DNA from: Callorhinchus milii | Lineage: Eukaryota | Reading direction: 5' to 3' | Assembly (NCBI RefSeq): GCF_018977255.1 | Contig: NW_024704742.1 | Coordinates: 4,652,001-4,716,000, forward strand | Length of the DNA: 64,000 nucleotides | Shown: in pieces, positions 1 through 64,000 of the stretch | How positions within the stretch are numbered: position 1 is the first letter of the stretch | Layout: each line of letters starts with the position of its first letter | Program-made: the position numbers and the translations under genes | The notes under the pieces: generated by a model | Told to the model about the DNA's origin: nothing | Database searches by the model: none | What the model saw: the letters and a program-made list of their open reading frames with translations, nothing else

Positions 1-1344
1 GATCCTTGGATTGTCTTGAATGCAATACACATCAATATGACAGCAATAGCTGGCAAACATATCAGGCAGGGAGAGGGGCAAGCCAGCAAATTAAGAGATG
101 TTAAAGGAATGATTAGGATTACAAAAATAATAATCCTTGCATTTGATATAATAATAATAAGAGTTGCAATTGGCTGGGCATGGCTACCTGTGTTGAAACA
201 CCGGATGGTATTTTGTATTTGGGGCATTGTGTAATTGGTTTAAAAAAAATCAAAACACAAAATTAAATTGTGTCTGTCTGGGATTCTGTATAATTGGCGA
301 ATGAAAGAACATAAAAAATGAAGAGAAGTAGGTAGTAACAGAAGCTAAGTATGGGTAAAGGCACATGAACAGCAAAATCAAATTATGATAAGGAAACAGC
401 AAAGAATTTTATAAATTAGTTTTCAATACCGTGAAGTACAAATTGGTGCTAGTTTGTGAACTGAGTTAACTACTCTAATCTCAATGCACTTCCCTTCATG
501 TTCTTCCTCTTCAAATGTTTATGCAGTTCCTTAAAATGTTGTCATGATCTCATCCTCAAAAAAACACTGTGACAAAGTGTTCATATTTTTAATAATGTTC
601 TGACAGAACAGGAAGATGCCTCAGAAGGAAGGAATACAAAGTAAACTACAGAAGTACAATCTTATGTTTGAACATTTGCAAGCATGAGAGAAAATAGTAA
701 GTTTTGCTCTTTGTGTATGTGTCTATTTGCTAATAGCAAGGAAGGGTGATTTACTGGAAGTGTTTGATCAGGAGTTGGGAGCACTTCATTTTCCCCCAAA
801 AAGGATATAACTTGCTTTTGTATGTTTGTGCCCGTAGGCAGACTTTTCCTGCCAAAAATACTGGGGCCTGGGTTACAGCCTTTAAAGTGACTGTTAGGAC
901 GAGTCTCCTCCCTCTTTGACTGAATGAAGTTGCACGATCAGTCCGCAGGGAATGGCAAAATCTATATGCGCTGCATTTAAACCCAAGCTAAACTCATTTA
1001 AACTCAACTGCGTATGCTTGATCATGACATCTGGGCATTTTCCAAGGATCCTTCTTGTGTTGGGACGCTGCAGTAAAGGTTTCGGCCAATAGATGTCCTC
1101 ACTGAACGAGATACACACCAGAGCTCCCACTAGAGGCAGTTAATGTATACTACGTGTTTCTGTTAGTTTCTATGGACAACATGGATATTTCCAGGTCCCA
1201 CATCTTTGGATATTTCCACTTCCAGTGGGAGCTTCATTCTACACAGTATTGAGACTGAATTGACTTCTGATTCTCTTTAGCCTTATACGGTGGCAGTTGT
1301 ATAAACTGAATTTGTCAGCGAAATCAATGATAAGCTATTAGGTT

Positions 1345-1582
1345 TTTGCTGGGTAGACTCCAGCAGTACTCCAACGCACACTCTGTGCTCCCCACGCCTT
1401 GGCTCTTGCTAACCTGCGCCCAATACTTTCTGGAATTACGTACGCCGGATGCGTCCCTCCAGGGAGAGCTGAGCACTCCATTCCAACAATCTGTCTCTTG
1501 GATTTCCATGTATAGTTTGGATACTCTTAAGCGTGGTGATGTGTTTCCACATGTGTCAGACACCCAGCTGACCCCCCAAAAA
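1345..1582 (+). repeat. 3' part of the unclassified repeat family
   Basis: Aligns to 30160-30417. Confidence 0.85.
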
Positions 1583-3640
1583 TGTATTAACTGAACTGCA
1601 ACATATTTAATAAGCATTTACCATGGAGCAAACTGTCCATAAGCCTAATGGAGACTATTGCTGCCAGGACTTAAGAGGAAATCTCTTTCATGAGTGGTGC
1701 CAGGATCATAAGGGAATCTTTTGCCACCACTGCAACAGAGACCAAAAAGGAATTCAGTACCATCACTGCCAATAGGCACTGAGAGAAATGTTTCCCACTC
1801 ACTGGGGACCTACAATCTAATTGTAGGTAGAATAATCTACTGCTCAAATAGATTTTAAAATGATTTATGCTGTGGAGCTAGCTACGGTGATGACTTTCAG
1901 TTTGGATTATAAGAGTGAAGCCAGAATTGCTGTTTCAAGGTCAAAGTTGAAGCTAAAGACAATTTATGAAAAGAATACATTTTAGTACTTTAGGCCATAT
2001 ATGTAACTTTTTTTATGTACAAGTATTATTTTAATTTCTAATTATTAGTGGTATCTTGGATCTTTTGGTTCCACAACTTCAAAGTCCGAGCATCAGGAAA
2101 TGTTTGTTACAAATATAATAATCAGATGAGAGATCAGAGACTTAAGATTTTATAAGGTAACAATAACAACTTGCACTTAAAGAGCACATTTCATGAAGGA
2201 TAATTTCTTGCAGCACTTTGACTGACTGGGAGCCTGAGTAATTTTCTTTTTTGGGGGGGATGGGGGGGAGGTATCTAAAGATACAAAGAATGAGTTTTCA
2301 GAAGGGGTTTGAAAGCAGTATATCTTGCCTTTTCAGATTATTTCTCAGTTATCTTTTTTAAAAAAAATAGTAAATTATTATTTAAGAATGTGCAACTGCT
2401 GCATTCGCACAGTAGCGCAATAGATGATTGATCACTGATGGTGAAAAATCTCAATGAAGACCAGACTGCAGGCAATCCACAAATTCACATGCAAATTATT
2501 AAAACAAAACTTTGAGGAATAAACTTATTTTTATAATGCTTATAATGTAGAAACATCTTGAACTTTGCTTCAAAGCAAAGATTATTGTCACATGTAATGA
2601 CTTCTTTTAGACAAATGTGCAGCCATTTTGCATACAGCCAAGTCCCATGGACAGGCATGAGATGAATGACCAATTAAACTGGAGGATCATTGTTCAGGCA
2701 TCAGCTTTCTCTTTTCAATTAATGTGTGGGATACTTAACAATGGCTTATCTATAGGATAGCACCTCCAACAATGCAATAATCTAGAGAACTGACGAGAGG
2801 GCTGACGACTAACTTATATAAGTATAGTAACATGTTGAAACATCTTGGGGCTTTTCGCACAATAATTTGCAGCCAATGAGATAAACAACTAATATTTGTT
2901 GGGGAATTTGAGTGCTATAGTTAAATGTTGGAACAATTTCTATGTTGTGTTTCCAACCCCTGATGTGTTCTGTTGATAAATTGTAAACATTAACCTCTGT
3001 GAAGACGAAACTGGGAATTGTCACCTCGAAAAAGTAAATGCAGAAATGCATAACAAGATGTCAGGGTAGCAAAACAAGAGGGTTCAGGGTTGTGAAGGAC
3101 AACTGAATTGGTGGTTTACTACTTGTATTTGATATAGCACCTTATAATGTTAGTGAGAAGTCTCAAAGCACTTCACAGGATATACTATAAAGTGGTGTGA
3201 CTGCATATTTTGTGATGAACCTGCATTCAGGGGAGTTTATATGAGCACAGGTCTTTTTTTGTAAAATTGCAAAGGTGGAGCAAAACTACCACAAAATACA
3301 ATCCATGCGTATGGTTTATTATTCAACTCAATAATTCAGGGTTCATGGGGTTTATTTGGTGGGGGAGCTGGAAGTGTGTGAGTCAGGATTGCTTCTCAGT
3401 GATGCCATTTAGTGGCACATTTCGAGATTGGGTGATCAAACCTGTGTCGTTACACAATTTATCTGCAATGATGCATTCTTTTCAGTGCCTTGAGGTGTCC
3501 TCACATCGATCCACTTTATACTGAAGCACTTTGGGAGATCTGATGCGGTGCTACATTGACGTGATAAGGTCCTGTGTAACTTATTGGCCGGAGCGCGCTC
3601 GCTCTGGCCTCTGCCCCGACCTCACACCCAATGCTCCCGA

Positions 3641-3854
3641 GTCCTGCAGCTCAGCGGTGAGAGCACTCGCCTCGCAAGCGAGAGGACCTGGGTTCGGTTC
3701 ACCGTCCGGGCGAAACGCTGGGCAAGTTTCCTTACTCCCCGCGCCTCTGTTTACCCAACAGCAAGTAAAGGACCCGGTCGTTAGTCGATTGGCGGATCGC
3801 TTTTCCGGCGGTGGGGGAACAAATAACGCCTTTTTAAAACAATAATAATTTGGC
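3641..3854 (+). mobile_element. tRNA-derived SINE, long subfamily, 3'-truncated, CpG-rich
   Basis: Head gtcctgcagctcagcggtgagagcactcgc...ggttcg; body homologous to 5715 and 8315 copies. Confidence 0.85.
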
Positions 3855-4100
3855 GGCTCGGCCCCGCCCCGGCCCGGCCCGCGGGACGCCGCGGGGGCGC
3901 AACCGTCCGCCGCCGCCGCCCTTTGCCCCGGCAAAACCCGCGGCCCCCTTTCGCTCTCCGGTCGGCGCCCGTCGCGCGGAGGGCTTCGAGGCGGCTCGGC
4001 CGGCGTGAGGCGAGGGCGCCGGATGGGATGCAGGGAATTATTACTAATATTATTATCACTACTATTATAACTATTATCATCTGGGAACATTGCAAAGCAG

Positions 4101-4138
<38 letters not shown>

Positions 4139-4280
4139 TGTCCCCCCTCGTCCCTCTGTGGGCGAGTCCATCGCGCTCGCGGGGGTGGAGTGGGGGGGGG
4201 GGGAGAGAGAGAGAGAGTGAGTGTGAGAGAGAGAGAGAGAGAGGAAGAGAGGAACCGAGCGAGAGAGAGAGAGAGAGAGG
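4101..4280. repeat. (TC)n(TG)n, poly-G and (GA)n microsatellite block
   Basis: Visible simple repeats. Confidence 0.95.
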
Positions 4281-4385
4281 GAGAGCGAGCGGTGGCGGTG
4301 GTGGCGGACGCCCGGGGCTCGAGCAGGAAGGATGTGGAGGGAGAGAAGCGGCCGCCGCGACCCGAGTCATTTATATTAACAATAG
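4280..4385 (+). other. RNF38: Candidate 3' part of RNF38 first exon, ending at donor AATAG|gtacga (5' boundary unknown)
   Basis: Reasonable donor inside the CpG island, followed by G-rich intron-like sequence; no transcript evidence. Confidence 0.5.
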
Positions 4386-5337
4386 GTACGAAAACAACAG
4401 CGGGAGAGAGAGAGAGGGAGGGAGAGAAAGAAGGAAAGAAGGGAGTGAGAGGGAGGGAGGGAGGGGGAGCGTTCGCTTGTGATGGTGCGGGGGGTTTGCT
4501 TTGTGGCCGCGGTTTGCGGGATCGGGCGGTGCGGTGCGGGGCGGCGGGAGTCGGGGCTGAAGCGTTTTGGGTGTTGAACCCCCATGATGTCGGGTGGGGA
4601 GGGAGGGAGGGAGGGGGTGTGTGTGTGTGTGCGGTGGGGGTTGGGGGTGGGGGGGGGGAAATGGAGGCAACTTCCCTGCCCTCCTTCCTCCCCGTTTGTA
4701 GGCAATTTCCTGTCGCCTCCTTCCCCCCCTCCTCCCGCCCGCCCTCGAGAGTCTTTAAATATTAAAAAAAAATACCACACGGAGTACATGACACGACAAC
4801 AACCAAAAAAAAATTGATAATAAATTAAGTTGCGTGAAGAGAGCCTCGGCGGTGGGGGGGGGGGGGGGGGGAGTATTGAGAGTCGGGGGACTCTCTGCTG
4901 TGGACTCTGCCCGTGTTTTTGTGTGTGTGTGTGTGTGTAGAGAGAGATAATAATATATAATATATAATATATATATATATATAAACAGACTGTGTCGCTC
5001 GCTGTGCTGTCATCCCCGGGTAGTGGTGGTGGTGGCGGCGGTCCTGTCGGGAGGTGGAGCGGCCGCACCGTCTGTTGAGAGGGAGGTTTTTTTTTAAAAA
5101 AAACCAGTAACGGTCGCGGTGTGGAACGTGGCTACTGGTGGCGCGAGGGGAGAGCGGCGGTTGGGCGGGAGGGGGGGGGTTGGGGCGCGCGCGAGGGGGG
5201 AGGGCCCTCCCCCCCCACCACCGGCCGTCCAGACTGAGAGACAAAAGACCGCGCTGAGGGGCGGCGCCGCGGCAGGAAGCCCCGCCCACCGGCCGGCGCC
5301 GATTGGCGAGCGCCCCGCGGTGTCCCCCGGATGTCCG

Positions 5338-5394
5338 TGACGTGACGCGGCGGCGGGTGGGAGTGACGTGACGTGACGGTCCGGGTGACGTCAC
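5338..5394. promoter_or_regulatory. CRE/ATF site cluster: six TGACG half-sites including the palindromic TGACGTCA at 5386-5393
   Basis: gtgacgtgacg...gtgacgtgacgtgacg...gtgacgtcac read directly. Confidence 0.7.
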
Positions 5395-5714
5395 GATTCC
5401 AGCCCCGCCTCCTCCTCCCCGCAGCCCCTCCCCCTCACACACACACACACTGTGTTCTTTCCGGTGAAGGTTGACAGAGGTTTATGCTGATGATCATCAT
5501 CATCATTAATAATAATAATAATAATAATAAAGAACTGTGGACCTCCGAAGTGTTTTTGTGCATGTTCCAGAGTTAGGTTTTGCATCGGTTTTAAATGCAT
5601 TTCTTTTCTCTTTCGCATCTGGGGTCCCTCATCAAGACCTTCCTTCCTTCCTTCCTTCCTTCACCTCTGCCCAATAGCTCACCTCTTTGCCCGATCTCAC
5701 GCGCAACGTGTTAA

Positions 5715-6095
5715 GTCCTGTGGCTCTCGGCGGTCAGAGCACTCGCCTGGCGAGCGAGAAACCCGAGCTTGATCCCCGCCAGCCAGGACGAAACGCTGAG
5801 CGAGTTTCCTCACTCACTCCGCGAGCACCCCGTTTACCTTGCGGGAAGTAGGAACCCGGTTGTTAGTCGATGGTCAAATTGCTTTTCCGGGGGGCAATCA
5901 TTCCTTAAAAAAAAAAGAATAGATTGGCCACTCGGTACGCGACTGTTTGTGGGGACGCTGCTGTGCGCAGTTGGCTGCTGTGTTTCGCCCACAAAATATA
6001 CCGTCAATTCACTCTGCAGTATATTCTGTGAAGCACTTTGAGTTGTCTCAAAGACGCGATAAGGCGCTATGTCAAATGCAAGGATTATTATTATT
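5715..6095 (+). mobile_element. Full-length tRNA-derived Deu-domain SINE, long subfamily, L2-type tail plus (ATT)n
   Basis: tRNA-like head, tgtttgtgggg..gctgtgcgcagttggctgc core, gtgaagcactttgag...aaatgcaaggattattatt tail. Confidence 0.88.
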
Positions 6096-7517
6096 GCGCT
6101 CCCTCTCTACGCCACCATCGATGATTGAACCTTCAGTTTGAACCTCTGGACCTCCCTCCCTCTGTCACTCTTGTCTCTTTTTGTCTCTTAAGTCCCGTCT
6201 CAAATCCTACACACACAGGTGCTACAAAAAAGGCACTAAGTGCAAGTATCGTTACTATTTATTCTCCATATAACTAATTCCCTCGCATTCTAACTTTGTT
6301 CCATCTCTGGATGCGTTGGTCTGTTCCACACATTCACATAAATCTCAACTGCTTGAGTTTAAATCAACATTCCTTGCTATCCAAAATCTGACCCTGGTGA
6401 TGTGTGTCGATTCTTCAAACAGTACACTTAGTATGATATGAGGTTATATTGTACTAACTAATACATTTAGGCCTATGATAGGTATTCCCCATTATAAAAT
6501 CACATTTCCCTTGGCCTCGCCAAAAATAGACCGCAAAAATAAGATTGTCTGCTAAAGTTTGGATTTTTAAAGGAGGGAAATGAGCAAGTGGTCTAATACA
6601 AAAAAATACTTCACCAAACATTTATTTTCAGTACTGTAGAATAAAGAGCTGAGTACCTCAGTACCTGAGTACAGCATATCCTCAGGCTGGATATTCTTGT
6701 TTGGGATATTTTTGACGTGTTTGAGATTGCAGCTGAAGATGTCTTTTGGTAAATTTTAGGATTCACATGAGGGCATCGTGCATGGGCTGATTCACAGGAT
6801 GTCGTGCTAATGAAAAACTTCCCCTTTCGTTAATTTAGATGTAATATGAGTGGAGAATCGTGGGGGAAAAACTGAAGTACAGCAGGCAGCAAACAAGCGT
6901 GTTTTTTTAAAAATAAGGTGTTATTAGGGTACTGTCTTTATTGAACGGTGCCTGGTGAATTTCTTTTCCTGTATTTGTTAAACCGTGCAAACCATGTCAA
7001 AATGTGATTTTGCTTGAAACGCTGTAATGCTTCACTTTCATGTGATACAATTGCAGCAAAAAGTCGTGTAGTTTCATCACTTATGTTTCTCTCCAGCCTT
7101 AAAGAGCAGGTTTCTGTAATCATTGCTGCTTTGCCTCTGGGCTGAACTGTTGTGCCTACTTTTCAGATGTAAACTGATGGGATCACACAGACATAAAATA
7201 ATAGAAGGAAGTTGGAGAAATTATGATTCTAATTGTTCGACATAGTGCAGCTGAGTTTTGCCCAGGAGGATGTCACCTGAATGTTGCTCTGTTGGGTTAA
7301 CTAATTGATTGTGCCTTGTGAACATTATTATTCATAATCTTACATTTGATACAGTTCCTTTCACATCAAGAGGATGTCTCCGAGTGCTTCGTAGGGTTTA
7401 CTGTAACGTGTAGTTGCTCTGTATTTTGCAGGCCAACAAAATTCTTTCGTCAGTTTATCTGTGCCAGGAAACTTGGAGTAGTAACTTCTTTTTTTTTTAA
7501 AAAAAAGGGTTGGGGAT

Positions 7518-7763
7518 CCTTTGTTTACCTCGCAATAAGTAGAAACCAGGTTATTAGTCGATTGGCGTTATGATCCCTTTAAAATAATAATAATTTGATC
7601 AATCAATTCAGGATTGTTTGTGGGACACTGCTTTGCACAATTGGCTGCTGCGTTTTGCCCACAAAATATAGTCAATTCACTTTACAGTATATTCTGTGAG
7701 GCGCTTTGAGACGTCTCAAAGGAATGCTAAGGTGCTATATCAAATGCAAGATATTATTATTAT
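7518..7763 (+). mobile_element. 5'-truncated copy of the same SINE, long subfamily
   Basis: Aligns to 5830-6095. Confidence 0.85.
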
Positions 7764-7782
7764 AAATCCAGAGTACATCAAT

Positions 7783-7876
7783 CAGCATCTGAAAGAGGAA
7801 AAGTAGGCTTTACGTTTCGGGTGAGACCCTTCATCAGAACCCAAAACGTTAACCTATTTTTCTATTTCAGATGCTG
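7783..7876. mobile_element. Penelope-like palindromic repeat carrying a minimal hammerhead core on the minus strand (7806-7842)
   Basis: Inverted arms cagcatctgaaa / tttcagatgctg; minus strand GGGUU-CUGAUGA-A-GGGU-CUC-ACCC-GAAAC-GUA-AAGCC. Confidence 0.7.
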
Positions 7877-8314
7877 GTAGAAATGCTGGGAATACATAAC
7901 AGGTAAGGTTTTATTTTACCCTTACAGCATTCAGTTTTTCCTTTCAATTCTAGTAACCTCTAACTCCAGTATTTAGAGCTCGGTATAACTGCATAGAAAA
8001 ATCAGTATTCTTTGAAATCAATAATAATAATAATAATGCGGCAACAGGTTTGCAATGTATTTGAGTTTGTTTACATTTGTAGAAATGTTTTCATTGATGT
8101 ACAATAATTAACTTAATAGATTTCAGAAAGGGCGATCATTTTAGTTCTTAACAGGTGCTACGTGTTCTGGCCAGGAATCTTACAAACGTTCATGTTGAGA
8201 TTTTACATATGCTGAGTCTTGTATGTGATTGATTTCTTGTAGTGAAAATACTGTAAATCAGTCATTTGTTTAACTAGTGCACAAGTTATCAGTGCAAGTA
8301 AATATTATTTACTT

Positions 8315-8652
8315 GTCCTGTAGCTCAGTGGTTAGAGGATTATTAGAGCACTCGCTTTGCAAGCGAGAGACCTGGGTTCGATTCCCGGCAGGTCAGGGCG
8401 AAACCTTGGGCAAGTTTCCTTACTCCACACAGAGCCTAATAATAATCCCGCCAAAACAAAACAATAATAAATTGGTCATTTCAATCCACGACTGTTTGTG
8501 GGACACTGCTGTGCGCAATTGGCTGCCGCGTTTCGCCCGCAAATATACAGTCAATCTACTTCACAGTCTACTCTGTGAAGCGCTTTGAGACGTCGAGAAG
8601 ATTTGAAAAGCGTTATATCAAATGCAAAGATTATTATTATTATTATTATTAT
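8315..8652 (+). mobile_element. Full-length tRNA(Ala-like)-derived SINE, short subfamily
   Basis: A box tagctcagtgg, B box ggttcgattcc, anticodon-like arm ctcgc-ttTGCaa-gcgag, Deu-like core, (ATT)n tail; tattatttac on both sides may be a target-site duplication. Confidence 0.9.
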
Positions 8653-11559
8653 TTACCAGTGTATAAAATTTAGATATTGTGTTTTAAATTCTTAGGAGCA
8701 TTTTTGTTCTGTTTTTAGGTGATCAATGGGTCAAGGCTGGGTAGTTAGAGTTGAGGTACAGATCCGCCATGATCTTATAGAATGACAGAACAGGCTCAAG
8801 GGGCTGAATGGCCTACTCCTGTTTCTATATGTTTTATGTTTCTAACAATGAGGGACATATAGGAAAATAGACTCTGGAAAAAAAGTATAACCATTTTACA
8901 CAGAGGTTGAGTGGTTTAGAATGAATATATAATGCACATGTATTTTTATATATGTATATATCTCAAATTGGAGCAAAAGCCCAGACCCGATTCATTTATA
9001 TTCTTACCCGTTTTAAATATGCCGGTTAATTCGTACAATCCTCTGGTTAATTCGGACAAAATGCTGTGATGGACGCGCTGAATGTACTCATTTATATTTG
9101 ATCAATCAAATTCCAAACCAAGGTGACTTTTTTCCTTTTAAGTTGCATAATGTGATAGTAATAATAATCCTTACATTTGGTATAGCACCGTTCACATCAG
9201 GAGGACGTCCCAAAGTGTTTTTATTTTGGTCAGCCGGGTTCTGACACATGCGGAAACCCAACATCACACGTAAGAATGTCCAAACCAAACTGAGAGCTCC
9301 ACGCGTCCCACCTACACATGGAAATGATCCATTCTGTAAACCAAGTGATCTTACTCCGAAGTCTCAGACTCGATCTGCTTCTCATCATCTCTGCAGCTCA
9401 GAAAGCGTTGGTGTAGATGGCGAGCTAGGATTGTCCTGGAGACCTGTGAGTGAGTAAACATTGACTGCTCAGAGCTCATCTGTCGTTATTTTATTTTGTC
9501 AGCCCGGTGTCTTGACACGAGTAAACCCATCACCACGCTTCCCCCTTCAGCTCTCGCAACCGGCTTGAGTGCTGAGGTTTGTCGTGGTCAGCCGGGCGTC
9601 TGACACGTGTAGAAATCCATCACTATGCTTAACGGTTTCGGGCTGACCGTAAAGACCCCAGCCAGGACTGTAAAGTTCTTTGAAATGTTCCCCCGCTGTT
9701 AAAGGTGCTGTATTAATGTAACTTGTACTGTTCCGGTTAATGGCATATGGTTTAAAATTTAAACCTGGTTGAGCTTTGCCATATTTTTGGCTCCACAAAC
9801 GATTGATCAAATTGATCTTCAGATCCCGAGGCTGAATCTTTTGTCGGCTTCTGGAGGTTTATTTTGAGGAGTTGATAGTTTTTTGGAGGTGAAACACTAT
9901 CCTTTTCTGAAGTACGCTAGGAATTATTTTACAGCAAGTATCATAAATATCTAATATAAATAATATATAATATACATAAAAAGCATTGTATTCAGAAAGG
10001 TTTTATGTAATATTTGAGTATTTGGTTGCCTCAGATTTTATGTTTCCACTTTTATCAAATCAAAACAAAACTATGTTCACACCTAGAATTTGATTTTTTT
10101 TTCTCTCTCTCTTGGTCGCAACAACGAGGTTGAAAGGGTATTTATCTAAATACATGTTTACATTTACCATATTAAAATTGTCATGTGTAGCTGCACAGCA
10201 TTCAATAGTCTAAGATCAGAAAAGCGTTCTGTTCTGAGTTACCACGCGTATCGAGTCAGGGAAAACAGAATACTATTGCCTTAACTAGAGAGATTAAGTA
10301 TAGGGGTGGGTTTCGTCGTCAACTTTGCCACTTCACTGTTGAGCACCTTTTTGAGCCAAACACACGGATGTATTTTCGCTAAGTAAAAAAAAATCGCTGA
10401 GAAAAATTGTTGACATTGATAAAGTAGTTTGGGACTACACCCACTGGAGTGATTGAAAGAAACATATCAAACTGTAGATGTCATGGTCCTCACCATTTGG
10501 AACCATGTGTCCACAAGGATGGAGACAGTGCAGCCGACTCGCTTCATTAACTGACAATCCTCCTTTGTATTAAGGTTGGATGGACTTTGGTTATAATGGT
10601 TACAGAGGTGAAAATCCCAGATCAAACAGCCTCGTGCTCCCAAAGACCAAATATAAAATATATAATGAATCATATCAGAGCTTCTCAGGCAAGTTTACAT
10701 TTTCAGCCCAGCGTAGTCAACCCAAGGCTGGAAGTGAAATGCAGAGGTATCAGTCATAAAGGGATTAATTATGAATATCGAACCCAAATAGATACCCTGT
10801 GTATCTGATGGTTCTGGATCAATGGTCAGTGTTTTTTTTTGGAACAGTAATGAAAAGCAGCAGTCAGTACCTGTTTGACTGGCATCGTTCCCTTCGATTG
10901 GTTTTTGTTTAACGTAAATTTGGAACATATTTCTAAACATGAAGGTTTCTTTGTGATCTTTGTAATCTTTTGAGTCAGCCAGTACCGTAACCTCATCCAG
11001 CTGCGCTCGAGCTTCAGAGACTCGAGTGTGCATTTTTAACTTCAATCGTAACCAATGTTACACAATATTTGGGTCCTGTTTACTGGTTAGGGGACATTGC
11101 CCACAGTTCAGGAAAGCATTTTTATAGAATTTGTTGGACTAACCTTGCCAGATTAATCTTGGCCCTCGATCTGAGAATGGTACAGAGCCTTTCACTGCAA
11201 CTACCAGTTAGTTCCTTTTCCTTTAGGTGAACGCAGTAATCCTTGACATTTACCACTTGTCTGAAAGGTCTTAAGAGGTATTAATATGCAAATTAAAATC
11301 CGCTCTATTTCACTGGGTTGAAAAATAAAACCACCACCTTAAGCAAGTGATTGGTCCTCCAGTAGGGTTACCTATGTTTCTTGCTGCCTTCTAGGTCTGT
11401 GTGTGTAATATCAAATTTGGTGCGAATCATTGCTTCCACTTTGCCAAAGTGCATAAGGCATTGCCGTACTGTATCTGTGATAGAACATTTCAGGGATTAG
11501 ATACGCAGTAAGTTATTCTGCGGTTTCATCTTTAGAACCCGTAGTTGAATTCCAAGCAA

Positions 11560-11865
11560 TGGAATGAAGGCTTTTTCAGTCCCGTGGGCGATGGATTAGG
11601 GCAATCTCAACCCATTTCTTGTTTGCAGGTTTCAGAGCGCAACATTGCCCTTAGTTCAGCACAAATTAGCACAAAGAGCCCACAGGGTGGCTGGTGTGGG
11701 GAGCAGAGAAATCCACACTGGCACAGCAGCAATCTCTTTTCTGAGGTTGTGCTTACGGCACATTATTTGTGGGAAAGTGGAGTAACTGGTCCATGTATGT
11801 TCTGTCCTGGGAGTGCTTGATGCTGACATTGAATGCCTGAAGGGGGAAACTATTCCATTTGCTAG
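11560..11865 (+). mobile_element. LF-SINE-related SINE
   Basis: cagcacaaattagcac, ggcacatt..tgtgggaaag, ctgggagtgcttgatgctgac; homologous to 20470-20692. Confidence 0.5.
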
Positions 11866-13021
11866 TTCACTGGTAGTTTTAACCCCGATGAAGACAAGAA
11901 TCATCCAAAAAAAAACTTCCTGCATTAGCATTGTATGACCACTTTCATAAGCCTTCTTCCCTTGTATTTGAAATCAGTACCAGCCCTGTTTTCAATCTCA
12001 TGAGGATGTGGAATGTCCTACCAAGAATAGTGTTTGATGCCGAATCCATAACAGCCTTTAAAAGGGCATTGGACAAGTATTTTTAAAAAAAGAGAAATAT
12101 ATATTAGAAAGTATGGGGAATGGGGCAGAGACATAGGAATAAAATCATAGCTTAAAAAGCCAGCACAGTGCTGGCCAAATGGCATCTTCTGGGTTGTAAA
12201 TTTCCATGATTCATAGCAGCCACATTTTTTTATTTCTTTGTTCTCTTACCAAAACTCAGAGCCTCTAGTCTTTGAGGGGTCAACTTTGTGCTTATGGAAG
12301 AATAAGTTCAGTAAACAGCTCCTCTTAACTATTCCCTGTGAATTAAAGATTACATGAATTCTAATAGAAAATAAAAGAAGGTCTATGCACTATTCCTGTG
12401 TTTTGTGGCTCTTCCTCTGTGCTTGTACCATACCTTCTGGCATATTAACGTATGGTTTTACAAATTCCCGTGTCGTCTCGGCTGGACTAATAGTAATTTT
12501 ACCCATGATGTTAAGGGGATCAATTCAAAATTTTATATTATATTGGAAGCCAGGCAAATGACATGCACACAAATGATGTCTCACCCCTCCAGGTCATGTT
12601 AGCAGAACATAAACAGTCATGGCATACACTCATAGTAATGCGATTAGGAAAAATAAACTATAGGCTACAACCCAGGCAGATTTTTTAATGCTTCATAGGC
12701 ATCATCTGTGCAGAACTGTTCAGGGATATGGGATGCTCGTGCAGCTCGCTATCTCAATATTCACATCTGTCGGCGATTCTGAATTCATGCAGTTTTAGAA
12801 CTCAGCATCTTAATGATAATAATAATCCTTGCATATGATATAGTGCCTTTCACGTCGTCGAGGCACCTCAAAGCACTTCACAGGATATGTAAAGTGGTTT
12901 TGACTGTATTTTCTGAGTGAAACTTAGAAAAATCTTCCACGTCTGACAGACTAATGCTTGAGGTCCCTATATAGGTGATCCACAGTTTGACTGAATAAAT
13001 GTCAGCAGAAGCAGATTACAT

Positions 13022-13150
13022 TTCATAGAATCATAGAATTATACGGCACAGAAGGAGGCCATTCGGCCCATCGTGTCTGTGCCGGCTCTTTGAAAAGATC
13101 TATCCAATTCAATCCCACTCCCCCGCGCTCTCCCCATAGCCCTGCAAACT
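13022..13150 (-). mobile_element. CR1 extreme 3' end
   Basis: catagaatcatagaa...gaaggaggccattcggcccatcgtgtctgtgccggctct; reverse complement of 51990-52093. Confidence 0.88.
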
Positions 13151-14629
13151 TGCCTCCCAAAATTTGTCAGTTCTTGCGTTATCTTATTCAGTACAGTAAT
13201 GGGCACTTTGCTCTCACAAGTCTTCTTTAAACTGTGTGTTGGCCTTTTTTCGCCTATAAAATACAGTCACTACAATTCGCAGTGAAATCCTGTGAAGCGC
13301 TTTGAAATAGCCATTGAACCTGAAAGGTGCCACAGCAGGTATTATTTGTACTTGCTCTGCTTTGCCCTCCTGACTTTCTTTTCCCCTATAGTTTTACATT
13401 TTTTAAATTTTATCATGTTTTCCGTGGGGCACTGGGTGTTATTCTAGGACTGGTGCACCTTCTTATTGCCAAACACAAGGGGAAATTTAGATCTTAATTG
13501 CCTGTGATTTGCTTTGGGATTTTACTGATTGAAGAAATGGACCCGAAGGTTAGTGCTGTTCGGATACTGTTGTATTGCATCCGATAAAACTATTCCTGTA
13601 ATATTGTATTTTAGAGGATTGTGGATACCGCTAAACAGAATCAGAGAACTTTAATCAAATTGAGTGGTTTGGATAACATCATGGACTGTGAGAATTATGT
13701 TTGGTGGTTAATGAACATGAGATTGAAACCTTAGATTTGATTCCAAAGTGCCTTTTTTGTAATAAATATGAAAATCCTTTGAAATTAACCTTCAGCTTGT
13801 TGCACTACATAGTCTGTCAGTTATGGAGCTTTATTTTATATTTTGAAGGTGGTAGTGGCGGATGACTTCGTGCAAACGGTATGGAATTGTTTTTTATGGC
13901 GTATGGTTAAAAAAAAGTCATACATTTTGAAAGCTATTTTAAAGTATTTAAAACATTGTTTTCATCATATATATTTGGTAAGCTAGTGCAAGAGGATCAA
14001 ATGCACACTATTGTCCAAAATGTGTTGCTCTAGTGCCTAACATGTAATATTATGTTTGCTTGGAATATCAAATCATGACTGCGAGGCGTTAACTTCACAT
14101 TCTGGGCAGTGTGAGGCATTGAGTGTATCCTGGATCCAATAGATGCAGACACCAGGCTGCGGTGTTTGCCACTGCACAAATCAACTTGAATTCAAGATTG
14201 CATTCGTTGTCATATTTGCGATATTGTTCTGGGGGGAGACTTTTATGATTTTAGATTAAAGCATTGCTCTTTTTTTCTCACCTCTGGGATTTGAGCTGGA
14301 AACCAGACTGATCACATGAAAGTGAATATAGTTCGTTTAACTCAACGGACATCAAACTGTTCATAAACGGCACTGTTACAGTCCATTAGAGGCCTTGGCA
14401 TAGAAAATGGAAGATTCACACTGATGTTCTTAAGAGAATTGGCATAAAGACACATTGGAGCAGTACACGGGCACTTATTTTAACAATCATACTAATTGAA
14501 TTTGGAGAATATTATTAAGCAATATATAATATTTAGACATTATTTCAAAGTTATTCTGCATTGCAGTGTGGTAGGGCTGATTGTTGATTGGAAGGATGCT
14601 TCAAATAAATATGTATGATTGATTTCAGT

Positions 14630-14772
14630 AGTATTTCAGTAGGTAAAGGCACTGTCCAGTGTTAAACTGAACATATAAATTGATAAGGATTCAGGTGCAT
14701 TCTAAGTCTCTGCCGAGTTAGCCGACCTTAACCAGGAAAGCATTACGGGCACTTTAATTACCCTCAGCACTA
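14630..14772 (+). mobile_element. AmnSINE2-like SINE 5' fragment
   Basis: aactgaacatata...caggtgcattctaagtctctgccgagttagccgaccttaacc...ccctcagcac resembles recalled AmnSINE2 consensus. Confidence 0.55.
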
Positions 14773-17384
14773 AAGCAATAACAATTTGCATTTCTGTAAC
14801 TCTGCAACACTTTTCACGTGAAATAAATGAAACAAAATATCTAAAACCCGCTTTGCAAAATTAGATTCATGATACATTAAGGGAATGTTATATAGACAAA
14901 CAAGGCAGCTAATCTACGCCAGCATTGCCCCACAAAAATTGATGAGATGTGTAACCAATTAATTAAAATTAGGCAGTGAATTTGGGTGAGGAGGCAAATA
15001 AGCCAAGATAACAGGGATAAACGTCATTTAGGTAAGAGTGGGATGGAAAAAGCAACTACGGTTTTGACTCCTGAGCTCAAAATCCCTCTGGTCTTAACCT
15101 GTAATATTGTTTTATTTTAATTAAGATTGTGCAGTCAGTTCTTCCGTTCAGTCCTAAATTAGAAGCTGATTATCCACAGTTCTTCAAAGAACTAGATTTC
15201 AAATAAGGCTGTCGTGTGTGTGCGTGTGTGCGTGTGCGTGTGACGCGCACATACACACTGGAATAGCTTACAGATACTCATCGTCTACACCTACTCTTGG
15301 GGGAGGTACTGCGGGACAGTCCGCGCATATAGATCCTTACCCAGTAACGTGTGTGCCTTCAGGAAGGGAGAGGGTGGATTTGGGTCCAGGGCGAGAGAGG
15401 AATTGTGTCCAGGAAAGGAATCGTGTCCGGCAGCGTGAGCGGAGTGGGGGGAGGGAGGCTCGTGTCCAGGAGGAGAGAGAGCAATAGGTTGCATCCAGGA
15501 AGAGAGAGAGAGAGAGAGGGAGAGGAATTGAGTCATTTATTATATGGCTCCGTGATTAATTTGTGCATTTTGAAAGTTCTGCACCTATTCAGTGTTTGGT
15601 TCATATGAAAAGCTCAAAAACTAGAACAAACATTAAAATCTCAGGTCCGTGACATAAATCTAAGATAACGAATTGCAAATATCAAATCATTGATTTTTTA
15701 AAAACAATATATTAATACATTACGCGGAGTGATTTTTAAAGTAGGGCAGTTAACTACTTTTAACAGATTTGCATGGCTCGTGTTTCAAAGACTGTAATTT
15801 AATATCACTTCACATTTATTATGTAAATGGTTGTGCATTGAATCTTTCTTCACTGGTTTTGTCTTGGGTACGGTCGGAAGATAACAGATTAATTTTCCCT
15901 TGATCTAATGGAAATTGCATTGAAGGAATTTAGTGTGTTAAGGTACATGTTTCATCCTGTCTTATTCTCTGTGTTTACCTATGGCTCAAAATGAAAATGT
16001 TAGGTTCCGTCTGTGCATTGCGTACAAATGATTTTTTTTTAGCAGAAATAGAACGTGTTAATTGTTGGGGATTGGGAATACAGTACACTGCGTTAAGATT
16101 TTACAGCGTGCAACATGTTTGTAGTCGATCTCTGCTTTGCATTTGATTGTGTGTTTTACATGCATCTGCTTCCTTTGAGATGTAAATACTGTAATATTTA
16201 AATTTTACTTTGACAGACTTTGATGCTGATTTTAATTCTTCGGTCCTTGCAAGCATCTCATCTTTTCTGGTTAGCATTACAAAAGAATGCGAGCCTTTTA
16301 ATTGCTATCAAACATATCCCATGCTTGTATAGTTTACCGAATGCAAATATGGATTATTAAGCGTTTGTGGGGGAAAAAAAGGCTCAACCTCATTGCCAGC
16401 ATGCGTTTGATTAGTTAGAGCAAATCAATTAAAGCAAATGCAGTTTTGATTTTTTTTTTAAAAAAAACTATTGTGCAAATGTACGTGTGATGAGTCTTGA
16501 AATTGAAACTTTGGATTATTGATTTTCGTACTGACGTTTGGGATTCTCTGCTCTGCATTATTAAAGTGGCTGCACATTCAGGTAATCAAAAGTCTGCAGA
16601 TTAATCTTTGAATTTGTAAAGAATGAATGGAACCACAAACAGTAGGTAACCGAATCTGGTACTCCATAAAGCTACAAGCTTTGCAACTTCAGTCATTTAT
16701 TGTTGCCGAGTTGCTGTCAGATTTACAGGTTAAAGCAACTGTAGTTTCCATTTATAATTTTTTTGGTTCCATTTATAATATTTACAATATTTGGTTGTCA
16801 ATTACTAAATTGATATTTACCATAATAGCCCCTTGAAGATGAGACCAGCAGTAAATATTTGATTCTACGGTAAATGTTTAATATTTTGAGTATTAAAAGA
16901 TTTCTTTGCATTGAATTGCTGTCTCCTTCACCCTATTTTATTCTGTAGGTCCCCAAAACAGAAACGTTTGCTTCACAGCTTCCTTCGTTGCTCAACAAAG
17001 ATTTGGACAAGGAAAAGTCATTTACCCCAAGAGATTTATTTCTTCCACATAAACACAAGAATCACCCTTTTTTACCTACCTTTTCAACCTTTCTTTCTCA
17101 AACTACGTAACCTATTTTATTCTGGACTCTACCCAATCCTTTTAATCTCGAAGTGAAAACTCTCCCAATACCCGAAGACAACCGAGCAACATTCAATAAC
17201 ATGGGTCTACACTTCCCAACCCTGGAATTTAACTCTCGAATGACTTCACTGGCCACGCAGAAGCTATTATTTCTGCCTTGTGGAGTATTTGCTTATCTCG
17301 GTGTAATGTTTACAACCGGATAGTATTTTTTTTTGAGTTCATTGAAAAGCCATCATCAGCTTTTCCTCTGACTCTTTTCCAATA

Positions 17385-17578
17385 TAGATCACTATATGTG
17401 GGCTGGGATTAGGACAGGGTCTATGCTACGTTTCCATTAGTGTGGGTTGGGAAGGGGAGAATGTTCCACATATCCATCACTGCATTGAGAGGAAGGGGTA
17501 GGATTTGAGGATATCCATCATTTTATGTGAGTGAGGGTCTGTATTGCATATCCATTACTGTTTATGGGAGGGCTGCAA
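17385..17578. repeat. Degenerate minisatellite, about five ~40-bp units
   Basis: Recurring (a)tatccat(c/t)actg...ggg motif. Confidence 0.65.
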
Positions 17579-20469
17579 TTCTAAATTTGTGTTGCCTTTG
17601 AGGCTTATTTTTAGAAGACGTGTAAAGCGCTATATCAAATGCAAGGATTATTGTTATTATTATTTATTCTAAGCCTGTGTCCTCTTGTTAGTTACAAGGG
17701 ATAAGTCAGGCTGCTGAAAAGCCTCTCAGCATTTTAAAGACCTGAATTGTATTCACCTCAATTTTCTTTCCTCTAATGAGGACCATTCTCGTAATTTAGA
17801 ATCCCAAGTCCCATCTTTCTTTCTTTTTCTCTGAACTCTGTCCAACACACCGTTTGAAGGTAGAGTGATTCAGCACTGTATTCGGAACGTGGCTTCATCA
17901 GCAATCTATACGAGGTTTGGAATAATTTAATTCATCTTATTTAATTCAAATGCACTCAGTATGTATTTGACTATCACAATCCAAATCTGCCTCAGCTGCA
18001 CTTTTGCTGTCGCTTTCCCCACCCCCAGAATCTACTATTATAAATAGAACTTCAGAGATCCTCTTGTTCATTGTACCAACAAACCCAAACCTGAAAAAGT
18101 GGCTTTGCTATGACTGTAATTCTATTATTGTATGGTTTATGTTTTGCTTCCTCCTCTCTGAGCATCTTTGCACTGTAATCCCTTTAACCTTTTCTGAAGC
18201 TTGAATTGAATACTGTGGATGAGAGAAATCAAACTCCTTACCATTGAACCACTAGCGAAGAAATCCCAACTACCGTTCGCGCATAAAGATGAAACAACGT
18301 GTGGAGAATGAGATGCCTGTTGCCAGAATAACCTGCCGTAATCTTCGGTGATTCTCACGTAATTTTGGCATTTTCTTGCAGACTCGTGGTTTGACTATTT
18401 GTATTGCTTTTGGTTGCTGGATGCATGGGGCATGTGGTCAGGAAGCTTTCCTGTCTTCCAATAAAATGGAAAAAAAATTTTTCGGTCTGCAGTTTTTGCA
18501 TTACATCATTGAACTCGTAACAGAATTAAGTAAACTGTTCAGATTTCTGTGTGCATTAAATGCGGTACAGACAACAAGCCACACATGTGATCAGCGGTGG
18601 CTCTAAAGCAATCCTTGCATGAAAATAACAATAATATATTTAATATAATTGTAGGTTTGGGTTTATAAGCGAAATCTGATTTCATAAATATCATTGTATC
18701 ATAAATGATGAGATTGTTATTCATGCTGGAGCCCTCTTTGACCTACTGGCCGTGTATTTTGTTTAAATTATTTTGATGCATTTCATCAAAAGGTTCTACG
18801 CAACACTTTTCTATTTGATCAGGCTTAAGTGTTCTTTTCTAAGGCAGTGCTACTTGGTGCGTGAGAGATAAATGAACTTTAGCTGGAAGAAGAAATGTAA
18901 TTAGCTTGAATAAGGGGTTATTTATCAGCAAATGATATTGTAATTGTTTACAAGAAAAAAAGCTATCAGAAAGATTGATCACTATTTAATCAAGTCAGTT
19001 TTGTTCATAAGGTGCACACATGTTAGCTTGTGCATCTTGAAAACAGGATTGTAATTTCATTGCATCTTTAATAAATAAAGAGCGCCATATAATGTTAATA
19101 GAAATTCCAGGTTCAATTTAGTAATTGAAACGTATAAAACTCATTCAGACTATTCATTTACATTTGCATTGGCAAATGCGCTCATTCTTACCTAAAAGTG
19201 TCTTTAAAAAAATTTCTTCTCATCGCCCGCCATCGACAATCCAGTTTGTTTTAATCAAAATAACTTTCCTTTTAAAATAATGAAATGTAACTGCAATTTT
19301 TAAAATGTGCCTTTCGTGCAAGGGTAATTGTGCTCTTTGTCACTGGCTGTTAAAGCTGTACCAGAAACATGTCCAGGATTTTGTTTTCTGTGCTCAGGGA
19401 CCTGTAAATCACAGCTGACTTTAAAGATTGCAGGAAACCGGGATTGTAAAATATCACTTTTCAAACATAAAGAGAGAAATAAAAGGCGATTGCACAATCT
19501 TAATACAGATAACTCTGTATTGCTACATCTCACATATAAGACCATAATGTTTTAATTGTTTTGTCGAATCCAAATGTTTTTATTCAATAACCTGCAATTA
19601 AAAATATTTGAAACTTTGTTTAATCTGTAAGAAAAATATTCTGATAAGGATTCTGTTCTTATAACTGGTTGTTTTTTGATTGAACACTGTAAATATACTG
19701 AAATTCTTTGAGCCCAGTCTCATATTTCTGCTGCAGAAAAAACATGCAGTAAAGCTATGGTCATATTGGCTCATAGGAACTGAGCTTCAGCTCAATATTT
19801 CCTGTGATCTTAGATGAAAACAAAAAAGTAGGTTTGGTCTCAGTCTTCACCTTTTGGAGTTCTTGTGGGAACACAATATAGTATGTATTAAACATAAATA
19901 TAATTTCCAATTGAACATTTTCATGACAGAGTAGAAAACCCTGGAAATACATTTCTATGAACATAATTTAATTCAAGTGAAAAACAATTGCAACATGTTA
20001 AGGCTTTAACCAATTTCTGTTTTCTTAGTTGGCCAAAATCTGGTGGATCGAATTATGGGTTTTACAGACTGCAACTTTTAATATAACAGGATTACCTTAT
20101 TCTTTTTTTTTGTGAAACCCATATATAGATTTTCATTTTTAGAAATGTACATAAAACATATATCTTATGTTTTTTCTCGTGTTCAACAGTGAGATAGATT
20201 TCTGTCGGATCTTGCTTTTTCATGGTATACATTATTTCATTTACCTGCAGTGGCTGTTGGACGACGGAAATTGTCTGATTTTCAGTTGAGAGGACAAACA
20301 TTCTTCAAGGAAGCTCTAGTCGTCTGTCTTTGGGGCACATTGGTGTAGTAAGCCATCGAATTTAACTGTAGAGCATTAGACGGGTTTATTTTGGGAGCAT
20401 TCTCCCAAAAGGCATTGGAAAGGATGGGTGATCACAATAAAGTTTGTCACTGTAGCCGGTGCCTCCACA

Positions 20470-20692
20470 TTCCACAGGCAGAGGTTTTGTCAATAAACGT
20501 GCCACTGGGTGGGGGTGAGGGAATATTTTGAGACTGGGGTTAAGACACATTGTTGGTGTAGATTTGATTCTGCATCTGACCATGATGCTGTACTTGACCT
20601 TGGCGTCCTTCACTCTGAAACTGGGTGCAAATAGGTGTGAAATATTCCATTCCTCCATACTGGCAGCTCTTGCCTTGTGCCACACAAGATTA
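20470..20692 (+). mobile_element. LF-SINE-related SINE 3' part
   Basis: ggggttaagacacattgttgg...tgctgtacttgacct...ctgggtgc...aatattccattcc. Confidence 0.55.
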
Positions 20693-22724
20693 ATTTAAAA
20701 TAAAATGAATCTAAAATCGACTTACTTGTTTCTCCAATTAAATTAGTAGGAAACAGGCTTGTAAATCTCCGTATGTTAGTGGTGATAATGGCTATACATG
20801 CCGCTGCTGCCGTGGGAATTATTTTACCAACTCATCCATTTGGCCTTTTGTTTGTATAGCCTTCATTTGGTGAATCTGATGAAATCCCAGTATCTTTGGG
20901 TTACAAAGGTTAATTGATTTAGGTTAGGTGCACATTGGCTGATTTTATAGTCTACAATGAAAGCAATTCAAGGGAACTGCCTTGACAGTTTTGTTGTCTT
21001 TTCAAAAATATTGCTCAGTTCTCTTGAGAATGAAGTAGGATGTAGGATTCAAGTGGGACAGACCCTAAAGTTCGGAGACTTTATAATAGGAAAATAATTG
21101 AGTGGCAGTGGGAATGGTAATACATTCTTTGTACTTGAGCCACTTTATACGAGTGTGACAACACAGTAAATCCTTCAGTGTATTGAGATACACAGATTCA
21201 GACTTGCTTGACGTTCAACTGAATTGCAAGTTGGGTAATTTACGAAAATTCAGACTATTGTTGCCTGCAGGAATACGCATAAGTGTAACATACGAATTTA
21301 ATAAGATGACGGATTGGTGTGGTGGCGAGTTGGAGTCCCGGTGTACCACGCTGGACTTGAAAGCCGCGGTTTCAAATGCGTGATCATTCACAAAATTACC
21401 GAGAGGCATGAGGAAGAGGCCAGATACTTTCCACAGGGAAGAAGGTAAAGGCGGCCTAGGATGGTCTTGAACGCCTCAGAATGACATCGATGTAAGACCA
21501 GGAACTGATTTGCTGCCTGTCCCCCAGAGGTGCTGAGTGACGTGGGGATGTAGGAAAGGAGAAATACTTTCACATGTAGAGCCTCCACTTGGAATCTGTG
21601 TAAATACACTTTTAAGATTGTGGTACATTTTACGCCAAATAAAAAACATGCCGTAGCAAGATTACACAACTGCGATATTTTAGAAGCCTATTCAGAGAAT
21701 AATGGATATTCATGTCACGAGGATTTTATTAAAGCGTAAGGGTAGATGCCATTCTTAGGTTCCACTATTTATGAAAACCACCATTCAGTACAATTATACA
21801 TGAGTATTTGTCTTCCACATTTAGATTTTGTCTAGAGGGGACATTTTGAGTTGTAGAACATTCCACTGACGCACTGTGGCTTTATGTTTGTCACTTAGTC
21901 ATGAGACTATTTGTTACGTGTATAGACAAATTATCTTTACAGGAAGTATAGCGCACAGCATTAAAGTTTGACTGTTTTTAAATAATGATATTGGTGTTAA
22001 AGCTACATATGCCTGCAAATGATGCCAACCGTGCCATTCCATAATATTTTCCTATTCTGCAATATAATTTAGCGATGCTGGGATTTCTGTAAAGCACAGT
22101 GATAGCCACGTGAAATATTTGCACAGTTGCACTGAGGCTGTGTTTTCACTTGGATTTCAGTAAAGCTTAATGGTGGATGTGTGAAGTCTATAATTATACA
22201 TCCAACAGTACAAATATAGATTTTATCCTTTTCAAACTTGAAGCTGTAAAGAGAGCTATGTATCACTTGGTAAAGATGAGAATTTTTTTGTGATTAATTA
22301 AAAAGCATCTCAACATTAGAGTGTAGTGGCTTAAGTGTTGTTTTTCTTGTAGCTTATTAGTACCAATATGCTATTAAGGTCTAGTGTGAACTGAGAAAAA
22401 TCAATTTTTGCAGATATGATTTATTTGTTTTCTTTAAGGGAGTAATTTGAAAGTCATCATAGACATTCAGTACTGATAGGGCTAAAGTCAGTAATGGATT
22501 TTTAGACCATTTACATTAAATCTGAAGCTCTACTCAGGCAAAAACAGACAGCAGCTTGATTATACTGTTGGATGCTCTCATTTTTGTAAGATGTGTAATA
22601 TACAGTCGTCATTTGAATTATGTTTCAAAATAGCACGTTCATTTTGTTTTACAAATATTTCTTGCAAACTTGTTGGTGTGTGTGTGACGGAGAGAACAGA
22701 GAACACAGAGAGCTCTTGTGATAA

Positions 22725-22823
22725 AAAACAGAAGTCGCTGGGAACACTCAGCAGGTCAGGCAGCATCTATGGAGAGAGGAAAGTGAATTAACGTTTCAGA
22801 TCAATGACCTTTCGTCAGAACAC
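22725..22823 (-). mobile_element. Penelope-like repeat fragment with hammerhead core (22783-22823)
   Basis: Minus strand GUGUU-CUGACGA-A-AGGUC-AUU-GAUCU-GAAAC-GUU-AAUUCAC...agatgctgcctgacctgctgag. Confidence 0.7.
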
Positions 22824-22824
22824 T

Positions 22825-23245
22825 GGATGCTCCACATTAGGAAGATTGTCAAGGATAAAGAGAGGGTTCAGAGGAGATTCACTCAGGTACTCTTGGAAAC
22901 GAAAGGCTAGAGAAACTGGGGCTGTTTTCACTAAGTTAGAGAAAGAATGAGAGGAGGCCTGATGGAGATGTTCAAGATTGTGACGGTTTTGGGGAAAAGC
23001 TAAATAGAGAGAAACTATTTTTCCTGGTTGGTGTGTTGATAACCAGAGCCTCTAAATGTTAAGCTCATTGCCAAATAAACAAAGGGAGAGATGAATTTCT
23101 TTCAGCAACAGAAGATTATTAGGACATGGAACGACCAGCAAAAAATGGTGGTTGAAGCAGAATCAATAATTGCGTTTTTAAGAAAATATTAAAAGATATG
23201 GGGAATGAGATTAAATGGCTAACTCATTCAAAGGCATGATGGATC
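22825..23245 (+). mobile_element. CR1 3' fragment
   Basis: agagggttcagaggagattcac...gagatgttcaagatt; homologous to the 51485 copy. Confidence 0.82.
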
Positions 23246-23249
23246 GTAT

Positions 23250-23652
23250 TCACGGCCTCGCTCCCTCCTACCTCTCCGACCTACTATCCCCCTACTTACC
23301 TGCCCATACTGCCCGTACCCTCTGGCTCCGGTCTGCTCCACATCCCCCGCCCCAACCGCCCTACCATCGGTGGCCGGGCTCTCGGCCCCCAGGCTCTGGA
23401 ACTCCATCCCCCAGTGCCTTCGCCGCTTCCTCCCTTTCCTCCTTCAAAGCCGGTCTCAAGACCTTTCTCTTCGACCGTGCCTTCAGCTCCCCTCTCGACT
23501 CTCTACCCCCTCCTCGCTCCCTCCTTCCCCTCCCCTCATCCTGACCATTTCCCCCCAATGCTCGGGTCCTGACCCAACTGTCCAGCGCCTTGGGACATCC
23601 TCCCGACGTGAAAGGCGCTCTATAAATGCAATCTTGTTATTGTTGTTGTTGT
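23250..23652 (+). mobile_element. L2-clade LINE 3' end
   Basis: HGLAPSYLSDLL, SAPRLWNSIP and SFKAGLKTFLF remnants; gggacatcctcccgacgtgaaaggcgc tail with (GTT)n. Confidence 0.9.
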
Positions 23653-26600
23653 ATGACCTCTTGTGCTGTAAGATACAATAACGACCGCTCTCAAACTCAG
23701 TAAACGAGTGTATAATCTTGGCGTTCATTTTAATTCTCCATCCTTCCTTTTTTTTACGTTCCTGACTTTAAGACCCCTTTTATTCTCCTTTGCCACATTG
23801 CCCGCCTCCCTCCCTTTCTCACACAAAATGCTGTCAAAATCCTCATCGTGCCCTTATTACCTCCTCACTCAATATCTCAAACACTCATCCTTTTGCACCA
23901 TCACACCAGGTCCAGCTCATTACAAATCGCTTGGATCCGCATCCACACCAAACTCTGCATTCCCATTGCCATAGTTGTCACCAGACTGCTCTGTCTTCCA
24001 AAGATTTGAAAACCCTCGCTCTCGCCTATAAATTCTTTCATGCGGTAGCACCTCCGTATCGTGCCTTCCTTGTATTTCATACAGCGCCTTATCACATTAT
24101 CGAGATGTCTCAAAAGTGCTTCACAGGAAACACTGTAAAGTGCAGTGAGAGTATGTTGAGGGGGCGAAACGTGACAGCGAATTTGCACACAGCAGCGTCC
24201 GACAAACAGCCATGGAGTGAGTGACCAGTTTTATTTGCGGGATTTGTGCACCAGGACACCAGGAGAAACTCCTCATTCAAAATGCTGTGAAAATGCTTTT
24301 TTTTCTCCAAAAAGACGATCCAGTTTTTCAAGTTTTCGATCGCAGATTTAGTCTGTGAGTTGCTGTTTCATTTTTAAATAGAGGCACCATAACTCTCTGT
24401 AGGACTGTCCCAGACAATCACCACTGCGCTTTCCAGCCACTGTCAGCAGCTGCCTTTAAAATTTACACTGAGTGACATAGCCTCCCCAACAACTGACTCT
24501 CATGACGCTTTTCCTCACCATCTTCCATTGATGTGATTTTTACCAAGTGATAAGCCTCTCCAGACGCTGCAGAGGGCTCACTGACGTTCTTTGCAGCAGA
24601 GTGGTGAATTATTTGAAACAGGTTTGGATTGATGCTTGAAAATGGGCTGTGGAGAGTGGTGAGGGTGAGGCGGCTCGTGGAGAAACGCAATGGGCACAGG
24701 CGTGGGGGCTCAATGGCCTGTTTCTGCCCACGGACTTTGCAGGTGATTCTGGTTACAGGAATATTGAAGCTCGATTCTTCTTGGGGAACTAGTCTGGCAA
24801 AGAAACAGTCCTTCGTATCTACGTCCCAGGGAGAATCGATGTTGGGATTGCTGCCAGGACCACTTCCATAAAGATAAGCTGGTGAACACGTGTGGTGTGT
24901 TGGCCTGGGCGGCTGGAATCAAAACGATGGCGGGGAGATCTCCAGGCCTAACAGCTTGTTCTCGCTTCAGTTGCAAGTAGCTCCATCCCGTGGATTTGGC
25001 TTCTGGTAAATCCAGAATTGTAACTACCCTTCTTTTGGATGCTTTTGGAGCAATTTGCTGTGCATTTTGAGCGTTTACGTGCTTTTTATATGGATGAGAG
25101 AGTTTTGAAAGTTCATTTTGTTTTTTGTGAACATTACTTTGGGTTAAACAATCAGAAAATTTAAGGAGCCATAGTAGAAGCCAAAAGGAGAAATCCCTCT
25201 ACTCACTGTAGAGACCATTGTTGAAGCAGAGTGGATGATTTTTTAAAAAAAAGATTTGGATCGATGTTTGAAAAGCAGTATTAATGGGTGTGGGGAATGA
25301 TGAGCTGGGTCATGTGGCGAACAGCACAGAAGCGTTGACTGAATGGCCTGTTTCTGTGCTCGAATATGTTATGGATCAGGCAGTGACGATGTAGACTTGC
25401 AAGCGAGAGTTTCTCTTAAGGTCATCTGTAAGGCAGCAACTGGTAGCAATTTGCTCGGTCTTAAAGTCATATCTTGAGAACTAAAGTTGATGGACCTGCT
25501 GTCTGGCCGATGGATAAACCTCATTTGTGTGAAATTTTGGACTACGACTATTTATACGAAAGTGGAACAAATGAGGACAAATAATAAATGACTTAAAGCA
25601 GGAAGAGTCTTTCTCGATTCTTTGAAAATCACAGAACTTCTTTCACGCTAAATACCCTCCTCACCCTAACTGTGTTTTTCGATCTAACCTGGTGTGGCTT
25701 CCAGTCACGCTTAATATTTATTTATCTTAATACTGCTTTCTGTTGGGTAGAGAACCATGTTCATTCACCTGCATTTCTGGATTGAAGCCTTTCTATAAGA
25801 ATGTTTTGATGAATGTATTCTACATGCCCAATGATTGTGAAGCTGGGGTATAGTTCTATGCCCACCAGAAGCATTGAGAGCATTTGTAGTGTCCAAACAG
25901 ATCTGCAAAGGCAGATTTGTTATCATCATTAGCAAACTCAGCACAGACTTGGAATCGAACGTGAGATCTATTGTGTTTAGCTCAGCGTTAGAGTGGGCGG
26001 TGTTTTAACCACTGAGGCGTCAGTAGTGCCTGAGAAACTGATTTTTAATAAAGTTGTGCTTTTCGGTTTGGTTGATGTAAAAGAGATCCCAACGAAACGG
26101 ATGTAGATGTGCGCAAAGTAGTCCCAATTGCGATGGTAGTGCGATAGTTAAATAACAGGGCACTGTAGATGTAAGTTGTTTTTCTCAATATGTTGATAGG
26201 GTTGAAATATGTTTTCCCCACTATAGTACTAAAAGTCATTCTCGGACACAATCAATTGTGAGGGAGCTGACCTTTCAAGTAAAATTGAGGAACGTGCAAT
26301 ATTCATGCCCTGCCCTCTGTTGTCTGACTCTGGAATGTAATTCTGCGATTGGCATAAATCCAGTCTGAGGTCAGCAGAACGAAAAAAATACTGCCTTCTG
26401 CAAATTGACCTCCAGCGCAGAAATGTTAATATTTTCAAAACAGATGGGATCAGAAAGGTGTTTTTTTTTTCATCCGCTTCTGAATATGTTGTGAAATAAT
26501 TCATTGAAAACTGAAGGGTATTCGGCTTTGAGATCACTGCTTGAGACCACATTGTGGGAAGTATGGAGAGAGATACAAGAGCTTTTTTTTAAAAAAAAAG

Positions 26601-26860
26601 CAATTTTGCCAGACGACAGAAATCCGATTACTAGAGACAGTGTTGCAGTGATGGGCGGTAGTGTTGTTGCCTTTGCACATGTCTTTCCATCATCCTATGT
26701 TTCTAAGCAAGGATTCAATAAACATCCTGAAGGAAAAATGTTGATAGGAGTCGGAAAGCTAAAGTTAACAGCAAGGGCACTGCATCACTTTACTTTGTAC
26801 AACAGCATTGGCCTTAGTCCATTTGTTTGTGATTGTAGGAAGATTTTATCAATATAATAT

Positions 26861-27110
26861 TAATAATCCTTGTATTTGATATAGCGCCTTATCATGTCAT
26901 TGAGACCTCTCAAAGCGCTTCACAGAATATAGTGTAAAGGGTAGTGACTGTATTTTGTGGGCAAAACGAAGCAACCAATTGTGCACTGCAGTGTCTCACA
27001 AACAGTCGTGGATTAAGTGATCAATTTCTTTTTAAGGGATTATTACCCCCAGAAAGCGATTCGCCAGTCGACTTAACAACCAATCCTATATACTGCTAGG
27101 TAAACAGAAA
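26861..27110 (-). mobile_element. SINE, long subfamily, 5'-truncated
   Basis: Reverse complement of the 5830-6095-type sequence. Confidence 0.85.
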
Positions 27111-27529
27111 TCCATTACTTATTCATTTGAAATAGGTGCCAAAGTAGGGCAGGAAGAAGGAAGTATAATAATTAATATTTTTATGTTGAATTTTTTTATT
27201 ATGATAGACAAAGCAATTAAATCTTCATTGGGGTCCAATTGTGCTATTCTTAACAGAATTCTGAATAAGAAATTGTAATTATTGAACTTCTAAATCACCC
27301 AAAATGCTAAAAAAAAATCAAATTTCTAAAACATGGAATGTGCTTAAGAGTCTTTTTATATATTATACATATAAGGATACATGCATATACGTACTTGAAA
27401 CCGTGTATTTACATATATACATGTAAACATAATACATTATTAACAAGTGAGCCCAGGTTTGAATGCACCAGCAGTTTCCAGGCTCACTTGTGAGAAAGCT
27501 ACACATGGACCTCAAGAGTAGAGATAATA

Positions 27530-27777
27530 GGGGTAAATTTTCAATTACTGTAGTGTTACCATCTTATTTTACACTGCCAGCAACGCTGCCGGTTTTCATC
27601 CTCAATCAACGCGTTGGGAGTGGTTGTCCACCTGCCAATTTGTGTGGGGAGTCACATTAACTGCACAGCTTCAAAGTGCACCAAATGTATCAGCGGCGGA
27701 GGATCTTCAGTGCTGTTGATTGGAACGGTGGTGATGGCAGCATTGTTAACGGTGTAAAACGGCGTGGAAAAATTACA
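27530..27777. mobile_element. Palindromic MITE-like element, possibly PIF/Harbinger type
   Basis: Inverted arms ttttacactgccagcaacgctgcc (27567-27590) / ggcagcattgttaacggtgtaaaa (27736-27759); outer ggggtaaattttc / gaaaaattac. Confidence 0.6.
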
Positions 27778-28377
27778 GCGCTCGGTTCGGAGCTCAGGCA
27801 ACATTATTTTATCAAAAGATGTGTTGTTTTATTTTCTTTGGAACAAACTGGGAAACAATAGGTTCCATACATTCCTCGCTATTGATGGTGCAAATTTGTT
27901 CAGTTGCGAAGTGAATTGGTTTCTATTGCTTCCACTGAAAGCCCTAACTTGTCCTGAGGTGCAGCTCCGTTCTGTGTGAATCTGAAATGAATGTTGACAG
28001 GATATTAGGTTGTAGGGGATATCACAGCTGTGTCTGATCCTTTTCTCTGTCTGTCGTCTGTGCAAGGGCATTTTCCAGCAAAGCTCATTGAAGGGTAATC
28101 TCAAGTTACAAATCTGGTTTATTCCCCCTTATCCCCTTTTGGTACTGCATTCCTGGAAATATGTTGTAATTATGTGGCGGTAAGTTAAGGTATGTGATAA
28201 TGCACTGTAAATAATGACATTTGAGAGTGCAAGGAGCAAATGTGTTGTGGTTTTCGTAGCTTTTTCTTATTGAGCAGCCTGTAGACCTGATGAAATTGGG
28301 CTTGGACTTCTAGAAGATCAAGGTGACCCGTTTAGGTCCTCCACTACGTTGAAAATAATATCCATGAAATAACTGAT

Positions 28378-28635
28378 GATAATAATAATAATAATCCTTG
28401 CATTTGACATAGCGCCTTATCATGTCATCGAGACATCTCAAAGCGCTTCACAGAATACACTGTAAAGTGAATCAACTGTGTATTTTGTGGGCGAAATGCG
28501 GCAGCCAAGTGGGTACATCTGTGAAAGAGAAAGAACTGTCTTGCTCCCTCCCTCTTGGCGAAGTCATCCGCAGACTCGGGGTAAACTTCCACATGTATGC
28601 AGATGACACTCAAATCTACTTCTCCTCCTCCTCCA
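28378..28635. mobile_element. Minus-strand SINE tail abutting a plus-strand L2 RT fragment
   Basis: 28378-28510 SINE tail; 28545-28635 LPLGEVIRRLGVNFHMYADDTQIY. Confidence 0.85.
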
Positions 28636-28694
28636 GCTTAAAACCTTAACAAACCTTAAAAAAAAACCTTAATGAAACCTTAATCCTTGATTCC

Positions 28695-29215
28695 ATTCTT
28701 GTAAATCTCCTCTGTACCCCTTCCAAGGTTTTTAGATCCTTCTGTATATGAAGTGCTCACAACTGAACTTAGTACTCCAGCTGCATCCTTGATTAGCATT
28801 ATTTATTGCTTTGCTTTTGTACTCTCTCCCCTGATGTAACAAACTGAGAATATTATTCTTTTTCGCAGCCCACCTGTGCTGCTTCTTTCAAAAACCTATG
28901 TACCTGCACTTCCAAATCCCTTTCCTCCTCTTGCTCCTTGCAAGGTACTGCCATTCAATAAATTCTCCCGAATCGTCTCACATTTTGCTTCATTAAACTT
29001 CAACTGCGAGCTGATCTGTCAATTGGACTAATTTATTTAAGTCCTCCAGAGGTCTCATGCAGCTCTCCTCACTATTCACTATACCTTCTAGCTTGGTATC
29101 ATCCACAAACATTGATACAATATCCCCCCGAGTCAAGGTTATTAATATACTGTATATGGAAAAAGATATTTTTGATATCATCCTCAGGAACAAACACTGC
29201 ACATAGATCCACTAT
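28695..29215 (-). mobile_element. CR1 RT fragment
   Basis: Minus-strand SMFVDDTKLEGIVNSEE (ORF 28993..29202). Confidence 0.85.
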
Positions 29216-29663
29216 CCTTTCTTCCAGTATTCCAGCTGTGGCTTAATCGATATCTTACACAAATTGATCATCACTTCTTTTTGTATTCAATGGCTCTGTA
29301 AAACCCAGAACTCTTATTGCCGATCTAACAGCCTTCTCTATTTAACAAACTATATATTTATACCCCTATTTCGCTACTCCATTGAGAATGTTGCTCTCCA
29401 TTCAGGGTATAATTCTGCTCTCTATTATTTTTACTTTTTTCCCTGCACTCTTTGTTATAAAGTCTCCTGCACATTGTTTTTTTTCCAAAAAAAAGCCACA
29501 TTGACGAGAGATTTGTTTAATTCCATGTATTTTTCTTTGCAACATCTGTGAAATATTTTCTAGAACCTACTTGCGTGCAACATTTCATTACTTCTGCACA
29601 TGGCGAAGTGATTGCAACACTGAGAATTGATTCCAACTCTGGTAAACTTAAATCATAAAATAA

Positions 29664-30417
29664 AGAGCTGTGGGCAGGCAGGTGGTGCCAACGCTCTCAC
29701 TCATTTCATGCTGAGCTGTGTTCACCAAGAAGCTCGGAAGGGAAGTCCTGGTACCTATCATCCACCGAGTGAGGGCTCAAACCCACACTTTGTCAGTTGA
29801 ATGTCAAATAACCAACGAGTGGAGAGGTATGTGGGGCCTCCTTAGCCCTGAACTGACTCCAAGGTGACATATTTGGTAACAGACTGTCAGAATCGAGCCA
29901 GCCTTCTGCGAGGATTTCAGTAATCCAGTTATTGAGCAAGGCAGGTCCGCAGTATTCCAGGGGCACTGATGAGGACAGCACAGCGAGGCTGGCTCATCAG
30001 CAGGACTCGGAAGGACGGATCGGTCAGTACGGCAAGGAGTCATCCCACTCAGGTCCTGTTAACCCTACAAGCCAAAGCTCTAATGGACAGGGTGGTCCTA
30101 GCTGCACAAGCGGTGGGAAAGCTCGCCAGACAGTGCTTTCAATGGCAAGCTATGCGGTTTTAGCTGGTTAGACTGCAGCAGTTACCCCAACACCCACTCT
30201 GGGGTCCCCAAGCCTTGGCTCTTGCCAACCAATGCCCAATACTCTCTGGAATTAGGTAATCAGGATGTGTCTCTTCAGGGAGAGAGAGCGCATTGCATTC
30301 CAACAATCTATCTCTGGGATTTCCATGTGTGGGTGGGATGCATGTTTGTTTTGTTTTGGATCCTATTAAGCATAGTGATGGGTTTCTGCGTGTGTAAGAC
30401 ACCCGGCTGACCAAAAA
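29664..30417 (+). repeat. Longest copy of an unclassified interspersed repeat ending ...GACACCCGGCTGACC-AAAA
   Basis: Homologous to 1345-1582(+), 9227-9325, 9498-9540, 9587-9640, 46972-47296 and 54238-54615 (all -). Confidence 0.85.
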
Positions 30418-30694
30418 GCAACTGATTGTATAGTAGATTTTATGATTGGTGTAGTCTATTGAAGCCTATTCAGATTATCAAAACTATCTAGAACATTTCC
30501 ACAGTACAAAAACAGTTACATAACTCAGGTAAATACAGCTGCTTTATTGTGTCTGTCAGGAGGTTCGTATTGTTCAATTGCCAAGTGCCTATAAATGTAT
30601 TGTGATCTCCGTTCATGTCAGTTTGCATCACAGAAGTCTTGTCTGTTGAATTGTTTATTGCATAATGGTTTATTGCATTAAGGTTCTGTGCAAA

Positions 30695-31045
30695 TGGAGA
30701 AGGTACATGGGAGATTCACTGTAGTGATACCAGGGATAGTTATTGTTGTATGGAGAGCTATGAAAATCAGGACCACTTCTGCTTGGGCAGAGATGGTTGA
30801 GGAGGGGATCAAATAGAGGTCTTCAAAATTATGAATTGTTTTGATAGGGTAAGTACAGAGATAGGCTGTTTCTAATGATCAACAAATCAGCGATAAGAGG
30901 GCATGAATTCTGGATTATCATTAGGAGTAAAGGGAGGTTAGAAGAATGTGAAGTGGAACAGGGAGCTAGATAATTATTTGAAGAAGAATAATATTAAAGA
31001 TATTATAAGGAAGGAGCAGCACAATGGGATCAGGGCAGATAGCCG
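30695..31045 (+). mobile_element. CR1 3' fragment
   Basis: atagaggtcttcaaaattatg...gatagggtaag homology. Confidence 0.78.
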
Positions 31046-31604
31046 CAGAGGCGAACACTAGCCCACTGGAAGAGGTAGACGGGCCCTCGGTTTTAACATC
31101 TCATTCTGTCTGCTGTAAATGTTTTGTGATCTATGAAATGATTGTCTTACTGTACAGTACTCACGCCTGAGAGTCAGTTTTAGACCAGGTCTGAGAGAAT
31201 GAGCACGAGAAGAAACACCAACACGTTTGATTTTCATCATGGTAAGAGTGAAATTCCTCCCGCGGTAAACGTAGTGACTATAGGAGGTTGTTCGTTCATA
31301 ACAAGAAAATCCTATTATGAATAACCATCAACAAAGTTGCTAAACTTAGTGGCAAGAGGAATTTCTCATCCGTGTGTCTTTGTACCACAACATGAATCAA
31401 TATTTGCCTCGACAGTTCTATGCAATATCAGTTTCACGTCTTCCAGCTTTAAATATCTCTTGATTACATTTAAGAGCGAGTTCCAAAACTGCAGAGCAAC
31501 CCCGTTTATACTTTTGTTATTTCTTGCCAATTCCTTGTGAAATTCATCAGTTTCTCATTTACATGTGGATGGAATAAAACGTTAAAGCCAACTACGTGCT
31601 TTCC

Positions 31605-32170
31605 ATCTTTGTGCTTGAGTGACATCATCCGCAGACATGGGGTCAACTTCCACATGTATGCGGATGACACCCAACTCTATCTCTCTGCCTGCACCCTTGA
31701 CTCCAGGACCACTGTCGTCCTCAAGGAAGGTCTTGTCAGACGTCAAGTCCTGGATGAGAGCTAACTTTCTGCAGTTCAAGGTCAACAAGATCGAGGCTCT
31801 CCTGATTGGTTCCTGTCAGCGCCTCCATACCTCAGGCGCTGACAGCATCACCATCCAGGTGTGCACACTCCACCTCACTGAGCAAGTCAGGAACCTTGGC
31901 GTCTTGTTGGACCCTCAACTATCCTTCTACCCCACATCCGTGCCATGACCCACTCTGCCTTCCCCCACCTCCGCAACATCGCCCGTCTCCACCACTTGGA
32001 TTTATATAGCACCCTCCACGCTTACTTGCTCCCCTCTACCTCTGCAACCTCCTATCCACCTGCCAGCCTCCCTCCGCTCAGTGGGCTCAGTGCTTCACAT
32101 CCCCCAGCTTCGCCCGTTCTTCAGCCACTCTGTCCCCACACCCTAGAACTCCATCCCGCAGTCCCTCTGC
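31605..32170 (+). mobile_element. L2 LINE reverse-transcriptase fragment, frameshifted
   Basis: IIRRHGVNFHMYADDTQLYLS; DVKSWMRANFLQFKVNKIE; VRNLGVLLD. Confidence 0.92.
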
Positions 32171-33339
32171 CTCACCTAAACACTAAATTTTGTTGTTATA
32201 TTTCTATGTTTCTAAACTGACAAAGAAAGCTAACATCATCAACTTGAATGTAAACAAGACCAGTGACTTTCAGTGATTATTACTTGGAACAGTGAATATC
32301 ATTTGTACACGATACAAGTATGAAGAGTTAGATGCTACAGTTAGTTATCTCTTTTTCTAAACGCTATAAGACCTAGCGTACGTGAAGAGCGCTATATAAA
32401 TGCCAATTGTTGTTGTTGTTTCAATACTGTTTTAATCACATGAGTGCTTGTTTTTGAAGCGTGTCAAGAATGGACTTGTAATAGCTAATCCGCTATCGAA
32501 AGATATTGTACTAAACTGCACGAAAACCTCTTTAAAATATCAAATGAAAGATGGATTACGGTTGGATAGATGGAAAGTTGTAGTACAAAAACTATATAAC
32601 ATTAAAAACCCTTGCATTTGATATATTGAGATGAGACGTCTCAAAGCGCTTCACAGAATATACTATAAAGTGAATAGACTGTGCATTTTGTGGGTGAAGC
32701 ACAGCAGCCAAATTGCGCACTGCATCTTTATGCTTCGACTATATTTATTGCTTTCAGTGCAGAGCTCTGAAAGTTTATTCTGTAAATATTTCAGCTTTTG
32801 TGAACCTTTTTAGGAAGTAGGGAAGTATAGATATGTACGCCCTATTATCCAACAAGAGTTTACTGTTTCCCTAAGCTTCTGTGTCTTCATGCTTTATAGT
32901 TTATGAAATTTCATAGTTTCCCTTTTGATTTTGATTGTCCCTTTTGTACTTTTGATGTTAATGAGGAACTATTCTGATAGCCAGTGTTCATTATTCTAAA
33001 ACAACTGTTTTAATTGAAGGCCCAGTGGGAAAGGGTAGTTCATTGTTGGGGAAACGAATAGGTTGACGTGAGAATGTGAGTTCTATGTTCCTGTCTTCAC
33101 TTTTGATTTATCTGTTAAAATATGTGAGACAGCACCCTCTGTAGAAAAAAAAAGTTGTAAGAATAATTAGAATCCAAAATGTTCAACACTAAGCACATCT
33201 CTGTCTGCCGAATACTTGTTGAATATTTTGTATTTGATCTAACACCTTTCATCTCCTCCAATCCAGTCCTCTCCCTCAATAGTTTTGGAAAGAATGGATC
33301 TTTTTAAAAAAAAATCTTTCAGATCAGTTTTAATAATGA

Positions 33340-34250
33340 GCTCTCTCTGTCTCCTCATCCTTCTTGATCTCTCCGCTGGTTTCGACACACTCGGGCACTT
33401 TATTTTTCTCTTATTGCATTTCCTCTCAGCTCCACCTTCATGGTTGTTTCCTTGCCTGGTCGTGTGCTTACCTTTCTCATCCCAGCCGTTGTATCCATCA
33501 ACAGCTTCTCCTCCAGCCCTCGCACCATCAGGTGTGGCATTCTCCAGGGCTCTGCCCTTGGTCTTCACTTTAATATTTTCATGCTCCCACTCGATAATAC
33601 CATCTGCAAGCATGGGGTTAACTTCCACATGTATGCAGATGAAACCCAACTCTATCTCTCTGCCTCCACCCTCGACTCCAGGACCACTGCTGTCCTGACG
33701 GAATGTCTGTTAGCCATCAAGTCCTGGACGAGAGAGTTTTCTCCAGTTGAATGTTGACAAGACCGAGGACTGTTCATGGATGCACACTCCACCTCACTGA
33801 GCCAGGACAGAAACTTGGTGTCTTGTTTGACCCTCAACTATCTTTTAAATCCCACATTGGTGCCATGACCTGTTCTGTCTTCCCCCACCTCCAAAACAAT
33901 GCCCACCCATGCCTCAACCTCTCCCCTCGGGCTTTATTCATTATATCCAGGCTTGACTACGCTAACTCCTTGCTTGTTTGACTTCCCAACTCTTTCTGGC
34001 CTCCCAATCCCCCAGAGGATCGAGTTCAAGATCTTCAGACACGAGCCGGCTCCGTATCCCCTACCCTGCCGCTCCACCATCAGCAGTTGGGCCATCAGTC
34101 TGTCTGCCCCCACCCTCTGAAACTCTATCCCTGAACCCCTCCGCCTCACCCCCTCCTTTGTCCCCTTCAAGATCCATCTCAAGATCTTCCTCTTCAACCA
34201 TGCCTTCGGTCATCTTCCCACCCCGGCCCCTTGCCCTCCACCCCTCTTGA
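33340..34250 (+). mobile_element. L2 LINE RT/C-terminal fragment, decayed
   Basis: LILLDLSAGFDTL, GILQGSALG, YADETQLY, SRLDYANSLL, LPIPQRIEFKI. Confidence 0.92.
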
Positions 34251-37200
34251 ATCGAATTCCCAGCTCAGATGCAAACTATTATTAAATTGTCCACTCTTAA
34301 TTTGAAATCCGCGTTTCCACAATTCTTTGAAAAAAGACTGTACGTTAAGACTGAAGTTACGAATTTTCCACAGTTTTTGACACTCTTAAATTTTAAGACT
34401 GAATAGGCTAATATTATAAATATAAATAGGCTTTATAGGCTAAAACCAGTGGAAATGTCAGGCCCCAGATTGCAGCACGTTAGCACTGAAGTGGCACTTT
34501 CGCAGTGTCATAACGCAGCATATCTAAATTGGAGGTGTTGAATTCCTGTCACCATTTTCCTTTACGCCCACCACATAAACGTATCTTCAGTTTCCACTGT
34601 ATATCAGTGTGCATGCTCCCTACCGGGTTTAGATTCCGTTTTAAAATGTACATTGAAAATAGCAGTTATCCAACATTCAAGACTCTTATTGAATTTGCGA
34701 TGCAGTCATTATGTTACTCGACTGTTAAGAGAGTTCTGGTTGACGGGAACTCAATCTCATTTTTCTTGTTTTCTGGATTTAATTGTGATTGGCTGGAAAG
34801 ATTTTCCAGGTGGTGGAAAGCAGTGGATTTACTACCTTTGGCAAACCCCCTTCTGTTATATTTATGTCCCTTATGATTGGGAACATTAAAATGTCAAATA
34901 TCCATCCAAGCTTTGCAGGGTTAATTTTCCTGATTGTTGCTTAATTGCACCGGGTGATTTGTGTGCACAGTGGGTAAAACGCAGAGATCGATTTTTACTT
35001 TTATGTTTTTCTTTACTGGGTCCTGTTGCCAATAGCATAGGAATCCACCTCTGATTGTTGAAGGGTAAGTATAAAAGCGATTCCAGAGATGAGAGAGTGG
35101 CTTCCAACTGCTCTGTGCTCTTATATCAGAAGCAGCAAAAAAAAAACAGAATGGGAAATTGGTATTCTTCTCTTTTGCGATCCTTATGTTGCTTTCTTTT
35201 GATATTAGTTCCGCACTGTAGTTTGAATAGGCTTAAGAGATTGTGCTATTACTGATAATTACATGCCCTAAACGGGAAAATCTAGTCCTGTGTCTTCAGA
35301 AACATTTAAATAGAACTGTTATGGGATGCCTTAAAAAGTTCAAGTACAATTCAAATCTCGTAGCCATAAATTAACGTATTAAAGTAAAATGTTAGACGAT
35401 TTCTGCAAGAAAATTTGAATGTTAAATCAAGATATTCTTAAGCTATGCCTTTTAAACGTTCGCGTTCGAAATAAACCGCTAAATGGTATTTTCTGCTGTC
35501 AAATCAGTCTCTTCTGTCAGCAACTAATCCGGAGGTATACTGGTTCAGCAGCTTTTATTTCAAACCCTGTTGTTCAGTGGCATGAACATTTGCCACTAAT
35601 GTCAGAGATGCTCAGCAGCAGAGAAATCCAGCCATACAGTGAAAGTGACTTAATCAGGGCAGTGCTTGGGAATAACATTCAGTAGATTGACTGCACGTGA
35701 ACAGATTTTGCTTGCCACAGGGAAATTATATTAACTTTTATTTCCTAGTTAGTATTGGAGGCAAAAACTGTAAATTTAACTTTAAATTTAAAAAGCCTAC
35801 ATGCCGGATACGTTTTTTTATAGTAATTTTCATATTTTCTGTTACTTTTTAAATTTTCTGCAAAATGTTCGATAGGATTTTTTTGAAAACCACAGCATTT
35901 ATATTGTAGGCGGTTTTACCGTTCCGTAATAATCCTTGCGTTTTGTGTGGTGCCTTTCGCATTGGAGGATGTCTCGTAGCGCTTCACGGGATTTACTGTG
36001 AGGTGTAGTGACTATATTTTGTGGGCGAACGAACGCGGCAGCCAAATTGCACGCAGCTTTGACCCGCAAACAGCCAGGAATTGATGACCAAGACATCGAG
36101 AGAAACTCTAGGAGATGGCCAGGACACTGTAGAAACTCCCTTCTCTTATTAAATAGTGCCATGGGTGAATGTCCATTAGAATAGGCATGCTGGACATTAG
36201 TTTAACTTCTCATCTGAAAGATGGCATCTCCAACAATCCCCCACCACTGTGTTGAAAAGTCTACCGGGGCTGTGAGTTCTTTACCACCAATGAATCAAGG
36301 CTACTTGTGATTCAAAGTCCTATTTACAGCATGACTGCATAATTGTTCTTTCACTTCTATTATGAAGCATTCAGGTTGGCATTGAGCTGATGAATATTGC
36401 CTGTCTGTGATAATTAACAGTCCAAAGTGAACAGAGTTTTGATAGTTGCTGTCTGGTTCTTTTGCCTTATTTGCCTTATTTGAACTGCAGCGTTATGTTG
36501 GTTTGATGCTGTTTTCATATTGAACCTACGCTATAATTGAAGCTGTAGGGGATATTCATTTGATTCTGATTTCATTCCTGATGAATTTGCCTTAGTATGT
36601 GAGTTCATGAATCAAATTGATGCTGTTTGGCTTTCAGAGAATTCCTCCTTTGAACTAAGAGGTAATTAAGCAGTCTCCTTGTAATACGTTTCAAACAATT
36701 GTCTTTGAATGCGGGGTCTAAGCTGCAAAACACTTGGAAAATATTACTGGATAAAAAGAGCCAACATATTTCTTTTCCCAACACTTTTTCTCTGATTGCT
36801 GAGATTCAAAATGTCGTAGAGAGAAAATTAGGTTTGCTTTGTTGTTTTTTTTTAAAAAGATGGCATGACAGCAGATGGAGACAACTGTAATAATTAAAGA
36901 CTGAAAGTATGAAAATAGGATTAGACAACAGTTTTAGCACAGCCTAATGCATGCTCCAGAAATCACAGCTCATCAAGGGATGTTTGGCTCTGTAGAACAG
37001 ATTGAGTTGACAGTGATGTGATGACAGTGTCTGGGAAACAGTTTCACAGGGAGCAGAGGTCTTGTTGGAAACGTTGGCACTGGCTTTCTAGGTGAAATAA
37101 ACAGCGTTTGCAAGAGCACTATTTGAGGAGGCACGTAACATTGTGGTCCATCTTTCTGACTAGTTGTTAACTGGTCACATGAAGATTTTTTGTTATTGAG

Positions 37201-37532
37201 ATAGAGATGAATACTGTTGATTTTATCGTCGTTCTTCCTCATTTACAGGCATATTTGTACTTTTTTGGTTTGGGTTACCTTATTTAAAACAACGGCTGAT
37301 CGTTGTTTAGCTGCTGCAAAATAGACCTATTTGTTCTGAGTCCAGATAAAGTCTAGGTTTTCAGACAAGTAGTTATGACGCCAGTCTATGATGGTTGCAT
37401 GTTAACTGCTTTACTTGTGCTGATTTTTAAGTTCTTACACTTGTCATTTTCTCAGGCTTGCTTGCCTTCCATGGTCTCTAACTAACGTGGAACACTCTTT
37501 GTAGTGATCCTAAGAAATGTAGCGTCCTGCCT

Positions 37533-37795
37533 TAATAATAATAATAATAATAATAATCCTTGCATTTGATATAGCGCTTCTCACGTCGGGAGGACGTCCC
37601 AAAGCGCTTCACAGACCACACTGTAAAGTGAATTGACTGTATATTTGTGGGCGAACGCGGCAGCCAATTGCGCACAGCAATGTCCCACAAACAGTCGTAG
37701 ATTGAAAATGACCAATTTATTATTGTTTTTGGTTTTGGAGGGATTATTATTAGGCTCTGTGTGGAGTAAGGAAACTTGCCCAAGGTTTCGCCCTC
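37533..37795 (-). mobile_element. Young SINE copy, short subfamily
   Basis: About 6 differences in ~170 nt from the 56297 copy by manual comparison. Confidence 0.9.
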
Positions 37796-40700
37796 TGCCT
37801 ACTAATGGGCCATTGGCATAAAATCAGGTCTACATTAAATCCAAATCATGGCGTCTGATTTACCCCACATTTCCAAAGTGCAGAAGTTGTTCAGAGACCA
37901 AGTAAGACCTTGTACCAATCATCGGTGGCTCTCAGCCATTTCACTGTATTTTGTGCAATAAAAAGCTTCATTATACTCCTTGGGACGTCTTCCCAACCCG
38001 AAAGGCGCTCTACAAATGTAATTTCATGTTGCAGTTTGCACCGTATACAATACTTTATAAATTGTACAGTCCTGAGAAAGCAGTGCAGTTTCTATTTTGT
38101 AGCTGGTGGGTTAATTATGCAACCAGGAACATTCTAACTCTAACCCTGCTCAGAGGCCCCTTTAAATCAGCCAGATTAATACCTCATTTAGTGCTGATCC
38201 AGATGTTGGGTTTGTATATGTTTCCAATGTTCTTGCTGGGTCATGGGACGATCTGTGCCGCAGATTCAAGTTTTGAGTTTTTAGCATTCTCTCACACCAC
38301 AGAGTGACTTGGGAGTGTTCGGAGCTGTATCCAAAGAACTCTAGGATTTCTACTGCAAATCATCTAACGGTCACCACAGTTTAGCGAACCGTCACTTCAG
38401 TTTTTTTTAAAAGACGTGAGAGAGGTTTTATTTACAATATCAATACTGCCGCTGTTGTACAAATACATAATGCAAATAAGAGCGATTCATGAATGTTCAG
38501 AGTTAAGTGTACACACTCTATATATAGACGTGATTGGAATACTGTACTTATCTCTGAAGCCTCTTTCCCTTCCCGCACGGTTTATATCATGTTAGGAAAG
38601 GTGAAGGAATGCAATTTCTTGCCATGGCAAGTACGAGTTGTGATTTCAAGTGCTGTAGAAAACTACTCTGCGTGAGAGGCAATATGTAAATGCAAGTTGT
38701 TGTTGTTGTCCGTATGCTAACAGAGTCCACTATTCACTAATAGCAAAGTCAATAGGCAGAAAAGTAGGTATTGAGCGGATCCAAAGGCTGACTTAGGTTT
38801 CCGTTTCCCCTTCTCAGACCAGGTAGCTATTGACGGATTCTCGATCATTTGTATTGAATGGTTGGATTCGGGGTATGAACTGGAGATGTGAAGAAACATG
38901 TCTGGCTCCAACCTATCTCATCAGCGAGGGATGGAATCTCTGTAGTTAGTTGCGTGTGATATGTTTGGTGCATGAGTTTGAGTTATTTTGCTGTTTATGG
39001 AGGATTGATACCAGATGTTCCCACATACTGTTATTGATAGCCGACGTCTTCCTAACCTGCTTTTCAACTTTCTACAAAATCTGCTGAATGATCACATGGT
39101 GGATAACTCGGCTATGGTTTGCGAGGGCGAGCTTGTTTTAGAGCTTTTTGAAGTATCAGCTGAGTCTTCCTAGAAGCAGTTCTCTTTTGTGTGAGAATTT
39201 GTCTACAAGCTACAAAAAGCAGAATCTAACTCTTGTAGAATTGATGACCTAAGCTTCTGTTTCTCCTCTCGGAACAGGTTCAGAATGCCTCCTTCACCAG
39301 CAATGTCAGTTAATAATAATGATCCTTGTATTTGATATTGCACCTTATCACATCTTGGAAGCATTTCACAGAATATACTGTGAACTGACTATATTTTGTG
39401 GGTGAAACAAGGCAGCCATTTGCGCACAGCAGTGTCCTGCAAACAGTGGTGGATTGAGTGACCGGATTATTATTATTTTATTTATTTTCCATTCACGTAT
39501 CTCAAGAGGTTACAAGAACAGCACCACAGCTTTACAATGGCAATACCTTTCCCTGCAATTCTTTCTTACCCTCCCCATCATCACAGCTGCTAAACTCGAA
39601 GTGTCAGCCCTGCCTCTCCAGTGTATGTATAACAGCAGGCTCTTGTATAGGCACGTGCTCCCCAAAACACCGTTTAAGCAAAATGTACAACTGTGCCAGT
39701 AAATATACGCTTGTAAAATTGAGAAGAGTGTTCACTGGACAATTACGTTAGTCACCATCAGTGGCATTAAAAAAAAAAGTCACCTTTAATAACCTGCCTG
39801 TCATATTTTCATCAAACCTTAGGGACTTTCTCTCATGAGTTTCTTAATTCCTTTTCGTGCCAACTGAAATGGAAACCATACTTACGTCCTGATGTGAAAT
39901 TCTTGTTCGTATGCCAAAGACATACAAATTTACAGGACATGTAAAAATAAAGCGCAGCTACTCTGGGCACAGGAAAGGACCTGCCAGGTGATATTTTCAT
40001 TTCAAAAACATGGAAAACACAATTGTCTTGTTTTTGTTCAGTTGCTCATGGCTCCTGGTCTTGCATATCTTATTTCTAGATTTGTATGAGATTCGAGGCA
40101 CTAATTTTGACATTTCTCCTGTTCTTTCAAGCCAGTTTGCCAGCAGGATGCAATTAGCCTTTATAGTACAAAAAAATCTATTGAAGCCATTCCTCACCCA
40201 GATTTTTAAATTTTCCTAATGTATTGGTAAGGCATTAAAGGGTAGAAAATTAATCCCAGGTTTAAAACAGCCCAATTTTCTTCAAAGTGCTATTGACTTG
40301 CAACGAAAGAAAGAACATGCATTTTTATAGCTCCTATAAGTTTGAAAAATGTACTGACTAGTGTTGTGATTTTTTTGGGGGGGAATGGGTGTGGGGGAGC
40401 AAACACGACATCCATTTTGAACACGAGCAAAGTCCCGCAAAAAAACATGAGTAGAATGAGCAATTAGTTGTTGGCCAGGATACCAGGAAAAACTCGCTTC
40501 TGTTTTTGAAGCATTCTGAGACAGGACTCTGGGTGGAGAGCGCATTATAAGTGCAAGTTGTTGTTGTTGTTGAATAGTGTTGTCCTCCTGAAGAACATGC
40601 CAAAGAGGCATCTGGTTAAAGTCACATCTGACCCAGAGGCGAGAGTGCTACCAACTGAGCACGCTGAACTAATTGACCATATAGATTGGGAAGGGGTTAC

Positions 40701-41585
40701 GTGGGCAAAAGAGGTAACACTAAAGAGAGAAACGATCGTCAGTGTTGGAGGGGGTTAAGCTATGACAGATGACTAAATAGGCTAAGGTCTTCAGCGGAAT
40801 CCGACAGAGGTCTGTAAGAGGCTGAACTGAGAAAGAAAACTTTCAGATACTCGAAGGTCGCAGGACGAGGGCTCAGGTTCAGGGTTGTAAAGGGCAATTT
40901 TAGGACAGATATTATTTCTTTACACTCGAGGTCATTGACAGCTGGGATGGGTTTTCAAAACGAGTGGTCAAGCTAGGAAACTGGGTTTATTTAAGACATT
41001 TAAGAAACAGCTTGCGATAAAGAAACTTTTAAAAACATGCTTTATTGGGAAGACTGTGGCGCAGATATTATAGAAGAATGAGATGTTGTAATGGGAAGAC
41101 TCTGCTGTCATGGTAATTAGTTATTATTGTGGAAGGATGATATAAAATGGGCTGAAAGAGCCATCATCCAAATCTTCTTACTGATTCAATTCAGTTTGCT
41201 GTCATCAAAGTGTATGAGTTTTTCATGAGAGTAATATAGATTAATTTTCAAATGTGGTTTAACATACCAGCAACTACGAAATAAGGTCAAATGCGCAATA
41301 GCTGCATTTTGCTGATGTTTGTGTAAATATTTTTGTTCCGTTTTATAATGTACGCTGGAGGTGCAATATGAGCGACAAGGGCCTGCCTGAAACTTCCTCT
41401 CTTCATATTCTGCTCAGGAACTATATGCTCTTGGTGGATTAAAACTGTTAACTCTACATTAGAAAATGATGTACTGCGTGGTTTCAAAATATTGCTGACA
41501 CACATATTACACTTGCATAGACGATGGGACTGTGCATTATTGCGTTACTAAATTAGACATCTTTTTCTGATGTTTTTCTAAACAG

Positions 41586-41779
41586 AGTGAAGACAGTCCA
41601 AGTCCTAAGCGCCAGCGCCTCTCTCATTCGGTTTTTGAATACACAGCAGTATCTCCTGCCCCATCACCACCAATGCGACCATGGGAGATGACATCTAACA
41701 GGCGACCTCCCTCGGCTCGACCCAACCAACACCACTTCTCAGGGGAAAGATGCAACACACCTGCACGAAACAGAAGAAG
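41586..41779 (+). CDS. RNF38: RNF38 coding exon A (SEDSPSPKRQRLSHSVFEYTAVSPAPSPPMRPWEMTSNRRPPSARPNQHHFSGERCNTPARNRR); internal ATG of MRPWE at 41673
   Basis: Translation is nearly identical to the recalled human RNF38 segment. Acceptor tttctaaacag|AGT, donor AAG|gtaatg; 194 nt, phase 0 to 2. Confidence 0.95.
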
Positions 41780-44208
41780 GTAATGTTTTAGTTACAAATA
41801 GGATGCAGTTTAGTTTAATTTAGTCTCCTCTTCAGGAGGACGACAAGTGAAAATACATATGTTTTGTGGAGTGAAAGCAGATGGAACTTGAAATGTACTT
41901 CAGATTGAAGGTACCCTTTGAGATTTGGAATAACAAACCTCTCAAAGCGCTTCACAGAATACCCTGTAAAAATGAATTGACTGTATATTTTGTGAGTGAA
42001 ACGTGGCAGCCAATTAGTTCTACTTAATTCTACTTAAGAGTAGACCGTCGGCCCTGAAGACGCTGTGTGACAGAAAAGAAACGAGTATTTTGAAAGATAG
42101 AAAATAAATCAGTTATCAAACGTTTTCAGAAAGTATGCAGTAAGGCAGACGTGGGGGTGAATGCTGTTTACAACAACAGCAACTTGCATTTATATAGCGC
42201 CCTTCACACAGGATAGCGTCCCAGAGCGTGCAGTGGCAAAGCCTGACTCTTAACACTGTCGACATTTGATATATCACAAGAAAACATGTGATAAAAAGAT
42301 CTGGTATCCAACGTAAGAATGAAGAATCATAGAAACAGAAAGGAATCAGCAACTGAAAGGAAAAGTTATTTTAAAGTTTCAAGTTTCTTTCATCAGAATT
42401 GGAATGATGGGCTACAGAAGCCCCTTATGTCTGTTATCTTTGCTTTCATGTCTAGACAAACTTCTTCTCCCCAGTCCAATAAAATGGCCATTGAAGCCTG
42501 GTTGTTGCAGTTCTGACTCACAAGGAAGTGTAGTAAACGCTGATTAATTTCCTTAAATTAGATACTACAAGAATAGTCAAATGAACAGTCATCAGTTAAT
42601 GTGAAAATCACACGATGAAGCAGATGGTATACCAGCTAAAAAATGCACTTCCTTTTAGAAATTAGAAGATTAAAAATATCTCACTTCATAATATTAACAC
42701 CTCGCCTACAATATGCAATTAATGAAACATTGTAAAAATTACCACTTGTTTCTTCAGAACACTAAGCAACGAACACCAAACCGCCACCAAACGGAACTCG
42801 ACTTCTTTACCACACTCGCACCAAAAGTTATTCTATTCTGTACCTCACCGGCTCAGCCTGAATTTATTGTATAGATTTTCCCAGAATCCTGAAGATAATG
42901 ATGATCCTTGCATTTGATATAGTACCTTATATCCTCAAGATGTCCAAACAACATAGCACTGCATTGGGGGATCAGCTGAGACTATGAGCTTGAAGTCACG
43001 GGTATGGGGCTTGAACCCATAACCTTCTGACTCAGAAGTAATAGTCTAAGATAATCAAGTAGAAGCTCCAGATTGTGCATCCAGGCTTCAATGGCCATTA
43101 TTATTATTATTATTATTATTATTATCCGTGTCCTCTGTTGTACCCCACCCTCCTTCGCAGACCACATCCAGGAGTCAAAAGCAACCGCAGGAATCATTGC
43201 AATCTGTGGAGTATTTATTCATTTTCAGTTTGTATCGATCTCTATATCCTCATGACTTTTTTGAAGCGGATCCTTATTCAGTTATTTTTTAAAAGTAGTT
43301 AATTCCTGTAGTATTAACTACATTTGTTGGGAGTCTGCTCTACATATCAACTATTAAGGAAACAAAATCTTCTAATCTCTAGTCCTACTTGAGGTTCTTA
43401 TGATTTAAATCTATGCTTTCCTAGTTCTGCACTAATAGCCTGCGTATATGTGTTTCATCATCAATGCCTTGTCAGTTCAAAGGTCTGAACAGCACAGCCT
43501 TCGATGATTTTTTCTGATGAAAACCCAGTGTCTCCTTATGACTTAGAACTCGAAATCCCAAGTCATCCTTATTACTCTTCTCCAACTCTTCAGTGCCCTT
43601 TTTTGTTAGAGTGCCGAGGCTTGCACATATTATTGCAGATATCCTTTAGAGTACCTTTATTTGACTGACAGTCAGCTACCCTCAAGAAACAGCAGAGCAT
43701 TTGGTTACCCTTTGTTGACAACAGCTTGACGTTGGCTCTAGCAGCCACAAGAAACAACCGTGCAAGATTCCAGCGAGGGCCTTAGTTGTCATGAGAACCA
43801 ATGTCTCATATAGGGGCATGCCAGGAGAAAAGGCTATTCACCTCAGGTGCTTTTTCCAGCTGTCACACAGTGGTGACGTGCTAGTGTGATTTATTGATCC
43901 TGTTGTCTTGGAAACATTTGGTGAACGATCAGTAACCACAACCAAATTCATTTTGTTCATTTCATGAAAGATTACCTCTTTACGTTGAACGCTTTACTGC
44001 TCCAATGAACCTTGAACACTAAATTCTGTCTGCCAGTCGTCCTCAATGTTGTTTATCCTCATGAAAATAATCCTTGCTTACTGTAGTTTAGGATTGTCAT
44101 AAAATTATGCAATATTGCAAGAGGATCCTGATTTCTGTGGCACTCTTTCAGTACTTGCTGAATATTTGTAAAACAGAAACTTTCTATGTATCAATTAAAA
44201 AATATTGT

Positions 44209-44496
44209 AATAATAATAATGATCCTCGCATTTGATATAGCGCTTTTCACGTCGGGAGGACATCCCAAAGCGCTTCACAGAACACATTGCAAAGTGAATT
44301 GACTGTATATTTGTGGGCGAACGCAGCAGCCAATTGCGTACAGCGATGTCCCACAAACAGTCGTAGATTGCAAATGACCAATTTATTATTGTTTTTTTGG
44401 AGGGATTATTATTAAGCGGAGTAAGAAAACTTGCCCAAGGTTTCGCCCTGCCTGGAATTGAGCTCAGCGAGTGCTCTAACCACTGAGCTACAAGAC
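44209..44496 (-). mobile_element. Near full-length young SINE, short subfamily
   Basis: Tail, core and head (gcgagtgctctaaccactgagctacaagac) on the minus strand. Confidence 0.9.
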
Positions 44497-44579
44497 TCTT
44501 ACAGTCCTACAGGACTGTACAATCTTATTATTTACTGCATTTGTTGGCAGTGGACGATTAATGTAACATAAGCATTAAA

Positions 44580-44950
44580 TGTCTTGCCCTCTCCTACATC
44601 TCTGACCTGCTGATCTCTGTCAACCCGTTGGCTCCCTCTGCTCAGCAGGATCGGGCCAGCTTGCTCCAAGTCTCCCGCCCTACCATTGACGGCCAGGCTT
44701 TCAGCTTCTCTGTCCACACCCTTTAGAACTCAATCTCACAATCCCTTCGCCTTGCTCCCTCCCTTGCCTCCTTCAAGACACATCTAAAGACGCTCCTTTT
44801 CGACTGTGCCCTCAGCCGCCCTCCGACCTCTCTGCCCTCCCTCACCTCAATCCTGCCCTCCCCCACGCTCAGGTCCTGATCCCCGACTGTTCAGCGACTT
44901 GGGATGTCCTGCCAGCGTGAAAGGCGCTTTACAAATGTGATTTTATTATT
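44580..44950 (+). mobile_element. L2 LINE 3' end
   Basis: Aligns to 23250-23652. Confidence 0.88.
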
Positions 44951-45189
44951 GTGGTGTACCTGATAATAGACGTTGATTAAATTGATTCAGAAAATGTAAA
45001 AATATGAATCAAAATACATTTACAAATTTAGAATAACTTGGTAATTTGGTGTGATGACGTGCTATGTGTTAATGTGTGTATATGTTGTGATCATGCGGTA
45101 CATATTAGTTGTGAATTATGTGATGAGTGTTAGTTATGATCATCAGAGTGTGTGGTAATCCAGTGCGTGTCAACAACAACTTGTGCCTG

Positions 45190-45675
45190 GGGTAGTGTCT
45201 TGGATAACTTAAGAATGGCGGAGGTTGATGCCGAACCGGGGTGAGAAGGGAGGTAACATCCGCACGGTCAAAGTGGAAGATCTTCAGACAAGCAAGGAAC
45301 AGGCTAAGGCGAAGGGATCGAAGCAGAATATTCCAGAGTTTCGGGGCGTTGTGGCTGAAAGCCCAGCCACTGATGGCAGAGTGGAGGGGATGAAGGACAC
45401 TAGAAGGCCGGCGCCAGCTGAGCAAAGTGTCAGGTAGCGGAGTGGGGTGTAAGCAGGTCGGAAAGGTAGGGAGGTGCCAACTAGGGTGTGAATTGATTTG
45501 TAAGCGAGGGTAAGGCACTTGAAATCGACCCGTTCTGTGGTGCGATGGGGATGCAGAGTTTGGTACGGGTGACGATAAGGACAACGGATCGTTTGGATTT
45601 TGTGGGTGGCGGAGCTGGGGAGACTGGCAAGGAGCGTCTTGGAAAAATCAAGGCAGGAGGTGATGAAAGCATGTC
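45190..45675 (-). mobile_element. L2 LINE 3' fragment
   Basis: Minus-strand AFSHNAPKLWN remnant; homology to other L2 copies. Confidence 0.8.
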
Positions 45676-45976
45676 AATTGTGATCGTGCAGTTAGTTGTA
45701 ATCCCACGCTACATGTCAATTGTGCAAGAACACATTAATTGTAATCGTGCAATGTTTATGACAAATATCAATGTATCACCTGTGATTACCATGACTCAAC
45801 AAAGCAATTTAATTATTCCAAAAGGCAAATATTACTTGTGTGTAGTGGTGTTGATTTTTTGTGCTGTTAGCACCAGCTAATGTTTTGCTTTACTGCAAAG
45901 GTCATGAATGATAAAATATTCAGGCCAGTGTTATTCAAGTACTTTTTTTTTCTGACTACGATCTTGTTTGGTTCAG

Positions 45977-46190
45977 TCCTCCAGTCAGACGCCAGCGAGG
46001 GAGACGAGAAAGGCTAACCAGACATAGTTCTATGAGCCAAGATGAAAATTATCACCACCACCCTTATGGACAGCAACCAGCAGTAGAGGAGCCTAGAGCA
46101 TTTCACCCTCCGAATGTATCTCCACGAATGCTGCACCCTGCTGCACACCCTCCCCAGCAGAATGCTGCAATGGTTGACATCCATGATCAG
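45977..46190 (+). CDS. RNF38: RNF38 coding exon B (SPPVRRQRGRRERLTRHSSMSQDENYHHHPYGQQPAVEEPRAFHPPNVSPRMLHPAAHPPQQNAAMVDIHDQ)
   Basis: ttcag|T acceptor, CAG|gtacgt donor; 214 nt, completes the split Ser codon from exon A; overlaps ORF 46032..46274. Confidence 0.96.
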
Positions 46191-46971
46191 GTACGTAAAT
46201 TCAGTCAGAACCGCATATTTTCCCTCGGCACCAATTACAATTGGGTTACTATGGGGCCGGGTTCCAAAAGATAAATCATTCTTTATCCATTCATTCTTAT
46301 TGAGCAGTCAAAACAACGTATCTGGAATTCATTTTAGAGCGCCTTTCACGTTGGGAGGACATCCCAAAGCGCTGAACAGTCAGCCCGAGCATGGGGGAGG
46401 GGTGGTGTAGAGGTGAGGGAATGTAGTATCTTTAGTTGTATCCTTTAGTACATGTGCATCCTGTGATGTAAATTTAGTTTCTCAGGCATGGGAAATTTTT
46501 TCAACACAGTTCATCTTTGTTGCTAAGCAAAACTGATGAGAGGAGGTTATGCATTTAGATTCAAACTAATATGGTTGGGGGATTAGATGAATTAGAGAGA
46601 TAAAAGCACTATCATTTCATTTCTGGAACCTGAATTTGTAAGACTGAAAAGACTGTCTTCTCTCTCGCTGCTTTTCCATCTGAAGTGTTACTATCTGAAT
46701 TGAATTTAGGTAATTGAACTCCATGTCCTAATGGATGCAAATTCCCAGCATAAAATTATTATACAATTGTAATCTTGCTGTTGTTATAGACTAGCACAAA
46801 ATTGGCAGTGCTCCCTGGAGAGGTCAGAGGAGTATTTTGAGGCCTCAAATCTCTCAGGACCTTAGCCTTCATTTTGTAAAAAAAAATTTGGTTATCCATT
46901 TGACTCAGTTGGTAACACTCTTACGTTTTAGTGAAACATGAATGACTCATCTCTAAAGTCAGACTTGTTTT

Positions 46972-47296
46972 AGTCAGCTGGGTGTCTGACACATGTTGGG
47001 AACCGGAACCCATCAATGTGCTTAATAGTAACCAAACCAGACTGAGAATTCCACATATGTATGTCACTTAGTTCCCCTGTGGAAATTCCCCTGTGTCTGG
47101 AATGGATTATGAACTCTCTCCCTGGATGGATGCACACTGTTTACCAAATCCAGACAGTATTAAGCGCAGGTTGGCAAAAGCCCAGAGCCCTCACTAGGTG
47201 GAGAGCAGGTAACAGGAACTCCCAGAGCCTGCCTGGGCAATGCAGCTCAGCATGAAACATGTGGGAGCATTGTCAACATGCTCGTGCCCACAGCTC
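46972..47296 (-). repeat. Internally deleted copy of the unclassified repeat
   Basis: Joins the 3' end (gtcagctgggtgtctgacac) to the 5' part (cagctcagcatgaaa...tgcccacagctc). Confidence 0.8.
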
Positions 47297-49169
47297 ATAC
47301 GTGGTTCATGATATCAAGCAGTGGGTATATCAATGTGTGTTTGCAAAATTCAAGCCTCAGAGTTTCTTCATCAACTATTCAACAAACAACTGCCTTTAAC
47401 AACACCAATATTGTATTTATGAAGCGTCCTTCACACAGGATAGCGTCTTAGAGCTTTCGTTGTGGTGGGAGGATTTTTACAGGACACCTTGATGTTCTCG
47501 AGGTCCATATCCAGTGAAACATAGCAGACTTACTCAACACCAACTGCTTAATCCGGGTTCTTATGTGAGGGGCCTCAGCAAATAGGCGCCTGTAAAGCCG
47601 TCTCCAGGGTGTTCAACATGAGGTCAATGTAGGCTGGAGTCTTCCCTCACTGCAGCTGCTTCCCTGGACTTCACAAATGAGATCAGTTTGGTACACAACG
47701 TAACCCAAAAGCCTTCTTTGGCAGGACGTGCTTATTAAAATTTATCTTAAAATTAGAGAACGGGCTAGAATGATGTCTTGAGCTGAATGCTACAGGAACA
47801 TTGGAATGTATTTCACTCCTTAAATGCAAAACACTTCATTTAGTCAGTCTCAAACTGATGAAATAAATAAAAATGGCAGTACACTCCAATAGAACTTTGT
47901 CTTTCACTCCTCAAATGAATTCTCTGTCAAATAGATAAGATGCTGGAGTATTATAAACACAGTATTTGGGCCCTTAAACTAGGCCCTGTTATGAGGCTCT
48001 TATAACAACTTGTTTTTCAGTGACTGGCGTTTCTATCAAACTAGTCAAGTAATCTGCTGAGCTGTAACAAAGTTTAGCAGATTGTTCAAACTTACTCTTG
48101 AAGATGTTTTGTCTCAGTTCCAACACAATTAGCACCTTTTAACCATTTCACAAGTGTTTGTCACAGCTGCTGCTCGTATGGTGTTTACACCGTGTGAATT
48201 TGGCCAAATGTTTTTGAACAGAATAAAAAACAGATTTCGAGACTTAGCAATAACGGTTGACACCGCTCGGGTCTACATTTCTGCCAATGGCAGATCGAGA
48301 GGGAGTTCAGAAAAAAACACTTTCACAAAGAGGGTGGTGAGAATGTGGAACTTGCTGCCAGAAGCCGTGATTCACCTGATTAAAATGACTATGCAAGGGT
48401 GCAAATTCTTAAATGGACAAGATTCCCTAAGTTATTCTTTCCTGTCGTCTATGAATGATGAGTCCTGATTGTATGTGATGGTTGAACATATGAAGAATGT
48501 TGCTGTCAGAGATGGAAAACTCCCATGTCTACCCAGGCCTGAAAATGTAACAAAAAACTCATTCCCTTAAGTATTATCTGTCAGTCCATTCATGAAATTA
48601 AACTAGTCTGGTTTAAGTGAACTGGTTATGTCATTTTTTTATCGAAAAAATAATTTATATTTTAATTTGAAATGGCAATCATGATTTTAATATTTTTTAT
48701 TACTTAATAAATTGGAGCAATCAGACGTGGATTAGACCATGCATTATTACACTCACCTTTCACTTCTGGGACCTGGGTTGAAATTTGACCAAAAGGATTG
48801 GATGAGATTCTGTCTCCAATGGTCCTAATTTAAATGGATTTAGGCAGTTTAAATGCTATTTCTTCTGGGCAAAAGTCCACAGCATAAAACTGCACGAATG
48901 TAACATAAACTAGTGTATCAAGGACTGTTTTAATCTGTCTAGGACATGCCATAGCCTTGATTTCTTACCAAGTTCATACTGTATCCTACCCCAGTTTCAT
49001 AAAGCAAAAGCATTTTATTGAGACACAAGGAAATCAGATTATCCACAGTTCAACTCAGGCCATAAACCACCCTGCAACATTGCAGTACAGAATGATGGAA
49101 CCAATCTTGACTACACACAGTTCAGCCGATTTCTATACACGCCAACTTTCTGTGGCTGAACATGTGCAT

Positions 49170-50178
49170 TCCTCCCCGTTCTCTCCAGCTTCAACATGAA
49201 CAAGATCCAAATCATTCAAAACTCTGCTGCTCGTTCCTCACCCATATCGGGCTCTACACTCCCTTCACCCCAATTCTTGCCAGGATCCACTGGCTTCCTA
49301 ATGCAGAACTAATCGATTTTAAGTACCTGACTCTCATTTTCAAATCACTTCACGCTCTTGGCACTTCCATACTTTTCCGATCTGCTCAGCCGGTTTGCAC
49401 ATAACTTCGTCCCCTCCTCTCCAGCGTTGGCGGCCGTGCACTCAGCCACTGTGCCCCGAATCTCTGGAACTTCCTCCCTTTATCGCCCCTCTTTGCCCTT
49501 CTTCAACTCACATCTGACTTTTCGACTGTGCCTTGGGTCATCTCCACTCTCATTCCAGCTCGGTGTACAACACACAGCACCGTTAAGCACTCTGGGATGT
49601 TACTTGCATGAAGGGTGCTATATAAATGCAAGTTGTTGTAAGTCATAGTCAAACGTTTGTTACCTACAGATATATTTAAGCTCTCGTGCATATTTTCATT
49701 ATAATAATAATAATCCTTGCATCCAGCTCATTCAGAACTCTGCCGCCCGCATACTGACCCCAACCAAACTCACCAGCTCTGGCCCAGGCTCCACTGGCTC
49801 CCCATCACCGAACGGATCGACTTCAAGATCTTCACACTCATGTTCAAATTCCTTCACTCTCGGGCACCTCCCTTACCTCTCCGACCTCCTCCACCACCCG
49901 GCGCCTCCGCTCGACTGGCACCGACTTCCTGCTCGGCCCTCGAACCCTCCGCCCCACCATTGGAGGTGGCGTTTTCAACCCGAAACCCTGGAACATTCTC
50001 CCTCAATCCCTCCGCCTTGCCCCCTCCCCTTTTCACGTCCCGCCTGAAAACTTTCCTCTTCAACCGTGCTTAAGACCACCTCTCAACACCCTCCCCCCCG
50101 CTTCACCGCTGTTAAGAGCTGTAGCTCTGAGACGCTAACCTGCGTGGAGGGCGCTTTATAAGTGCAAGTTGTTGTTGT
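49170..50178 (+). mobile_element. Two tandem L2 3' fragments (49170-49640, 49715-50178)
   Basis: IHWLPNAELIDFK and LHWLPITERIDFKI; both end in ...aa(a/g)tgcaagttgttg. Confidence 0.88.
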
Positions 50179-50268
50179 ACGTTGAATAGCGCGTGGCATA
50201 TGCTGAATAATAGAGAAAATATCAGCAAGGATGAAAGTGCTGTTAATCCATCTTTGAATAATAACTAA

Positions 50269-50487
<219 letters not shown>

Positions 50488-50619
50488 TAAATCACATAAA
50501 TTTAGAATTAAATCAAACTGAATGCATGGTATTGCATGCCTCCGTGCATTGTTGATCATTAAGATTTCGGAAAGCATTTTGCAACAATGAATATAAAGCA
50601 GTTACGTAAAGAAAAATAC

Positions 50620-50845
50620 CACACGTAGAAAACAGCGGCCAGTATTGTATCCACCTGAATGGTCAGGCGAGACTTTGGTTTAACGTCTGATCGAAGGACA
50701 GCACCTTTGACAACGCAGAACACCACCAGCACTTCAATGGAATGGCAGCTTAGAATATATTAGTTCCAAGTCCTTCTGCGGAGCTCAAACTCTCAACCTT
50801 CTCTGACTCAGAGGCAAGGATGCTACCAACTGAATCAGGCGGTCA
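50620..50845 (-). mobile_element. Older SacSINE1-like Deu-family SINE 5' portion (related fragments at ~36100-36290 and ~42950-43060)
   Basis: ggtttaacgtctgatcgaaggacagcacctttgacaac...aaccttctctgactcagaggcaaggatgctaccaactga resembles recalled shark SINE consensus. Confidence 0.65.
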
Positions 50846-51484
50846 CTTATTGGTGTGGAAATGGAACTGCACAATCAGGGTTTAAGGTAGCATATTAAAT
50901 GGTGATATTTTGAATTGATTTTGAAAGTTGAGTTAAATCCCCAGCCTTTCCACTGCTGAGAGCTGGGTTTGAATCCAACCCACAAACAATTTTATTAATG
51001 AAGTGAACAATTTTAACCTCATTTCATGTGCTACCAAGTGTGCAGCGTAATATTTCCATAATTTAACCGATCGGCCATCTCATTCAAACAAGCCATTAGT
51101 AACCAATTGTATTTGGGTGATTGTTGACCAGGACAAATTCCTGATGTGTGAGGCTTGAACCTTCTGCTCAAGAGCGCGACCAACTGAGGCAGGCTGACAA
51201 CTCAGGCTCTCTCATCTACCCATTCCTGCATGTCCTCACCCCCTCCCTACCTCTGCATGACCTTTTCTAGCCTCCTCCGTAAGGAGACTCGAACCTGCTG
51301 TGGATTCCTCGCCCTCACTAAATCACCATCGGCGGACAAGGCTTCAGCCACTATCCCCCTCTTGAAGCTCCCGCCCTAAATCCCTCTGATTTTCACCCTC
51401 TATTTGCCTTTAAAGCTTCCTGAAAAACCTACTCTTTGACCATGCCTGAGGCGGTCACTCAGATGACCACTATTAAGGAGGGAA

Positions 51485-52093
51485 CCATTAGGTTCAAAAG
51501 TCAGGAAGTTATGATGAACCTTTATAAAACACCAGTTAGACCTCAGCTGGAGACTGTGTTCAGTTCTGGGCCCCACACTTTAGGAAGGATGTCAAGGCAT
51601 TGGAAAGGGTACAAAGGAGATTGACCAGGATGGTACCAGGAATGAGGGACTTCAGTAACCAGGAGAGGCAGAGAAGCCGGGATTATTCTATTGGAGCAGA
51701 GAAGGTTAAGAGGAGACTTCATAGAAGTTTTCAAAATTATGAGGGGATTCGATAGGGTGAACAAGGAGAAACTATTCCCACTGGCGGGTGGGTCGGTAAC
51801 CCCGAGAACGCCAATTTAAAATAGTTGTTAAAAGAAGCTGAGGGGAGGTGAGGAGAAATTTTTTCACACAGTGAGTTGTTCACATCTGGAATGCATTGCC
51901 TGAAAGGCTGGTGGAAGCCAATTCGATAACAACTTTTAAGATAAGTAGATAATTATTTGGGAAGGACAGGTTTGCAGGGCTATGGGAGAGAGCGGGGGAG
52001 TGGGATTGGTTTGGATAGCTCTTCTCAAAGAGCTGGCACAGACACGATGGGCTGAATGCCTCCTTGTGTGCTGTATAATTCTATGATTCTATG
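51485..52093 (+). mobile_element. CR1-clade LINE 3' end, inserted into an L2 remnant
   Basis: [11 protein letters not shown] and [17 protein letters not shown] motifs; ttctatgattctatg terminal repeat; L2 sequence at 51230-51465 and L2-type tail at 52094-52168. Confidence 0.92.
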
Positions 52094-52240
52094 TACAGTA
52101 AAGTCTCTTAGAGATCTTTGAGATGTTGCCCTACATGAACGGTGCTTTATAAATTGAATCTGTTGTGTTTCCGTATACAGTTTTGCCAGTAATGGGCGTT
52201 TTTGAGCTACTTTATCATTGTACAGTGGTGTTTAAGGTTT

Positions 52241-52312
52241 GTGAAGATTTATCAGGGCACGATTCCTGTCTCATACACTGGGATATGGTGTCAATTTGTA
52301 CAGGCCAACATA
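52241..52312 (+). pseudogene. Decayed partial duplicate (pseudo-exon) of RNF38 exon C
   Basis: gtgaag-ATTTATCAGGGCACGATTCCTGTCTCATACACTG vs gtgcag-ATTCATCAGGGCACCGTTCCTGTTTCATATACCG (28/34 identical), then TTTGTACAGGCCAACATA vs TTTGCACAGGCCAACATA after a deletion. Confidence 0.85.
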
Positions 52313-52453
52313 CAGAGATAATTATTTTTCTGAGATAGCTCAGATCTATTTAAGCCAGTTTATGACAGTTTATTTTCTGTGTTTAAAATAACTCAAGTTG
52401 CTGCAAGCACAGAAATCTAAGTAAAATTGTCTAATGTTTTCTTTCCCCTCCAG

Positions 52454-52624
52454 ATGCTCCAAGCATGTTCTGTCCAACATCTCCCAGTTCCTTATGCTGC
52501 ATTCCCTCCACTTATCTCAAGTGATCCGTTTATATTACATCCTCCTCATCTGTCGCCACACCATCACCCCCATGTGCCTCCACCAGGCCAGTTTGTCCCT
52601 TTCCAGACACAGCAATCGCGATCG
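52454..52624 (+). CDS. RNF38: RNF38 coding exon D (MLQACSVQHLPVPYAAFPPLISSDPFILHPPHLSPHHHPHVPPPGQFVPFQTQQSRS)
   Basis: cccctccag|ATG, TCG|gtaagt; 171 nt, phase 0-0. Confidence 0.96.
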
Positions 52625-53643
52625 GTAAGTAATATTCGTATCATCAGTGACATTGTACAGTCTTGTAAAAGAAAATGCAAAACTTAATTGATAAGCTATG
52701 TTCTATAACCAACAGAGTTATCATTTATTAAGCTGAATGGTTGAAATTTTTAGTTTACATTTAGCTGCCATTTTTAGATTTGAATTGTTTTTGCTAGTTC
52801 TACAAGATCATTTAAATTGTATTACAAACAAAGGTTTCTTAATGGGTAAAGGAAATGCATTGAAGGAGACTTCAAGCACGATGTACTCCTGATACAATTC
52901 AAAATGTTCAAGGAACTTTTCTTGAATGAGAAAGTCAATGTAATGCTGACTTGCTTAATCAAAAACGTAATACACCTATTCTTGGTCCTGACTGGCTGGC
53001 TTCCTGTGCTAAAAAATCTCATCTAAGTCTAAGTTGGATGCAGTTGTCTGTATTGGCTTTCAATAGGAAACTAGAGAAACAGCTTAAGATTTAATTTGTA
53101 GGGGTATGGGGAGAAAGTGGATAAATAAAATTGAATTCAACCAGCGCAGATACAGTAGTCTGAATGCCCATCAATACTGTCAATTTCCATTATGCTTCAG
53201 TCTCTAGCAGAAGATGGGAGTTATTCTAATCTGAATCAATCTTTAGCCAAATATAACATCAGATAGGTACAGTGACAACTATTACAAAAGCCTTGCTTGG
53301 GATCTATAAAATCCCAACCCACCCCAACCTGTAATGAAGTGCAACACAGGAAAACTCCCATAAATCGCATAATTGTTCTAAGTTGTGCATGCACCTGAAT
53401 CCCGTTCAATTTCCTACCAAAAAACACTTAGATTTCTTTGCACTAGTCAACTAAATGGTAATGGTTTCTTGGTCCCAAGTACATCCTAAATCCCACACAA
53501 AACATCTGCTAACTCAAAATGCTGCTAACTCACTTACCAGCTGCATTGGTGTCCGCATGCGCAGTGCACTGAAACGAGTGCAGGAAACAAAAACCTTGAC
53601 CCGACACAGCACGCGCACTTAACGGCTGCAGTAATGAAGTAAG

Positions 53644-53794
53644 TACAGTGTACTCTCTTGAAACAATTTGAAATCGTCCGATTTAGTGCGAGAGTCTACA
53701 GGCGTGGGGGACTTGCATTTATATGCAAGGCTGCGCGCGTGCACAACGAATAGGGTCCACATTGCAGCCGCATTATAAACGAATCCACACTGTA
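53644..53794. mobile_element. Tc1/mariner (Tigger-like) MITE remnant
   Basis: TA-CAGTGT ... ACACTG-TA termini; CpG-rich interior. Confidence 0.45.
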
Positions 53795-54237
53795 AAGAAG
53801 CATGTTATAATGGACGTGACAATGAATCCAAACATGCACAAGAACACACGTACTTTATCGAGGAGAACTAAAAAGTCCTTGGTTGATTTTCACGGTTGAC
53901 TTATTTACCCGAGTCCAAAGAGATGGATGAAAAATTAACTTTCTTTAGGAAGTAGGAAAGTCTTTGACATCAGACCTGCGCTCACTCTCCAAATGAAAGC
54001 TGATGGTCAAGCTGCTAAAATAACGTTTGTTTTTTTGATCTTCGTGCACCAGAAACCTTCAGAAAAATTCTTTGTAAATGAATTATTTAAAGATGAGTCA
54101 CTGTCTGTAGGGTCGGTACATTTCAAATATCTCGATTTTTCCTCAATATTCAAAACTGCTGGCCCCAGAATGATGATTCTGTCGTGTTTGAAACATCTAC
54201 TTAAGTGAGCGATTTTTTTTTTTTTGTCCATCGCTTA

Positions 54238-54615
54238 TCTGACACATCTCGGTGTGTTTAAGAATAACCGTCAGGGTTATGCTGGAGTGTAACCAGCTAA
54301 GACCTTGCCATTGTCTTGCGAGCTTCCTTTTTGCTTGTCCAGCTCGCACCATCCTACCCGTTAGCTGCGGCTTGCAAGGTTAACAGCAGTCAAGTGGGAC
54401 GAATTACTGACCTCAGTGATTGCTAATTCTAGTGCATGCCTCTCCATAGTCTAGCAATGAGCCAAACTGGTTGGTCTGTCATCAACAGTGCCTTCGAGTA
54501 CTGTAGAATTGTCTGACTGTGGAACTACCGAGATCGCCGCAGAGGAGTGACTTAATTCCAAAATTCCATTTCCAGACATGTCACCTTGAAGCCTGAACTC
54601 CACCCTGAGGAGATC
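54238..54615 (-). repeat. Middle part of the unclassified repeat
   Basis: Reverse complement of ~29840-30190, e.g. taaccagcta, cttgccatt, gcgagcttcc, tgtcaccttg. Confidence 0.8.
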
Positions 54616-54714
54616 CTGCTTATGTCTCTCTTTCTCGCCCCCCCCCCCCCCCCCCCCACACACCTCCCACAAGTAGTGTAGAAATGTAGGAGGCGTCAAA
54701 ACTGTGGGTTTTTT

Positions 54715-54833
54715 TGTGTGCTCACGAAATATACAGTCGATTCACTTTACAGTATATTCCGTGAAGCGCTTTGAGACGTCTCAATGTCGCGATAGGGCTC
54801 TATATCAAATGCAAGGATTATTATTATTATTAT
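54715..54833 (+). mobile_element. SINE 3' tail fragment
   Basis: gtgaagcgctttgagacgtc...aaatgcaaggattattatt. Confidence 0.85.
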
Positions 54834-55264
54834 AATCAGGTGAGCAAACTGAGTCCAGACAGATGCAGAGTTTCATTAGCTCAGAGTTTCATTACTTGCG
54901 CTACAGTGGCTACCTCCCAGGTCGCTAGGTTGCCACTGACATGTCTTGAACGCTGCATATGCACAGCCCACAGGAATGACATCGGTTGAGATCTGGTGAC
55001 CCAGAAGCCGGCTGTTTTGTTTTCAGCATGGAAACCAGCTGGCACAGGGAGCAAGCTGGCACAGCTGGGATTTTATAAATCCACACCACCATTTCATAAC
55101 AGGGATTCACTGTTGTGTTTTTGACAAGCCTATAATCCTTTTACAAAAAAAAAACCCCTTCTCGCTTCCTATCCAACAACTTGCATTTATACAGCTCCCT
55201 GTTATGTAGCGTGGCATCTGGTGGAGCTTGGACCACCTATGTTCCCCTTGTTTAGAATTGTGTT

Positions 55265-55560
55265 CACAGATAGATTTTATCACATTTTCCAAACACTTCA
55301 GAATTTCCAAACTCCTCCAGCAAATCTACTCTCAGTTTTCTATTTTTAAGAGAGAAAAGACCCAGCCTTGAGGAATCATTGCCGGTCTCCAAATCCTTTA
55401 TAACAAAAATTATATAAAAAAATATTGATCCCACTACCGGTTCCTGTGATACACCACTGAAAACTCGCTCCGAGCCAGAGCTCACCATACACCACAACGC
55501 CTGTGTTTTAGGCTTGTGTGCCTCTCGATCTCTATTCAACCACTTCTTGACACATACATG
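55265..55560 (-). mobile_element. CR1 RT fragment
   Basis: SGVSQEPVVGSIFF and LGLFSLKNRKLRVDL remnants. Confidence 0.8.
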
Positions 55561-56296
55561 AAATGTGTCGTCAGAGCAGGTTTCTTGATGCAAGGAGAAA
55601 TTTGAAATGGCAGAGGTTCAATTCAGTAAATGAAAATAGAGTAACCTGCAAGGTAGCAATCCTTACTTTAGTATATATATCACTTAGATTGGGGAAGCAC
55701 TTCTATACAGAAAGTAATTTTCATTCCTAACCCACTCCACGCTAGTTTCTTCAAAATAAGTTTCAAATTCTGCAATTGACTACACCATTTTAAATTGGGT
55801 TTTATTTGCAGGGTGACATAGAGCAGGAAGATTACACATCAACTGCTGTAACTATCAAAAACCTGACACTTACATATTTTCCAGTTCAGCTGTTATCTCT
55901 TTTGAGTACTGATTTCCCTTCTTACTGCATAGCTGGACATGCATCAGGCACTAGATTCTAACACCTGAGCTAGAATGGACATAAATAAAAAATATGGATA
56001 GATTTTTTTAGTGATATGTACTTTAAAATTAGTCCAAGGTAAAAGGTCTCAGGAGGATTAAAATCAGGAAATTATACAAAACACATTTATTTAATCTTCT
56101 GTCAAACTTTATGTAATAATTTGTTTATTGTTTAAACCATAATCGTTTGTACTAAAGCTGTTTTTTATAATGACCTTAGAAGTAAGCTGGAGCTATTCCT
56201 GTTATTCCCTGTCTTTTTCCATCTGAAACTATGCTTGTCTTGAAAATGATAGTTATCCACACTCGCCTCCACTGTACTTTTACCTCTGTTCCTTCA

Positions 56297-56492
56297 TAAT
56301 AATAATAATAATAATAATAATCCTTGCATTTGATATAGCGCTTTTCACGTCGGGAGGACGTCCCAAAGCACTTCACAGAACACACTGTAAAGTGAATTGA
56401 CTGTATATTTGTGGGCGAACGCGGCAGCCAATTGCGCACAGCAATGTCCCACAAACGGTCATGGATTGAAAATGACCAATTTATTATTGTTT
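56297..56492 (-). mobile_element. Young SINE 3' half, short subfamily
   Basis: Near-identical to the 37533 and 44209 copies. Confidence 0.9.
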
Positions 56493-59400
56493 TGACTTGA
56501 ATTCACATCAGAACTCAAAAGATTACATCAACTGGCTGTATCTTCTGTATCTTCTGGCAAGAAAGTTGTACGAAAACATCTGACTTCCTTGTTTAAAAAA
56601 AACAGTCTTGTAATTTATCAATAAATCTCCTGTTTTTTTAAAAAAGATATTTTGTTACTTTCTAAATGTAAGAATATCAAGTGTTCTGAGACTGAGGCTG
56701 TTTGGGTGGTGGGGGGGGGGGTGTTTAAAAAATTGCAAAGTTCTAATTTTCATGGAAATTCAGACAGGTGAAGAGGCAACAATTTGTTATTGTGGACTCC
56801 CCATAGTGTTTAGAATTGGCGCTGAGTATCACATCAATGAATAAGCTGAAATACCTCAACATGAAAAAGTTTTACTATCATTGTGTGTGACACATACCAA
56901 AGAATTGTGTATGTCAATGTACATTACTTAGTTTCTATATATGACTGATTTGAGACTCCCAGAGATAGCTTCTGGGAGATAAGGTCTATGGATTGTAATC
57001 CTGGCTTTTAATGCCAGCATGATTCAACCCATTGCGATAGAAACTAAATGCATCTTGCAAAGAGGAACAACAACTAGCTGCACACTTAGTATTTTGCAGC
57101 ACTGACTCAGACACTTCGACCGTTCGGATGCTGTCCATTTGTATGAGCCAGCGAAGACGTTGGGAGTTTGAAGGAGTGCACTGCCGACTGCACTGTTTAG
57201 CCATAACCAGCGGAACCCACCTGGACACGAATGAAGTCGTTGCTTATGACTTCCAGAGAGCTGTAGGAACCTGTTAAGTTAGACGAGGACCAAAATAATG
57301 ATGGAACAGTCTGGTAGCATCTTTTCAGTAATGCTCTATCTTGGTATCCCTCGTGATTACGTCTTGGTTTAATCCCATGTCACTATACTGGAATTGTCTC
57401 CCAAGACACATTGAATGTAACCTACAATGCTCCCATGGTTCTGCATGTGAACCAATGCTTGTGATTACTCTCCAGCCTGCAGGCTTAAATATCAACTTTA
57501 ATAACTTAGCTGGGTTCTCTATATTCCACAATTTTTTTTTTTACTGAGTTGTTGGAATTATCGTCTGATCCGCTTCCGTTTCATTTTAAATCTCCAGTTT
57601 ACAGCATTTCCAATCTGTTTACTGGTGCATCAACTGTCATTTTTTACATAAGTTTTCAGGTTGTTCCTAATACCTTCTTTTCTTGAGTGTCCATCCTCAG
57701 TAGACAGCTCTCAACCCACCATTTCAGGTAAAAGGTGTTAACTAAAATAAGTCAACCTGCAGATTGATTTAATAATAATCTAATAATCCTTGAATTTGAT
57801 ATAGCCCATTATCATGTCGTTGAGATGTTTTCAAAGAGCTTCACAGAATATATTGAAACGTGAATTGACTGTAGTTTGTGGGTGAAATGGGGCATTTTCA
57901 GAATTTTCCGTTTTCAGATTCCAGTATTCATTTTCTTTTATTTCTCCACTTGTATGTCTGCTTATTAAGAGCATCCGTAACAACTAATTAAAAATGAAGC
58001 CAAATGAGCACACCAATTCTGCAACTGGGGTAGCATTTAAAAGGGAATTTGATCAACACTTGAAGATGACAATGCTATACAAAATAACAAATAATAACAC
58101 ATAATACACAAAACAAATCATTTGTAATACAAAAAATATATGAATTTATTGACAAATAATGTGCCAAATGTGAGTCCTTCCAGATCTTTTCACCATCTAT
58201 GACTACTGTGTGTGTGTATATGTATTTAACATATATAATATATATATATTGTTTCTCTATTTGCTTTGCTTCCAGTAGTACTGATTTACTTGGTTAAATT
58301 GGCGAGGATGACTTTACTCGGGGGGATCTGAGATACTGATATAGTCGAGGCTGGTTCTATCTCAACAATTTTACTTGACTTTCATTGGGATGCAGCATAT
58401 TTAACTTGAGTTCATTCCTGTTTATTTACCTTCAGTTCAGTACCTGCGTTTGGACTTTGAGCAGCCAGGAAATATTGGTAGTTTTAGTTTGAGCGCAGAC
58501 ACTGCAGTAAAAAGAACATCCTAAAAGAAGGAAGGGAGGAAGAGATATTTTTTACTTAGATGTCCTGTTATGCCAATACTGTAGATAAGTGAGTTAGAGG
58601 GCCCAATGGATCAACTGACAACTGCTCTGTATAACATTTTTAACCTAATTGCCCAAGTGGAAACCATGTCAAATGTTCGTGTCAAATTTTCACAACGCCA
58701 AAATATTTTCATTCTTAGTTTCACAATACTTTATTTATAGAACCATAGAACTTTATGGGATTGAAGAAGGCCATTCGGCCTACAGTGTCTGTGCCAGCTC
58801 CTCTGAGCAATCCTTTTAGTCCCACTTACCTTCCCTTTCCCCATAACCCTGTAGCTCATTCTTTTTAAGCTTTCTGTCTAGTTTCCTCGTAAACGTCCTG
58901 GAATATAACTGCTACTTCCATAAATAAAGCAAATATGAACAGAGAGCACGATATATATTTCTGCTACCTAATCGCATTGCTTAAGAGAACTGCATAGAGT
59001 GACATGGTAGGGAAACAGGCAGTTTGACCAACTAGTCTGTGTCGGTGTTAAAACTTCAAACAAGCCCCACCTCTTCTATTCCCTTCTCCCTCATCTGCCT
59101 CCTATCTCTCTATTGCCTACGAATGCATTGGTGGATTACACCAAATCAAGGCAAGGTCTACAAGTTCATAATGGCACAGTGAATTAAATATTTAATGTTG
59201 TTTAAGAGCATGGCCAGCTTTTTAATAGCATTAAAAATAGTCCTTAATTTTTTTTATTTATCTGTCCCAAGAACTTTTAATGGGCCATTTTCGAATGGAG
59301 CTTGAATCAATTCACAGCCTGTGTTTCCACTGTGGTGGTTCAGATCCATGTGTTCCCGAAACCATCTTAGGGCCCTGTTGCAGTTTATTTTGTTCAACCT

Positions 59401-59607
59401 CAATTTATAACCTCAGATAGCACCGTGGAAATTGGATACAAAAATACTGATTTTGACTAAAATCTTTGAAAAACGGAACAATTCCAAAAAAACATGGACA
59501 GGGAGCAAGATGTATTTTTTTTTAGCTCTGAGGGTGAGAAATGCTACTTACTGAGTGTACTGGCCAAAGAAATTATGTTTAATGAATTCTGTCATTTTTT
59601 TTGCCAG

Positions 59608-59769
59608 CCTTTACAAAGGATAGAGAATGAAGTGGAGTTATTGGGGGAGCATCTCCCTGTTGGAGGTTTTACCTACCCTCCGTCACCACACCCTCCAACT
59701 CTGCCTCCATCTGGCCCACTCCAGTTCCTACCACATGATGCTCTTCACCAAGAGCTGCCCTTTGGAGTA
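59608..59769 (+). CDS. RNF38: RNF38 coding exon E (PLQRIENEVELLGEHLPVGGFTYPPSPHPPTLPPSGPLQFLPHDALHQELPFGV); gene continues beyond the window
   Basis: tttttttgccag|CCT, GTA|gtgagt; 162 nt, phase 0-0. Confidence 0.96.
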
Positions 59770-61169
59770 GTGAGTATTCAACTGCTTCTATGTCTTATTT
59801 GTTTATGATATTTGATTGTTATTACAAAGCATGTTCAAGGCAGAAGTGGAGTTGTCCACGGCAAGAACAAAGACTCGACAAATGAGTCAGGTGTAATGTT
59901 TATTTTAAATTATTGTTTTGCACTATGAGAGGGATTATTGGCCAAATGCCTTTCATACCTTAAGTACTGTTCCTGCTTCTTTCTATTCCACTCTCCACAA
60001 TTTGCCACATGAGAGTTGTTTATGAGTGGAATTGACAAAAAGGCCAGCACATTTGTGAGGTTCTGCAGCAGGGACTGATTTTGACTGCTGTTCGTTCCAA
60101 GAAAACTCCTAGTGCTTGCGGTTAATGTACTACAATTATCCAGACAATGTTATTTCAACTGCCAGTGTAGACTTCAAACATGTGTTTTGGACTATGTAGA
60201 GCAGTTAGGAAATAATACCAATTCTGCTGAACAAGTACTGATCTTATGTAGTTTTGCTCTTCTTACAAATGTCGAATAAGGGCACGTTTGAAGAGATTAT
60301 CAACAGCTTTTGCTAGAAAATCTATTTGGAAACGTTCTTACTCAAAATGATGCGTTCAGATCCAATTTACAGATTAATTTGGTGGCTTCCATTTTGAAAG
60401 TGAGACTAAAGTTATGCTAAATTTCTTTCCGATCTGATAGTAAGCTGTGTCAATCATTCTAACCTTTAAATTGCGTATTTATGACGTGCACAAATTACAT
60501 ATAGATAAAATTTTATTTGGGAATCTTTGAAAATATGGTGTGTTCCCGTTAAAGTAGGAATCTGCCATTGTACTTCAAGGTGATTGTAAGAGAAAAGCTA
60601 GTTGAATGGAATTGATTATGTATCATGCTGCATTCAGACTACTTGGATTATCTTGACTGAAAATGGTCGTAAACATTTAAATTAAGAAAACATTAACACT
60701 TATTTAAAAAGTTCCAATTTACAAATAGTCCATTGTTTGCACACAAAAATGCTTCGCAGTCTTTAGAAAATGTAGTTAAAATTAGTTGCATAGAATTTTA
60801 ATATGGAATATCTTAGAAAAGGTTGCAATCCTCTTATTAATTTTCCTCTGTATTTCTTAAGATTGGTCCATTATCTTCTGGGTGAAAGTTACTGGGACAG
60901 TGTCCATCGAGGAGTTCTATACTCCATTCCCAGAATGCATAAAAGCCATCCCCAAGGACCAGTCCTCAGTTCCTTTTTCCCCTGTTGTTCTGCTCACTGA
61001 GCATTTCTACTCAATTGTCTCAGCTGCCCACTATAGAAGAAGAAGCTTATATACTGGAAGTCAGCAAAAGATTTGTCAAGTGCAGGATTTCACAAGATCA
61101 TGAGAGGTTTCAATGAAGTTGAAGGCCCTTCATTCCATTTGCTCTCATCCTTCCAGAATGCCCAACTTC

Positions 61170-61680
61170 CATCTTACCATTACTGTCTCAGATGTTTCTT
61201 ACAGTACAGGCTTCAAGCACCCTTCCTGGCAACTTAGTCCAGTTGTTAATTACTCTTTGTGTAAATAAAGAATTCCTGATGTTAGTCCTGAAATTGAGCT
61301 TTACAACCGTCGACCTGTTGCCTCTTGTCTTTGCTGCATTGGTTTGTCTAGAAGTACTGTTCTGGGTTTGATTTTTCAATCCCATTTAGCATCTTGCTGA
61401 GATTTTTCTTTACAAGGCTGAAAACCCTTGCTTATCTTACGGTTCTTCATAATTCACCTCTCTATCATTGGAGATCATCCTCATTGCTCTGTATTGCCTC
61501 TAGCACCTGGGCAGACCCCTATGTCGTGGCAACCAGAACTGAACGCAGAACTCGATGTGCAGACAGACCACCACACTGTACAGCTTGAAAATGACTTCTG
61601 AGGACCTGAACTTAACTGATTTAGCAACATAGCCTAGCATCCATTTGTCTTGTTAATTGCCAGCTCATGTTATTTTGAGA
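61170..61680 (-). mobile_element. CR1 3' fragment
   Basis: FRTNIRNSLFTQRVINNWTKLPGRVLEA. Confidence 0.82.
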
Positions 61681-64000
61681 TAGACCAGAATGATTCAAAT
61701 AACTGGGTTTATTTCAGCTCCCACTGTAGCAAGTTCTATCACATCCACGTGCCTCCTGTTTTGCTTCCTCTGTGCAGGAACCTTGCGCTTATCTCTATTG
61801 AATTGTCAGCACGGGATCATTTATTTTAAGAATATAGAGTATTCATCATTGTCAACACGGGATGAATTATTTTAAGCACATAGCTAAAGGGCACAAGTTT
61901 TGCATGACTTGAAAGAAAACTTCACACCCAAGCAATTATTCCACACCCAAAAAATCACTTAGGCGGCTCATGTTATCTTATGGTACTGAAGCATCTGCAC
62001 CAGAATACTCTGAGGAAGAGCACATATTAATTACATCAGGCGATCTCCAATAAGTTTGCTTTCCCTAACCAGAGCTTATAGTTTAAGTGATCTGTTAATC
62101 AGTGCCATTGCACTGGTTGATATATCAGGGCTGGAGATACTAGTAGGAGTTGTAAACAGAATCCTCTACATTCAAAGAATGTAGACCACATAATGATAGA
62201 ATGAGCTCTGGGTTAGCCCTGGACAGCAATATGCCAGCTCATGATTTGAAATACTTGATTATGCATTCAGTGTCGGCAGATAACATGGTTGGTTGACGTA
62301 GCTGTTTTAAATAAAGCTGTATATATAGGGCTTGGTTTTGGCCATGACTTCTGACAGCTTATTGAGTCTGATCTTGAGAACTTTTAGTGCTGCTGTCTCC
62401 ATTGTGCAAACTCTGCCTTAAATGGTTTAGCTAATGTACTGATTTCTCATAGATCTTGCTGGCTCAGTTTCTTAAGTTTTGTGCTTCAGAAAGGAGGATA
62501 GGGATACAACGCCTTCCAAAATTCATGTCTCAACGTCCTGGGCAGATGTCTTTTGACAAGTTTAATGCTTGTTAGATAGCATTAAGTTTGGTGATGTGGT
62601 GCAGAAATTCTTCCCATCAAAACAATCCTCGGAGATCAAACATAGTTTGTACTACAACATGGCTTTAGAGGTTTGGCATGCTTCACTAGCCAGTATCACA
62701 AGTTACTCTGTGTTCATGCTTTGACTTGGCGTTGTAGTATGGTTTTTCAAAGATGCTCATTTCAGCATATTAGTCTTTAAAGCAGACTTTAAATTGCAAG
62801 ATGTCATCTAAATATTTTGGCACTGCAGTGACCTTGTCCTAAGGTGTATAAAGCCTAAACAAGTAGAAAATAAATTTAAGGTTACAGGTTGTTATTTTTT
62901 CTCTCTGAGCAAAGTACTGTTCATCATATTTTTCTCTATACCTCACTCCTATCCTCTTCCACACTGTTTGAGCTCTTATTTGGAGGGTTTATAAATTAGT
63001 ATTTTTGAAATTGTTCCCTTCTCTATATAATCTAAATGTCTGTGGTATTTCCTCTGTCTGAAAGAACTGAGGACTAGTCTTAAGAGTGAGTTTATATGCA
63101 ATGCAATATGTGAGGGGTAGGAGCTTACATAACATTGGGCCTATCATACAGTATATATGTTGGAGGGTATACGTTGAAAGAATGAGGACACTTCACCAAA
63201 GGTAGGTAACCTTTAGTTCTCATGTTTAGGTTTCCATTCATTATTGTGGGACAGTTTCATAAAGCTCAAAAGTTGTGATGGGGTAGAAAAGTAAATCATG
63301 TAATGAAAAACCTTTTAACTTTTAAATTTAAACTTTAAAAAATGTTTACATTTGCTTTATATTGTTAAATAATTTCATAAGCTAACTTTACTTCAAAATA
63401 TCTGTTTACCTAATGTCTTGAACTCGGGAAGTGTCATTAACTTCCATGTAATACACTCCACAAAACAAATGAAACATTGGGGATACTAAATGTTGATTTT
63501 TTTTCTCTGAATGAAGTCCTTTTTCTCTTTTTCGAAGCATCTTCCAAACTTTTAATTTTATCTCATTTGTGCATGCGCAGTGTCAGAATTTTTTTTAATT
63601 TACAAGCACGCTCCATACATTGGTCCTTGCAAGATGGGTATTGACACCTCCTGTAAGAACTGTGCCCAACACTGGTAACTCAGTTCTTTTCTCCCATCTG
63701 ACAGTACTCGTTGGGTGTGTTACTCCTTGAATCTGTTGGGTTTTCACTGGAAGACTCCTTGCTGGTAGGCCAGTTCATTTTGTTACTATATGTCCAAAAC
63801 TCTTGACTTTACTGTGTTTTCCAAAAGAAAATTTAGAACTAGTCTTATTAAAAAAAAATTTATTGGTTATCTTTTTTGTCCCTTTCTAGGAAATGTCTGA
63901 TGGTTTCCATTTTAACCCTACTGTTGCTCAAATCTCCCAGTGTATGGTTTGGCTGGGGGTTTGGTTTGCATCTCTGATATCTGTACAGGGTTGAACTTGA

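Follow-up and report, generated by a model that had tools for sequence, protein, structure and literature searches.

A decayed partial copy of an RNF38 coding exon in the intron downstream of its parent in Callorhinchus milii

The intron downstream of exon C of RNF38 in Callorhinchus milii contains, at 52240-52312, a degraded copy, in direct orientation, of the 5′ portion of exon C, with the acceptor AG included. The copy was most probably a short partial duplication, non-functional from the start and now decaying neutrally, as judged from its extent, its divergence and its flanking sequences. All positions refer to the window, which is the whole 64,000-nt stretch of DNA that was analysed (NW_024704742.1:4652001-4716000, from an assembly of 991.5 Mb).

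Extent and significance of the copy

The gene harbouring the copy was identified as RNF38 by protein comparison of exon C. All 56 aa encoded by this exon matched RNF38 from Amia, Polyodon, Pristis, Huso, and Polypterus at 100% identity, and most other vertebrate RNF38 among the matches listed were 93-98% identical to it. With shark RNF38 and sawfish RNF38 as tblastn queries, and with the exon ends read from the sequence, the RNF38 exons were placed at about 41577-41777, 45975-46190, 50296-50463, 52454-52624, and 59608-59769. Exons C and D are both frame-symmetric (168 and 171 nt), and the intron between them is 1990 nt long. The features of the copy and its neighbouring exons are as follows.

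50289 to 50377, forward strand: template segment, consisting of the last 7 nt of intron B-C and the first 82 nt of exon C, defined by local alignments
50296 to 50463, forward strand: exon C of RNF38, parent of the copy, 168 nt encoding 56 aa, in phase 0/0, from translation and tblastn
52240 to 52312, forward strand: decayed copy, 73 nt, defined by local alignments to 50289-50377 in the same orientation
52319 to 52321, forward strand: TAA closing the frame opened at 52247, from translation; the stop-to-stop frame is 52193-52318, 42 aa
52454 to 52624, forward strand: RNF38 exon D, 171 nt, phase 0/0, with the boundaries ccag/ATG ... CGATCG/gtaagt and the tblastn end at 52624

The copy consisted of two blocks. 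Block 1 (52240-52278, 39 nt, 85% identity) began 7 nt inside the intron, where the copy has TGTGAAG and the parent TGTGCAG with the AG kept in both, and block 2 (52292-52312, 21 nt) showed 90% identity. Between the two blocks, 13 nt stood in place of the 29 nt of the parent, giving a net loss of 16 nt, and the offset between copy and parent was 1951 nt in block 1 and 1935 nt in block 2. The larger indel can also be written as an in-frame 21-nt deletion. The distances reported by an earlier reading of the sequence alone (referred to here as the sequence-only reading), about 2 kb downstream of exon C and about 200 nt upstream of exon D, corresponded to the measured 1951 nt and to the 207 nt between the start of the exon part of the copy and the start of exon D at 52454.

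The local alignment of the copy with its parent scored 33, while the other 632 tiles of the window, taken on both strands, gave a mean score of 10.8 (sd 2.2) and a maximum of 18. None of 3000 random window segments of the same length reached 33, their maximum being 15, which confirmed the earlier description of a tandem duplicate of the 5′ end of exon C with its AG. The copy is single in the 991.5-Mb assembly, where its sole match was its own position, and a genome search with exon C returned, below E 0.3, exon C itself as the sole match. Within the window, neither the 3′ half of exon C nor its donor had a copy anywhere (maximum score 17, equal to the background), and exons A, B, D, and E had no intronic copies. 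Read from 52247, the copy gave IYQGTIPVSYTGIWCQFVQANIQR followed by the stop TAA at 52319-52321, in agreement with the translation reported before.

Exon D itself showed variable use in other vertebrates. Five predicted RNF38 isoforms from alligator and primates (P0027 and P0049-P0052), among the 120 proteins compared, joined exon C straight to the exon that follows D, with the join reading …CSVPPP/PLQRIENE…. Since exon D is skipped in these five isoforms and is frame-symmetric, it acts as a cassette exon in the annotations.

Splice signals, relatives, and codon pattern

Homology stopped sharply at both ends of the copy, as shown by local scores compared with the null. The two flanking stretches are listed below.

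52167 to 52239, forward strand: spacer upstream of the copy, without homology to the sequence preceding exon C and without a polypyrimidine tract
52313 to 52453, forward strand: intron between the copy and exon D, without homology to the remaining exon C or its donor and without a good donor-like site

In the upstream flank, the comparison of 52167-52239 with 50176-50288 (73 versus 113 nt) scored 7 against a null mean of 8.4, so that no homology was detected between the two spacers. In the downstream flank, 52313-52453 (141 nt) scored 11.5 against the remaining exon C plus 237 nt of intron, with a null mean of 11.0, and the genome repeat search gave no multi-copy matches in this stretch.

The acceptor AG of the copy (52245-52246) was retained. 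The fraction of pyrimidines between positions -25 and -4 (22 nt) was 0.45 for the copy versus 0.82 for exons C and D; the sequence-only reading had cautioned that the tract was weak, and our results showed that it was absent. Among the GT dinucleotides of 52250-52453, the best one agreed with 5 of 9 donor consensus positions versus 7-8 of 9 for exons B-D, as scored by a crude consensus count and not by a trained splice model. Since the adjoining exon part has changed by only about 15%, ordinary decay cannot turn a tract like TTTTCTTTCCTTC into the present purine-rich sequence, and the polypyrimidine tract was probably never part of the copied segment.

The proposal that the copy had been one half of a mutually exclusive exon pair was not supported by these features. 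The copy kept the AG, with the tract and the donor absent; it is 73 nt long against the 168 nt of exon C, with a net loss of 16 nt and a TAA at 52319 interrupting the frame; the 3′ half and any homology in the flanks were lacking, and such an exon occurred in none of the 120 listed proteins. The arrangement of two adjacent homologous exons was found in the 5′ part only, with the second one lying in the next intron in the same orientation. The copy corresponded instead to an intronic exon remnant, with significant homology to one of its own gene's exons, an intronic position, and a location outside repeat families.

The sequence-only reading had suggested looking for an intact second exon C in relatives. 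The protein comparison, which covered 120 of 185 matches, revealed no vertebrate RNF38/RNF44 protein with a second QG..P..Y motif, an IYQG word or a QGTIP word, and none with extra residues between exons C and D. A metagenome contig of 6529 nt (L010), which carries exons B and C of a tetrapod-like RNF38 and looks like host or environmental animal DNA, was compared at the DNA level. It ends before exon D and therefore gave a partial intron comparison, in which 2361 nt of the intron 3′ of exon C held no copy of its own exon C or of the patch found in the window. A conserved second exon was seen neither in the 120 proteins nor in this intron, the relatives compared at the DNA level being distant ones. 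A second locus (L011) represented a more distant RNF38 relative with short introns.

The six early differences described before were reproduced in the first 33 coding nt, where four were synonymous third positions and two were H>Y and V>I. Over the 54 coding nt that could be read in the parental frame, nine differences were counted, of which five were synonymous and four were non-synonymous (H>Y, V>I, P>S, and L>I); transitions made up seven of the nine. The stretch after the deletion depended on the alignment, which either kept GGGAT with about 5 extra bases or gave CCA>TCA, CTT>ATT, and TGC>TGT. Among the three changes listed there by the sequence-only reading, TGC>TGT was recovered in one alignment, while GGG>GGT and ATC>GTC were not given by the aligners and depended on the gapping chosen.

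The inference of past protein-level selection from this codon-aware divergence did not hold. Against plain neutrality, the synonymous excess was borderline (P 0.05-0.09 for kappa 1 to 4), but plain neutrality is the wrong null, because the residues of exon C have remained unchanged since the split from ray-finned fish and the changes of the parent had to be synonymous. Under a null with a drifting copy and a parent changing only at synonymous positions, the expected synonymous share was 0.40-0.45 and P was 0.28-0.39, a comparison of low power with only nine differences, and the substitution pattern of the copy was compatible with drift at this power. The mild synonymous excess can be attributed to the very strong purifying selection on the parent exon C, whose own changes were synonymous only. 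In general, comparing a copy with a constrained parent yields a synonymous excess even without selection on the copy, and an outgroup is required. The caveat on CpG decay was valid to a limited extent: the CpGs of the parent (ACC/G, at two places) held at most two differences, and CpG decay accounts for a minor part of the differences.

L010 and L011, both RNF38-like loci from metagenome contigs, were tried for polarising the synonymous differences. The third positions of L010 matched the copy at GTC, TAC, and ATA and matched the parent at TGC, in an outgroup that is distant and at sites that are saturated. L011 differed from L010 at several third positions (e.g. TAT/TAC/TAC/TAT), and both loci were too distant and saturated for this purpose. 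The RNF44 paralogue of the same genome was rejected as an outgroup, its matching exon being only about 60% identical and lacking the first residues.

Origin of the copy

The repeats around the copy bear on its origin and are listed below.

49406 to 49639, forward strand: third SINE-like element, of the same family as the next two
49955 to 50175, forward strand: SINE-like element beside exon C, ending 113 nt before the template segment
about 51305 to 51494 together with 52094 to 52166, forward strand: older SINE-like element close to the copy, interrupted by the 600-nt repeat and ending 73 nt before the copy
51495 to 52093, forward strand: high-copy interspersed repeat of about 600 nt, with at least 40 genomic copies scored at 89-92% identity

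The repeat of about 600 nt, at intron positions of about 1029-1630, had 11267 first-look candidates genome-wide. Of the 1951 nt between parent and copy, about 600 stem from this repeat, and the two were about 1.35 kb apart before its insertion. The repeat matches stopped at 52093-52126, and none lay over 52240-52312. The SINE-like family was represented by three same-strand copies within 3 kb, each about 230-260 nt long with GCTTTATAAATGCAAGTTGTTGT-like tails and pairwise identities of about 66-81%. The element near the copy was 71% (tail) and 66% (body) identical to the element on the side of exon C, versus 77% and 71% to the third element. On these identities, the simplest reading is that the three elements would be independent insertions of a locally dense family. 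With its 13-16% divergence, the patch appears to predate the insertion of the 600-nt repeat, whose copies are about 10% apart, and its age appears not to exceed that of the SINE-like family, in which copies differ by about 30%.

In the explanation favoured here, about 89 nt of genomic DNA across the intron/exon boundary would have been copied once, in the same orientation, into the downstream intron. The copy carries intron bases and not the end of exon B, which shows that the template was genomic DNA rather than spliced mRNA. Lacking a branch point, a polypyrimidine tract, the 3′ half and a donor, it would never have been a whole exon and would have been dead on arrival, and it would then have drifted as neutral intron DNA, gaining about 13-16% substitutions and frame-shifting indels. 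The mechanism may have been a templated insertion or a template switch during break repair or replication, either being consistent with the sharp ends, the short length and a template lying close by in cis; the template was 89 nt, and the offset was 1951 nt (about 1350 nt before the repeat insertion). Equally possible as the mechanism would be a tandem duplication that was partial and had one of its ends within the exon. Inspection for junction microhomology revealed no clear shared bases beyond the ends of the patch, at junctions that are old and decayed.

Several other sources of the copy were considered. A retrocopy of spliced mRNA was ruled out by the presence of intron bases and the absence of the end of exon B, and a transposon-carried copy was ruled out by the single-copy state of the patch and by the end of the repeat matches at 52093-52126. 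A 3′ transduction by the upstream SINE-like element, like a larger duplicated unit, was unsupported, the spacers being unrelated and the two elements not being closest relatives. An assembly artefact was ruled out too, since parent and copy show about 15% divergence as well as indels.

A larger dead segmental tandem duplication, comprising the SINE-like element, the spacer and the start of exon C, with the other parts erased later, is an unlikely origin. It would explain why the SINE-like element, a spacer of 73-113 nt and the exon C start are collinear at both places (offsets 1991, 1951, and 1935), and the intron did take at least one later insertion. However, the spacers were dissimilar, scoring below their null mean, though the SINE-like copies could still be aligned, with about 70% identity; the element near the copy was no closer to the element beside exon C than to the third one; and with three such copies in 3 kb, the arrangement can be due to chance. 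Equally, the fossil of a complete tandem exon duplication, once an alternative or mutually exclusive exon C and later killed by deletions, seems improbable. The symmetry of exon C (168 nt, phase 0/0) would have made a duplicate swappable in frame, and the loss of flank homology beside an exon part that is 85-90% identical would also be expected after long selection followed by the recent death of a second exon. A formerly coding copy would loosely fit the kept AG, the writing of one indel as an in-frame 21 nt, and the differences, of which five of nine were synonymous and the remainder (H>Y, V>I, L>I, and P>S) were conservative. Against this reading, more than half of the tract would need to have changed, versus about 15% of the adjoining exon part, no trace of the 3′ half or the donor was present, the codon pattern was not significant when tested against drift of the copy beside a constrained parent, and such an exon was found in 0 of the 120 vertebrate proteins listed and not in L010. 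The more specific idea that the patch is what survives of a second exon C, mutually exclusive in early cartilaginous-fish RNF38 and lost in this lineage, is quite improbable. If it were true, the second exon would have carried H>Y and V>I within a near-invariant segment of 56 residues, and an intact second exon C might persist in a living chimaera, shark or ray.

A function of the copy today, either as a weak acceptor leading to an NMD isoform or as an intronic decoy or binding site that tunes the inclusion of exons C and D, is very improbable. The AG was kept, and the frame coming from exon B or from exon C would run into the TAA at 52319, a stop to which the sequence-only reading had pointed; exon D is skipped in five of the 120 predicted proteins, which indicates variable splicing around this intron in other vertebrates. 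The acceptor nevertheless stood in a poor context (pyrimidine fraction of 0.45), the indels and the divergence of about 15% resembled drift, and no sign of conservation was seen in L010. A literature search found nothing linking RNF38 with “poison exon”.

Comparison with known systems

The patch is a new instance of a common and known class, the intronic look-alikes of exons. Ivanov and Pervouchine (2022) described, for human genes, 4,027 targets in introns with homology to annotated exons (PMC9013439), and the survey of Letunic, Copley and Bork (2002), as cited there, reported exons duplicated in tandem for about 10% of animal genes, as well as over 2,000 candidate exons that lacked annotation. 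Like the intronic exon homologues described in PMC9013439, the patch lies in the same gene, in the same orientation, close by, at 85-90% identity and off repeats. Unlike them, in a survey focused on expressible candidates, the patch is half an exon, without donor or tract and with a broken frame. Its biological weight is little, as exon-derived intron scraps number thousands per genome, although it could be of use as a presence/absence marker and, roughly, as a neutral clock in this slowly evolving genome.

Exons 5a and 5b of the SCN-alpha genes, as presented in PMC12772994, are a mutually exclusive pair born by tandem exon duplication. The patch is similar to this pair in being a local duplication of a frame-symmetric coding exon (PMC12772994). 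Pairs of the 5a/5b type, as portrayed there, have equal length, intact splice sites, vertebrate-wide conservation and RNA support, none of which is shown for the patch. Short templated insertions and template switches have been described as MMBIR, as FoSTeS, and as short-range switching in ape genomes (PMC8421209, PMC7954356, PMC2583991). The patch resembles the insertions portrayed in these sources in its size of about 90 nt, in its cis template within about 1-2 kb and in its abrupt ends, which ignore the exon boundary. It differs from them, as they are described there, in showing neither visible junction microhomology nor complex rearrangement, for an event that is old and whose junctions have decayed.

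The patch is also similar to poison exons, in that the AG at 52245-52246, if used, would meet a premature stop 72 nt later. Conservation and RNA support are usual for the known poison exons. Unlike them, the patch is without shown conservation, and the use of its acceptor is hypothetical.

Two further observations were made at RNF38 and its paralogue. The copy and exon D share a reading frame by chance (52244-52624), and tblastn fused both into one gapped match covering query residues 303-416; this shared frame could mislead automatic annotation. At the RNF44 locus of the same genome (G000:C13:4780363-4783946), both strands carried RNF44-like exons within 4 kb. The forward strand matched residues 274-460 of a skate RNF44 in rising order, and the reverse strand, just upstream, matched residues 454-564; the part matching exon C was only about 60% identical. 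This strand switch could be an inversion or an assembly mis-join.
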